A DNA stretch of 64,000 nt from Macrostomum hystrix (taxonomy: Eukaryota > Animalia > Platyhelminthes). The stretch is from the NCBI GenBank assembly GCA_950097015.1, contig CATNEN010000007.1:5456001-5520000 (forward strand). Reading direction: 5' to 3'. Below the pieces are notes generated by a model. It ran no database searches, was not told the DNA's origin, and saw only the letters and a list, made by a program, of their open reading frames with translations. Positions 1-64,000 of this stretch are shown piece after piece. Positions within the stretch are counted from its first letter, which is position 1, and each line of letters begins with the position of its first letter. The translations under genes were made by a program, and so were the position numbers.

Positions 1-250
1 TACAGCAGGATAGGACTTTGCCTGAGAATTTTCGCTATTTTTTGGGAACTTTCGCTGCGATCAGTTAAGGTAGGGGATTAAGGTTGACTTGGGGAGGTTA
101 AAATCAAAGGGAGAATTGCGCGGAGACCCGACAGCGAAATTGTGGGAGATCGCTACATTTACTTAAAAATAAATGTGTTTTCATCATTTGCAAGTTGCGT
201 AAGCTTGGCGCCTTCGGCACTGCGAAAATCAATCAAAGAAAGCCCTGACC

Positions 251-735
251 CAGACTTATCTTAATCTCATCTAGACTCATCTAGACTAAGCTAGACTGAC
301 ATAGACTTACCTAGACTCGCCAAGACTCATATAGACTCACATATGCTCACCTAGACTCACCTAGACTCAAACAGACTCACCTAGACTCACATAGACTCAC
401 CTAGACTCACCTAGACTCGCCAAGACTCATATAGACTCACATAGGCTCACCTAGACTCACCTAGACTCATACAGACTCACCTAGACTCACTTAGACTCAC
501 CTAGACTCAAACAGACTCACCTAGACTCACCTAGACTCAAACAGACTCACCTAGACTCGCCAAGACTCATACAGACTCACCTAGACTCACATAGACTCAC
601 CTAGACTCACCTAGACTCGCCAAGACTCATACAGACTCACCTAGACTCATACAGACTCACCTAGACTCACCTAGACTCACCTAGACTCAACTAGCCTCAA
701 CTAGCCTCACCTAGCCTCAACTAGCCTCACCTAGC
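251..735. repeat. 10-bp tandem satellite (CTAGACTCAC and variants)
   Basis: Directly visible tandem array. Confidence 0.95.
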
Positions 736-1783
736 AACGCATCAGGGATATGGGGACCAGGTTAATAGCTTCTAAAGCGCAGCTCTTTGCATACTTTGAG
801 GGTAAAAATAGAGGATTTTTTCAGATCATAAGGAAGTTAAAATCATAACAAAGTTGATTGCTCTTTCTTTGATGGCTTAATTTCTCCACCAAGCAATGTG
901 ACTTTAATAGTTAAGAGCAGATGGAGACAGGCGACAGAGGGGATTAGGACTTAGGATTGACTCTACGGGAACTTGTAGGCCCAACCTTAGCCGCTTTGTT
1001 GACTATGCAGTGCCACTTTGCGTGAGTCGTGTGCTGTTTCGAGTGTTTTGACTGGAATAAATAGAAAATAATAAATAAAATCAGAAACTGATTAAGGAGC
1101 TAAGAATGAGATTTCTAATAAAGTCCGTGTGGGGCACCGATTCTACGTCGTACTTTAGGTTCTATGCCTTAATGATTTTTTTTCAATTAAGTATCTATTT
1201 TTAGCCAGCGTTGGGTGACTCATAGCGCAGGCAGCCAATCAAATTCGAGCCATGCTATACTACGTTTTATTCTATTTGAAAAGCTTAATGGAGCCTACTG
1301 TCCTCTTCTAGCTCTAGCCCGGCCCACCAGATAATCGAGAGGGCTAGGATAGCCAAACTGCCGTTGCCGATACATAAAATAATTTACTCCGTTGGCATAG
1401 CAACACCGATTTTAAACAACTGGGAGCACGAGAACATTTGGTTTGTAGCAGTCAGCAACTCAACATTGCGAGCTGGTATAGTGTTTCTGGGGATTGTTAT
1501 TGCATGGGAAGAGCTGAAACAATTGTCAAATAAACGTTCTTGACTCTGGCTAAGAGTGAGGTACACGGCATGATGTCATTGCAAACAGTGCGGGAGGTGC
1601 AGTGATGGCAGCACTGCCCCCATTTACACAATCATACATAGAATCACCAAGGTAATCATCTTGATCAAATTTAAATCGCCAATTAACCAGTGGAGTGAGT
1701 CTGTCCTGAATCTTGGATGCGATCTCACGCAGCAGGGGGGGAGTCGGGGGTTGCTAGGAGGGCATTGTGCATGTCTGGCTGAC

Positions 1784-4700
1784 CTTTGACGCCTTGGTGA
1801 CGAGCGACAACCACTTTGACTTGACGCGGCCGGACTCCTCGTGCTGAGTTTTGTTTGTTCGAATAGAGAAACGGAGGAGCAGAAAGGCGGGAAATTGTGA
1901 AGCGATGAGTACCTTGACTGAGATTGAGAAAATCAAAGTAAAACGCAAATTGCGCTACTTTAAGTAGCTAAAGATAAGATTATAACAAAAAATTGTTTCT
2001 GCGTCGATTGTTAAAAAATGAAAAATCATCGAAGTAAAGGTTAGATTAGAGCATTAGCAAGAAGTAAGAAATAATGTTTGAAGAGTTACAAAGCGTAACC
2101 CTTTACTATTATTTTAACAAAAGTCAATAACTGCCAAATGTTATATTCGCATGTGTACAAACAGTCGATTACATGCGGAACATATTTTCCGCAATGTTAA
2201 TAAATGTTGCTAAACGTACGTAAAACGTTCGCAAGACCTCCCAAAAAGAGATAAGTAATAAATTATTTTTCGCATTAATTGGCACTCTTGTTTGAAGTAG
2301 AGAGTAAATATTTATATGCATTTTAGTAATAGAAGAAAGAATGCTTTTTTATAGCAAAATACGAGCCATAAAGCAAATTGAAATAACACTAATTTCAGGG
2401 GTCTCAACTAAAAGAAGAAGCTGGGCGAGATTGTGAGACAGGTTGTTAGCTTTAAGAGAAAATTTGTTAGTTGTGAGCTGGTCAAACTGTTCCTGATATA
2501 GTGCTCACACTCTGAAATATCTTTCATCAACAAATAATTAACTCGTAAGTACATGTTTTGATCTAAGTAACCTTGAATTTTTATAGAGTTCTACCAATCT
2601 CTGAACTTCGGTATAGCATGAAAGTGAGTAAAGCGTGCTTAATTAATGATCGTGCAGTGAGTTTTGGCATTTAGTAACACCGGATCGCTAGTCTGGCCCT
2701 TGCCTAAATTGTTTTTCGTAACTTAACAAACAAACAAAAAACCAAACAAAAAAACAAACAACCAACCAACCAAACAACAAAACAAACAAACAAACAAATA
2801 ACCAAACAAACAAACAAACAAACATACAAACAAACAAACAAACAAACAAACAACCTAAGCAAAAAACAAGCAAAAAACGAAATGATATAAAATAACTAAC
2901 TGCTGTCTCTTAAACTGTCACTATAACTATAGCTTATGACTAAATTTTCCTTTACATTTGTTAATTATTCTACCAATATGATTAGAGTACATAGAACGTA
3001 AGAGCATAGAGACTTTTAAATTGTTTCATAAACTTTATAAGGCTCGGGTTGTCCAGACTAGCAATCCGCGCAACATTTAACTCCTTAGTTTCAATGCCCG
3101 AACTCAGCGCATGCCAGCCAAACAAAAGAACTGATTCCACACTATAGGCAAACGCAGCCGCGCACTCTACCTCCGACGGTTTCAGGTCGATGTTGAGGCA
3201 CGATTTGGCCTTCATTTCGCAGCGCAGGCTTCGCAGATGACGCGGACGCATCGCTGGGGAGGCCCAGGCTCCGATGGAGAGCGAGTGGGCCAAGCACTGC
3301 GTGCGGTGTGCGCGGCAATGTCGAGGCGCTATCGATTTCTTTTAGCCCCAATTAACCGGCGCAAATTTGAAATACTTTTAACTATCGTCAATCGTTCGAG
3401 TTGGTAGGGGATGTGCGTACATAGAGGAGGGAGGGGGTTGGTTGGAGTCTAGGGTGTGCGTACACGGAGGAGTGAGTGGTTTAGTTGGCGTCTTGGGTGT
3501 ACACAGTCAAGTGAGGTTGTTGGTTAGAGTAAGAGGTTTAGCCTACACCGAGGAGTGAGGGGGTTGGTTGGAGTCTAGGGTGTGCGTACACGGAGGAGTG
3601 AGTGGTTTAGTTGGCGTCTTGGGTGTACACAGTCGAGTGAGGTTGTTGGTTAGAGTAAGAGGTTTAGCCTACACCGAGGAGTGAGGGGGTTGGTTGGGGT
3701 CTAGGGTGTGCGTACTCGTATATCGAGGAGTGATGTTGTTCGTTTGTCGAGCATTGACTCTTCACGCCTTCAGTGTTGGAATGAAAATTTTATTCAGGTA
3801 AAGAATGAATACTTTAGAAACTTGCTAACTGGTCATCGTTGTCTATAAAACTGGAGATATCTTTGGATTGTTCGTCTTATGAAACAATATGTTTACTTTT
3901 TGTTGGAGAATCTTGTTATTCGAACTTGTACGACGGTAAGACTTTTCATCAAACGGCATGCAGAGAGGCAAATCCTTACCTTCCTTTTAAAAGAAGTTAT
4001 TAGGAAAAAAGACCAACAGATTACGAAGCAACGTCCACTAGCCTGACAGTTTTACTGTGGGATCTCAGCTCGAGGAAAAACGAATATAAAAATCTGACAG
4101 AAAACTTGCAAATGATTGGGTGCGGGACAGAGAAAATATGCGCATGACCCAAGAGATAAACTCATACCTGCTCCGTGCTCTGCTGGCGATCGTCCTTGCG
4201 AGACAGCGGCGAGCGGGGGTTTTTAGACAGCGGCTCCACGGAACCTGAAGGCGAGTGTTGGCTTGTTGAATTGTTCGATTATCAGACCTATAGGTCGTTC
4301 AAATCCTTACTGTAAAAATGATCATATATATCTTGCGTCACAGCTGTCAAATTTGTCATATAAACTTGGGTCGCAAATAATAAATAAAACACTCCAATCC
4401 ATTTTCTAAGAAATCACCACTCGCCCGTTCGCTTTTCGCAACTCACCGTACAGGTCGGGTGTGCAGAGAGTCAGCAGGACGCTGCCCTGTACCAGATCGA
4501 CCAGCCCGACACCATTCTCGTTGCCCACAGCTAGGCTGGAAGAAGAATTGTGTTATAGTGCGAGTTTATAGTGCCTTGACACTGCGTCATCAGAAAATTT
4601 TTAAGCACAACAGCTCCAAGGGATTTTCTCGTCCTGCACGATATAACGTAATCTCGTCGCAGATTTGAAGTCGGGACCATTTGACCAATTCAAGTATGTT

Positions 4701-7700
4701 TAGCACAAATGTACTTAAACGTTGTACCAAATTGTTAAAGAAACCGGGAGTGTTTCAAACGTGTGCCACACTTTCTCCCTTTCCCAGCCTCACATCTGAT
4801 AGTCCGGCGAAAATCTGGCACAAGTGATGGGAGGTGGCGGCGCATCCGGGTTGGTGGAGCCCAGCAGGCAGATCAGCTCGGGCTGGTAGCCGGGACTCCA
4901 GCCGCGACAGCCCCGGCGGACGCTGAGACCCACCAGAACTTCCTGCGATGGGGCGGTGGAAAGTGACAGGGACATTGAAAGTAAACCAATTTGAGCAAAT
5001 AAATGGGTGGCTGCCCTTCGCTTCTAGAATTTAGACTGGGGCAACGTACAGCGGTGAAGGTTCGGTGATATGAACTAATGTACACTGATCCAAGAGATGA
5101 TGTTGGCTTGGAATGTACATTGCAGGATAGAAAATATTAGAAGTGGGGGGGGCTGACTGGACTTGTGCGCGCATGAGGGAGACGGAAAACTTGGCGCAGT
5201 TTGTGTACATACGGTGGAGAAGTCCGATTTTTCTAATGTTCATTTAGAGAAGAGAAAGCTGCGTCGTGCACTGAAGCTGATGAAGATAGAGCTGAACGAA
5301 TTCGACAAGTTTCACATTTCTTGCTTTGCAGTTGACCAGCATCATGCCAAAATATTATTTTGTTCTAAAAAATTGTGCAATGATCAACTACGAGTATGTC
5401 GATATTTAGGCTTAGGAGAATGACAAGTACTTTCAATGATTGGACCTTCCAGGTCCAGGTAGATTTTAGATTGAAGCTTTTGTTGTGCCCAGACAAAATC
5501 ACAGATAGAAGAATTAAGGCATGCAATCAGAAGTACAAAATAGACAGGTAATAAATATGATAAAGACAAATGTGGTTGAAAAAGGCAAGAATGTTTTTAT
5601 CTAAAAAAATTCTTTCAGGTAGAAAACTGTTAAGCATAATAGCTCGTACTTTGTCACTAGTAGCAGTTATAATCCTTTAATAACCACCATTCACCCTCCA
5701 ACTTTCGCATCGAGTCTACTATTATACTCGTACTTTAAAATGACCAACTAGCTTGTACATCCGACCTTAACCTTGAAACAAGCAAAAATAAAAAGCAATT
5801 GTTTAGTTTGTCACTTATTATGCAGAGATAATTTTATCGAACGTTCTAAACAAAACAAGATATTGCTCAGCTAAATTTATTTAACAGAGTAGCAAAACTA
5901 GAAAAGCGAATTGCATACAAGGATATCTGAAGTATGACACTAGCCATCGACGTTTGGGATTACCTTCGGGCCTGCATTGTACTACAAAGTTGGTTTTTTT
6001 ACTGTCACGAGACATAAAAATAACATAGTAAGAATAGGATCTGAAGCAATTATTGCTAAATTAAAAACTTATTTTCTTAGTTTTTTTTACTGTTTTGTTT
6101 TAAGACGTTGAATGAAAATGGTTCACTCAAAATTGATGAAAGAAATTCGCACGAATTCAAATTCCAATATGCGTCATGCCTTTTGACAGTAGAAATGCCA
6201 CTTTTTCCCCTTGGGGAAAGACTAAGAGGTAGTTCAAACACCCGCTGCCTACTTCATGATAGCTCCCAAACCAAATGAACAATTTCGTGAAAGCCCACCA
6301 AATGGATTAAAATACCCCGCCCTTTACAATTATTTTTTGTTTTTGGAGATATAGACAAAAGAAATATAAATTGTGGGTATTTGAAATTCGCACATATTTC
6401 ATATTTAAGTTAAATATATGACAGCAGTTTTTCTACTGTCAAGCAACTAACTACCTAGACCATTTTATAGCAGAGCGTACTAAAGCAATTAATTTAAACC
6501 GTCTTTGATCCGCTGGGCAATGCGGTCTCTATTGTGCTATCAAAAGCATGAGTTAGCTTACTTGAGTTATAGACAGACAGACAAAACAGGTGCCAAGGAA
6601 CAATTAAAACATTGAGAATAAGTCCACTGATTGGATGAATTAAAAAGCGTTTTATCATAGTTTAACATTAAAGAATAAAATAGAAAAACGCGAAAACATA
6701 GGAATTTTTTCAACTCAAAGCCACTCATTCAGTTTGAATATAGTGGCAAATGTAATTAGCAGGTGTAATGTAATAATTGCCATTTTCAAAGCATCACCTT
6801 GGAGTGGTGAGTGTGGAACACTTCCGACTGGAACGGACTCGACGAGTGACTCGAGGACGAGCTAAACCTGGGCCTGGGCTGGCGCTAATGAAGGCGAGAG
6901 AGTTCACGAAATGCTATGAAATCAATAGAGCCTGGACATAAGATCCTTTACCTCGAAAATAGTTTAATGAACTATAGCTTTTCATTAAACAGTATGAACT
7001 CTTTTTGCTCAATTTTGTTTCCATTTTAATCGTTTCTACTGTTAGTAAACAGCTACGAGTAAGTTCTGGTCACGGAAATCAGTGTCGAATATAAGGGCCA
7101 GCATTTTACCTGGGAATCCTTCTACGACCATCTTAATGAGGGGTTGGTGTCTGAGTAGGTTAGTGTCTGAGTAGGTTGGTGTCTGAGTAGGTTGGTGTCT
7201 GAGTAGGTTGGTGTCTGAGTAGGTTGGTGTCTGAGTAGGTTGGTGTCTGAGTAGGTTGGTGTCTGAGTAGGTTGGTGTCTGAGTAGGTTGGTATCTGAGT
7301 AGGCTAGTGTCTGAGTAAGCTGGTGTTTGAGAAGTTTTGGTTTCTGTGTAGGTTGGTGTCTGAGTAGGTTGGTGTCTGAGTAGGTTGGTGTCTGAGTAGG
7401 TTGGTGTCTGAGTAGGTTGGTGTCTGAGTAGGTTGGTGTCTGAGTAGGTTGGTGTCTTAGCAGGAAAACTAGAAGGAGACTCTTCAACTTGACTTCGATT
7501 GCGCCTAAATTGACTTCGACACGACTTTGAACAGTATCAGAGGGACTGTTGTATCAACTGGAATTTGATGGGTATCAGAGGGACTGTTGTATCAACAGGA
7601 ATTTGATGGGTATCAGAGGGACTGTTGTATCAACAGGAATTTGATGGGTATCAGAGGGACTGTTGTATCAACTGGAATTTGATGGGTATCAGAGGGACTG

Positions 7701-10700
7701 TTGTATCAACAGGAATTTGATGGGTATCAGAGGGACTGTTGTATCAACTGGAATTTGATGGGTATCAGAGGGACTGTTGTATCAACTGGAATTTGATGGG
7801 TATCAGAGGGACTGTTGTATCAACTGGAATTTGATGGGTATCAGAGGGACTGTTGTATCAACAGGAATTTGATGGGTATCAGAGGGACTGTTGTATCAAC
7901 AGGAATTTGATGGGTATCAGAGGGACTGTTGTATCAACAGGAATTTGATGGGTATCAGAGGGACTGTTGTATCAACTGGAATTTGATGGGTATCAGAGGG
8001 ACTGTTGTATCAACTGGAATTTGATGGGTATCAGAGGGACTGTTGTATCAACAGGAATTTGATGGGTATCAGAGGGACTGTTGTATCAACAGGAATTTGA
8101 TGGGTATCAGAGGGACTGTTGTATCAACTGGAATTTGATGGGTATCAGAGGGACTGTTGTATCAACTGGAATTTGATGGGTATCAGAGGGACTGTTGTAT
8201 CAACAGGAATTTGATGGGTATCAGAGGGACTGTTGTATCAACTGGAATTTGATGGGTATCAGAGGGACTGTTGAATTGCTAAGTCGAAATGCTTCTTTTG
8301 AGCCTTTGTAACACTGCACATTGACATCCAGGTGCTTTGGGTTATTATGATGAATGTGATGTTTATTAATCTACTAGCTGCGCAAAATGGTACGATATAT
8401 ACATGCACAAGCAGCATAGAGCTATACCAATGTCTAAACTGGAAAGAATTCATTATTCTTAGAGATAAAGCCGTCATTTTTCCATTTAAGCGCTTAGCAT
8501 ACTACTGATCCGGAGGTTTGTTGGTGAGTAGTAAAAACAGAGCATCTAGTGGCACAGAAATCATGCAGCCGGAATGAAGCGCAAAACGGCAAAGACAGTC
8601 GCAATGGCATGTGCTGATTTGCTACAATGCTACAAACAATTCGAGTAAAGTACTTCAAATACTTCTATAAGTAGTTCGTCTAGGCAACCAAGCGACGCAA
8701 GACAGAAAATGAAGAAACGGATCGCAAATTTTGACAGTTAGAAAATACCCAGACAGCTCATTGTGCACATTGTGTAAAACAATGTGTTCTTGATATTTTC
8801 CTTGCCGTATGCTGGAAACGCTGGTCAGAACTGCCCGTTGCTAAGTTGGGCCCGCTTAAATCGCAATTTAATTTTGAGTTATTCAAGACCTTCAAGAATG
8901 CCCAGACAATGTACTTCTGAGCTGCTGGCCAAGGTATCTTGAATGTTAAATGATCACAGATTCTGTGAAACTCAGCTAGCTAGTAGATAGTCTGACTACC
9001 GAGACATTCTCAAACGACCTGATGAATATTTTAGGCGCACTGAAGCCTGACACGTGCCCTTGAGCACAGTCAGAACCCAGCTAGTAGTGGGGCCTTGTCA
9101 CGCCAGCTGCTAATTAGGCCTAGTCTGAGTACAAAGCCAGGCCGTTGGTTGGACTAGAGGGCATTAGGGAACGACTGTGTGATAAATTTTAATTGCTCGA
9201 CCAACTTCAGACAGACGAAGAGAAAAGCGGAGTTTTGAGTCCGAGCCAACGGATGCAATAAGTTGAGCCGCGTATGAGTTCAAGATGAAATGAGACACGG
9301 CAAGCATGCCTGCTGATGAGCACAAACAGGAGCCGCCACCTGACACTAGAAAGCACCTGGCTAGAGGAACTATTAATCTATTTCTTAAAAAAAGAGAGCC
9401 ATCCCTGCTGACAGCGCTTTCTATCCCCTTATCCTCAAGAGGATGAGAGCGGTTCACTCTCAGCTAACTGACACGTCTCTCTCCGCTTTCTGTTTGCTAA
9501 ACTGGCAGGACTGGGTGGGATCTGGTGTGCCTGTGAGAAAGCGACTCAACTCACTCGGTCTGGAGGCTGCTGCTGCTGCTGCTGAGATCCAGAGATGCGG
9601 CTAAAGTCCTCGTGCAAGTCTGAATCGTCGAACGTCTCGATGCATATATCCACGGTCTGTTGGAGGACATTGTTTCAAACAGTTAAGCAATGACTTGAAA
9701 TTTAATCACGGTGTCTGAGTAGGTTGGTGTCTGAGTAGGTTGGTATCTGAGTAGGCTGGTATCTGAGTAGGCTGGTGTCTGAGTAGGTTGGTGTCTGAGT
9801 AGGTTGGTGTCTGAGTAGGTTGGTGTCTGAGTAGGTTGGTGTCTGAGTAGGTTGGTGTCTGAGTAGGTTGGTGTCTGAGTAGGCTGGTGTCTGAGTAGGC
9901 TGGTGTCTGAGTAGGTTGGTGTCTGAGTAGGTTGGTGTCTGAGTAGGCTGGTGTCTGAGTAGGTTGGTGTCTGAGTAGGTTGGTGTCTGAGTAGGTTGGT
10001 GTCTGAGTAGGCTGGTGTCTGAGTAGGTTGGTGTCTGAGTAGGTTGGTGTCTGAGTAGGCTGGTGTCTGAGTAGGTTGGTGTCTGAGTAGGTTGGTGTCT
10101 GAGTAGGTTGGTGTCTGAGTAGGTTGGTGTCTGAGTAGGTTGGTGTCTGAGTAGGTTGGTGTCTGAGTAGGCTGGTGTCTGAGTAGGTTGGTGTCTGAGT
10201 AGGTTGGTGTCTGAGTAGGCTGGTGTCTGAGTAGGCTGGTGTCTGAGTAGTCCAGGCGAACAAGCGGCTGATGCTTACCAGAATTTCGGACCGAACCTCC
10301 CGCCGGCTGAAGCTGAGGAGGCAGACATGCGAGCTGCCGCCAACCAGCAGGCGCTGAAAGTCCGCATCGAAGGAGATGAGCTGGACGGAGAGGGCCTCTT
10401 CTCCGAGCTGCCAGTTAGCGCCGCTGCTGCTGGCCACCGATGTCGCTGTCGGTGCCGACGACGATTCAGCCGTGTTGTCAGAGGAGACTTGCCTGGATGC
10501 GGCCTTGCTGGCTCCCGCCAGCGGCTCGAAGTACTTGGCAGTTCTCAGCCTGTACAGAGCCTGCAGCTCTAGCAGGGAGGCGTCCCAGAACTTCAGCGAG
10601 CCATCGGCGTGCCCGGTGACAAGGATCTCCGAGTAGCTGGTCTTCGAGTCGCCCCACTCGCCGCCGGTGACAGGCCATTGCTTGGTGCTGAAGCCCTCCG

Positions 10701-13700
10701 AGTGCTTCTGGGAGCGGCCGACCATGAAGAAGGACTCGATGAGCTTGTGCGGGCAGTCGGCGACGTAGTGACAGGCGGTGACGGGCGATTCGTGCAGGTC
10801 CATCGGGTAGGGATTCTCGAAGTTCGGGTAGCTGATAGGTGCGAGGCGTTGGGGGTGAGGTCACGGACTAATACTGAGACTGAGACTGAGACTGATACTG
10901 AGACTGAGACTGAGACTGAGGCTGAGACTGAGACTGAGACTGAGACTGAGACTGAGACTGAGACTGAGACTGAGACTGAGACTGAGACTGAGACTGAGAC
11001 TGAGACTGAGACTGAGACTGAGACTGAGACTGAGACTGAGACTGAGACTGAGACTGGTATTGAGACTGGTACTGAGACTGGTACTGAGACTGGTACTGAG
11101 ACTGAGACTAAATGAGATCAAGGTCGAGACGAGAGAATTCTCGTTGATCAGTTAAATGTCAAATCGTGCTGTATCTTAGAATCAATCTAATTAGCTAAAA
11201 GTGCATTAAATAAAAAATCTGCAGATTTTTTTACTTTGTTTGCCTGCCTACTTTGTCTTGCAGAATTAAAAATCACAGACTCACAGTCAAGCGGCTGTTA
11301 ATTTTGTAACACTTGCAACAAGCATACACGAGTTGCTTCAGAACAACGTGATCGGAATATTAATAATAGCACAGTAATGTCAGCTCAAATTCCAGATTTT
11401 CTTCTTGGTGCTCAAAATCAACTTGAGCTCAATCCCAACTAATGTACATAATATTTGCCAAAGTTGTCTAAATTGTTTGATAAATTCGCTGCCAGAGAAT
11501 ACTTATTCTAGAAGCCCCTCAGGACAATCGCTGGGTCTCATTGAAGCCTCTTAAGCGTGACCGACAAACTCGTGCCGAGAAAGGACAAAAGGGCAAAGAA
11601 CTGGCCAAATAAAGTATTTTAATATTCTTCACATCTCACCTTGAAAATAATCCCCACTGAAGTCTCGCCTAAATAGACTTTAGAGTGAAAGAGAGAGGCA
11701 GGAAGAGGTGTGAAAGGGTTAGAAAGGGAGAGGGTGAGAAAGAGGCGAGAAAAGGTTGAGAGAAATCGAGAGAGGGAGAGAGGGAGAGAGGGAGAGAGGG
11801 AGAGAGGGAGAGAGGGAGAGAGTGAGAGAGGGAGGGAGGGAGAGAGGGAGAGAGGGAGAGGGAGACAGGGAGAGAGGGAGAGAGGGAGAGAGCGGGAGAG
11901 AGGAGAGAGGACACTGCCCATTGAATTTCAAAAATCTAATGTTGGAATCGATTCTTCGATATGTATCGAAAAAAATGAAATCAGGATTCGAACCAAGGCA
12001 ACTCGAGACGCGTTTCGCTCTTATTGGAGCTCATCAGTAGAGTCTAGCCTAGCGCTCTAGCCATTAGGCTATGGGCGCTTGTTCAAATCCAGCTTTCAAT
12101 CTCAACATATCGTAATCGATTCTGCAGCGCCCCGCAACTCAATCCATACTCACTCAACTCCGTGGCACTGACTCGGTCGTACGAGACGCCGGTGCTGGCC
12201 TGAGAGAAAGAGAAAGGGAGAGAGGCAGAGAGGGAGAGAGGGAGAGGGAGAGAGGGAGAGGCAGAGAGGGAGAGAGGGAGAGGGAGAGAGGGAGAGAGGG
12301 AGAGGGAGAGGGAGAGAGGGAGAGAGGGAGAGGGAGAGGGAGAGAGGGAGAGAGGGAGAGGGAGAGGGAGAGAGGGAGAGAGGGAGAGGGAGAGGGAGAG
12401 AGGGAGAGAGGGAGAGGGAGAGGGAGAGAGGGAGAGAGGGAGAGAGGGAGAGAGGGAGAGAGGGAGAAGGAGAGAGGGAGAGAGGGAGAGAGGGAGAGGG
12501 AGAGGGAAAGGGAGAGGGAGAGAGGGAGAGGTAGAGAGGAGAGAGGGAGAGGGAGAGAGGGGGAGAGGGAGAGGGAGAGAGGTACACATGTAGTGGATGA
12601 GATTGAGAGAAGGTGAGAGGGAGAGAGTTATATGAGGAGATTGAGAGAGGTGGAGAGGGGAGAGAAGCGGAGGACGTCCAGAGAGCTTCCCCTTCCGGGG
12701 CAGGGGGGAGGGCGGCGGCTGATTCGGTGCGTGAATAATGAATGCAGATGCTCGCGAGGGCACGAGAAGGGAGAGAACAGAAGCCGTATGGAATGGCTCC
12801 GGTCACCGCAAGCCCTAAAAAGAGATGGAGAAAACGCGAGTGACCGAGCGTGTGTCCTCAAACGCATATTTATGACTCGATATCGCCACTATACAGTCGT
12901 CTTTTCCGCGGACTTTTCTAGCCCAGGTCGAAAGGAGGCTTGGAGTACCAAAAATTATTCCTACTATTGTAGAAAGAAATGTTCTATAGTTCCGAATCGA
13001 AAATTTCTTGCTCAGAACTTTGCAATTAGTGCGCTCTCGGGAGCCAGGTGGTCAGACAGGAGCTGGGTGGAATCCGGAATTTCCACTCAAAGGGAGGCGG
13101 AGGCCCGGCGTCCGGCATTTGATCAAAGTAGGTTCGGCTTGGCAGCTTCCCCAGCTGAAGCACTCGTTCGCTCGATTTGACCCCTAGTAGCAGAAACTCC
13201 GAGGACGAAAATAACAAAAGCAGCAGGCTTGGAGAGATCGGAGAGTGGAGGTGGGGTGGGCGGCATCGATGAGCTGTCTGAGTCGGGAGCAGGGCGGGAC
13301 TGCGGACCCTGCTCAAACACGCTCCCAGAGTGGAAAAGGGGTAAAAGTGGGAAGCGATAAAAAATTACTGCCCTTCTCCTGGCAGGCTCACTCGGAACTC
13401 TCCTAAAAGAGGCCGATCAAATAGAAGAGAAAATCTTCCCGGGCCACTTCGGCCGAATCCGCTAGTGTCATTGCGGGAATGAGATCGCTTGGCAGTCACT
13501 CTGCTGCTGCTCAATCGATTGAGGATTTGGGATTAAGACATCAGCTCTCGGCAGAATTTTGTTTCTTTGTCTCTCTTTTTCCATTGATTCTCTTTATTCG
13601 CTCTGTTTTTGTGCATCCACAACTTAATCTCTCTTCTGTCTTCTCTACTTAGCTAAAAGTAATTAACTTAATTGCTATTTAAAATCTTACTAATATATTA

Positions 13701-16700
13701 AAAGCGTTAGTGTATCTAAGCATTCAGTAAAAAAAATTTTGTCATGAAATTTAGAAAGGGGAAAATCACAAAAAAATCACAAAATTACTACCCAGTAACC
13801 CAAAATTACTACTACTGCAGGGACACAGAAGGACAAGAGAACAGGCAAATTAATTGTCAACTGGTCTAATAAAAAGGGATATTGTCAATTAATGAGGCTA
13901 TGAAAACTCGGTCATGGCAGAAAGGGCAGCCAATCCATCGCCAATGCCACCCAGTCATTTCTGCATTCTTCCTGGCCCTGTGCCCTGCTGGCGATAGCGG
14001 CTACCGGCTGGCAAACAGCTACTCAGCCTCCCCAGTGAGTGTTCCACTGACAGGACTAGAAGGCAACCACAAGCAGCAGCAGCAGCAGAGCAAGCTGAGC
14101 GAGGCAAGAAGGAAAAGAAGACGAAGACGAAGAATGGTCCGGTGGCCGAGCTGCAGCCAGATCCCAAATCCTGCCCTGGAGCACGGCTTCATCAATCATG
14201 CGAACAGAACCGGCCTGGGGATCAGGCGGGGGCTGGGAGAATAGGGACGGCAGCCGCGAAAGTGCAAGCCGCATGGGGGGCGGGGGCAAAACGCGAGCCC
14301 CCTCGGCCAGACTTTTTCATCACTGCTCTTGCATTGCTGGCCATGACAATTTGCATGCGAACAAGGCCTCGTGCTACAAGCGACCGGACTCTCACTCACT
14401 CGCAAACAGACAGACAGGCAGGCCGTCTGCTCAAATTTACTGACGATGAATATTGATGAATATTTATCTTTGGCAAGTGCTTTTCCAGATGAATGCCAAT
14501 TTGCTTGGCAAGAAACGCAAGTCTCCTGATAAAAATAGCACTTCATTGCTAAAAAAAAATGGAGACCGACAGTCGTTCTCACCCGTCAGACGTGAGGTCG
14601 ATCACCGCCAGGTCGTTCTTTTGAAGCACCGCCACCGCATAGGGCTCAGCGACATCTGCACGTGATTTTTTCGATATGTAATAAAATAAATGCCTACGAG
14701 TGATTCTCTTTTCATGAAGACTGTTGGAAATCCAGAACGACCTATTGCAGTCTCACCATTATTGAATGGCGTGTCGCACATAGGAACAATGTCCACAATG
14801 TCGTGCTCCATCTGCAACACGTCGATGTGGTTATTCAGCTGGATGTTGACGCACGGCTGGCTGAGCTCCAGCGGGGAGCCGCCGCTAAAAAGGAACAGAT
14901 CCGCGTTCTCTCGACGACGGTTCAGCCAGAACACCCGCTGAATCGGCCGAAACGACGTGGGAGAGCCACCGTCCGCCTCCATGAGATTGGCTGGAGAAGG
15001 TGATTTTTAATAAAAAATAGCATTTGGTACCTGAGAACCTAAGCACGAAATCTAAGAGAAAATACAAATTTCATGTTACCATTGCAAAATCATTAGAGTT
15101 CTGACTATAAAATTCAGCATTTACTCGATCATACATACATACTTTCCTTTTTTAGTATATTTGACTAGCAAACTCTACCCCCTTCGATGAAAAATGACCA
15201 TGGAATCTTAACGAGTATAGCTGACTTAATATATTGGCTTGTCGCTAAACATATTCAGTTTGCTTACCGTGAGGAAAGATGACCTCTGGCTTTTGAGGAT
15301 TTTTCAAAGACCACTTCACCAACGAGCCGTCTATGTGCGAGCTAATGAACATGCGGCCCTCGTGGTGCCAGGAGACGGAGCACAGGTCCTCCGTGTGCTT
15401 GAAGCGCAGAGCCTCCCGCTTCTGCAGGTCCCACAGGACCGTGAGACCCTTGCGGAAGCCAATTAGCAGCTTGTTTGAGTCCACTGGACATTCGGCCAGG
15501 TGAGCCACGGCTCCTGGGTGCACCGATTGCAGCCTGCGGGATCGTAGAGGCACATTCGTAGCTCAGGGTGTTTTTCTGCACCATAAAACTAAGGAGCTAA
15601 CTATTAACTTCTCTATGTATAGATAGACGAATTGCCAAACTCTAATGCTTTATACAAAGCTAGTTTTGCGAGCCCACTCAGAGCCTATTGTGACGGAATT
15701 CAAGCTCGGGTCTCTGCGGCCTTGTTGCAGTCCCAGCCACAAAGGGATTAATTAGGTCTGGACTATAATTGTCTGGGTAAAATAAGTACCGAAGGATACA
15801 CATGGGAATTCGGGCCGGTAATGGGGTAGAAGATGAAATGAGGACTTTCTGCTACCCGCACCCCGCGAAAACATAATGGCTAATTCAATGATGCCAGTAA
15901 TTATGGAATGGTATCGAGGCCTTCGTGACGCGCAGATTCTTCCTGAGAAGCTGGGTGAGCGGAACAGCAGGCGGTGCAATAAATGCAGCCCAGGAAATAT
16001 AATTACGGCTGCTAATCCTCATCAGCCTTGCCCTCCGCGCCCGAGCGTTGCCCAGGGGGTTGGGCTAGATCAAAGAGGGTCGACAGAGCGAGCCGCACCT
16101 TCCCCAAGGCGGGGTGAAGTGGGCATGCAGACTGTTGAATTCAATATTCAATATATTTCCTGTCATTGTTTCTTTTTTAGTAAGATTTCCCTTTTTAGGA
16201 ACACTTTGATATTACCGAAACTTTAATAAAAAAGGACAGTAAGAAACTTACAAGCCGATGACCTTGTTCCAGTTGATGATGTAGCCAGATAGTTTGAAGG
16301 TCTCGATGTTCATCAGATAGACATTGCCCTGTGTGGTGCCGATGTAGATAAACTTCGATTGGAAGGGCAGGTAGGCCTGGCTGATCCTGGAAGATTGCAA
16401 AATATAATAATTTGCTTGCTTCAAAGATTTATGGATATTTGGTTTTCACTTATGGTTCCTGTCTATCTAATCTATACTTCTTGTCAGTATTTTATCGGTA
16501 GGTTCTTGACCAGTCTTATCCGTCCTTCTCACTAGTAGTCTATGGTTCCTGACCAGTCTAATCAGTTTTTCTCGTCAGTAGTCTATGGTTCCTGATCAGT
16601 CTAATCAGTTTTTCTCGTCAGTAGTCTATGGTTCCTGACCAGTCTAATCAGTTTTTCTCGTCAGTAGTCTATGGTTCCTGACCAGTCTAATCAGTTTTTC

Positions 16701-19700
16701 TCATCAGTAGTCTATGGTTCCTGACCAGTCTAATCAGTTTTTATCGTCAGTAGTCTATGGTTCCTGACCAGTCTAATCAGTTTTTATCGTCAGTAGTCTA
16801 TGGTTCCTGACCAGTCTAATCAGTTTTTCTCGTCAGTAGTCTATGGGTCCTAGCTAGTCTTCAAATGAGCTCTGAAAATCGAAGATGTTGAGGCTGTTGC
16901 TGAACAAGCCCTGTGCGGTGTCTGCGAATTTCCATCTCACATTCTATAGCGACAGAGATGGAGAGATAGAAGAGGAAGGAACACTGAGCAGGCAGCGCTG
17001 AAAGCGGCCAAGCGTAATGCTCAGACTGAATGCGAATAGAAAATCAAGGCCGAATTCGTTCAAGCATATCTGTTTTGGACAGACTGGCTAGCAGAGCCAA
17101 CAGTGCAACAAATAATTGAGGCTCCCGGGATCAAGCCCGCAAATTCTGGGACGCGCCGCTTGTAGTCGCCTTCACCATCTCTCTCTCCTCTCTCTTTCTT
17201 TTCCGTCCTCAACATACACTTTTACGCTACCCAGCAGTCCCGACATCGCCTGCCGAAGCAAAAGTCGCAAGTCTTTCAAGCGATGTCAAAAAGAGCGCTG
17301 TGATGTGCGTGCGCGCGTGTCTGTTTGTGCGTCCTGAGATCATGGGTGGTTTTGGCTGATCTCAAAATCTAGACTTTGGAGACGTGGCTAGAATTAGCAA
17401 ATCTGGAAATCCGTCTGGAAAGGACAGACGGGGGTTAGACAGGGTAGGCGGTGGCGGCGACAGCAGCAGCAGCAGCAGCAGCAGCGGCAGCAGCAAATAC
17501 TGCCATTGCCAATGCAGGCATTGAGGTTTGCCAGCCTGTCTGACAATGTTTAAAAGCAACAATCAGACAGATTGAATCGCCATATTTAATTTAGCGGAAT
17601 GTCTGCAGACTCCCAGCGCCAACCCCACCCTCCAGTTCACTCGGTGTAGACAGCTTTTAAGAGGCCCTTGCCTAGAATAATCCCGCAACCACAAGTAAGA
17701 CAATGAGTGCAGCTGGGAGTGGCTTTTTTGCTCAAATTCTGCTCAAATTCTGCTCAGAGTCTGCTCAGAGCATGTTCAGAGTTCACGCAGTGTCACAGCT
17801 CGGCTTCGAATCATTAGGGATTAACAAAAGATTTCCACAGGCTGACAGCTACGCCACGCGAATCATGAAAAGTGGGAAAACTCGCTTGAGTCCAGTCCCT
17901 CCAAAGCTTGGAGGAGCTTTATTCAATGATTTAACCTGAGCCCCTGCCGCTGCCATTGACAGGTTCCCTTGTTTTTTGTTTGTGAAGGCCCTGATCCCCA
18001 GGCTTCGAGTTATCGCTGTGAGGATCAGAAAACTGCAAAGCAGAAAACTAGGGAGACAGAGAGGAGCAGATAAAGTGCAGGACTCCGGCGGGCCCTGGAA
18101 GACGGGAACAAAAGCAACAAGATGGAGCGGGGAGAAGGCTGCCGCTGATCGAAATGAGGTTGAGCTGAGAACAATGCCACCAGATGCAGCCACTATTTGG
18201 CGCGGAAGCACGCAGCGGGCAGGACTTTGTGGCTCCCCATTGCTGACAAAGAAATGCTGCCAAAGGGAATTAGAATGCGGAAAGCAACGCAGTCGACCCA
18301 CCGCCGCCCCACCATGACGGAGGGGGCTGGGGGTAAGCAAAACAGAAGCAGCTCTCCCACCGCCCTGGCGTAGGTTAAAATAAATTGCTGCCGGGCGAGA
18401 TCGAAAAAAATGGAACTGCGATTTTTTTTCGCGTCTGTCACCCGGCTCCGGGCCTCTGTTGTTTTTACTCCGCGCCGTCTCTGTCTGTCCTTGCTGTCAA
18501 TGCGCGAGTCTTAGGGGGGGGGGCATTTTCCGGCTTTTTAGTCGACTGAGAAACAGCACGGGCGCAAACCGAAGGGAGGAAGGGGGCGTTGGTGAGCCCA
18601 CTGGGGTAGCGAAGAGAGATCTATAAGCAGCAGCAGCAGCGGCAGCAGCAGCGGCACTGCCTATCTCACAGACCGCAGCCGTCGTGTCCACGCCCACCCA
18701 CCCAAAAAAACGCCGTCAGTTTTTCTAGTAGCCGCCTCGGGCCGCGCCAGCATTTAATAATTTCTCCCTAGCGGCTCCCCGCAATATCCCGCCCTGCAAC
18801 GCATCTGCAGCACCCCCTGCCAGAATTCCTGGTCCGTGAGAGCATGCTGGGGGTGTGGACGATGAGCAAAAGAGAAAGAAAGAAGATGGGGAATAGATGC
18901 TGTGGGCTGGGATTTTCCATCGAAAGAAGGGAGCTGCCCTGCTAATCCGCAGGGCAAGCCCATCCCTGTCCTTCATTTCCTTTGACACAACAACGCAAGA
19001 CGGAAGGGAAATGAAGACAAGGGTCAGCACTCAGAAAACGAATGGGCTGCACAACAATTGGCAGAAGTGCAGAAAAGGGGATAAATTTAATGGAAGGTCC
19101 CACGTGTAAGGGAGAAATCCCCTTACAAAACTAAGGCAAAAGTTTTTTAATTCTCAAAAAGTATCAGCAACTATAATACTTTACGAGCATAAAGGGCTTC
19201 ATTTACATTACAATAAGGCAAAAATAAAAAAATAATGTATTCTGCTGGACTCAAGAGACAAAATTCATGATTATTGCATTCAATTTTTCCCCTGATCTCA
19301 CAAAAAATTCCCCATATTCTACATCAGAGTCAGGACATATTGATTTCAAAGTCAGTTAAAAGTTCAATTAAAGTTATTCTTGTCCTAAAAAGCCCACATT
19401 AATTTCATACGCGCATCCCTGTTTTTCGTTTATCCCTTAGGAAGTCCTTGAATTTAAGGACAAAAACAACATAGTTTTATTTGCACTGTGGGGAGCATCA
19501 GCAGGTCCCCCTCTACTCCCTCTAATCCTCTCCATAGTACTCAGCCGTCACGAGGCCTTGTGAGTCTATGAGGTTGAGTACAATGCACTAGCATCCCATT
19601 GCTCCCATTAGGGAATTAAAATTCACGGAAAACCGCTGATCCCCCTGCGCTGTGATCTGAGGGGAGCAAGAGAGAGGAAGAGAGACGGTAAATAAAATGG

Positions 19701-22700
19701 GAAGTATGGGGAATGAAAAATTGCGATCGCATAAGCATTCGTGCACATAAATGAGAAGAAAGTTGAGATAACTTTTCAATGAAAAGTCAGACGGGGAAAA
19801 CAGAAAGCAAAGAGATTTCTGACACAGATCCAGGATTCTTGGACTCCTTCGAGGGGGCAGTGGCAGAGCGGTTAACGCGTTTGCCTCTCGCACTAAGATC
19901 CCTGAGTTCGATTCCGCAGCGAGGCCACATTCATTTGGGCTCGCAGCCAAGGCTTAGGGGGCTTGTCGTGCAATTTAGGCCTTTGAGGGCCAACCTTCAT
20001 GGCACAGTGAAAGTGTACACTGCCTGACGATGAGAAAGTCAGAGCAGATGTACACAACAGTGTGAGCGTGTGTCTGCGTAAGTTATCTGTGTGCATGTGT
20101 GCTCAGGAGTCAGCGAAATGGGCAGAATCGCCATCGGGTCTATAGTGGCACTAAATGATGTGCCATGGCCCGCAGCCCTCCTGCAAATATTCTTCAGATA
20201 TTTTTATTTGAGTCCCTTTGAGTACGCACAGACCAAAATACCCAGGAAACTAAAGTAATTTATACCGCAAATGACTGCTCACCATCATCACTTATATAAG
20301 TTTGAGACGACTTCTGAAACTGATAAAAACTCTAATCCACTGAAGGCCCCGCCCCAAACCACTTTTGTAAATCATGCTAAGCCGCACGAATGAGCCGCAT
20401 CAGATCCCCGGGATCGCTTCCCCGGCCTCCCAAACTGGCCGGCAGTTTCCAACCCCAAATGAATAATGGATGCTAGAGCGGCGACTTGCGCCAAAAATTT
20501 TCGACTCAGTTGCACTCTGCGGCCCCGCCCCCTTTCATCTCCCATCCGACGAGGAGGAATTGGCGATAGGAGAAGAGACGCGGCAGGACGCGGGGAGGAC
20601 AAACACGAATACTGGAAAGGGGAGGCGCTGACAAGGATTAGCTAGGACCCTAGCGTCTGCGGCTCGATTCTCCCGGCCCGGGATTAAACTAGACCAGCTC
20701 AGGCCAGACAGGCCGGGTAGAGGGAGAGACAGAGACGGATTTGGCGGCCGGGACAATTATCCTCAATTAAGGCGATACGGAAATGCGACAGTCGCCAGGG
20801 ACAGCTTCCCGAATACAAGCGATGAAAAGCTGCCAGCTGCGATTTTATTTTGATGCAGTCCGGACTGCGAAATATGATACTAAATACGTGCGTCAGTCAG
20901 CAGAATGCGTCTGTGTCAGTCAGCAGAATGCGTCTGTGTCAGTCAGCAGAATGCGTCTGTGTCAGTCTGCAGAATGCGTCTGTGTCAGTCAGCAGAATGC
21001 GTCTGTGTCAGTCAGCAGAATGCGTCTGTGTCAGTCAGCAGAATGCGTCTGTGTCAGTCAGCAGAATGCGTCTGTGTCAGTCAGCAGAATGCGTCTGTGT
21101 CAGTCAGCAGAATGCGTCTGTGTCAGTCAGCAGAATGCGTCTGTGTCAGTCAGCAGAATGCGTCTGTGTCAGTCAGCAGAATGCGTCTGTGTCAGTCAGC
21201 AGAATGCGTCTGTGTCTGTGTCGGCAGACGAAATTACTGACTCCCCAAGGAATGAACTCTCAGGTGATCATTCTGCCGAATGTATTCAAAGCTTGGATTC
21301 CGGCAGAAATGCGAACGCGCTAGTCAGCCGCGCTAGTCTCGTTATCAAACCTCGTGGAGCAACTCAACCCGAAATCAATCAATGGATGCCTGAAGAGTCT
21401 GCTCTCTGCATTCACTGATGCCTGGGGACTCGAGAGAAGCCAAGCGTGTCCGCTGAAGGATGCGGCCACAGATACCGATCAGCATCCCCTGGGGGGACAA
21501 GCCGCTCAGCTTGGCAGGGCATTTCTAATCCGTTTGCCCCCAAATACGAACATTTAATATTCGCCAGTCCTGCTGAAACTGATGCAGCATGAATAGCCAG
21601 CCGCCCATTAGCCTCTGCACATTCAAACGCATTTTCACACCTGAATTCAGTCATGTCGTTTTTTGACTTCCTAACGCGATAAAGGCAATAACAGCATAGT
21701 TCTAAGCGACTATTGAACCGTCTGGATCCCTTTAGAAGCGTCTGAACCCCTTTAGAACCATCTGAACCACATTAGAAGCGTCTGAACCACTTTAGAAGCG
21801 TCTGAACCACTTTAGAAGCGTCTGAACCCCTTTAGAACCATCTGAACCACATTAGAAGCGTCTGAACCACTTTAGAAGCGTCTGAACCCCTCTAGAAGCG
21901 TCTGAACCACTTTAGAAGCGTCTGAACCACTTTAGAAGCGTCTGAACCACTTTAGAAGCGTCTGAACCCCTTTAGAACCATCTGAACCACATTAGAAGCG
22001 TCTGAACCACTTTAGAAGCGTCTGAACCACTTTAGAAGCGTCTGAACCCCTTAGAACCATCTAAACCACATTAGAAGCGTCTGAACCACTTTAGAAGCGT
22101 CTGAACCCCTTTAGAACCATCTGAACCACATTAGAAGCGTCTGAACCACTTTAGAAGCGTCTGAACCACTTTAGAAGCGCCTGAATCATTTTAGAAGCGT
22201 CTGAACCACTTTAAAACCGTCTGAACCAATTTAGAAGCGCCTGAATCACTTAAGCGTCTGGACCAATAGAAGCGATTCCGGCGTGTTGAAAAGTTATAAG
22301 GAAGAAATGACTGACAACGTTCAAGAGGCGTTTGAGTCGTTGGAAAGGGGTTTGAGTCGTTGGAAAGGGGTCTGAGTCGTTGGAAAGGGGTCTGAGTCTT
22401 TGGAGAGACGATTGAGTTGTAAACTAGGCATTTGAAACATCTATAACGCCCGCTTGTCACGGTACCGTGTTAATGAGCCCACGATCGGCTGAGCTGGCTG
22501 CAGCACGGCCAAGCAATTTAATTGTGCACTTTGCCCCGGCCTGCCGGCTCAAGTCCTCATCACTTTTTCTTGTCTGCTAGGGGGATGTCTCTCCGCCTTC
22601 TTGCCCATCTATAGTATAGTGGGTCTATTGTGACTGTCAGCCAAGGCCAGCTCAAAGTGGAGCTCAGCCCAGCCCTAATCTCGTCACTTCCTTTCTCCTT

Positions 22701-25700
22701 CATCATATTTACTCCTTCTGGTTAACTTTTTCTGCTCAGAATACTTCTCCGCCTCTTTGGCTGCGCTCAGCTGGGAGAAATGCATCTCTAAGTGCTGGGC
22801 CTCGTTTAACAACAGAACAGACTAGCCCAGCTTCTTCCTATATTCTGCAGAGTTAGAATTTGGCCGCATCCTGTCCTTCAGTCTCCGATCCACGCACTCT
22901 CTCTGTGTCTATAGCTCCCTGCTTTTAGGGGAAATTAGAGAGGCCGGGCGAGGCAAAACTGGGCGCGAATTAATTGCCCGCCAGCCTTCCTCGCCGTGTC
23001 CGCCCTCGCAAAACGCATCATCGTCTTCTCAGACAGTCCCAAATCCCCTCTTGAGGCTGCTCTGGGGATGGATTGCGGCGGAGGGTAGCTATTGATCTCA
23101 ACTTCCCTTCTGGCCTTGAAGTATGGGGAGAAATGGTTGCCACGCGAGGGAGATAATATAAATGCAGCCCCTTAAAAATAAAAATTGAAAAGAAAGTGGA
23201 CTAGATTGAATTTCAAGAATATTCAAAAAAAAGAATAGAGAGGCCTGGGTAGGGAAATGCGGATGCACTTTTAGCTTCATTGAAGCAGAGAAGTCCACCA
23301 GCTCCAGCACACTTGCTCGAATAATAAATCTCGTCTATTCGCACAGGCCAGAGTATAATTGTCCGAATATTTATTGCCTGGTTATAAATAGATAATGGGC
23401 TAAGCTGAGGATCTTAAAGTGCACAACTCAATAAACATATCGAGCGGTATTCGGAGACCCAGCAATCTAAGCGTAGAGTAAGAAGCCCACCAGTTTACTA
23501 TTCTCAAATCTCTTCGCCACTCTCACGCCCTCCTGCCTCCGACAGTCTCGTTGTGCGCGGCCGCCTCCCTAGAGAGGGTGGAAGCGTCCTTAACAGTCAG
23601 CGCACAACGGAAGGAGGGTGGCAGAGGGAGGGGAGACCCGCGCGGCATAGGCAGCTAACCGTAATTTTTAGCACACACACAGGATACAGCGAGGGCCACA
23701 CAGCCCGCAGCAATCCCACTCCGCCTGCTCAGGATTTTGAGTCCGTGAGCAGATAAGCTAAGGGGGAAGAGAGAAAAACTAGGCCTTTAGTAGCCCTGTG
23801 CGTGCTGGGGCCGATGCTGCAATGCTTCTGATAGGCCACCCTTTCGGTTGAGAATCAATAATTCATATGCGATACGACTGCAATGAGCTCTGTGCCTTAA
23901 GGTGTTGAGCGAGGAATCACGTCCAAAAATATGAATATTTGATTCGTACATTTTATCATGATATGGGCGGACATGCACATCACACCTATCTGAGCTTGCG
24001 TCATTAGATTTGACCGCAGACTTAAGAGAAGCCAAAAGTGCACTCTGACACCCTGAAAGCTGACACTTATGGTTCATTCATGAGTACACACGCACACATA
24101 GCGTACTCAGCCTCACACACGTGTGTACATTATCTGCCCTGACATTCTCGTTGTCAGAAAGTACACTTTCACTGTGCCATGGAGGTTGGCCCTTAAGGGT
24201 GTAAATGGCACGACAAGCCCCCCAAGCCTTCTCTCCGCGGCTGCGCCCCCAAATGAATGTGGCCTCGCCGCGGAATCGAGCTCAGGGACCTTGGTGCGAG
24301 AGGCAAACGCGTTAACCGCTCTGACTCTCATCTCCTTGCGTTGGGCTTAGACCTGTGCAATGCCCATGAACTGGATAGGATGTGGACCAGCTCGACCGCG
24401 GTTTCCCAGAATCACCAGAGCGTGGTCATCGAGCTCTCGTGATTCTACAGTCATGGATCGTCAAACATTGAATGTTTATGCTATTTCTGGCCACTGGACA
24501 CGTGTCTCTGAGATGTACAATATGGTGTTCACAGTCACAATGAGACTGCCCATCGATCTCCCATTTTACGCGCTCGCACTTTAGCAACAATAATCCTGGA
24601 TAAGTGATGAAGGCGCTTACTCTTCTCTCTTGTTGAACTGCATCTGCAGTGTGACGGTCGGCCGCTTCTGCCTGATGGTCCACAGGCTGATTGTGTTGTC
24701 CGATTCGATTGAAATCAGGCCGCCCTGTTAGCGGGCATTGGTGACGGCTATGAGTGAGATAGGCGATCCTTCTCTTGTCTCCCAGGCCCCTGCTTTGTTA
24801 GCTGGTGCTATCGTGGGTGAGAGGAGACGCCAGGAGGCCCGTCAGTCTTGGAAGAGCCACCACAAGAGAGGGACGGTCGAAGCGAAGGATGAGGGAAAGG
24901 GAAAAAAATTGCCGGGGAAAACCGGGCATCGACCGCGCGGGAAAGCTAAAAGTGCAACAAAACTCGCGAACTAGGGCTATAATTGAGCAGGCCACTGCTG
25001 GCCGCTATAAAGAATCTCAGTAGAGGATCAACTTAGATAGAACCGAGCTCAGAGCACAATCAGGGACAGAAAAGGAACTCCGAAATCACCTCCAGTCTGA
25101 GCCAAATCTCCCAGGTGCCCCCCACCCCACGCCGACGGAGCATTAAGATGGGATTGGCGGCAGGCGAGGATTTCGGACAAAGAAAATCGGTCGGAAGGGG
25201 ATGCTGCGGGATGAATTCAAGGCTCGGGGAATTAAGACTGCGCAGCCCAGAGCCGTCGAGAGAAGTAGAAAAAGAGTCGTGTCCACTCAGCTTAAATGGC
25301 TCGCTGGCATAGTGCAAAGCCACGCTCGGCCAAGCTGCGCCTTGGGAGGGGATTAGCCTGGGAAAATTGAGAAGCCTATTCGGGTCTCAGGAGCAGGGTA
25401 GGCTTACCTCGTTGATGATGAAGATGAGCTGCTTCACTGTTTCCTCTTTCTCCAGCCGTAGGTGGCAGTCAACGCCTGCTCGGCCAAGGCTAGAGAAGAG
25501 AAAGGGGAATATTTATGGGCAAGTAAGTAAAATACATTATTCATTTTATATCCGAATTCAATTGTTTAGCACAACCTACATTCTTATTGATCCATGCTTT
25601 GTGCCAATAGCTAAAAGTTTTTGAATCGGATCGAACGCAATGCAGCACGGTGAGTTCGGGAACCCATGGCAAACGATCTAAAATGTAAAAAATTAATGGA

Positions 25701-25938
25701 TTCAAAATATCGTGCTCCTGCTGATTGCATAATCCTCTTCTCTTCTGACGTTCGCAGCTGGAAAAAATTGACAGGAGCAAAAAAGAAATATATATATTAC
25801 CTTTGCCACATTAAAGTGCTCTGATTTCAAATTTTCTTCGAAATCTAGGGATTCCAAATCGGATTTCGAAGTTTGCGAGCCACCTATCGCTCGAATTCCG
25901 TCAAGAACACCTCTTACGTTACGCAAACCTTTCTTCAT
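1784..25938 (-). CDS. STXBP5: Tomosyn / syntaxin-binding protein 5 (WD40-Lgl family), multi-exon, 3' end outside window. Exons: 25938-25801, 25677-25580, 25489-25408, 24724-24621, 16386-16252, 15533-15268, 14990-14757, 14655-14583, 10831-10279, 9656-9555, 4942-4794, 4535-4447, 4244-4168; probable 3296-3171 and 1843-1784
   Basis: GT-AG exons splice in consistent phase to give [14 protein letters not shown]...[118 protein letters not shown]...[33 protein letters not shown], collinear with tomosyn. The last two exons are symmetric phase-0 exons without recognisable homology and are less certain. Confidence 0.95.
2724..2880. repeat. (AAAC)n microsatellite, imperfect
   Basis: Directly visible. 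Confidence 0.9.
3431..3716. repeat. 126-bp tandem repeat, about 2.3 copies
   Basis: Units start at 3431, 3557 and 3683. Confidence 0.85.
7141..7458. repeat. 16-bp minisatellite GGTGTCTGAGTAGGTT
   Basis: Visible array; same unit as 9709-10250. Confidence 0.95.
7534..8274. repeat. 38-bp minisatellite GTATCAGAGGGACTGTTGTATCAACWGGAATTTGATGG, about 19 copies
   Basis: Near-perfect array with one T/A variable site. Confidence 0.95.
9709..10250. repeat. 16-bp minisatellite GGTGTCTGAGTAGGYT filling most of a tomosyn intron
   Basis: Visible array inside intron 9657-10278. Confidence 0.95.
10872..11110. repeat. (ACTGAG)n microsatellite
   Basis: Directly visible. Confidence 0.95.
11984..12078 (-). 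mobile_element. tRNA-like Pol III element (SINE/retrozyme-like) containing a hammerhead ribozyme
   Basis: Minus strand: A box TAGCCTAATGG (12071-12061) and B box GGTTCGAATCC (11994-11984) flank a hammerhead core. Confidence 0.75.
12000..12044 (-). ncRNA. Type I hammerhead ribozyme
   Basis: GACUCUA-CUGAUGA-GCUC(CAAUAA)GAGC-GAAA-CGC-GUC/UCGAGUU: complete catalytic core, 4-bp stem II, stem I with one mismatch, minimal stem III. Confidence 0.85.
16530..16850. repeat. About 42-bp minisatellite (CAGTAGTCTATGGTTCCTGACCAGTCTAATCAGTTTTTCTCGT-like)
   Basis: Visible array. Confidence 0.9.
19853..20195 (+). mobile_element. tRNA-derived SINE family A, near full-length copy
   Basis: A box TGGCAGAGCGG and B box GAGTTCGATTCC; body shared with the copies at 24085, 42640 and 54225. 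Confidence 0.85.
20892..21216. repeat. 23-bp minisatellite CAGTCAGCAGAATGCGTCTGTGT
   Basis: Visible array. Confidence 0.95.
21715..22270. repeat. 20-bp minisatellite TCTGAACCACTTTAGAAGCG
   Basis: Visible array. Confidence 0.95.
24085..24330 (-). mobile_element. tRNA-derived SINE family A copy
   Basis: Reverse complement matches about 19860-20090 (GAGCGGTTAACGCGTTTGCCTCTCGCAC...GGCCACATTCATTTGGG). Confidence 0.85.
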
Positions 25939-28179
25939 GCTAGGTCTTATTATGATTACTAGTGGCTCAAAAAAATAAATAGTTTTACATACTGATCAAA
26001 TTGTTTTTGAGTTTAACATCTAATCTGCAGCCTGACAAGGGGTTGAATATTTCTCAGAATTGGTCGTCTTAAATTGGCACCATACGATAAAACAGAAGCG
26101 GAATGTATAACTAGAAAAAATATTCTAATTTTTTGTAACAAAATTTTTCAGTAATTAAGAAGTTAATTAGTGTATTTTGGGATTTATATTGTTTATATAG
26201 CAGAATGATAAAGATACTTTGGTTTACTGATTAGCACTATATACCGGAATTTATGCACGTGCTTATTCACATTAATATTCAAATCAATTCTAATTCACAT
26301 TCGAGGTAGGTAATCAAGTCCATACATATTACAGATTCATTTACCCATTGTATTTTGCTGTCTAAAAAGATACAACCATTTTAATGCTTCCTTTTACCAC
26401 TTTAGGCGCTAAAGGTTAACTCATATGTATTCTAGCCAAGTAAGAATCATGTAGGGCCTACAAAGTAGTTTAAAAAAGGCAATACAATTTTCTTAAGTAT
26501 AGTTTAGGTGTTACGTTTCTATGTTTCAATTGATAAGTCATCAGCAATTAGAAAAAATATGACAATGGTTTAATTTTATTTGTAATCATAGCTAAGCTAA
26601 CGAGTCACATATTAGAAAATTTCGACTTTCAAATTAAAGTTTTGCCTAGTGTTTCAATTTTTAGTGACAACAGTGACAATAAGCTTGTCAAAGTTAATTA
26701 TCTAAATTTCATATTTGAGTTTCATATTTATTCAAAGTGGAATATTTATTTTTTATATGAGCAAATTATACATATTGACATCATGTTATTTTCCCTCTAA
26801 TTTAGCGTGATAATCACAGAAACATGCAGCAGCATCTTTAAGTACCCTTTTCTTTAAGAAAGATGACATAAGCCTATCTAATAATATGACTTAGTTTTTA
26901 TTCTCTGTGCATAAATGCTAAGGCCACTGAGAATATAACTTTAGCAACAGCAAGCTCCAATTTGACTTATTAGATACCCTTTATTAACAGAGTATTGTAT
27001 CCAAATTCTTGATTGGAATTTATACTTGACAAAAAGTTTCAAAAGTTGAAAGAAAAAATTTAATTCAAGTTGGTTTTTAACAAGCAATGTAACTTTAAAT
27101 GGACTCCTTTATTGTAAAAGATAGAAGCATTGACTAACAACAAAAAAGCCACTCAGTTATCATAGTAGTGCACTCAGACAATGTAGTAGTCTGCCACCCA
27201 AAAAAAGAATGTTGCTAATGGTAACAAGGCAAGGCAAGCTAGCAAGACAAGAATGAAATAATCTTTCTCTCCTAGTCCCTCCTGCCTTTCTCTTCTCTCT
27301 TTCTATATGGTTTTGGCTGTTAACATAGCCATGCACAGTCACATCATTTGAAAACCTGCCCAAGGTTAAGTATTTACTCTTGGTAGATAAGAAAGTAATT
27401 ATCTTTTGAAAAATATTTATGCGCAAAACAAAAGATTGCCCAAAATTTATCAATTAGCCAACTACTAGTGGCAGTATACTATTATATGAGTATACATTTT
27501 TCACTTTTTGGTGAACTAGTTATAGTCTAGAGTCTATAGAATTAGCTAACTGTTTATCAGGTTAGTCAGGTGTGATTCATTTGCAGCACAAATCTTTTTA
27601 CCTTTAAACTAGGTGTATTGAGTAGGTGTATAAGTCAAATGAAGACAGATTTCTTTTCATTGTAATAATGAAATAAATGAATAATAAAATTTGCAAGGAT
27701 TGGGGGTACTAGCAAATCGTTTTTGCCATAGTTTACCTCCAACAAAAATGAAGTAAGCAACTTTGCCCATTTCAGTGGGGCAGGAGCACAAAATTCACTG
27801 TCATTATCATGTCAATTTAATGACTTTAATATTGTGAAGTATTTAATGGCTTTGGTTATTCTCACTTTTAAATTGTTTTAATATTTAGTTGCTCTTGTTT
27901 ATTTCCCTTTACCTTATGTATGAGAGCTGCTTTTAGGAAATTCTGGCTGTTTTAAAAAGCAAAGCCACAATTGGCTAGATTTTCTATGCAGTTTGATACA
28001 ACAGTCTAAGTATGATTGCTTCTGCCATTTGCAGAACATGGATTTGATGTTCGAACATGAGTTGAAAATTTATTGAGATCCATTCTAAAAGAAGATGAAA
28101 AATATCGCTTTAAAAATATGACTAATGTCACCAAACTCTTATGTCAATACAAGAAATCTTAATTGCCATTCTAGTTCAA

Positions 28180-30053
28180 ATGACAACCATGAGCGCCATT
28201 GGTCAGAGCCACGTCAGCCGGCCTTGGGTCCACGTGCTGGCCTGTCCTGCCTGTCCTTTCGCCACTCTCGTGGTTGAACGGCTCAATCGGCACATCTCAG
28301 ACTGCCACGGCGGCCAGCAGCTCAGCTACACCCTGTTTGTGTGTCCATTGTGCGACGCCTGCAGCACCGATGGCGAGTTAATTGACGAGCATTTGCAAGT
28401 GTACCATCAGGGTGAGGCCGGTGCGGACTTGGCCGAGTCTTTTGTTAGCCCCAATCCACCGGAGCAGCGGCAGCAGCAGAACTCAAAGCCCATACGCGGA
28501 GCCGCAGTTGAAGCTCATGCGTGTTCCAGCTGTCGTCGGGTGTTCGAATCCTTGGCGATGTTGAGGCGGCACAGCTGCAATTCTGGGCAGCGTCAGCCAA
28601 GGCCGAATAGCATCAGCGAGTTGAACTCGGCGGAGTTGATCAGCTCCACTGCCGCCGCAGAACTTGAGGAGGCCGCGGATCCGTTGATGGCGCATTTGCT
28701 GTCTGTGTGGTCGGGTTGCCCCACAGAACCGCAGCAGCAGCCGGCTGTTTCAACGCTGCAATCGGAGCCAGTGGAGATCGACGACGATGGCGATGACGTC
28801 GAGGCCGTCCCAGACGAGGAGGCCGAAGTCCCAGGGCTCGATGTTTCCAACGCTGGTCAAGAGGACCGAGGCGGCGTTACCCGGCAGTGCCCGGCAACGC
28901 TGCGCTGCGCCACCTGCGCCGGTCGATTCCACATTTTGCGCAGCCTCTGCGCTCATCAGCAGCGCTGCCACGGCAGCTGCCGTTGTCCAGTGTGCGACGC
29001 CGTGGCCTTCGATGTGTCGGCAGCAATGCAGCACGTGGCCAATGAGCATCCCGGATATGCCATCTACCGGTGCCCCCGCTGCCCGCTGCAGTTCGACCGC
29101 TGCGACTTACTCAGGCAGCACTGGTCTGCCCAGCACAGGTGCGCGATAATTAGTCTTTCAGTCAGTGATGACAACCTAAGGAATTTTTAATCTGAAAATC
29201 TAGGATTTTCGATCTGAAAGTCTAGGGATTTTCAACCTGAAGTCTGGGAAGTGACTATCTGATGTCTTGGGGAGTAAACCTGAAGTCTGGGAAGTGACTA
29301 TCTGATGTCTTGGGGAGTAAACCTGAAGTCTGGGAAGTGACTATCTGATGTCTTGGGGAGTAAACCTGAAGTCAGGCGGAGTGACTACCTTAAGACTACC
29401 TGAAAGACAGTGGACACAGGGAGTCACAGTCACAGGTAGTAAGAATCTAACTAAAAAATAAATCAGTAAAATCAGTTCTACGTCATTTTAAGTAGCATAT
29501 TCTGCCGACTCCCCGCTCCAGTCGCAGCGTGTTTAAGTGCCCATTCTGCAGCCGGGTGTTCCTTCAGGAGCGCTACCGCACGCGACACGCCCGTCAGGCA
29601 CATCCGCGCCAGCTGGCCAGACAGCCGCAGCGTTGTCCGCAGTGCCCGCAGGTCCTGGCTTCGCTGGAGGCTCTCAGCCGTCACCTGGCTGTGGCGCACA
29701 ATGTCGATCCGGACTCCAGGCGCCTGCGCTGCTCCGTCTGCGACCGGTCCTACCAGAGTGAGCAGAGTCTCCGGCTGCACCAGCTCAGCCACAAGCCGCA
29801 GCCGCAGCCATTCGCCTGCAGTCTGTGCCCGTACGCCTGCAACACTCGCTACCTGCTGCGCTGTCACCTGCGCGACAAGCACACCGACTTCACCTACGAT
29901 TGTGAAGTGTGCGGCGCCAGGCTATTGTCTAAGTACATGCTCAGGCGCCACCTGGATAAGGAACATCGGCTTGTGGACGCGGCTGTGGCTGTGAGGGCCG
30001 CCTCCACCCTGCGGCAGCAGCGCGGAGGCCCCGCTAGATCTGCCATCGCCTAA
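28180..30053 (+). CDS. Multi-C2H2 zinc-finger protein, 2 exons (28180-29138; 29522 or 29528 to 30053)
   Basis: About 11 CxxC...HxxxH motifs; phase-2 donor CACAG/gtgcgc matches in-frame acceptors; AATAAA at 30086 and 30189. Confidence 0.88.
29234..29375. repeat. 43-bp tandem repeat x3 in the zinc-finger intron
   Basis: Units start at 29234, 29277 and 29320. Confidence 0.85.
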
Positions 30054-30454
30054 TTACTGAAAGCTGCGAAATCAGATCCCATCGAAATAAAAAAATACAT
30101 CTAGAATGTCTCTAATCCTATTTTGGGATAATCTGGTTAGGTGAGAACTCGAAAATGCCACCTCGTAGTTATAACTTATCGTTTGTAAAATAAAAGTTTG
30201 TAATACCGAATCCACTGTCAATGTTGTTCGTCAGGCTTCTGTATAAATGTTGCGTATTTAATAATCTTAAATAATAATTTACCTGTGAGCTGCCTGTTGT
30301 TTTGCTTTTAGTATTTCTCCTATCAGAGCTTTTTCGAGCATTTATTGAAAAAAGTTACTAATTAAGTTAATTTTAATAGTTCCATGCAGTCTTACTTGGT
30401 TAAATTATCTTTTTTTGAAAATATCAATAACCTATTAGAATCTAGAAATAACTA

Positions 30455-31105
30455 TCACATCATCAGGTAAAATCCTATCTTCATCAGGTGGAATCCCATC
30501 ATCAGGTAGAATCCCATCATCAGGTAGAATCCCATCATCAGGTAGAATCCCGTCATCAGGTGGAATCCCGGCTGCATCAGGTAGAATCCTATCATCAGGT
30601 AGAATCCCATCATCAGGTAGAATCCCGTCATCAGGTGGAATCCCGGCTGCATCAGGTAGAATCCCGTCATCAGGTGGAATCCCAGCTGCATCAGGTAGAA
30701 TCCTATCATCAGGTAGAATCCCATCATCAGGTAGAATCCTATCATCAGGTAGAATCCCATCATCAGGTAGAATCCCATCATCAGGTGGAATCCCGGCTGC
30801 ATCAGGTAGAATCCTATCATCAGGTAGAATCCCGTCATCAGGTAGAATCCCGTCATCAGATAGAATCCCGTCATCAGGTAGAATCCCGTCATCAGGTAGA
30901 ATCCAATCATCAGGTGGAATCCCGGCTGCATCAGGTAGAATCCCATCATCAGGTAGAATCCCATCATCAGGTAAAATCCTATCTTCATCAGGTAGAATCC
31001 TATCATCAGGTAGAATCCCATCATCAGGTAGAATCCCATCATCAGGTAGAATCCCATCATCAGGTGGAATCCCGGCTGCATCAGGTAGAATCCTATCTTC
31101 ATCAG
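30455..31105. repeat. 18/21-bp minisatellite (CATCAGGTAGAATCCCAT)
   Basis: Visible array; unit lengths divisible by 3 generate spurious ORFs. Confidence 0.95.
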
Positions 31106-31168
31106 GCAGGATCTCCAATTTATCTAATAAAATCCCTAACTAGATTAGAATGGCCTAATCTCTCTCAG

Positions 31169-32110
31169 ATGCAACAGACTCAATCGGACGCTGTCGCGGC
31201 CTCTCTTACTTCCCTTCGGCTGCTTTTCGCCTGCCGACGCTGTCTCTGCGCCTGCGGCGGCGGTAGCGCCGGCGTTGGCGGAGCATCCGAGCTGCTTCTC
31301 GACCGGCTGCAGGAGATTTTCTCGGCCGCCACTGATCGGCTACAACGGATGGCAGATTCGGCGCCGCAGTCTCGCCGTTTTGTTGCCGTGTCGGCGAAGC
31401 CAACGCCGTCAGGAATTATTCCTCGCATCTGCCTGAAGCGGGAGCTTCTTCACCTGCTGCGGCGGTCGATGCTGCGCTGCGGCACCGGCGATCGCCTGCT
31501 CGGTGACTTCGGCGACAGTCTGGACCGTCTGCTGCCCGACTGCGGCGATGGCGATGTCAACTTTCAAGACTTAAACAACGCCGACGTCGAGGACAACGGC
31601 GAAGACGATGATATTAGCGCTTTCAGCGAGATGTCCCGTCTTAGCGACCGCGGTGGCGACGGGCCAGACGGCCTGACTGCCCAGCTGGCCGAGCTGAGAA
31701 TCGGCCTCGACGCTTGCCTCGTTGTCACCTCGTTGATGGCCGAGAAAAGCAGCGGTGGCGGAGGCTGCGGCGGCTGCGCCAGCTGCGGCTGTGCCGGATC
31801 CTGCGCCTGCTGCCTGCGCTGGTCCGCTCGGGTGGCCGATTTGGAGACAGAGGTTGCGCAGCTGCGGGGTGGCAACGGCGGGCGCGTCGGCGGCGTTGAT
31901 TCCGGTCCTTCCGCTTGTCCATCCCGAACCATCCTGGCCTCCGAGCTGCGTCAACTCACTGACGACCTGCGGCGCCTCGTCTACAGCGGGCACAGGCAGG
32001 CCCTGCCGCTGCCGCCGCCGCCGCCGCAGGTCACTATTCCGCCGCCGCTTCCACCGCGACGTTTCAGCGGACGTCGACGCGTTTGGATTCGTGACTTCAC
32101 GGAAGTTTAA
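31169..32110 (+). CDS. Uncharacterised protein of about 313 aa with acidic, Cys/Gly-rich, coiled-coil-like and poly-Pro segments
   Basis: GC-rich open frame with coding-like codon use; ATG directly follows acceptor-like ctaatctctctcag; AATAAA at 32349. Confidence 0.7.
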   Translation: MQQTQSDAVAASLTSLRLLFACRRCLCACGGGSAGVGGASELLLDRLQEIFSAATDRLQRMADSAPQSRRFVAVSAKPTPSGIIPRICLKRELLHLLRRSMLRCGTGDRLLGDFGDSLDRLLPDCGDGDVNFQDLNNADVEDNGEDDDISAFSEMSRLSDRGGDGPDGLTAQLAELRIGLDACLVVTSLMAEKSSGGGGCGGCASCGCAGSCACCLRWSARVADLETEVAQLRGGNGGRVGGVDSGPSACPSRTILASELRQLTDDLRRLVYSGHRQALPLPPPPPQVTIPPPLPPRRFSGRRRVWIRDFTEV

Positions 32111-32639
32111 AATTGGAGCTCTGGCCAATGCTTAATAACTCTCGTTATGGTGAAGGGATTTGTTTAAATGCCATGTTTGTTTTGTTTTTCATAGGATCAA
32201 CTTTTTCGAGGCCATTTTTTCCGTGCCCCTGGATTTCCAATTTTCCTAGCAGAACTTTTTTCTCGTTCTGGTGCTGACCGTTCTGGTGCTCACTGAGAAC
32301 ATAGTGAACAGATTTTTTATTTTGGAAATCGTCTTTTAGTAGATCAAGAATAAATCATGTTTTTCAAATTGCTACATTCATTAATTATTTGTTTTGACTG
32401 CATTTTTATCAACTTTATCAGAAATGCTTTTTTCGCCGTTTTTTCCACGATTTTTATGCGACGAAGGTAAAGCTAATTGTGTCTACTTATTGTTTTGGTA
32501 AATTTAAAAAGAGGAATTAGTGAAGACATTGAAACTCATTGTTTCCAGGCACTCTGTGGATTGAATTGTCTGTTATATTGTCTTATGATTATTTTTTGGT
32601 CATAAAGAGCCTCGAACATAGGTCATAATTAGTCTTTCT

Positions 32640-33088
32640 AGGATTGATCATTCAGAATCCCAGATTGGTCATTCAGAACCTTAGATCGGTCATTCGGAAC
32701 CTCAGATCGGTCATTCGGAATCCCAGATTGGTCATTCAGAATCCCAGATTGGTCATTCAGAATCCCTGATTGGTCATTCAGAATCCCTGATTGGTCATTC
32801 AGAATCCCAGATTGGTCATTCAGAATCCCTGATTGGTCATTCAGAATCCTAGATGAGTCATTCAGAACCTCAGATTGGTCATCCAGAATCCCAGATTGGT
32901 GATTCAGAATCCCTGATTGGTCATTCAAAATCCCAGATTGGTCATTCAGAATCCCAGATTGGTCATTCCGAATCCCTGATTGGTCATTCAGAATCCTAGA
33001 TGAGTCATTCAGAATCCTAGATGGGTCATTCAGAACCCTAGATTAGTAATTCAGAATCCCAGATTGGTCATTCAGAATCCCAGATTGA
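32640..33088. repeat. 21-bp minisatellite GATTGGTCATTCAGAATCCCA
   Basis: Visible array ending about 20 nt before the YEATS4 acceptor. Confidence 0.95.
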
Positions 33089-33110
33089 TCCCTCGCTCGA
33101 CAATCCCCAG

Positions 33111-34146
33111 GCTGAGGTGGTGTCCGGCCGCGTCAAGAACGCCAGCGTGGTGAAGCCCATAGTCTATGGCAATTCGGCCCGCTTCCTTGGCCGCAAGCGA
33201 GACGAAGACGGGCACACGCACGAGTGGACGGTTTACGTCAGGCCGGCCGTGAACGACTGCATGTCCGCCTACGTCAGGCATGTCCAGTTCAAGCTTCACG
33301 AGAGCTACCCGAATCCCCTGCGCACCGTCAGCGAGCCGCCCTACGAGCTGACGGAGACCGGCTGGGGCGAGTTCGAGCTGTCCATCCGGCTGGTCTGGCT
33401 GGACCCGGCTGAGAAGCCCGTAACTCTGTTCCACCTGCTCAAATTGTTCGACCAGAGAAATCCGGATGTCACTGCCGGCAAGGCGCCGCTAACGGTTAGG
33501 CCAATTATTGAGTCCTTTGAGTGCTAGTAAATTGACGGGCTGAAATCTGGCTTACCTAATTAGTTGCAAGATTCCGATATTTTACCTACAAGTCGGATGC
33601 ACTGAGTCAATTAGATGCATAGATGGTCATTGAGTTGCAGGGTCAGTGAGTTGCAGGGTCATTGAGTTGCAGGGTCAGTGAGTTGCCGGGTCAGTGAGTT
33701 GCAGGGTCAGTGATTTGCAGGGTCAGTGAGTTGCAGGGTCAGTGAGTTGCAGGGTCAGTGAGTTGCAGGGTCAGTGATTTGCAGGGTCAGTGAGTTGCAG
33801 GGTCCACCGCACACCAGGCAGTCGCCTTGCTCTCCCGTCCGTCCAGGTGGAACTGTACGACGAGCTGGTGTTCAACGAGCCTACAAAGGCCGTGTACGAC
33901 ATGCTGACCGCGCCGCGGCTCTGCCGCTCCGAGCGTCACTGGGGCAGCGCCATCGGGGTGGACTACGCGGCCAAGAAGCTGCGCGATCTCGAAATGGTGC
34001 GGTCCGGCCGGCGGGAGCTCAGAGCCGAGCTGGACCTGCTCAAGGATGTTATTCACAAGCGCCGGGAGGCAGCCGACCGCCTCAAGGGCATGGTGGCCCG
34101 GCTGGAGTCCGCGGCTGCCGCTGCCGCCACCGCCACCGCCGACTAA
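33111..34146 (+). CDS. YEATS4: YEATS domain-containing protein 4 (GAS41/Yaf9); exons 33111-33494 and 33848-34146; start codon not found locally
   Basis: [38 protein letters not shown]...[32 protein letters not shown]...[13 protein letters not shown] plus a C-terminal coiled coil. Confidence 0.95.
33625..33805. repeat. 16-bp minisatellite GTGAGTTGCAGGGTCA in the YEATS4 intron
   Basis: Visible array. Confidence 0.9.
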
Positions 34147-34478
34147 CTTAGCAAATGAAACTGACTTCTCACCCGGGCCTGAACAGGCGCATTTTATCAA
34201 GTCTAAAGTACTTTAGCCTATACTGTACATGTGTCTATTCAATAGTCAAGCCAGTTGAATCATTTTATTTGTGTAAATATATCATCATGAATCGGTGTAT
34301 CTAATTACATCAATTAAAATCTGTGCATTTTATATTTTTATGTCTCAGTTTCTTAGTTCGATGAATTCTCTTTTTTTAGCCTGCAACCCAGCGGTTTGGA
34401 CTTCTCTCTGAGAGATCGGGAGTTCGAATCTCGACCTCGAGTAGAATTTTTGCGTCCTTAACCGTAGAATGACCAATG

Positions 34479-34981
34479 GGCTGTTTCAAATACCCACTGC
34501 CCACTTCACGACAGCTCCCAAACCGAATGATTTTTGTGAAATTCCACCATATCGATTGGAATTTTCCGCTCATTGCGACGAACTAACTTTCAAAGCCGTC
34601 CGAGTCAGCGTCGTCAAGATATTCAGCGATTCTTGACAAAGACCCTGATGACAAGGACGACTGACATTGCTGTCTAAATACCCATATTCGTTAAATAATT
34701 TAATAATTAGCAGAATAATCAAGACAATATAGTCGACAAAACTGCCTACATGTTTACATGATGAAATTTTGCGACTATAAAAATTGAAACCTTTTTTGTT
34801 GGTTTTGGCTCAAGACATCTCAACAAGAAGCGTTGACTATCTCGACCATGCCGAGGTTTTGTGATTCTGGAAGTTGTTTCATCGGACAGAGTGGAACATT
34901 TTAGCCCGTCTTTTCTAGATTTCCTGCCGATTTGTCGAATCTTTTGTGAGATTCAGAAAAATGCGGGTATTTGAAAAACCC
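34479..34981. mobile_element. Putative non-autonomous DNA transposon (MITE-like)
   Basis: Imperfect inverted ends GGCTGTTTCAAATACCCAC and rc GGGTTTTTCAAATACCCGC (16/19); the left subterminal motif recurs near 6230-6310 and 44735-44800. Confidence 0.5.
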
Positions 34982-35479
34982 TTTCTGCTGTTCAGCGAGT
35001 CACTCAGTTTCAGTTCGCCGAGCCGTAATATGCGCACTAAGAGTATTAAAAATTCAGGTGTGTTTGGCCTTCTCCCAGTCCATGGACTGTGCAGTTGTAC
35101 ACACATGCAGCAACCCAACTGCATGGACTGTGATTTCTGTCTTCTCCTTTTTGAATAATTAAATTTGCCCGTTACTAACGAATGTTTTTGATAATGAAGA
35201 TTTTGTCCACCTCCGGCCTCTTGAAATCGATTTTGCTTGCCCGGACAGCAGCTCTGAATGCGAAATCAGCTCACATGAATTATTCTTCCACTTACTGAGC
35301 CGGATCGATTCGAGTTATCTTGAAAGCTGATCTGTGTCATTCGTCTGCCGGGGGAGACCGCCGCTGACAGAAGGCGAGACACTGAAATAAGAGAACGGCA
35401 GAATGATGAGCTGATTACATTTTTGGTTGAGAAACAATTTATTCCGAACCACTGCACGGACCCAGAGCAGTCTCAAGCT

Positions 35480-35890
35480 TTGAGTCTCTCTTTACTTCTC
35501 TGCCAAACTCTGGCAACCAATAATCGATGCGGCGGCATCTCATACACCATTTCTAATAGGATCCGAAGAATAGCCTCTCCCCTGGGATATTCTTCCCCTC
35601 CCCAACCAAACTCACCCAACTGGTTGTCAAGCAGTGCCGAGTCTCCATATATTGAGCAGTCCATGCTGCGCCTAACACTGGAAATCACAGCAGCTGCTCT
35701 ATTAATCACAATCGAAACGCTGTACTCAAACAAAGAAATCCTGCTAAAAGAAAGAAATTGGCTTCCAGATGAAGCCTCGATTTGGTAAGAACACAGTTTA
35801 GACTAGAGTCACGTCGGACCCAAGCTTTGCCCCTCTTGGTTCCAATCAGAACTACCAGTCCATAACCAAGCTTAGTTAGACATTAATGGA
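35480..35890 (+). mobile_element. Possible degenerate LINE (CR1/L2-like) 3' fragment
   Basis: AAALLIT...ILLKERNWLP resembles the C-terminal AAR.IT...LL..L.WLP motif of CR1/L2 ORF2. Confidence 0.3.
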
Positions 35891-35990
35891 AACACTTTGT
35901 CTGCCTACCCATTTTTTATTCTTATTAGTCATACGCTTGTTGTATTATTATCCTTTCTTCTCACCGTTCTCCCTATCCTTCTCTCAGACA

Positions 35991-36260
35991 GGGAAAGAAG
36001 CCTAGTGGCTAGAGCATCGGACTCATGACTCGAAGGTCGGGTGTTCGATTCCCAACTCCACTGGAACAATTTGTGTCCATTAGCAAGACACTTGACTCTG
36101 CATTGCTTCAGTTCACCCTACTATAGAAATGGGTACCAGCATTGGCTGGGGTAATTGAGGGTGGGTGTGGTGTCCCTCCAGTCCATGGACCTTCAGATGC
36201 GCCGCGCAATCGCTGCGGCTGTGCGACTGCATATTTGGCCCGATTAGTGCAGGTGAAATC
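35991..36260 (+). mobile_element. tRNA-derived SINE family B
   Basis: tRNA-like head (AGCCTAGTGG...GTTCGATTCC) followed by GTGTCC...GCAAGACACTT and AATGGGTACC, resembling conserved metazoan SINE central domains. Confidence 0.7.
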
Positions 36261-36374
36261 AGTTGGTTAATTAATTCTCACAATGTTTTTTATTACTGCT
36301 GTGAGTAGTATAACAGGCGTTTGCAAATTACAATAAAAACGGAAAAAATTAAATCAACGGTCTTGTACGTAAAT

Positions 36375-36500
36375 TACCAGGATAATCCCAGGATGATAGA
36401 ATCCCACAGTTTGATAATCCCAGGATCATAGAATCCCACAGTTTGATAATCCCAGGATCATAGAATCCCACAGTTTGATAATCCCAGGATCATAGAACCC
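36375..36500. repeat. 32-bp tandem repeat GATAATCCCAGGATCATAGAATCCCACAGTTT
   Basis: About 3.5 copies visible. Confidence 0.85.
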
Positions 36501-36603
36501 CTTAGTGTGGTAACCTTAGGATCTTATAGAATGTTACACGTAGAATCAAAATCCCAGCAGTGTAAAATCGTGTAAAAATGTGTCAGATGGGTCTGGTGCG
36601 GCA

Positions 36604-39600
36604 ATGATCCGTACGCTGCTCACAGGCTCGCTCCCACCTTCAGCGCCAGCTCAGCCAGCCGTAAGAGTTCGACGTCGCCGCCGACTGTCGCCTCGCGCCG
36701 CCACCGCCGCCGCCGCCGCCGGCCTAGTGGCAAAATGGCGTCGACGCCGAGTTCTGACGCCGGCGAGCACAATGTCGGCGACCACCAACAGGTTGGTCTA
36801 CCGCGTCGGCTGGAGCCGCTGCGGCGGCGCTGATGTACTCTGCTGTGTCCTGGTGATCACCTCCGCCGACTGGGGTGAGTTCAGGCGTTTAGAAAATTAG
36901 CTTTCGTTCATCACCTGCTGTAGAGGGTTTGTCCATAGACAAAAACATTGAGAGAAAATTAATTGAGACTTAAATACATCACTCTAAAAATACATCTCGA
37001 TATGAAGTAAAAAAAAGAAATTGAAATTAAGAGGATAAAATCGTTCGAATTAAAATCCCAGTGATTTTCAGGTCCGGTGTGTTTAAATGCTGTTCACTTA
37101 AAAAACCTTAAGAAATAGAAGTCCCTTAAAATTCGTACCCCAGCTAACTTAAATCCCAGCAAATTCAATTCCCAAAAACTGAAGTCCTAGGAAATTGAAA
37201 TCACAAGAAATCGAAAACCCTAAAAGAATCTCTATTCCAGCTTATCGGAATTCCTGGGATTTTAATCCCCATCAGCTGCAATCCGATAAACTTAAGTCCG
37301 GTAAAATTCTAGTCACAGGAAGTTATTTGAAATCTTCAAAAGTGTTCATGGCCGTCTATTAATTTCCGCCGTAACCCTTGGTGACGGGACTCGCTTTTAC
37401 GAGAGTGGGGTTGAAGATTGGGAGAGCACATTATTGCACGCCCCTCCTGTACATCTCTAGCCAGTGTACATCAATCTTCAACCTCCGGTCCAACAAAGTC
37501 AGCCCAGCTGATTACGTAATCGCGTTCGCGTAGGGCGTTAAGAAACGCTGTTAAGAAAACGCCCACAGCAAGTCAGTCAGCTGGACACCCTCAGCGGTCG
37601 AGTAGATGGACAGGGAGAGACTTTGGGGATGCTTGTGACTCGGTCCCACATAGCCTGCTGGTTGGTTAGTTTTATAAAGGGGCCTCCAGAAAAAGGTGGC
37701 GCTCCGCGAGTTTGCTTTGGGGAAAACCGCAGCCGCTGCTTCAGCTGATGACGCCAGGCAGGGGGGCCGGGTGGGTGAGTAAGAGACTGAGCTGCTTTCT
37801 CGGGCGGCCTTGAAGCTGCGAAATGTGACGAAGGAGGCGTAGAAAACTCAATTATCCCATATTGCATTCACTCCTTCTCCCTCTTCTCCCCGCCCTATTC
37901 TCCCCGGATTTCGCTTCGGGCTGGCATGCGGCGGCTGCATGTAAGGTCGGTCTGTCCCGAATCGCGTTCAAAGATCGCGAGTTTCGAGTTGAAATGGCGG
38001 GATGTGAGAATTTTTGTCGCTTTAAGATTTTTTTGTCAATGAAACTATATAATATGTGCTTGCATCTGAGAACCAACATTTTTTGAAAGAAAACTAGTAG
38101 TTTTAAAAAGAATTCCCTCTGACCCATTCCGGACCGTTAATTTACTTATCCTGGTCTACTTAACGACCCATCCTGACCTACTCGTACCTTATAACCCATC
38201 CTGACCTACTCAATCACCCATCCTGACCTACTCAATGATCCATCCTGACCTACCTTATAACCCATCCTGACCTACTCAATCACCCATCCTGACCTACTCA
38301 ATGATCCATCCTGACCTACCTTATAACCCATCCTGACCTACTCAATGATCCATCCTGACCTACCTTATAACCCATCCTGACCTACTCAATCACCCATCCT
38401 GACCTACTCAATGATCCATCCTGACCTACCTTATAACCCATCCTGACCTACTCAATGACCCATCCTGACCTACTCAATGACCCATCCTGACCTACTCAAT
38501 GATCCATCCTGACCTACCTTATAACCCATCCTGACCTACTCAATCACCCATCCTGACCTACTCAATGATCCATCCTGACCTACCTTATAACCCATCCTGA
38601 CCTACTCAATGACCCATCCTGACCTACTCAATCACCCATCCTGACCTACTCAATGATCCATCCTGACCTACCTTATAACCCATCCTGACCTACTCAATCA
38701 CCCATCCTGACCTACTCAATGATCCATCCTGACCTACCTTATAACCCATCCTGACCTACTCAATCACCCATCCTGACCTACTCAATGACCCATCCTGACC
38801 TACTCAATGATCCATCCTGACCTACCTTATAACCCATCCTGACCTACTCAATCACCCATCCTGACCTACTCAATGATCCATCCTGACCTACCTTATAACC
38901 CATCCTGACCTACTCAATGACCCATCCTGACCTACTCAATGACCCATCCTGACCTACTCAATGATCCATCCTGACCTACTCAATGATCCATCCTGACCTA
39001 CCTTATAACCCATCCTGACCTACTCAATGACCCATCCTGACCTACTCAATGACCCATCCTGACCTACTCAATGATCCATCCTGACCTACCTTATAACCCA
39101 TCCTGACCTACTCAATCACCCATCCTGACCTACTCAATGATCCATCCTGACCTACCTTATAACCCATCCTGACCTACTCAATCACCCATCCTGACCTACT
39201 CAATGATCCATCCTGACCTACCTTATAACCCATCCTGACCTACTCAATCACCCATCCTGACCTACTCAATGATCCATCCTGACCTACCTTATAACCCATC
39301 CTGACCTACTCAATCACCCATCCTGACCTACTCAATGATCCATCCTGACCTACCTTATAACCCATCCTGACCTACTCAATCACCCATCCTGACCTACTCA
39401 ATGATCCATCCTGACCTACCTTATAACCCATCCTGACCTACTCAATGACCCATCCTGACCTACTCAATGACCCATCCTGACCTACTCAATGATCCATCCT
39501 GACCTACTCAATGATCCATCCTGACCTACCTTATAACCCATCCTGACCTACTCAATCACCCATCCTGACCTACTCAATGATCCATCCTGACCTACCTTAT

Positions 39601-42600
39601 AACCCATCCTGACCTACTCAATGACCCATCCTGACCTACTCAATCACCCATCCTGACCTACTCAATGATCCATCCTGACCTACCTTATAACCCATCCTGA
39701 CCTACACAATCACCCATCCTGACCTACTCAATGATCCATCCTGACCTACCTTATAACCCATCCTGACCTACTCAATCACCCATCCTGACCTACTCAATGA
39801 TCCATCCTGACCTACCTTATAACCCATCCTGACCTACTCAATCACCCATCCTGACCTACTCAATGATCCATCCTGACCTACCTTATAACCCATCCTGACC
39901 TACTCAATCACCCATCCTGACCTACTCAATGACCCATCCTGACCTACTCAATGATCCATCCTGACCTACCTTATAACCCATCCTGACCTACTCAATCACC
40001 CATCCTGACCTACTCAATGACCCATCCTGACCTACTCAATGACCCATCCTGACTTACTTAATGACTCATCCTGACCTACTTAATGACCCATCTTGACCTA
40101 CTGAGTGACTCATCCTGACCTACTCAATGACCCATCCTTACTTACATAATGACCCATCCTTACTTACATAATGACCCATCCTGACCCGCCTACCTAGTCC
40201 TTTCAGACTCCTGGTTTTCCCAAACTGACTTCTCATTCAGTGCTGATCGGTCAATCGATTGTCCTCTCTGCTTTGTCCTCTGTCTTAGCGCTGCAGTGTA
40301 GTCCAGCGCAATGCCTCGAAAAAGCTCATTCGCCTAAAAATGAGGCCGCGTGAACGGGGCAAGTACTTTTGAACACACCACTGTGTTTTGCGGGTGTACG
40401 ATTGCACTGGAGACACAGGTGCCACCCATCCCCGTGTTCCAATCCCCTTTAGCCAGACCCTCTGCCCCTATTTCCCAACTGTAAAATGAAATGATTTGAG
40501 GCAAAACGTGGGAATTCTCCCCTCATCCCTGCCGTCCCTGCTAATCCCGCTGCAGCACTGCCCGTCCCCAATGCCCACCTACCCGAACCCTCTCCGCCAA
40601 GGGCAAGTGGGGCAGGCGAGGGCGACAGCACAGCAGAGCGAAGTGGGCAAGCAATGCGGAGGGGGAATGGGATATGGCGGCTGAGGTGGGGATGTCTCCC
40701 CACAATCTCTTCCACTAGCCTCTACATCGATCAGGCTTATTCTCGCGTCAGCCTAGGCGGGGGTCGAGAGGAAGGAGGTACATTGGGGTGGGGATAGGCG
40801 GTGGGTACAGCTGCTGCCCCATGCACAGCGGAGAGCCCAAGCCAGGCCAATTTCTGTTGGCTGTGAGCTGAGTAGAAGGGAAAAGAGAGAAAATGGGGGT
40901 TGAGAGCGGCGAGGGGAGCTGGAAGGCCCGGTCTTCTAAAGGGGATGCCGCCGGCCCTGGGGGATGGGAGAAACAACTTCCCGAACTGGCCCGACAGACA
41001 AGCGGGGAAGCCTGGAAAAGCTAAAATAATCCCTTCACTTGCTGTAGCAGCAGAAGCAGCAGCAGCAGCAGCGGTGGTGTTTCCTTAAAAAATTATCGAC
41101 ATGCCGATCGCACGGCACTGATCATTTGCAGTCAGGGCTGACAGCTGCCACAATTAGCATTCCTGACGCACGGCTGCGAACCTGAGCTCACAGTAACACG
41201 GCCAAAACACCCCTCCACAACTGCCGACTTTCTGCAGTCTCCTGGCGGCAAAGGCGTCAACAGCAGCCGCTGCAGTTTCACCGGAAGATTTTGATGGGCA
41301 ATAGGCAGGCTACTAGCGAGCAGCGGGATCAGCAACAGCAGCAGCAGCAACAGCAGCAGCCGCGTCGCAAGCGTCGGAGCAAGGGAAAGCCGGAAGAAGC
41401 GGCGAATCATCAGCCGTCGGCGCCGCCGACGCCGCCTTCTCCGCCACTGACGCCGCCGCTGCCTCGGGCTCAGATTTCTGTAGAGGAAGTCCAGGCTGAG
41501 CCGGATGAGAATTCCACGAAACCGGAGCTGAGACACGGCGATGAGGGCTCGTCGTCGCAGGCCTACATGTACAAACTGCTTCCGCCACCGCCGGACCCGC
41601 TGATGAACCGCGAAGATTCGGAAGAAAACTTCAGCGGCTTCGGCAGCCTTGGCGGTGGTGGCGGCAGCGGCGGCGGAGGCGGCGGTCTTGGCGGCATGAA
41701 ACGCTCGCCGGCCTTCGACGCGGATGTCAGCGGCCTGCTGACCAAGACGGACGAGCAGATCCGCTGTCTGGTGGCCCGCACCGCGGCCTGCTGCGTCGTT
41801 AACGACGACCACCTGTTCCCGGACTCCGTGACGCCGTGCAAAGTCGACGGCCGCCTAACCAACGACTACGACATCCCCTACATTGACGACGATTTTTTTA
41901 TCTTCGACGAGTGGTACATCACGGACGACAAGCGCTGGTCCTGCCTGAGGAAGGCGGAGCTGCCCCGCCTGGCTGAGTGCGAGGACAGCCGAGTGACGGA
42001 GTCGGGTGAGTGCCTGCCCGCCTGTCTGGGAGCATTGCCGGGAGAATAGTCATCCTTGAGACCCGAGTATGAGAGAATCTGGAGAATTTTTTATTTCGAA
42101 GAGTGAGATTTTTATGACAATAGGATATAAATATTTATAGGATATTCCCAAGAATGGTATATTCCCTAAAATGGGATATTCCTAAGAATGGGATATGCTG
42201 AGAATGAGGTATTCCTGAGAATGAGATGTTCATTAGTATATTTCTAAGAATGTAATATTCATGGATAATGAAGTTAAACAGAACGTGTAATCAATCTATA
42301 GTAGAGAAAATAGAGAAAGCAGGATCTACGCTTCAGTGCATGCTTTTCGCTCGCAATGGAGATTTTAGTTCGCATTTTTGTGGCTAAATTTGCAGAATAA
42401 CAAAATACTGGACAGTCAGTCCTACTATTTTAAAAGCATTACTGCACCAAACTTTATGACTGGATTGGGGCACTGCAAGGAGAGCCGATAAAAAGCTTGA
42501 TTGTTATAAATGAGCATTTTTTCTCACGATCCTACGCACATTTTTGGGCCATCTGAGTGGCAAGCGAACACGCGTCTATTAACTCACTTTTAAGTTCATG

Positions 42601-43842
42601 CTAACAAAAATGTTCTGAAGTTCGAATTCCGATAGCGAGAAGGCCATTCTGCCCGTTTCGCTGACTCCCGAGCACACACACACATACATACCGTACGCAC
42701 GCACTCGCTCACACAGGTGTGTACACCTGCCCTGACTTTCTCATCGTCAGGGCGTATGTTACGACCCTCAAGGGCGTAAATTGCACGACAAGCCCCCAAG
42801 CCTTCTCTCCGCGGCTGCACCCCAAATGAATGTGGCCTCGCCGCGGAATCGAGCTCAGGGACCTTGGTGCGAGAGGTGGACGCCTTAACCGCTCTCCCAA
42901 TCACCCCTTATTTGTTTTCCTATTCTCTACATGCCCTCCCTGTACCTAAAAATGCAGTGAGCTTCTGAAACAGCAAAATTACTCAGAAACTATAGTATAT
43001 AGGCCATAGCCACATCGGCATAGTAAATAATATAGTATGAAGAAGATCAACATTTTAGGAATAAAGCTTTGTAAAATTAGTTTGAGCTACTACATGTTAA
43101 GTAAGCTATATGGAAAGAAGAGCTTTAAATCTGCTTCAAATCACTATTTTAATGGGAAAAAGTGAGCATTTCCTATCCCCGTTGCGGATTTTTCGGCGAA
43201 AACCTGGCTCCTATACTTTTTTCTAAGAAACGTAGTTTTCCGTCCTTCTACCCCTAATGGTCATTGTATCACGGATAAATATGCCGAATTCCTAGGCTCC
43301 CAGAAATATGGGACCTTAGTTATCAAGTAATAGCAAGTTTCTGCTAATTCAATGGAATCCCCGGCTTGACCAGTTTAGCTGGTTGCTACCCGGCAACGAG
43401 CTCGATCGGGCCTGAATAAACACTTTCAGAGCTTCTGCCTCGACCCTTTGCTGCTGTCTACTGGATGTATATGGGATGGGATATTAACGCAGAGGTTGGG
43501 AAGCCTTACCGAAGCTGGTTGGAGAGAGAGGGAATGTGTGTGCGGAGGCGATAACGAGTTGCCACGGAACGCATGGCTTGTCATCGCTACCGACTGGGGC
43601 TTTGGCAAAATCTGGGCTGGATTTACTGATGTTGGTTTTTCATTCTAAAACCCAAGACTGCTTGGCATTCTGACGGATTTGGCTTCTGGATTCGAGCAGC
43701 CGTGTTGAGCACACAATTCTATGGGCCAGTTTTTGTCAACTAGTTTAATAGTCAGCCAAACTAACACTGCAGGCTGTGCCTCATTCGGACAACTGTCTGC
43801 CTTTGCCTCTCTGCGATCCTTTGTCTGCCTGTCAGTCAGTCC

Positions 43843-43904
<62 letters not shown>

Positions 43905-44606
43905 GTCTTCTTATCTGTCTGTCTCTGTCTCAGTCTGTCTGTCTCTGTATCTGTCTGTCTATTTCTGTATCTGTCTGTCTATTTCTGTATCTGTCTGTCT
44001 ATTTCTGTATCTGTCTGTCTATTTCTGTATCTGTCTGTCTATTTCTGTATCTGTCTGTCTGTCTTTTCCTCTGTTTTTATAGTTATGATTTTTGTCTGTC
44101 TCTTTAACTGTCCGTATTTTCGCAGTGTCAGTGGCCCGCTCTCCTCTGTCCGCATTTTTGCTCAGTGTTTCATCTAACAGCAGCCCCAAGTCTCACAGCT
44201 CAGTTTTTTGTTGCACTGCGTCCTGAGTTCGAATTTCAGCAATAAACTAGTAATCGTCTTTTTCAGATACTTAAATCGATCACAAAAACTGTTTTTAAGC
44301 CAAATTCAGAATCCTAGAACGGCTAGGAGTGCAGTCGGGTGGAATTTTTGTTATTGCCCTGCACCCTTGAAACAGGCAGGCACGCTCCTCGCTGCAGAGA
44401 TCCGACAGACACTCTGTGTGCCAGTCCATCTGTCCGTCTGGGGTGCAAAAAAACCTTTGAAAAACATCTTAAGACATTTTTCTTGGCCTGTTTCGTTTCT
44501 CTGTTTCCACTTAAATTCCTGATAATGAGCGCTGAACATCAGGACTGTCTCTGCAATGGGACGCATCGATGCCATGGACAGGCTGAACCAGACCTGGTCT
44601 TTCAAC

Positions 44607-44637
<31 letters not shown>

Positions 44638-46672
44638 CGGTGCTGCAAAAGTTCCTATTCTATGTTTTTAAAGCTATTCGATAGATCGGAAACACAACAA
44701 CTATTTAACAGAAGAATGACATGCTTTCAAGCTTGAAATACCAAATGCCTATTTCACGATAGCTCCCAAACCGAATGACCAGTTTGCGTGGAAGTCCACC
44801 GATTTTTGGGATTGTAAGAATTTCGGATTTTTGTGAATTCTGTACTTTTTGGATCTGTGATGTTTATCGATTTGCATTTTTATGGATTTAGGATTTTATC
44901 TTTTTAGGATTTTTATCTATTTGGGATTATTTATCTATTTGGGATCTTTGTCTATTTGGGATTTGAATTCATCTATTTAGGATTTTTTTCATTTTGGGAT
45001 TGCTCAGGATTCCTAAGAATTAGCCAAAGTACGTGTTTCGCTGTCGTCTGGGATTTGGGCTAAAGAATCCCCTCTCCCCTCACCCGCCCACATCCCGACA
45101 GTGGTGACCAGCCTGAGGCCGACGCCAGAGCACAGGCAGCAGCCCGCCCAGACCCTTGGCCGCTCCGTGCGCCTCTTCGGTCTCTGCTGTGGAGGCCGGC
45201 AGCGCAGGAGGCGTTCTTAGCAACGCCTGGCAACCAATGTGGAGACCTCGCCTCCCTCACTGGGCACACGGCTTAGAAAAGGCAGCTCATGTCATATCGA
45301 AGGTAAACTTGCGAGAACGTGTTTATGTGACCGGAGAATTATATTTTTCCTTTAAAATAATTTCTTCAAAACTGAGTTGCCCTTCTTCGATATTGAGCTG
45401 CTTGTTTATCACCTTGTTCCATTCCTACTGAACAATCCAGAATAATTTGACTTACAAAAAGTTGCGATTATAAGTAGTCAGTGATGCGTATTGCCTGCAA
45501 AGACATTTGAAATTCTATTGCTGACAGTTTGACTAATGCTTTTTATTTGCTTTACTGATAGCATAGTTTTTTGTTTCAGGGTACTTCAATAATTTTAGAA
45601 TATTATTGCTTTAACTATAAATTGATTTATCTATTAGTGTACTTTTTCAGAAGTATCTCAGTCCAAATTAATCTTCCCGTTATTTGGCATTCCTGTCTGA
45701 TTTATTGTTTGCGTGCCCTTTGAAGCTGAAGAAAACTTTTTTGCGCAAGCCCCTGTCTATTAGCTTGGATATGATTGGCTGTATATCTAAGCTTTTCTAT
45801 CCCCTTCCTCCCGCCCACCTCACTCCAGGCCCCACTCCTCACCCAGACCCAAACGGAACACTCAGTTCCACTTCACTCCCAGCCCAACCTCACTCCCAGC
45901 CCTACCTCACTCCCCGGCCCACCTAACTCCCAGCCCCACTTGATTTCCAGTCCCAATCACTCCCAGCCCAACCTCACTCCCAGCCCTACCTCACTCCCCG
46001 GCCCACCTAACTCCCAGCCCCACTTGATTTCCAGTCCCAATCACTCCCAGCCCTACCTCACTCCCAGCCCCTACTCACTCCTAGGCCCACCTCAATCCCG
46101 GCCTTACGTCACTCCCAGCCCCACTTGATTTCCAGCCCCACCCCACTCCCAGCCCCACCTCACTCCTAGCCCCACCTCACTCCCAGCCCCACCCCACTGC
46201 CAGCCCCACCCCTTGCAAGCCTAGTGAAAAGATTAGGGCGCACAGGTTCCGAAAAACATAGTCAGAGAAAACTTCCAACCTTATCTTCCATAAATAACCA
46301 CGAGGATTCCATTGATTTATTTCGCTGTAACTTTAAGTTTTCGACGGTGATGGTAGTTTGTTTTTGCTTTGCTTCACCAATGGTGGCTGTTCCTAACAGT
46401 GCGCTGTTTTGAAAGAACTCTAGCTATTTATTGTTAAGCAGAACATATCAGCAGTTTTTGCCTTGATTTTGTCTATCTCTATAGTGTATTTTATTAAGAC
46501 CCGTCACTGCACAATCAAGCCTAAAATGTCTCCCAAAGAATTCATCTGTTGGAATAGTCATTTTCAGTGTCTATGTCGGCCTCAGTGCTTAGATTTGGCA
46601 ATACAATACCGCCACGCGGTCTCTGTTCGGGCTGTGAAAATTGTCTCAGATCGGAGCTCCCAGCGGCTGTGA
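36604..46672 (+). CDS. Putative orphan protein; exons 36604-36874, 41238-42005, possibly 46650-46672
   Basis: Two GC-rich coding-like blocks with gtgagt donors join in frame (phase 1) via acceptor ctttctgcag; low-complexity Q/P/G segments and YDIPYIDDDFF; no recognised family; last exon speculative. Confidence 0.5.
38150..40190. repeat. About 2-kb satellite of 19/20-bp monomers (CCATCCTGACCTAC core) with higher-order organisation
   Basis: Monomers ending TCAATCAC, TCAATGAT, TCAATGAC and CTTATAAC recur in order. Confidence 0.95.
42640..42902 (-). mobile_element. tRNA-derived SINE family A copy
   Basis: Near identical to parts of 24110-24320. Confidence 0.85.
43840..44065. repeat. (TCTG)n microsatellite grading into a 20-bp unit
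   Basis: Directly visible. Confidence 0.9.
45870..46212. repeat. C-rich degenerate repeat (CTCACTCCCAGCCC) with an internal duplication
   Basis: Directly visible. Confidence 0.8.
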
Positions 46673-46931
46673 CCGCCGTCGCACTTGACGCAGCTATGCC
46701 TGAGGTGCGACCACTCACCCGCCGCTGGGTTCGGTCCGTTTATTGATTGCCCAGACTGGCCAATCGGCTGTCTAGGAATCTGCGGACGCCATCTGAGAAA
46801 TTCTCACCTGAATGAAGACATACTAGCTCATAAATTCTGACTTCACTTTAGATTGAAAGAATCAAATCAGCGAGACAGACAGACACCTGAAAATTTGCTT
46901 TTCCGATGACTTTCTAAGCGAAAATCGTGGA

Positions 46932-47268
46932 CCAGATCCTCAGGACTGGACTGCAACTCTCCCAGATCCTCAAGACTGGACTGCAACTCTCCCAGATCCT
47001 CAGGACTGGACTGCAACTCTCCCAGATCCTCAGGACTGGACTGCAACTCTCCCAGATCCTCAGGACTGGGCTGCCACCCTCCCAGATCCTCAGGACTGGA
47101 CTGCCACCCTCCCAGATCCTCAGGACTGGGCTGCCACCCTCCCAGATCCTCAGGACTGGGCTACCACCCTCCCAGATCCTCAGGACTGGGCTACCACCCT
47201 CCCAGATCCTCAGGACTGGGCTGCCACTCTCACAGATCCTCAGGACTGGGCTGCCACTCTCCCAGATT
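46932..47268. repeat. 30-bp minisatellite CCCAGATCCTCAGGACTGGRCTGCMACYCT
   Basis: 11 copies visible, with variants changing along the array. Confidence 0.95.
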
Positions 47269-50200
47269 CTTAACTATTTCAAAATATCGTAAAAATTCGT
47301 ATATTATTCATTTTAATTGTTAGAGTTTCGGTTTTCACTTAAAATTCGTGTTAAAACTTTGAACAGCTGATTTGATTTAATTAAAAAAATCGAAGTTTGA
47401 TTGGTATTTCTTTTTGTAGTTTTTTCTTTAACCTCCAACTAAAAATGCCACCAAATGGAGCACACATTGAAGAAAACTTCTTCATCATTTCTGCACTGCG
47501 GATGGCAGTTGATCTATTTTGCAGGTGTTTTTCAGGTTTGTTGTGAAACTTTTGTTTTCAATTTAATTTTTTTGGCGCTGTTTCCTTTCTTTTCTAAAAT
47601 CGGCACTTTTGCTGACTTACTCGGTCCAACTTTGGTCTCACCTGTCTGTTGGTGCCCAGGTATAAATTTTTATCGCTATGAAACTTTCGGTTGGGTATAA
47701 AAAATGCGCCGTATTGAAAATGACCGAAAGGACCCAACCCAAACTAGTCACATTTTATCCGTTGTAAAACAAAATCGCATTCTGACCAAGCCATGGGTTA
47801 AGTGAGTCTAGTCTCGCTGCCCCGTGTTGCAGACCCCTCTGTTGTGCCACGTGCATTTTTTGCTTTTTAGTGAATCACTTCGATTTGCTTAGTGAGGTAT
47901 AGGAATTTTTTAGAACTATTCAAATTAGTATGATGTCATACTTTGAATCGAAAAAATACTTATATTTAATGCTTATTACTGTAGTAATTGTGATTTGTTA
48001 TCTCATGTTCATCTTCACGCTCATTTTAAATGCAAAACTCTCATTTGATTGCGTGTGGGTGGATCGGAAACACAATCTTGCATCTCGATTTTCGGCTGTC
48101 ATTTACCCAACTATATGCTTCAATTGATGACACATAATTGTGCTATTTGTGCAACTCTAGAATGTCAATTAAAAAATAAGCAACTGTAATTCCTGTGTTC
48201 AAGTCAAGGCTATCCCTCAGGTTTTCACACTGCAATAGAACACTCAACTATGCTCGCAATACTACAGAAAATACGATGCAAATTTACATGCTTGGATGTG
48301 TGATCATGCACTTTATATGATGGAATTGGAAATATATGCTTTTGCGCTTTAAGAAAGAAACTCGAAAAAATATTTACATTTGGTTTCCACATTTTTTAAT
48401 GAATTTTCTAAATGTAAACCGTAAAATCAAAATCTCTTTCACAGCATCGTTTGAAAATGCGATTACTTTTCCTGGGGCTTCCTGTAGCAAACTTCTAAAT
48501 TTTAAGGAATTTCACGACCACGGGACTACCGTAAACCTTCGAAATTTTCAAACCTTTATTGTTGAAACCTTTCATAATGCCGAAAAATATGCCATAGATT
48601 GGCCAAGAACTTCGAATATCATCATCGATTAGCATTATAGTAAAGCACTGGGCAAGTGACTCCCGACGGAATAAATTGAACGTGTATATTTTATATTAAA
48701 TATTCAAAAGTTTAACTTCTTAATTTACAACAGAGACTATGTTCAAACACAGTATCTAAATCAAGCGAAAAACTTAGATAGATTTTACTCTTAAACTTTT
48801 TATTAAAGAGGCCTACATTTGAATTTTGCATTGGACTTGCATTTTGGGACGAATTTAAAGTTTCGGGTCGCATGTGGCCGCGCGCGCTATTAGGAGCCTG
48901 TTGTGTAGCTCGTTAATTCAGATCGTCAACCGTACTGTCTAGTCCTGGACTTCACAAAAAACATACATATAAAAAACTTATCGCCTAAGACGATATAGCT
49001 ATAGTGTACGTGGTAGGTCTAGGTTATGTAGTTTTTCAAATAACTTGTGTTGCATCTTTATATTGTTATGATGTATAATAATGTTGTTTGTCGAATACAC
49101 ATATTCACCCAATCGCTAGATATAAATGCTTAGATAAAAATTTAGAAAAAATTCTAAATAGTCTCTAATCTTTATTATTATTATTATAGCATTCTAGCTG
49201 TAGTTCCTAGCTTAATGCTGCTTGCCTTGGAAGATTTCAGGTTCTTTTTTTAGTTTTTAATATGGAAATAATATAATTACAACTTAAAATACAACTTCAT
49301 ATGAGTAAAGCCACTTCGTTAACAACTGTGTTGGCCATATGAGTAATGACTCATTTACGATGTAATAAATTTACAGTAATAAAAGCTATCTAAGTTAAAC
49401 AATTTCGAGTAGCATTTTAGACAGAATAAGTACAGTTTACACCTTAGTGCATTCAATTTTCTTTTCTGTCTATCAAAATTTGAGCCTTAATTTACATAGA
49501 TATATTTATACATGGTGCACCCCTGGGCTTAATTACTATTCGGAATTCTATTAAATAAATACTCAGATTAAAGATTGTAAACTATTTTAGTGTGAAAAGT
49601 GTGTTAAAATATTTTTAAATTAAAAGTTTTTTTTGACATTAAAGACTATATATAACTAGACCACTAGATTACATATTATCAGACCATTTTTTACCAAAGT
49701 GGTTGTTACCAAAGTAGACTGTTACCTAATCATATTACTTGGTCCAACTGTGGCTTTACTTGTCTATTGGTACCTAGGTATAAATATTTATTGCTAGACA
49801 TAGACAGACAAAACATAGAAATAAGTTATTTTTTAGTCTTTTAAGTGTTGGTTTGGCATGAAAACAAAAATAGGTTTAGGGGCCTAATATTTCTAAATTT
49901 TGGTACAATTTAGCATAGTCAAATGAAATCTTTAAGTTGCAATTTTGCAATTATATTTAATTTTGTAGGGTTCTTTTTTGGCAAAAGCTGATTTCATTAT
50001 TAGATATAAAAATATAGAAATTCACATTAAGTATACTTAACTGAAATTGAAAGTCAACAATAATATTTTTTCAGTTTATTATATTCTATTGGGTTCATAT
50101 ATAACTATATTTACAATCTTCTTATGATTTAGTAATTGTAAATTAAATTTAGTAGCCATTAGAATAGCCTGTTTAGAATACAGCCTAACTCCACAAGGTT

Positions 50201-50340
50201 AAAAGCAACTAAGACTTTTAATTGTTTGATTATAAGATGTTTAGTTAAATGTTTATCTTTGATAAAACCTTATCAAAAAAAATTTAGCACAAAAATTGAA
50301 ATTAGGCCTATGTTTTCTCTTTCTAGTCTCCAGATTTAAA

Positions 50341-51302
50341 ATGGCAAGTGCTACAAATGCAAAAAGTCTAATCTTCACTGGTCCACCAGGTTAGATATTT
50401 TTTCATTTCTATTAAATAAGTTTTTATTTCTAGCTTCTTGTTATAAACCTAAATCAATTAAAAAAGGCTTTTGTTAGTTAAGTGGGATAAATTCTCAATA
50501 AATACAGAAAAGTCAATATCAGTACTTATCATCAGAGTCGATACAGAATGATATAGACAAGACATGCAAGCTATGAAGTTCTGCAGTCAGGAATGTGTAT
50601 ATTGGCACATTTTAATTGCATTCAGGCATTGGCAAGACAACTGCCACGCGTCGGCTGGCTGATCTGTGGCTCAGCCGGGGTCGCCCAGCTACTGGATTCT
50701 ACACCGAGGAGGTCAGGCTGAATGGCAGGCGAATTGGCTTCGATGTGGTGTCCATCCCCCATGGCAGTCGAGCTGTATTGGCCAGGACTAAGTAAGTAGT
50801 TCACTGTTGTCGAGTTGCTCATTTCGATTTTTGTCTACAATGCTCTCAATTTAACAAAAACGTCCTTTCTCCAAGGCCATACGCCAACTTTGCCCAGCAG
50901 TTGCCGCAGCAGCAGCCGCCGCGCGTTGCCTCCTACCTTGTCAACGTCGCCGCTTTCGAAGCGGCAGCCGCAGCTGCACTTAGGCCAGCTCTGGAGTGCG
51001 AGCTGCCGAATCCTTCGCTTCTGGTTGTAATTGACGAAGTTGGCAAAATGGAGCTATTCAGCGGTCTATTTCGTAGTCTAGTGGAGCGCCTGCTTAAAGA
51101 AGTGACTAGACCTGATCAACCGCCCTACCGGTTGCTAGTGACGCTACCAATTTCTAAGGGCCCGCGAGAAGATGGATTAATTAGCCGGCTGAGATTGGCC
51201 AGCGGCGACAGTTTCCAGTTGATTGCACTGGCGCACGAGTCACGCAACGCGGCGCCCGAAGCTGGGCTGAAGATTTTGGAGATTGATCTAGCTGCGAAAT
51301 AG
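50341..51302 (+). CDS. NTPCR: Cancer-related nucleoside-triphosphatase (THEP1/NTPase_1 family); exons 50341-50389, 50626-50791, 50876-51302
   Basis: IFTGPPGIGKTT (Walker A), GFYTEEVRLNGRRIGFDVV, VVIDEVGKMELFS. Confidence 0.95.
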
Positions 51303-51612
51303 ACTATTCACAATACTTAAGACACTACCGATGAAACATTAATCAAGCGTACATTTTATATGCCGATTCTGTGCTTTACTGTTTAATGCATTTCAATCTT
51401 GGATAAGAATTTTCTCATTTATTTGGTTTCGAGTGTCTTAAATATCTTTTAACATTTGCTGCTAAAATATTGTATAAAAATAAAACACTGCTCTAAATGC
51501 AAATTACAAACTTCATTTTTTTTCAAATTTGTCGATTTTATTTCTTAAGAGACTTAAAAGCCCGCGTTTTTCTTACGCGCATTTTCTCCGCAATGTACGA
51601 TAATTTTCGCAC

Positions 51613-52152
51613 GGCAGTCCCACACTCTGATCCTTCACTGACTGGCAGTCCAACACTCTGATCCTTCACTGACTGGCAGTCCCACACTCTGATCCTTCAC
51701 TGACTGGCAGTCCCACACTCTGATCCTTCACTGACTGGCAGTCCCACACTCTGATCCTTCACTGACTGGCAGTCCAACACTCTGATCCTTCACTGACTGG
51801 CAGTCCCACACTCTGATCCTTCACTGACTGGCAGTCCCACACTCTGATCCTTCACTGACTGGCAGTCCCACACTCTGATCCTTCACTGACTGGCAGTCCC
51901 ACACTCTGATCCTTCACTGACTGGCAGTCCCACACTCTGATCCTTCACTGACTGGCAGTCCCACACTCTGATCCTTCACTGACTGGCAGTCCCACACTCT
52001 GATCCTTCACTGACTGGCAGTCCCACACTCTGATCCTTCGCTGACTGGCAGTCCCGCACTCTGATCCTTCACTGACTGGCAGTCCCACACTCTGATCCTT
52101 CGCTGACTGGCAGTCCCACACTCTGATCCTTCACTGACTAGCAGTCCCACAC
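51613..52152. repeat. 31-bp minisatellite GGCAGTCCCACACTCTGATCCTTCACTGACT
   Basis: About 17 copies between NTPCR and ERCC6L. Confidence 0.95.
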
Positions 52153-52208
52153 TTTATTGTACTATTATTTTAGATTTTGACTTGCACTTTTCCAGATCTA
52201 TTAGTACT

Positions 52209-55200
52209 ATGTCCGGTAACCATGGCAACACAGTGGACGCTGACGGTGTCCAATCGCCGCAGAGCGAGTCCCGCCGTCTAGTTAGCGAGGCCAAGCGGCT
52301 ATTCGAGGCCGGCAATTTGAGTGGCAGCCTGGCCAGCTGCAAGGCGGCCTACGCCATTAAGCCCAGCGAGCAGCTGCAGCGCCGGATTGAACGCCTCGAG
52401 CAGCACATTGCCGACCTGGCTAAGGAAGACGAAGAGGAGGATGAGGAGGAGGACGGTGAACAAGACGTTGGCGACGAGAATCGCAACAGCGAAGTTGACG
52501 CTGACGATGTCGACTTTGTTGAGCCGTCGTCGTTAATGTCGTCGCGTTACAAGCCAACGATGCAGACGAAAGCCAAATCTAGACATCGAGACGCTGATGA
52601 CGATGTCGACGACTACAGCAGTTGGCGCCGAGAGCAGAAGCAGCTGCATCATTATCCACAGCAGAGGCGTCGGTCGCCGCCGCCAATGCAGTCCAAGTCT
52701 CCGCTGGGCATGTCGAATAGCGTCGGCAGCAGCTCCGGCGGAGACGGCGGTCGAGCCGAAGTCTGTCCCGGATTCCAACTGAGCAAGCGGCTATTCGACA
52801 AGCTCTACGATCACCAGAGGGCGGGCGTCTCCTGGCTGTACGGCCTGCACAAGACTGGCAAAGGCGGCATCCTGGCAGACGATATGGGCCTTGGTGAGTT
52901 TGTCCCAATGACAGTCAGTGAGCAGCTTGTCCCAATGACAGTCAGTGAGCAGCTTGTCCCAATGACAGTCAGTGAGCAGCTTGTCCCCATGACAGTCATT
53001 GAGCAGCTTGTCCCAATGACAGTCAGTGAGCAGCTTGTCCCAATGACAGTCATTGAGCAGCTTGTCCCCATGACAGTCAGTGAGCAGCTTGTCACCATGA
53101 CAGTCAGTGAGCAGCTTGTCCCAGTGACAGTCAGTGAGCAGCTTGTCCCCATGACAGTCAGTGAGCAGCTTGTCCCCATGACAGTCAGTGAGCAGCTTGT
53201 CCCCATGACAGTCAGTGAGCAGCTTGTCCCCATGACAGTCAGTGAGCAGCTTGTCCCCATGACAGTCAGTGCCATTATTTGTCACGCCACCATCCGCAGG
53301 CAAGACCATTCAGTCAATTTCATTCATTCGCGGCTTATTCGACGCAAGCGAGATTCGCTCCGTGCTGCTTATCATGCCGGTGTCCCTCATAGCAACCTGG
53401 CGGCAGGAGTTTGACAAATGGGCGCCCAACATCCCTGTGTACATGTACCACGGACAGACCAAGCGCCAGATGGAGTATGACCTGTCGCGAGTGCAGCGCC
53501 GTTCCGGAGTGCTCATCACAACCTACGGCATGGTAGTATCCTCCTGGGAGTCACTGGCCTGCGACCACAGCCGGCGAACCTTCGTGTGGGATTACGTAAT
53601 CCTTGACGAGGGTCACAAGATCAAGAATTCCAGCAGGAAGACTTCTAAGGTGCGATGACTGTGTGTCTATCTAGTTACCTGCTAGTTTATCCACCTGTCC
53701 TTAGACTCGCCATAGACAAAGACTGATATTTTATTGCTTAACTTTGACAGGGAGTCTTTGCCATCGACGCCAAGCACCGAATCATTCTGACTGGCACAGC
53801 TGTGCAAAATAACCTGATGGAGCTGTGGACCCTGTTTGACTTTGTACATCACGGCACCCTGCTGGGCACGCAGAAGACCTTCAAGACCGAGTACGAGCGG
53901 CCCATCAATCGGTCGCGCGAGAAGGATGCTACAGCATCTGAGCGTCGTTATGGTGACCAGATGGCCCAGAGCCTGAAGTCTCGCATTGATCCGTACTTTC
54001 TGCGCCGCACCAAGAGCCAGATTCAGGCAAACAGTAAGCAGCAGCAGCAGCAGCAGCCGGGCCAGCCGTCAGCGGGACCGGCGATGCCTTCGCTGACGCG
54101 CAAGAATGACATTGTAGTGTGGCTGTACATGTCTGAAACCCAACTGAACATCTACCGCGACTTCCTGCAACTTGATCAGGTATGAACCCCGGCTTATATA
54201 AAGGCGGCTTATATAACTAAAAAAATTACAGAAGGGCTGTGGGCAATGGCACATCATAATTTGATGACGCTTGACCCGCAGCCTGCTAAGAGGCAATTGT
54301 GCCCATTTCGCTGACTTCTTTGCACACACGCACACTGATACACAGGTGTGTACATCTGCTCTGACTTTCTCAATATCAGGCAGTGTACACTCTCACTGAG
54401 CCTTGGAGGTTGGTCCTCAATGGCACAGGTGTGTACATCTGCTCTGACTTTCTCAATATCAGGCAGTGTACACTCTCACTGAGCCTTGGAGGTTGGTCCT
54501 CAATGGCACAGGTGTGTACATCTGCTCTGACTTTCTCAATATCAGGCAGTGTACACTATCACTGAGCCTTGGAGGTTGGTCCTCAATGGCACAGGTGTGT
54601 ACATCTGCTCTGACTTTCTCAATATCAGGCAGTGTACACTATCACTGAGCCTTGGAGGTTGGTCCTCAATGGCGTAAAAATTAATGCGGCCTTGCCGCGT
54701 AATCGAGCTCGGAGACTTTAGTGCGAGAGGCAAATGCATTCAATATGATACAATATGATACCACAGCGAATCCAACTTCCCATAAATTTATTAGGTCAAA
54801 GCGCTGCTATTGAAGAGCAATCGTCGATCGCCTCTAGTCGAACTGACGGTATTAAAGAAAATCTGCGATCATCCGCGTCTACTGTCGGCCAACCAGTGCC
54901 AGGACCTGGGCCTCAGCCGGGCTGAGAACATGCTGGACGATAGCCGTGCCGCCTGCCAGCTGCCCGTGTCGATGCTGCTGCAGGAGAGCTGCAAGATGGC
55001 CTTCCTAGCTGATCTATTGGCCAAGCTCAAAGCCGAGCATCATCGCACTCTGATTTTCTCCAGGTCGCGCAAGATGTTAGACATCGCCGAACTAATCTTG
55101 TGCGATCGGGGCCATCGTCTGATTCGACTAGACGGTCGGATCACTCAAGTGTCCGACAGACAGGACATTGTAGAGAGATTCTCTCGGGATAAGACCATTG

Positions 55201-58200
55201 ACGCCTTCCTGCTAACCACACAGGTTAGTCTCATTAAGCATGTACGCCAGGTGAATAAATTCTATAATGAATGCCATCAATATGTACATACAGGTTGGCG
55301 GCGTAGGCCTCACGCTGACTGCGGCCGATCGCGTAGTGATCTTAGACCCGTCCTGGAATCCGGCGGTGGATGCCCAGGCCGTTGATCGGGCCTTTCGCAT
55401 TGGCCAACAGCGCAATGTACTTATTTACCGGCTAATCACCTGCGGCACTATTGAAGAGAAAATCTATCGCCGTCAGGTGTTCAAGGACGGCATCACCAGG
55501 CAGACTACAGGCATTGGCGAGGCTGACAAGGATCCATTCAGGTGAGGCCTGAGCACTAGCTAGATTTGGCCGAGTGTTAGGGATAATAATAATTTTTGCC
55601 CGGCAGCTCTGGGTCCCAGCCCACATTTCCACTGACCGCTGAGCACAATCACGTGCTCACTTTGTACTTTTGCCCGAATTTTTTATCGTCAAGCAGCAGG
55701 ATCGACCTCCCACCAGCGGTGAAGAAGTTCGCGAGCGCGGTGTCCCGCAGGTACCGGGCTAACAGGTAGATGTTCTCGGGTCTGCAAACGCCAGAGAGGT
55801 CACGGTTGGAGCTGCAGAAAGGGCACCTTTTCTCCAGCACTTGCGCGTTTGCACGTTAGTGCCGTCTGTACCGCTAAACTTGGGCGGTAGCAATGCTGAC
55901 TGGCGCTGGCGCTGTGTTCTCGCTGTAAGAATCGATAACAAGATAAGTTCCAAGTACGAAGTGTATTTGGCGTACACCATAAAGAGATCAGATATTATTT
56001 ACGCTTGTAAATACAGCGATATCGATCCGTCAGCGGCTAGTGTCGCTGGCTCACTTTCCAATGGTCGCTGGTTCGTTCCTCCATCCAAGTCACGATTATT
56101 TCGGGGCTTAGTTGGAGGTTTGCGAAGTAGTGACTTGGGGAGATGCACCTTATTCTGTGCAACCAAAGCTAATTTATAATAGCTTAACCCCTGCCTTCTG
56201 CATGCCTGCTTGTTTGTGTTTGTGTTTGTGCGTTGTGCCGGGTGTGAGGCATTTTATGGGGGGTGAGGCCCCCCATAAAATAAATGAATGAATAATTCAA
56301 TGAATTTAATAATTTCTGATGTCGCTAGAGGCATTTGTTGCGCATATTAAGTTACGGCAGTTGGTCAGTAATTCTTGCTAATTTCTCTCTGAAAACGACT
56401 TGTCCTCAGGTACTTCACCAAGCAGGAGCTGCGCGAGTTGTTCAAGCTGGACGATCCGCACCATTCGCAGACTCAGATGCAGCTGGCTGAGCTGCACAGC
56501 GGCCAGCGCCGAACAGATCCCCAGCTAGACGAGCACCTGGCCTACCTGCACAGCCTCAACATTTTCGGCATCTCGGATCACGATCTGATGTTCTCCCAGG
56601 CCGACGCCACGGAACCGGAGGCCGATGATGGCGATCCCATCGTCAGCGCGTTCGGCGGTCTTGACTCAACGGCTGCCGCCTCCTCTGCCGGAGTCTTGAA
56701 TCAAGCCAAACTGGTTGAGCAGCGCCGGCGTCAGGTAGAAGAGACTCTGGCTCGCGAGAACGAGGAGATGGCCGGCCGGCGATTGGATCGCATCGATATG
56801 AGCCGCATGGAGCTGTCCGTGTTGCAGCCGCCCGGCTCCTCTAGGCCAGTGCACGTGCGAGAGAGGATCGAAGCGACCATGCACCAGTTTATGCCGCTGG
56901 CTCGACCCAAGATTCCTCAGGTAAATGCGGCTGTGTGTTTTGATGACTGTCGAATGTCCACTTCACTTACTCATTAAACTTTCTCTACTTTTTCAGCCGC
57001 AGCCGCGACCGCGACCCCCGGTGCCGCTTTTCCCTCCATCCTCCGTGTCCGGCTCCGCTTCGTCCTCCATCGAAGCGGCGGGTGTAACGACCGTTCCTAG
57101 CCCGCCGCCGTCGCCGCCGCCGCCGCGACCCTCCGCCACGGTTGAATCGTCTGCCAACTCTGCCCGCCTTACCCTGCCGGCCCCTAAAAATCAGTCCGTT
57201 GATGACTACGAGGACTCACCATTAGCGGCTCGACGCGGCAACACCGATGGACGCCGTCGGCTGGCCATCAACAGCTCGGACAGCTCCGACTCCGAGACCG
57301 CCGCCCTTGATGATCGTCAGCGCCGCAGTTTGAACTTTAATAAAGAAGTAAAATCTGTGGAACGCCAGCTATCCGAGAGTGTTCATGCGATGAGTGTCTC
57401 GGACGATGATGACCACACCGGCTTCAAGGCTAGAGCTGCCGCGGCCGATGGAACTGCGGGAAAGTCGCGTGTCAACTACGAGGACTCGCCAATGATAGGC
57501 CGCTACACCCGCCAGCTGGTCGTGGACTCCGACAACGACTCCGATCATAATGAACGAGCCTCGGCCGCCATGGAGGCCTCAGCTTTTGATGGCTCGCCTC
57601 AGCAGCTGCAGCAGCCACCCCAGAAGGTGATGGTGCCGTCCACGCCTGAGCAGCTCTCGGACAGCGTCATTGCGATGAGCATCTCAGAGGAAGACGGAGA
57701 CGGCGCTGCGGAGGCCGATGCCAAGGCGCCAGAGTCAGACTCGGAATCAGACGACGATTCTAACAATGAGCCGATCGAAGTGATTGAACTGTCCTCCTCG
57801 GACGAGAGCCTGCAGGAGGCTCTGCAGAGCCGGCCTGTGCACAACTTGCTGTCTCGTTCGCTGGGCGCTACAGCGGAGAGCTCTTCGGTGACGGCCGCAG
57901 CCTCTGTGGGCTCCTTCGCGGCTGACGGTGTTGCCAGTCAAAGTCGGGCACTGTTTGTCCCCGAGTCGCCTATCCACCAGGCACTGCCTCAGCAGCAGCA
58001 GCATTGGCGCCCCTCGGTGCCATCATCTGGCGGCTTCGTGGTTAACGAGACGCCGACTCCGCCACCGTCCAGTGCTGCGGTGCCTCGATTCTCTGTCGCA
58101 TCAACGCCTATCGCTGCTGGAGCCGCAGCCGCCGCCTTGGCTCGCAATATCGCCGAGAACCAGATGTCGGTCGCTGAAGACAGCGACCAGCTACTTTTTG

Positions 58201-58298
58201 AGCATTCATTGCCGGGAGAAGATCGGAGCGCCGTAGAATTTGACGCCGCGATGAGTGCAACTGAATGGTTCACTCCCGGCGTAGGACAAAATCAGTGA
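52209..58298 (+). CDS. ERCC6L: SNF2-family DNA translocase PICH; exons 52209-52893, 53300-53649, 53751-54179, 54795-55223, 55294-55541, 56410-56920, 56997-58298
   Basis: N-terminal TPR-like helices, [86 protein letters not shown] (PICH-specific). Confidence 0.95.
52894..53270. repeat. 27-bp minisatellite GTGAGCAGCTTGTCCCMATGACAGTCA starting at the intron 1 donor of ERCC6L
   Basis: About 14 copies; the first unit begins at the GT donor. Confidence 0.95.
54225..54742 (-). mobile_element. SINE family A copy with an internal 83-bp segment tandemly amplified x4
   Basis: Head and tail match 19870-20190; the 83-bp unit repeats over 54341-54672. Confidence 0.85.
55650..56293 (+). mobile_element. 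Possible 5'-truncated LINE 3' end in ERCC6L intron 5
   Basis: Degenerate coding-like block ending in a perfect 13-bp hairpin, AATAAA and an (ATGA)n tail. Confidence 0.4.
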
Positions 58299-58681
58299 TT
58301 AACTTTGTGCTTGAATAGAGTCCACAGTTTCAGCTTTTTTCCTGAAATTTAGTTAGGAAAAAAAGTTACCAGATGTTGTGGTCTTTTCTTGCGTTCATTT
58401 AATTAGTTTTACAACTGACAATTCCCACCCGATTTTGCCTCAAATCAGAACCAAACTGGGTCCCAAATCCTTAAAAAGTAATGACATATGCGAAAAACTC
58501 GTACTTTTAAGCAAAATTCTACTCGTAAAAAGCATTTATGCGCTTTTTGCTTCCTTTTTTATAAATTTTCCTGTTTAAAAGACGTTTTGTAAACGATAAT
58601 ATCTTTTTTAGTTTTGTTTATTTTCACAAGATCATTACAAGCGAACTATGTTTATATATAATTAGTAGTGTTATAATAATT

Positions 58682-59415
58682 GGGCCAAATAATTGGCTTG
58701 ACCAATTAAAAACGTTGCAGAATCTATCTGGCCGGGCCAAATTAATGGCTTGACCAATTAAAAACGTTGCAGAATCTATCTGGTCGGGCCAAATTAATGG
58801 CTTGACCAATTAAAAACGTTGCAGAATCTATCTGGCCGGGCCAAATTAATGGCTTGACCAATTAAAAACGTTGCAGAATCTATCTGGTCGGGCCAAATTA
58901 ATGGCTTGACCAATTAAAAACGTTGCAGAATCTATCTGGCCGGGCCAAATTAATGGCTTGACCAATTAAAAACGTTGCAGAATTTTTCTGGCCGGGCCAA
59001 ATTAATGGCTTGACCAATTAAAAACGTTGCAGAATCTATCTGGCCGGGCCAAATTAATGGCTTGACCAATTAAAAACGTTGCAGAATCTATCTGGCCGGG
59101 CCAAATTAATGGCTTGACCAATTAAAAACGTTGCAGAATCTATCTGGCCGGGCCAAATTAATGGCTTGACCAATTAAAAACGTTGCAGAATTTTTCTGGC
59201 CGGGCCAAATTAATGGCTTGACCAATTAAAAACGTTGCAGAATTTTTCTGGCCGGGCCAAATTAATGGCTTGACCAATTAAAAACGTTGCAGAATTTATC
59301 TGGCCGTGCCAAATAATTGGCTTGACCAATTAAAAACGTTGCAGAATCTATCTGGCCGGGCCAAATTAATGGCTTGACCAATTAAAAACGTTGCAGAATT
59401 TATCTGGCTGGTCCG
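58682..59415. repeat. 52-bp minisatellite, about 14 copies
   Basis: GGGCCAAATTAATGGCTTGACCAATTAAAAACGTTGCAGAATCTATCTGGCC. Confidence 0.95.
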
Positions 59416-59699
59416 GCCAGATACAGTGACAGTGCTGCTGCATGGATTCATCTTTTCCTAGGTCACATTTACGAGTCTTTTATGTGGTAAAAATCAAAAC
59501 TTTTCTGCCTCGAAGAAATAAAAAAAGTTTGGCAGTTTGGATGAATGTCTGCTGTCTCAGCAGAGTAATTTTATTTGCAGTGTATTTAATTAGCTCGCAC
59601 AGTTGCAGCTGTCAGCCGTAGGTTTGCCAGTATCTCCGCCTCAGCCTTAATCGAGCCACGGCTCCTAGTGGCCCAGCGTTGCCGTTCCTCTCTTCCAGC

Positions 59700-59864
59700 T
59701 TATCTTCTTCTTTCGCCCTTTGTCACCGTGAGGTATGGGGCCCATACCTCGATCCAAGCGTCGCCGTCGTCTTCGGCATCGCCGTCCTCTTCCGCCGCTG
59801 TGTGCATCTCCAGCATCGGCAGTAGCAGAACTGCAGCCACCAGTAGAAGCCGCAGCCAACTCAT
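59700..59864 (-). CDS. Possible small secreted peptide (54 aa) or first coding exon
   Basis: MSWLRLLLVAAVLLLPMLEMHTAAEEDGDAEDDGDAWIEVWAPYLTVTKGERRR; signal-peptide-like N-terminus; below the ORF track cutoff. Confidence 0.35.
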   Translation of the reverse strand: MSWLRLLLVAAVLLLPMLEMHTAAEEDGDAEDDGDAWIEVWAPYLTVTKGERRR

Positions 59865-60296
59865 TACATTTGACTTGGGCCTTATTTTCGTGAATTGCTC
59901 TGTAGCACAATAACACTGACTGTGCGGCGAGTGACTCGAGAATTATATAGAACTCGGCAACTGTACAGAAAACTGCTCATCTTTTATCTGCAGCTCCTAC
60001 CCATTGTGTGACAATAACAGTAAGAGAGGTTGACCAAATAAATGCTAGCCATTTGCACCTGCTGCTCCGAGTGCGATCTGATATTAATTTCCACAAAAGA
60101 CTGCACACCTCATGCGCGTGCTTTGCTAGATGTCCCGCGGGCCAAACAAATAATAAAACACACACGGCGGATCTGATTGACAGTAGTACAGATGAGGCAT
60201 AAGCGAAATGAGTTGAATGGGATTCAATAAAGGGTTAGAAGTTTCTTAAAGTTGCATTCCCTAAAGCTAGTAATTGTACTTACATTACTTACCACA

Positions 60297-60537
60297 TGTC
60301 TTTACTTCAAGTGATTTACGAAGCGAAGCGAGTTGAAGTCATGAAATAAATTGAATCTTCGCAGTAAGAAACCGTCTTTACGGCCAAACCTCAAACGAGA
60401 CAGAGAGCGCAATGGGGGGTTGGGGTACAATCGTGGAGAGTAGCAGGGCAGGGGGAAGGAGGGGGGTGCAGCGATTTAGAAAAGAGAGACACAATCAGAG
60501 CAAGTACAAACAAGTCGCGTAACCAAAAGTCGCTACA
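60297..60537 (-). repeat. 3' LTR (241 bp, TGT...ACA)
   Basis: Preceded by polypurine tract GGGGGAG (60544-60538); 60297-60384 is identical to 63913-64000. Confidence 0.92.
60340..60384 (-). other. Spliced-leader exon-like 45-mer in the 3' LTR
   Basis: GCCGTAAAGACGGTTTCTTACTGCGAAGATTCAATTTATTTCATG; 3 differences from the Macrostomum lignano SL as I recall it. Confidence 0.85.
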
Positions 60538-61072
60538 CTCCCCCAAATGACAAAGACTGTCATTTCGAGTTCGAACTAAGCATTAAACAATTGAACAAGG
60601 GCAACGGAACAAAAAAACGACAATTTTGAGAGACTGAAAGGGACACAAGTACGAGCATTGACGAAAAAAATGTGTCCTCCACGAAGATTAAGCAATGACG
60701 TACGATTTTACGAGTAGATAGATTAGTTGGCCAAAAATTAACAAAACTGACAACGACCTAGCCGACAGAAATTATATTGAAATTTACGTTACAAGTACGT
60801 TTACGAGTCACGAGTCCCTCATTAACATATTGAATGATGATATGATAATTTGCAACCGAGTTGTGACGCAAAAACTAAATGACTGAATGATAACTACAGG
60901 GTACAAATGAGGGTCAGGGAAGCAAAAAAGGTGTAAGTGAATGAGAACAGATGGAAACGCGATAACAAGAGTCGAGAACAAAAAATGAGCAAAAATTATC
61001 AAGGTAGCTGATCTCGCACCAATGAACAGAACAGAAGAATTTAGAGAAACAGAGATCCGAGACGGAGACCGA

Positions 61073-63724
61073 TTAGATGCACAATTCAAGAGGAATGAGA
61101 GCTTGGACAGGCCGTCTGATGCGCTCAGCCCCCCGAGAGCCCCTTTCCTTCGCCAGACGTACAACTGCGGAACGAACGGCACCATCTCGACCCTCACGGA
61201 CAGACTCTACCACACCCATCTTCCATTGCAGTCTTGGCTGATGCGGCTCTCCCTGAACCAAAACGACGTCTCCGGGTTTTGCAACTGGTCCTCCTCCATG
61301 CGACTTGAGCGCTTTCTCACGCAGGGCGGTGACATATGACGTTTTCCATACATCCCAAAAAACATTCAACGCTCTTCTGAGATGTTTGAGTCGAGCTGGC
61401 AATGGCAGGACGTTGGCGATACGGTTCGACGAGAGAGTTGGCTCCTGAGTCAACCGAGTTCCGAAGAGAAAGTGCGCAGGCGTCAATACGTCGTTGATCT
61501 CATCCGCCGACACATACATAAGTGGTCGACTGTTCACCACAGATTCCATTTCGATAACCGAAGTTGATAGCTCATCGAATGTTAGCAGAGCTTTGCCAAT
61601 GCTCTTTTTCAATCCATCCTTAATGATTCCAACGAGTCTTTCCCAAAATCCGCCCCACCACGGGGCCTTCTCCGGAATGAACTCCCAAGAGATTTTCTTG
61701 TTGGCACAGAATGATTGAACTTCATAGCTGGTGCTAGCTCCGAGAATATTCGCGGCAGCCTTAACGTCTTGGCATTGTCACTGATGATGGAAGGTATTCC
61801 GCGACGACTGACAAAACGACGTAATCCATTCAAGAACTGCGATGCGGTCATGTCAGGAAGCAGTTCCAGATGCACTGCGCGAGTCGATGAGCATGTGAGA
61901 AGTATAATGTACGCCTTCCGAGATTCACAACCATCCTCCCCCGTCCGATAGAATATCGGACCACAGTAGTCCACGCCGACTGATTGAAAGGGTCGGATGT
62001 CGGAAAGGCGAAACTCAGGCAGCTGAGAGATCTGAGGTACAACGTATGAGCGTCCTTGAACCTTCCTACACACCACACACTTCGATAATTCGTGCTTGGT
62101 TCGTTGACGTCCCTTCAGAATCCAATATTTTTCACGAACTTTACTAAGCGTTGAGGCAACTCCCCCGTGAGCAACGGACTGATGAGCTTGTCGAATAATG
62201 AGCTGCTCCAAGTGACTGTGGCGAGGTACTAAGATAGGACTATTAACTTCGAAGGACAGTGCGGAAATACGACCTTGTGAACGCAAAAGTCCCTTATCAT
62301 CTAATCACAGATTCAAGTTCCTGTTCAGATGTGTTGCAGCAGAGCTACGCCGAATGTGATCGATTTCCTTTGAAAACGATTCCCTTTGAATTGACCTTAC
62401 CAATAGGACTTCTGCATCAGTCAACTCTTCGGCGGTCACCGTCCTTGATTTATTGACTAACGATTGAGCTCGAGCACTCCGTAGGTTGCGGACAAATCTT
62501 TGTACCCATGCTAGGACGCGTAAAACTCTCGAATAGTTCGAAAACTTGCCTATGTCAATGATTAAAGAGATACGATCGACGTTCTTAGATTCCATGGGCT
62601 GTTCAGCGACTGTTGATAGTGCTTCTGCAGAGTTATGATCTTCCGCGACTGTGCTCGAATGCTTATCTTCAGACGAAACTGGGTAGATGCCTGATCGAAG
62701 AAATTCGGGACCACTAAACCACACCTTGTTTTTCTGTAGCTGCCCTGGAAGTAAGCCTCGAGATGGCAGGTCGGCGGGGTTCAGTTCCCCGGGAACATGT
62801 CGCCACTCGGACGTTGACGTGAGAGTCCGGATCTCCTTAACGCGGTTTTGAACGAAAACTTGGCGAAGCTTGTCGGTGTTGGTGATCCACTGCAGAGTTG
62901 TCTTGCTGTCTGTCCAGAGATAACGCGTCATGCTGGGAAATTGCAGACACCGTGCGTATTAGACGAGCTAAGATTAGGGCTCCCAGCAGTTCTAGTCTAG
63001 CGATGCTAAGATTTGATAGCGGTGCTACGCGCGTTTTGGCCTGAATTAAATGCGTTGAAACGTTGTTTGTTTCCGACCGGGCCTGAATGTAGACACAGGC
63101 AGCGTAAGCAGATTCGCTTGCATCACAGAATCCATGTAATTCCATTCGAACTGGCTCCGAATCGAGATCGGCGAAAAGGTAGCGAGGAACTTCGAAGCGT
63201 GAGCTCGACAACGACTGTAACCAACGGTTCCAACTCTCGGCGATATCTGGCGGAAGTTCGTCGTCCCAACCCGACTTGCGAACACACAGTTTCTGTAGCA
63301 TCACCTTGACAACAGTCAAAGAGGGTGACAAGATTCCTAACGGATCGTACACAGACGCAAGTACTCCTAGCATCGACCTCTTGGTTGAAGAGGATCCGTT
63401 GACGTGGGTAACTAGCTCAGAAAACTGCATGACGAATGTGTCCCTGACCGAGTCCCAGTGGAGTCCAAGCACTTTTTCTGTATGACCAACATCCTGATCG
63501 GGTAGCGAGCTGTTGAACGAATCTGAGTTGGATTTCCACTGTCGCATATTCATGCCAGCCAGGTTGAAGATATTTTTTGCATCTTTGTAGAGATTGAATG
63601 CGTCACTTAGAGATTTACAGCTTGTCACTAAATTGTCGACGTACAAGTCTTTGCGAATAATCTCAGCGGCGAGTGGAAAATTATTCTTCTGGCTATCAAT
63701 GTGTTGAAGGACCCTAGCTCTCAA
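61073..63724 (-). pseudogene. Fragmented pol (partial RT, RNase H, integrase)
   Basis: Four consecutive ORFs separated by frameshifts near 62930, 62295 and 61760. Confidence 0.9.
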
Positions 63725-63900
63725 GACACCAGGAGAGCACGTAAAACTGGCTCAAGACTGGCAGGCGTGAGCCAGTAGACGGGAGAGCGAGCGAGGCCGG
63801 CAGCAGACGAAGAGGCGAGCGAGACCGGCAGCATACAAAGAGGTGAGCGAGACCGCCAGCAACTTCGACCGAATCGATGAGAAGACGACTGACAGACGGC

Positions 63901-63912
63901 GTTCGGGCGCCA
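63901..63912 (-). promoter_or_regulatory. Primer binding site, tRNA-Lys(UUU) type
   Basis: TGGCGCCCGAAC directly after the LTR-terminal CA; matches the first 12 nt of the known tRNA-Lys3 PBS. Confidence 0.85.
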
Positions 63913-64000
63913 TGTCTTTACTTCAAGTGATTTACGAAGCGAAGCGAGTTGAAGTCATGAAATAAATTGAATCTTCGCAGTAAGAAACCGTCTTTACGGC
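63913..64000 (-). repeat. 5' LTR (partial)
   Basis: 88 nt identical to the 3' LTR end. Confidence 0.92.
63956..64000 (-). other. Spliced-leader exon-like 45-mer in the 5' LTR
   Basis: Identical to 60340-60384. Confidence 0.85.

Follow-up and report, generated by a model that had tools for sequence, protein, structure and literature searches.

The far end of the window, by which we mean the whole 64,000-nt stretch of the Macrostomum hystrix genome analysed here, holds a genuine LTR retrotransposon, a BEL/Pao element that is defective by internal deletion. All of its features lie on the minus strand. The 3' LTR (60297..60537, 241 bp, TG...CA) and the 5' LTR (63913-64154, 242 bp), of which only the last 88 nt (63913..64000) fall within the window, are distinguished by a single substitution and a 1-nt indel. 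The same five bases, TGTGG in element sense, lie beside both LTRs as a target-site duplication, at 60292..60296 on the 3' side and, for its partner, at 64155-64159 just past the window end. A polypurine tract, GGGGGAG (60538..60544), adjoins the 3' LTR, and a primer-binding site, TGGCGCCCGAACG (63900..63912), which is also found in other copies, adjoins the 5' LTR; within the window, no tRNA was found for this site. The TG...CA repeats, the 5-bp duplication, the tRNA primer site and the polypurine tract together mark it as an LTR retrotransposon. The claim, made in an earlier note on this DNA, of such an element with a spliced leader (SL) in both LTRs is borne out.

The internal region (60545..63899) consists of a short leader segment followed by only the 3' part of pol, and what is left of pol is spread over at least four overlapping open frames. 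Peptidase_A17 (E = 3e-47), Integrase_H2C2 and DUF5641 domains were found in the window copy, and a full copy of the family has DUF1759 and RVT_1 in addition. Alignment to this full copy indicates that the window copy is missing about 3.04 kb comprising gag, protease and part of the RT, and both window LTRs are without about 136 nt, a TATA-like box included, that are found in the family's other LTRs. A second family copy, L074, is flanked by a 5-bp CCACC duplication. We also considered the window LTR as a chimera of one subfamily's U3 and another's R-U5, an idea that was dropped when the alignment proved to have too few diagnostic U3 sites.

The leader block and the host SL RNA gene

Each LTR contains a 45-nt block resembling the host SL exon, at 60340..60384 in the 3' LTR and, with the same sequence, at 63956..64000 in the 5' LTR. 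Both blocks are on the minus strand and end 43 nt before the LTR end, just where the earlier note had placed them, and they are the only 2 exact matches to the 45-mer in the window, with 0 expected from 100 shuffles. The M. hystrix assembly that we searched (220,453,370 bp in 42 contigs) has abundant SL RNA genes in arrays, in which GTAAG follows the exon and both an Sm-like AUAUUUUUAG and a terminal hairpin are present, and the 109-nt host SL RNA has a three-hairpin fold (z = -4.0). The host exon is exactly the sequence that the earlier note gave for M. lignano, so the reported match of 42 out of 45 positions is right. No difference from this M. hystrix exon is seen in the published M. lignano 35-mer or in an environmental macrostomid contig.

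In agreement with the earlier note, the block itself is not an SL RNA gene, since it is followed by ACTTC with neither a GT donor nor an Sm site; across the family, the following bases are ACTTC or GCTTC, again with no Sm site. The homology covers the exon only, from nucleotide 1 to the splice junction, which is the pattern that defines a leader relic, and it spans nucleotide 1 to nucleotide 44-45 in at least 8 different flank contexts. SL-gene upstream, intron and Sm sequences are absent around the LTR block, and LTR flanks compared with SL-gene flanks had no similarity at E < 1, the best match being 16 nt of TATA-like sequence at E = 1.1. The terminal ATG of the leader opens an upstream ORF of 8 codons (60316..60342, minus strand) that stops within the LTR. 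This ORF is not the start of gag, which begins about 590 nt further on, and the same short frame is present in the A-type LTR.

Inheritance within the family and relics elsewhere

A search of the genome with the LTR, bearing on whether all copies keep the SL, located the block at the same place in 21 out of 21 distinct LTR ends. The family's variants differ from the host leader at 0 up to 7-9 of 45 positions, and the changes are nested, with position 30 altered first, then 37, then 20, and then 7-9 and 14. These nested differences and the shared location in 21 LTR ends indicate that the leader was captured once and then passed on by descent. The subfamily that amplified most recently is also the youngest and the most diverged from the host leader (7-9/45), and all of its copies have the same 7 differences. 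One subfamily has the exact host leader, yet outside the block its LTR differs from the others by about 12%. A gag-domain search of the genome identified 122 places, and the closest protein relative that we found, on a JGI contig, is 48% identical. A metagenome scan using this protein returned no matches, while one using the leader yielded a single true SL gene, five host mRNAs that had been trans-spliced, and no LTR. A pre-capture relative, whose LTR would be free of the leader and run straight from the acceptor into the sequence downstream, was not found in our searches.

Leader sequence is also common outside this family. A 21-mer taken from the leader matches the genome 347 times, compared with 7 for a control, and about 320 further leader relics are scattered through the genome, carried by at least one family of Gypsy elements, whose LTR pairs are spaced 7.2-8.4 kb apart, and by other repeat families. 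In a second family, the block lies 11 nt from the LTR end rather than 43 nt as here. TT(C/T)CAG adjoins the block in one other family, a sequence that can be compared with YTNCAG, the published trans-splice acceptor motif of M. lignano. In two more families, an A together with the leader's first G makes an AG, and in the BEL/Pao family of the window a pyrimidine run and an AG lie 6-7 nt before the block. The pattern of an AG at the junction was judged by eye in about 9-13 families and is only suggestive. A search for the leader combined with the primer-site pattern gave 9 exact cases in two families.

Further data came from four sequencing runs of unrecorded kind, available as contigs in which rare forms and RNA ends are lost. 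These runs are probably RNA-derived because they are about 48 Mb each and because the contigs have only internal sequence before the LTR start and one genomic flank after the LTR end. Together the contigs cover the whole element. The LTR in them has a leader variant of its own, and the sequence continues from the internal part through the LTR to the leader region, from which an overlap of at least 31 nt would follow. No host leader joined to family sequence was seen in the contigs of the four runs, a type of assembly that drops rare forms.

Origin of the block

The exon boundaries, the absent SL-gene flanks, the family-wide inheritance and the nested drift are direct observations, and we think it likely that they reflect a molecular fossil, left when a trans-spliced element RNA was reverse transcribed and inherited since as ordinary LTR sequence. 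Exact exon limits in at least 8 contexts are what cDNA from a mature, trans-spliced 5' end should show. The location of the block, between the LTR body and the primer-binding site, also fits capture, since this is the only zone in which a trans-spliced RNA retains the primer site. The earlier note had offered two origins, of which reverse transcription of a trans-spliced RNA is upheld by the complete exon with exact ends, while capture of an SL gene with its promoter finds no flank similarity at E < 1; the specific suggestion of a captured promoter also failed when U3 was compared with SL-gene upstream sequence and no significant similarity emerged.

The events may have run as follows. The RNA of an ancestral BEL/Pao element would have been trans-spliced to the host leader at an acceptor in its LTR-derived 5' end, upstream of the primer-binding site, and reverse transcription would have reached the 5' end of the leader. 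The first strand transfer would then have put a copy of the leader into the new LTR, so that both progeny LTRs and all descendants encode it. We would attribute the joining itself to a misaligned minus-strand transfer, with re-priming at the acceptor AG or beside it, which would have kept the acceptor upstream of the leader. Since then the block would have been copied as ordinary LTR sequence, drifting, and it would now sit on the R/U5 side of the LTR, within the transcribed portion and probably about 35 nt past a start predicted from the TATA-like box. Faithful mimicry of the host leader would not be needed. The best reading of the captures is one per lineage, after which the leader was passively handed down within the stretch of the LTR that is transcribed. 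Strand transfer should be rare when the 3' end of the cDNA does not match the acceptor, and the presence of the block in many families despite this rarity could instead be a sign of selection.

Selection is central to a rival that we regard as rather unlikely, in which the block is an LTR module acting as an R repeat for minus-strand transfer and/or as an initiation region, or as a host-mRNA-like leader serving export, translation or escape from surveillance. In its favour, the block lies near the LTR end in Gypsy as well as BEL/Pao families, it is retained by young copies whose LTRs are identical and whose single frame of about 1780 aa is uninterrupted, and the contigs imply the overlap of at least 31 nt noted above. 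A small CCGU/ACGG hairpin also persists in the youngest subfamily though its loop has changed, but the block 45-mers fold no better than shuffles. Drift is harder to reconcile with selection: pairwise diversity in the block (0.106) is close to that of the 45 nt upstream (0.103), the 34 nt directly upstream are more conserved than the block, and the most recently amplified subfamily is the furthest from the host leader. In SL RNAs, the trimethylguanosine cap is tied to the Sm site, and the block, being without one, is not expected to receive this cap. The leader's ATG would moreover open its 8-codon frame far ahead of gag, and the only TATA-like box conserved in the family lies about 70 nt upstream of the block, not about 35 nt upstream as in a real SL gene. 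Judging from the sequence, this promoter geometry and the drift argue against transcription starting at the leader's first G and against mimicry of host mRNAs, the latter being disfavoured because the block has drifted by 7-9/45 at the rate of its flanks while the host exon is invariant. The leader may possibly provide the terminal redundancy; an R role requires no likeness to the host leader and can therefore stand alongside the fossil reading instead of contradicting it.

We consider a related proposal unlikely, namely that the leader is a module gained independently by BEL/Pao and Gypsy elements, kept as a source of terminal redundancy or as a 5' leader through which their RNA could be replicated or handled in a host that trans-splices, and inserted by an undescribed form of minus-strand transfer that re-primes at the trans-splice acceptor and places the entire leader behind it. 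It is very unlikely that the block is re-acquired or corrected each generation by ongoing trans-splicing, so that the DNA mirrors the current host leader. The subfamily with the exact leader in an otherwise diverged LTR would suit such correction, as would the acceptor-like AG a few bases upstream of the block, but the 7 differences common to all young-subfamily copies and the strictly nested variants do not, the junction after the block (CATG followed by A or G) is not an acceptor, and in no contig of the four runs is the host leader joined to family sequence. A last rival, already contradicted and with next to no probability, is that recombination took the leader directly from the DNA of an SL RNA gene, possibly together with the promoter, or that the element itself targets SL genes in the manner of NeSL-1 or SLACS/CRE. 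Despite the abundant, arrayed SL RNA genes and the weak TATA-like resemblance upstream, homology stops precisely at both exon ends, and neither an intron nor an Sm site nor SL-gene upstream sequence is attached. The family's insertions are flanked by ordinary 5-bp duplications and lie in unrelated sites, and the proteins are those of BEL/Pao and not of a non-LTR RT with a restriction-like endonuclease.

Implications and comparison with known systems

If the fossil reading is right, the retrotransposon RNAs of a free-living flatworm would have been substrates of SL trans-splicing in the past, and reverse transcription would be able to write a leader into an LTR, where it is heritable thereafter. 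The family provides a clean, dated series, from the exact leader to 7-9 changes, in which rates and constraints on the R/U5 side of the LTR are measurable. Were the block instead functional, mobile elements would have a new means of exploiting trans-splicing.

Several known systems resemble the one described here in part. NeSL-1, SLACS, CZAR and CRE are likewise retroelements tied to SL sequence; these are non-LTR elements that insert in SL RNA genes. The distinction from them drawn in the earlier note holds, as in M. hystrix an LTR element carries the exon and its insertion sites are unrelated. The closest precedent comes from parasitic flatworms, in which leader fragments without other SL RNA features occur at LTR and LINE loci, and for which integration of retrotransposon RNA leadered by trans-splicing has been proposed (Calvelo et al. 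2025, PMC12582326). Both cases thus involve a host leader that lacks SL RNA features and is linked to retrotransposons, with the same origin proposed, and this weakens the suggestion of novelty: our finding is real and tidy but not categorically new. The parasite loci were a discarded by-product of SL-gene annotation, with partial leaders and no position in the element given (PMC12582326), whereas M. hystrix is free-living and has the complete exon, which occupies one set position in each of the two LTRs, is inherited through a dated subfamily series and has acceptor-like sequence kept ahead of it.

The Cer1 element of C. elegans is also an LTR retrotransposon with RNA open to SL trans-splicing, but only its spliced 2.4-kb subgenomic RNA receives SL1 and its LTR does not encode the leader (PMC3315495). 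Dinoflagellate retrogenes with relict spliced leaders similarly retain a DNA copy of the leader left by reverse transcription of mature RNA; they are host genes recycled as cDNA, often bearing truncated relics in tandem, whereas the carrier here is the retrotransposon's own LTR (Slamovits and Keeling 2008; PMC5585692). The more than 300 genomic leader copies in M. hystrix pose a hazard for annotation, as they may be confused with SL RNA genes, with trans-splice sites or with start codons donated by the leader. In M. lignano, of the same genus, a genomic leader copy at the 5' end of a protein gene was formerly taken for an SL RNA gene; it too is a genome-encoded leader without SL RNA structure, but it occupies a single host gene locus rather than an LTR (PMC8629364).

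The leader exon in the window element

The 45-mer described in the earlier note occurs twice, without mismatch, in the window: the minus-strand copies span 60340-60384 and 63956-64000, against none in shuffled sequence. Both sit within a pair of direct repeats, the upstream one of which is cut by the window end and was completed from continuation sequence. The repeats are a 5' LTR of 242 bp (63913-64154) and a 3' LTR of 241 bp (60297-60537) on the minus strand, each bounded by TG...CA, with a single substitution and a single 1-nt indel between them; in both, 43 nt separate the end of the leader-like block from the LTR end, as previously described. On the same strand, a primer-binding site, TGGCGCCCGAACG (63900-63912), lies directly 3' of the 5' LTR, a polypurine tract, GGGGGAG (60538-60544), lies directly 5' of the 3' LTR, and a 5-bp target duplication, TGTGG, occupies 60292-60296 with its partner just beyond the window. 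Because the internal frames encode Pao peptidase, integrase zinc-finger and DUF5641 domains, we assign the element to the BEL/Pao group.

This copy is a defective derivative of its family: ~3.04 kb comprising gag, protease and part of RT are missing, and the leftover pol is broken into at least 4 frames. Both LTRs also lack ~136 nt between two C-runs (60411-60420 and 64028-64037), a microhomology deletion which takes out the family's sole conserved TATA-like box along with a TGAGTCA motif and which was probably introduced when the parent was reverse-transcribed. The LTR end and leader region (63700-63899) are only 87-91% identical to a young-subfamily copy (L074:983-1185) while the pol part is 98.5% identical to that subfamily, so that two subfamilies seem to have recombined to give the window copy. 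A host gene with the same orientation has its stop codon ~180 nt ahead of the 5' LTR start, and an AATAAA-like signal lies ~25 nt ahead of that start (L031:360-560, minus strand, in the continuation beyond the window end), indicating that the element landed at the 3' end of this gene.

The M. hystrix SL exon, 45 nt long, is exactly the sequence that the earlier note had given for M. lignano, and the window block differs from it at the expected 3 positions. True SL RNA genes form tandem arrays with a period of ~11.6-11.7 kb on three contigs (C15, C17 and C42), and the array orientation flips midway along C17. Downstream of the exon these genes have GTAAG, an Sm-like AUAUUUUUAG and a terminal hairpin, and the 109-nt SL RNA has the canonical three-hairpin fold (z = -4.0). 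The LTR copy has neither donor nor Sm site and is not an SL RNA gene. A lone 5'-truncated SL RNA gene copy was also observed outside the arrays (L034, C1:16047419-16048447), its leader beginning at position 6 with the GTAAG donor, Sm-like site and hairpin intact. The published M. lignano leader equals the last 35 nt of the M. hystrix exon (PMC8629364), and a second macrostomid SL gene, on an environmental JGI metagenome contig (L095), has an identical exon with changed intron part and hairpin sequences. The host exon is therefore strongly conserved. The leader also starts 5 metatranscriptome contigs bearing ordinary host mRNAs, among them porin-like, GAPDH-like and CCHC zinc-knuckle ones.

Descent of the block within the family

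Our search of the genome with the LTR returned ~60 matching pieces. Full copies are ~7.2 kb with a single open frame of ~1780 aa encoding DUF1759, RVT_1, Peptidase_A17, Integrase_H2C2 and DUF5641 domains, and since several copies have 100% identical LTR pairs, the family has moved recently. The block is retained at the same position in all 21 of the distinct LTR ends extracted. Across subfamilies, the departures of the block from the host leader form a strictly nested series: the most divergent subfamily has 0 or 1, changes at position 30, then 37, then 20 follow in order, and the young abundant subfamily adds positions 7-9 and 14 for a total of 7-9 differences. The block has a pairwise diversity of 0.106 versus 0.103 for the 45 nt upstream, and the 34 nt directly upstream are nearly invariant. 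On these sequence comparisons, the pattern is that of a leader captured once, at the base of the family, and then passed on by ordinary descent. A block held to the host version, or repeatedly refreshed from the host leader, does not fit the nested variants and diversity.

Of five full-length young-subfamily copies, four sit inside short-period tandem repeats (flanks of L074, L075, L077 and L078), with the same satellite on both sides of the element. These insertions could reflect target preference or better survival there.

Leader relics and their probable origin in trans-spliced RNA

The leader is widely dispersed in the genome, with 83 matches to a 29-mer (up to 2 mismatches) and 347 to a 21-mer (up to 3 mismatches) versus 7 for the reversed control; the arrayed SL genes account for fewer than 30. 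The flanks of 40 dispersed copies sort into several repeat families. At least 48 LTR matches belong to a second family, in which 11 nt separate the block from the LTR end and a TGGCGCC primer site. A Gypsy-type carrier (RVT_1, RT_RNaseH and rve) has LTR matches paired 7.2-8.4 kb apart, and another BEL/Pao gag match has a leader variant ~0.9 kb upstream. At a further locus (L083, C1:19307000-19314500), a leader-like block is found in each of two direct repeats of 2.8 kb that share 99.6% identity; the opposite strand has open frames of 314-355 aa, and the arrangement does not resemble a simple LTR pair.

The earlier note had offered two origins, capture of the SL gene, perhaps with its promoter, or reverse transcription of a trans-spliced element RNA. 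The former finds no backing, as no significant similarity was detected between LTR flanks and SL-gene flanks. In at least 8 different contexts, homology begins at leader nucleotide 1 and ends at nucleotide 44-45, limits that are the signature of mature trans-spliced 5'-end cDNA. With these exact exon limits, no SL-gene flanks and no donor or Sm site, derivation of the block from trans-spliced RNA is well supported.

Strong-stop synthesis, the first jump and LTR assembly are steps of the standard model of LTR formation. A trans-spliced element RNA would be reverse-transcribable only with an acceptor upstream of the primer-binding site, and every block is located upstream of that site. Minus-strand strong-stop DNA on such an RNA would terminate in the complement of the leader, and the first jump followed by extension into U3 would give the order U3, leader, downstream R/U5, with both progeny LTRs receiving the leader. 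To explain how a strong-stop 3' end without homology was extended, we favour a misaligned transfer, which would be anchored where short homology exists downstream of the acceptor, would re-prime on the acceptor AG at its G, and would leave the acceptor in place ahead of the inserted leader. The preference comes from the acceptor-like sequence preceding the blocks: a pyrimidine run and AG 6-7 nt ahead in the window family, an adjoining TT(C/T)CAG in another, and in two more an A which makes AG with the leader's first G; the published Macrostomum acceptor motif is YTNCAG. Even so, we regard misaligned, AG-re-primed transfer as a tentative account of how the leader was joined, well short of an even chance.

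Retrotransposon leader relics are already noted as a kind in parasitic flatworms, where leader fragments beside LTR and LINE elements (597 discarded loci) were explained in the same way (PMC12582326). Dinoflagellate retrogenes with relict leaders are the classic parallel (PMC5585692) and Cer1 demonstrates that LTR-element RNA can be trans-spliced (PMC3315495). The non-LTR elements that target SL genes form a separate case. The window case adds clean anatomy: a complete exon, a fixed place in both LTRs, nested variants and acceptor-like sequence retained upstream.

Transcription and present role of the block

In the family, a conserved TATA-like box lies ~70 nt upstream of the block; the SL gene has a comparable box ~35 nt upstream of the leader. 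Transcription is thus predicted to start ~35 nt before the block, within the invariant stretch, which would place the block inside R or the 5' UTR; the block may have a role as part of the R repeat. In this family the promoter geometry therefore speaks against transcription from the leader's first G, as had been proposed. Mimicry of host mRNAs by the block is likewise not supported. The leader ATG opens just an 8-codon frame, and the gag-pol frame begins ~590 nt past the LTR.

Sequencing data were available as contigs from four runs of one study, of no recorded type (47-50 Mb each). No host-leader junction on the family was found in these contigs, in which starts, ends and rare spliced forms are invisible. 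The contigs span the whole element, and the LTR they contain bears the leader variant of this family (0 differences); in one run a single contig joins the 3' internal region, LTR, primer site and leader region. One genomic flank follows the LTR end and none precedes the LTR start. The data fit RNA assemblies and suggest that the family is transcribed.
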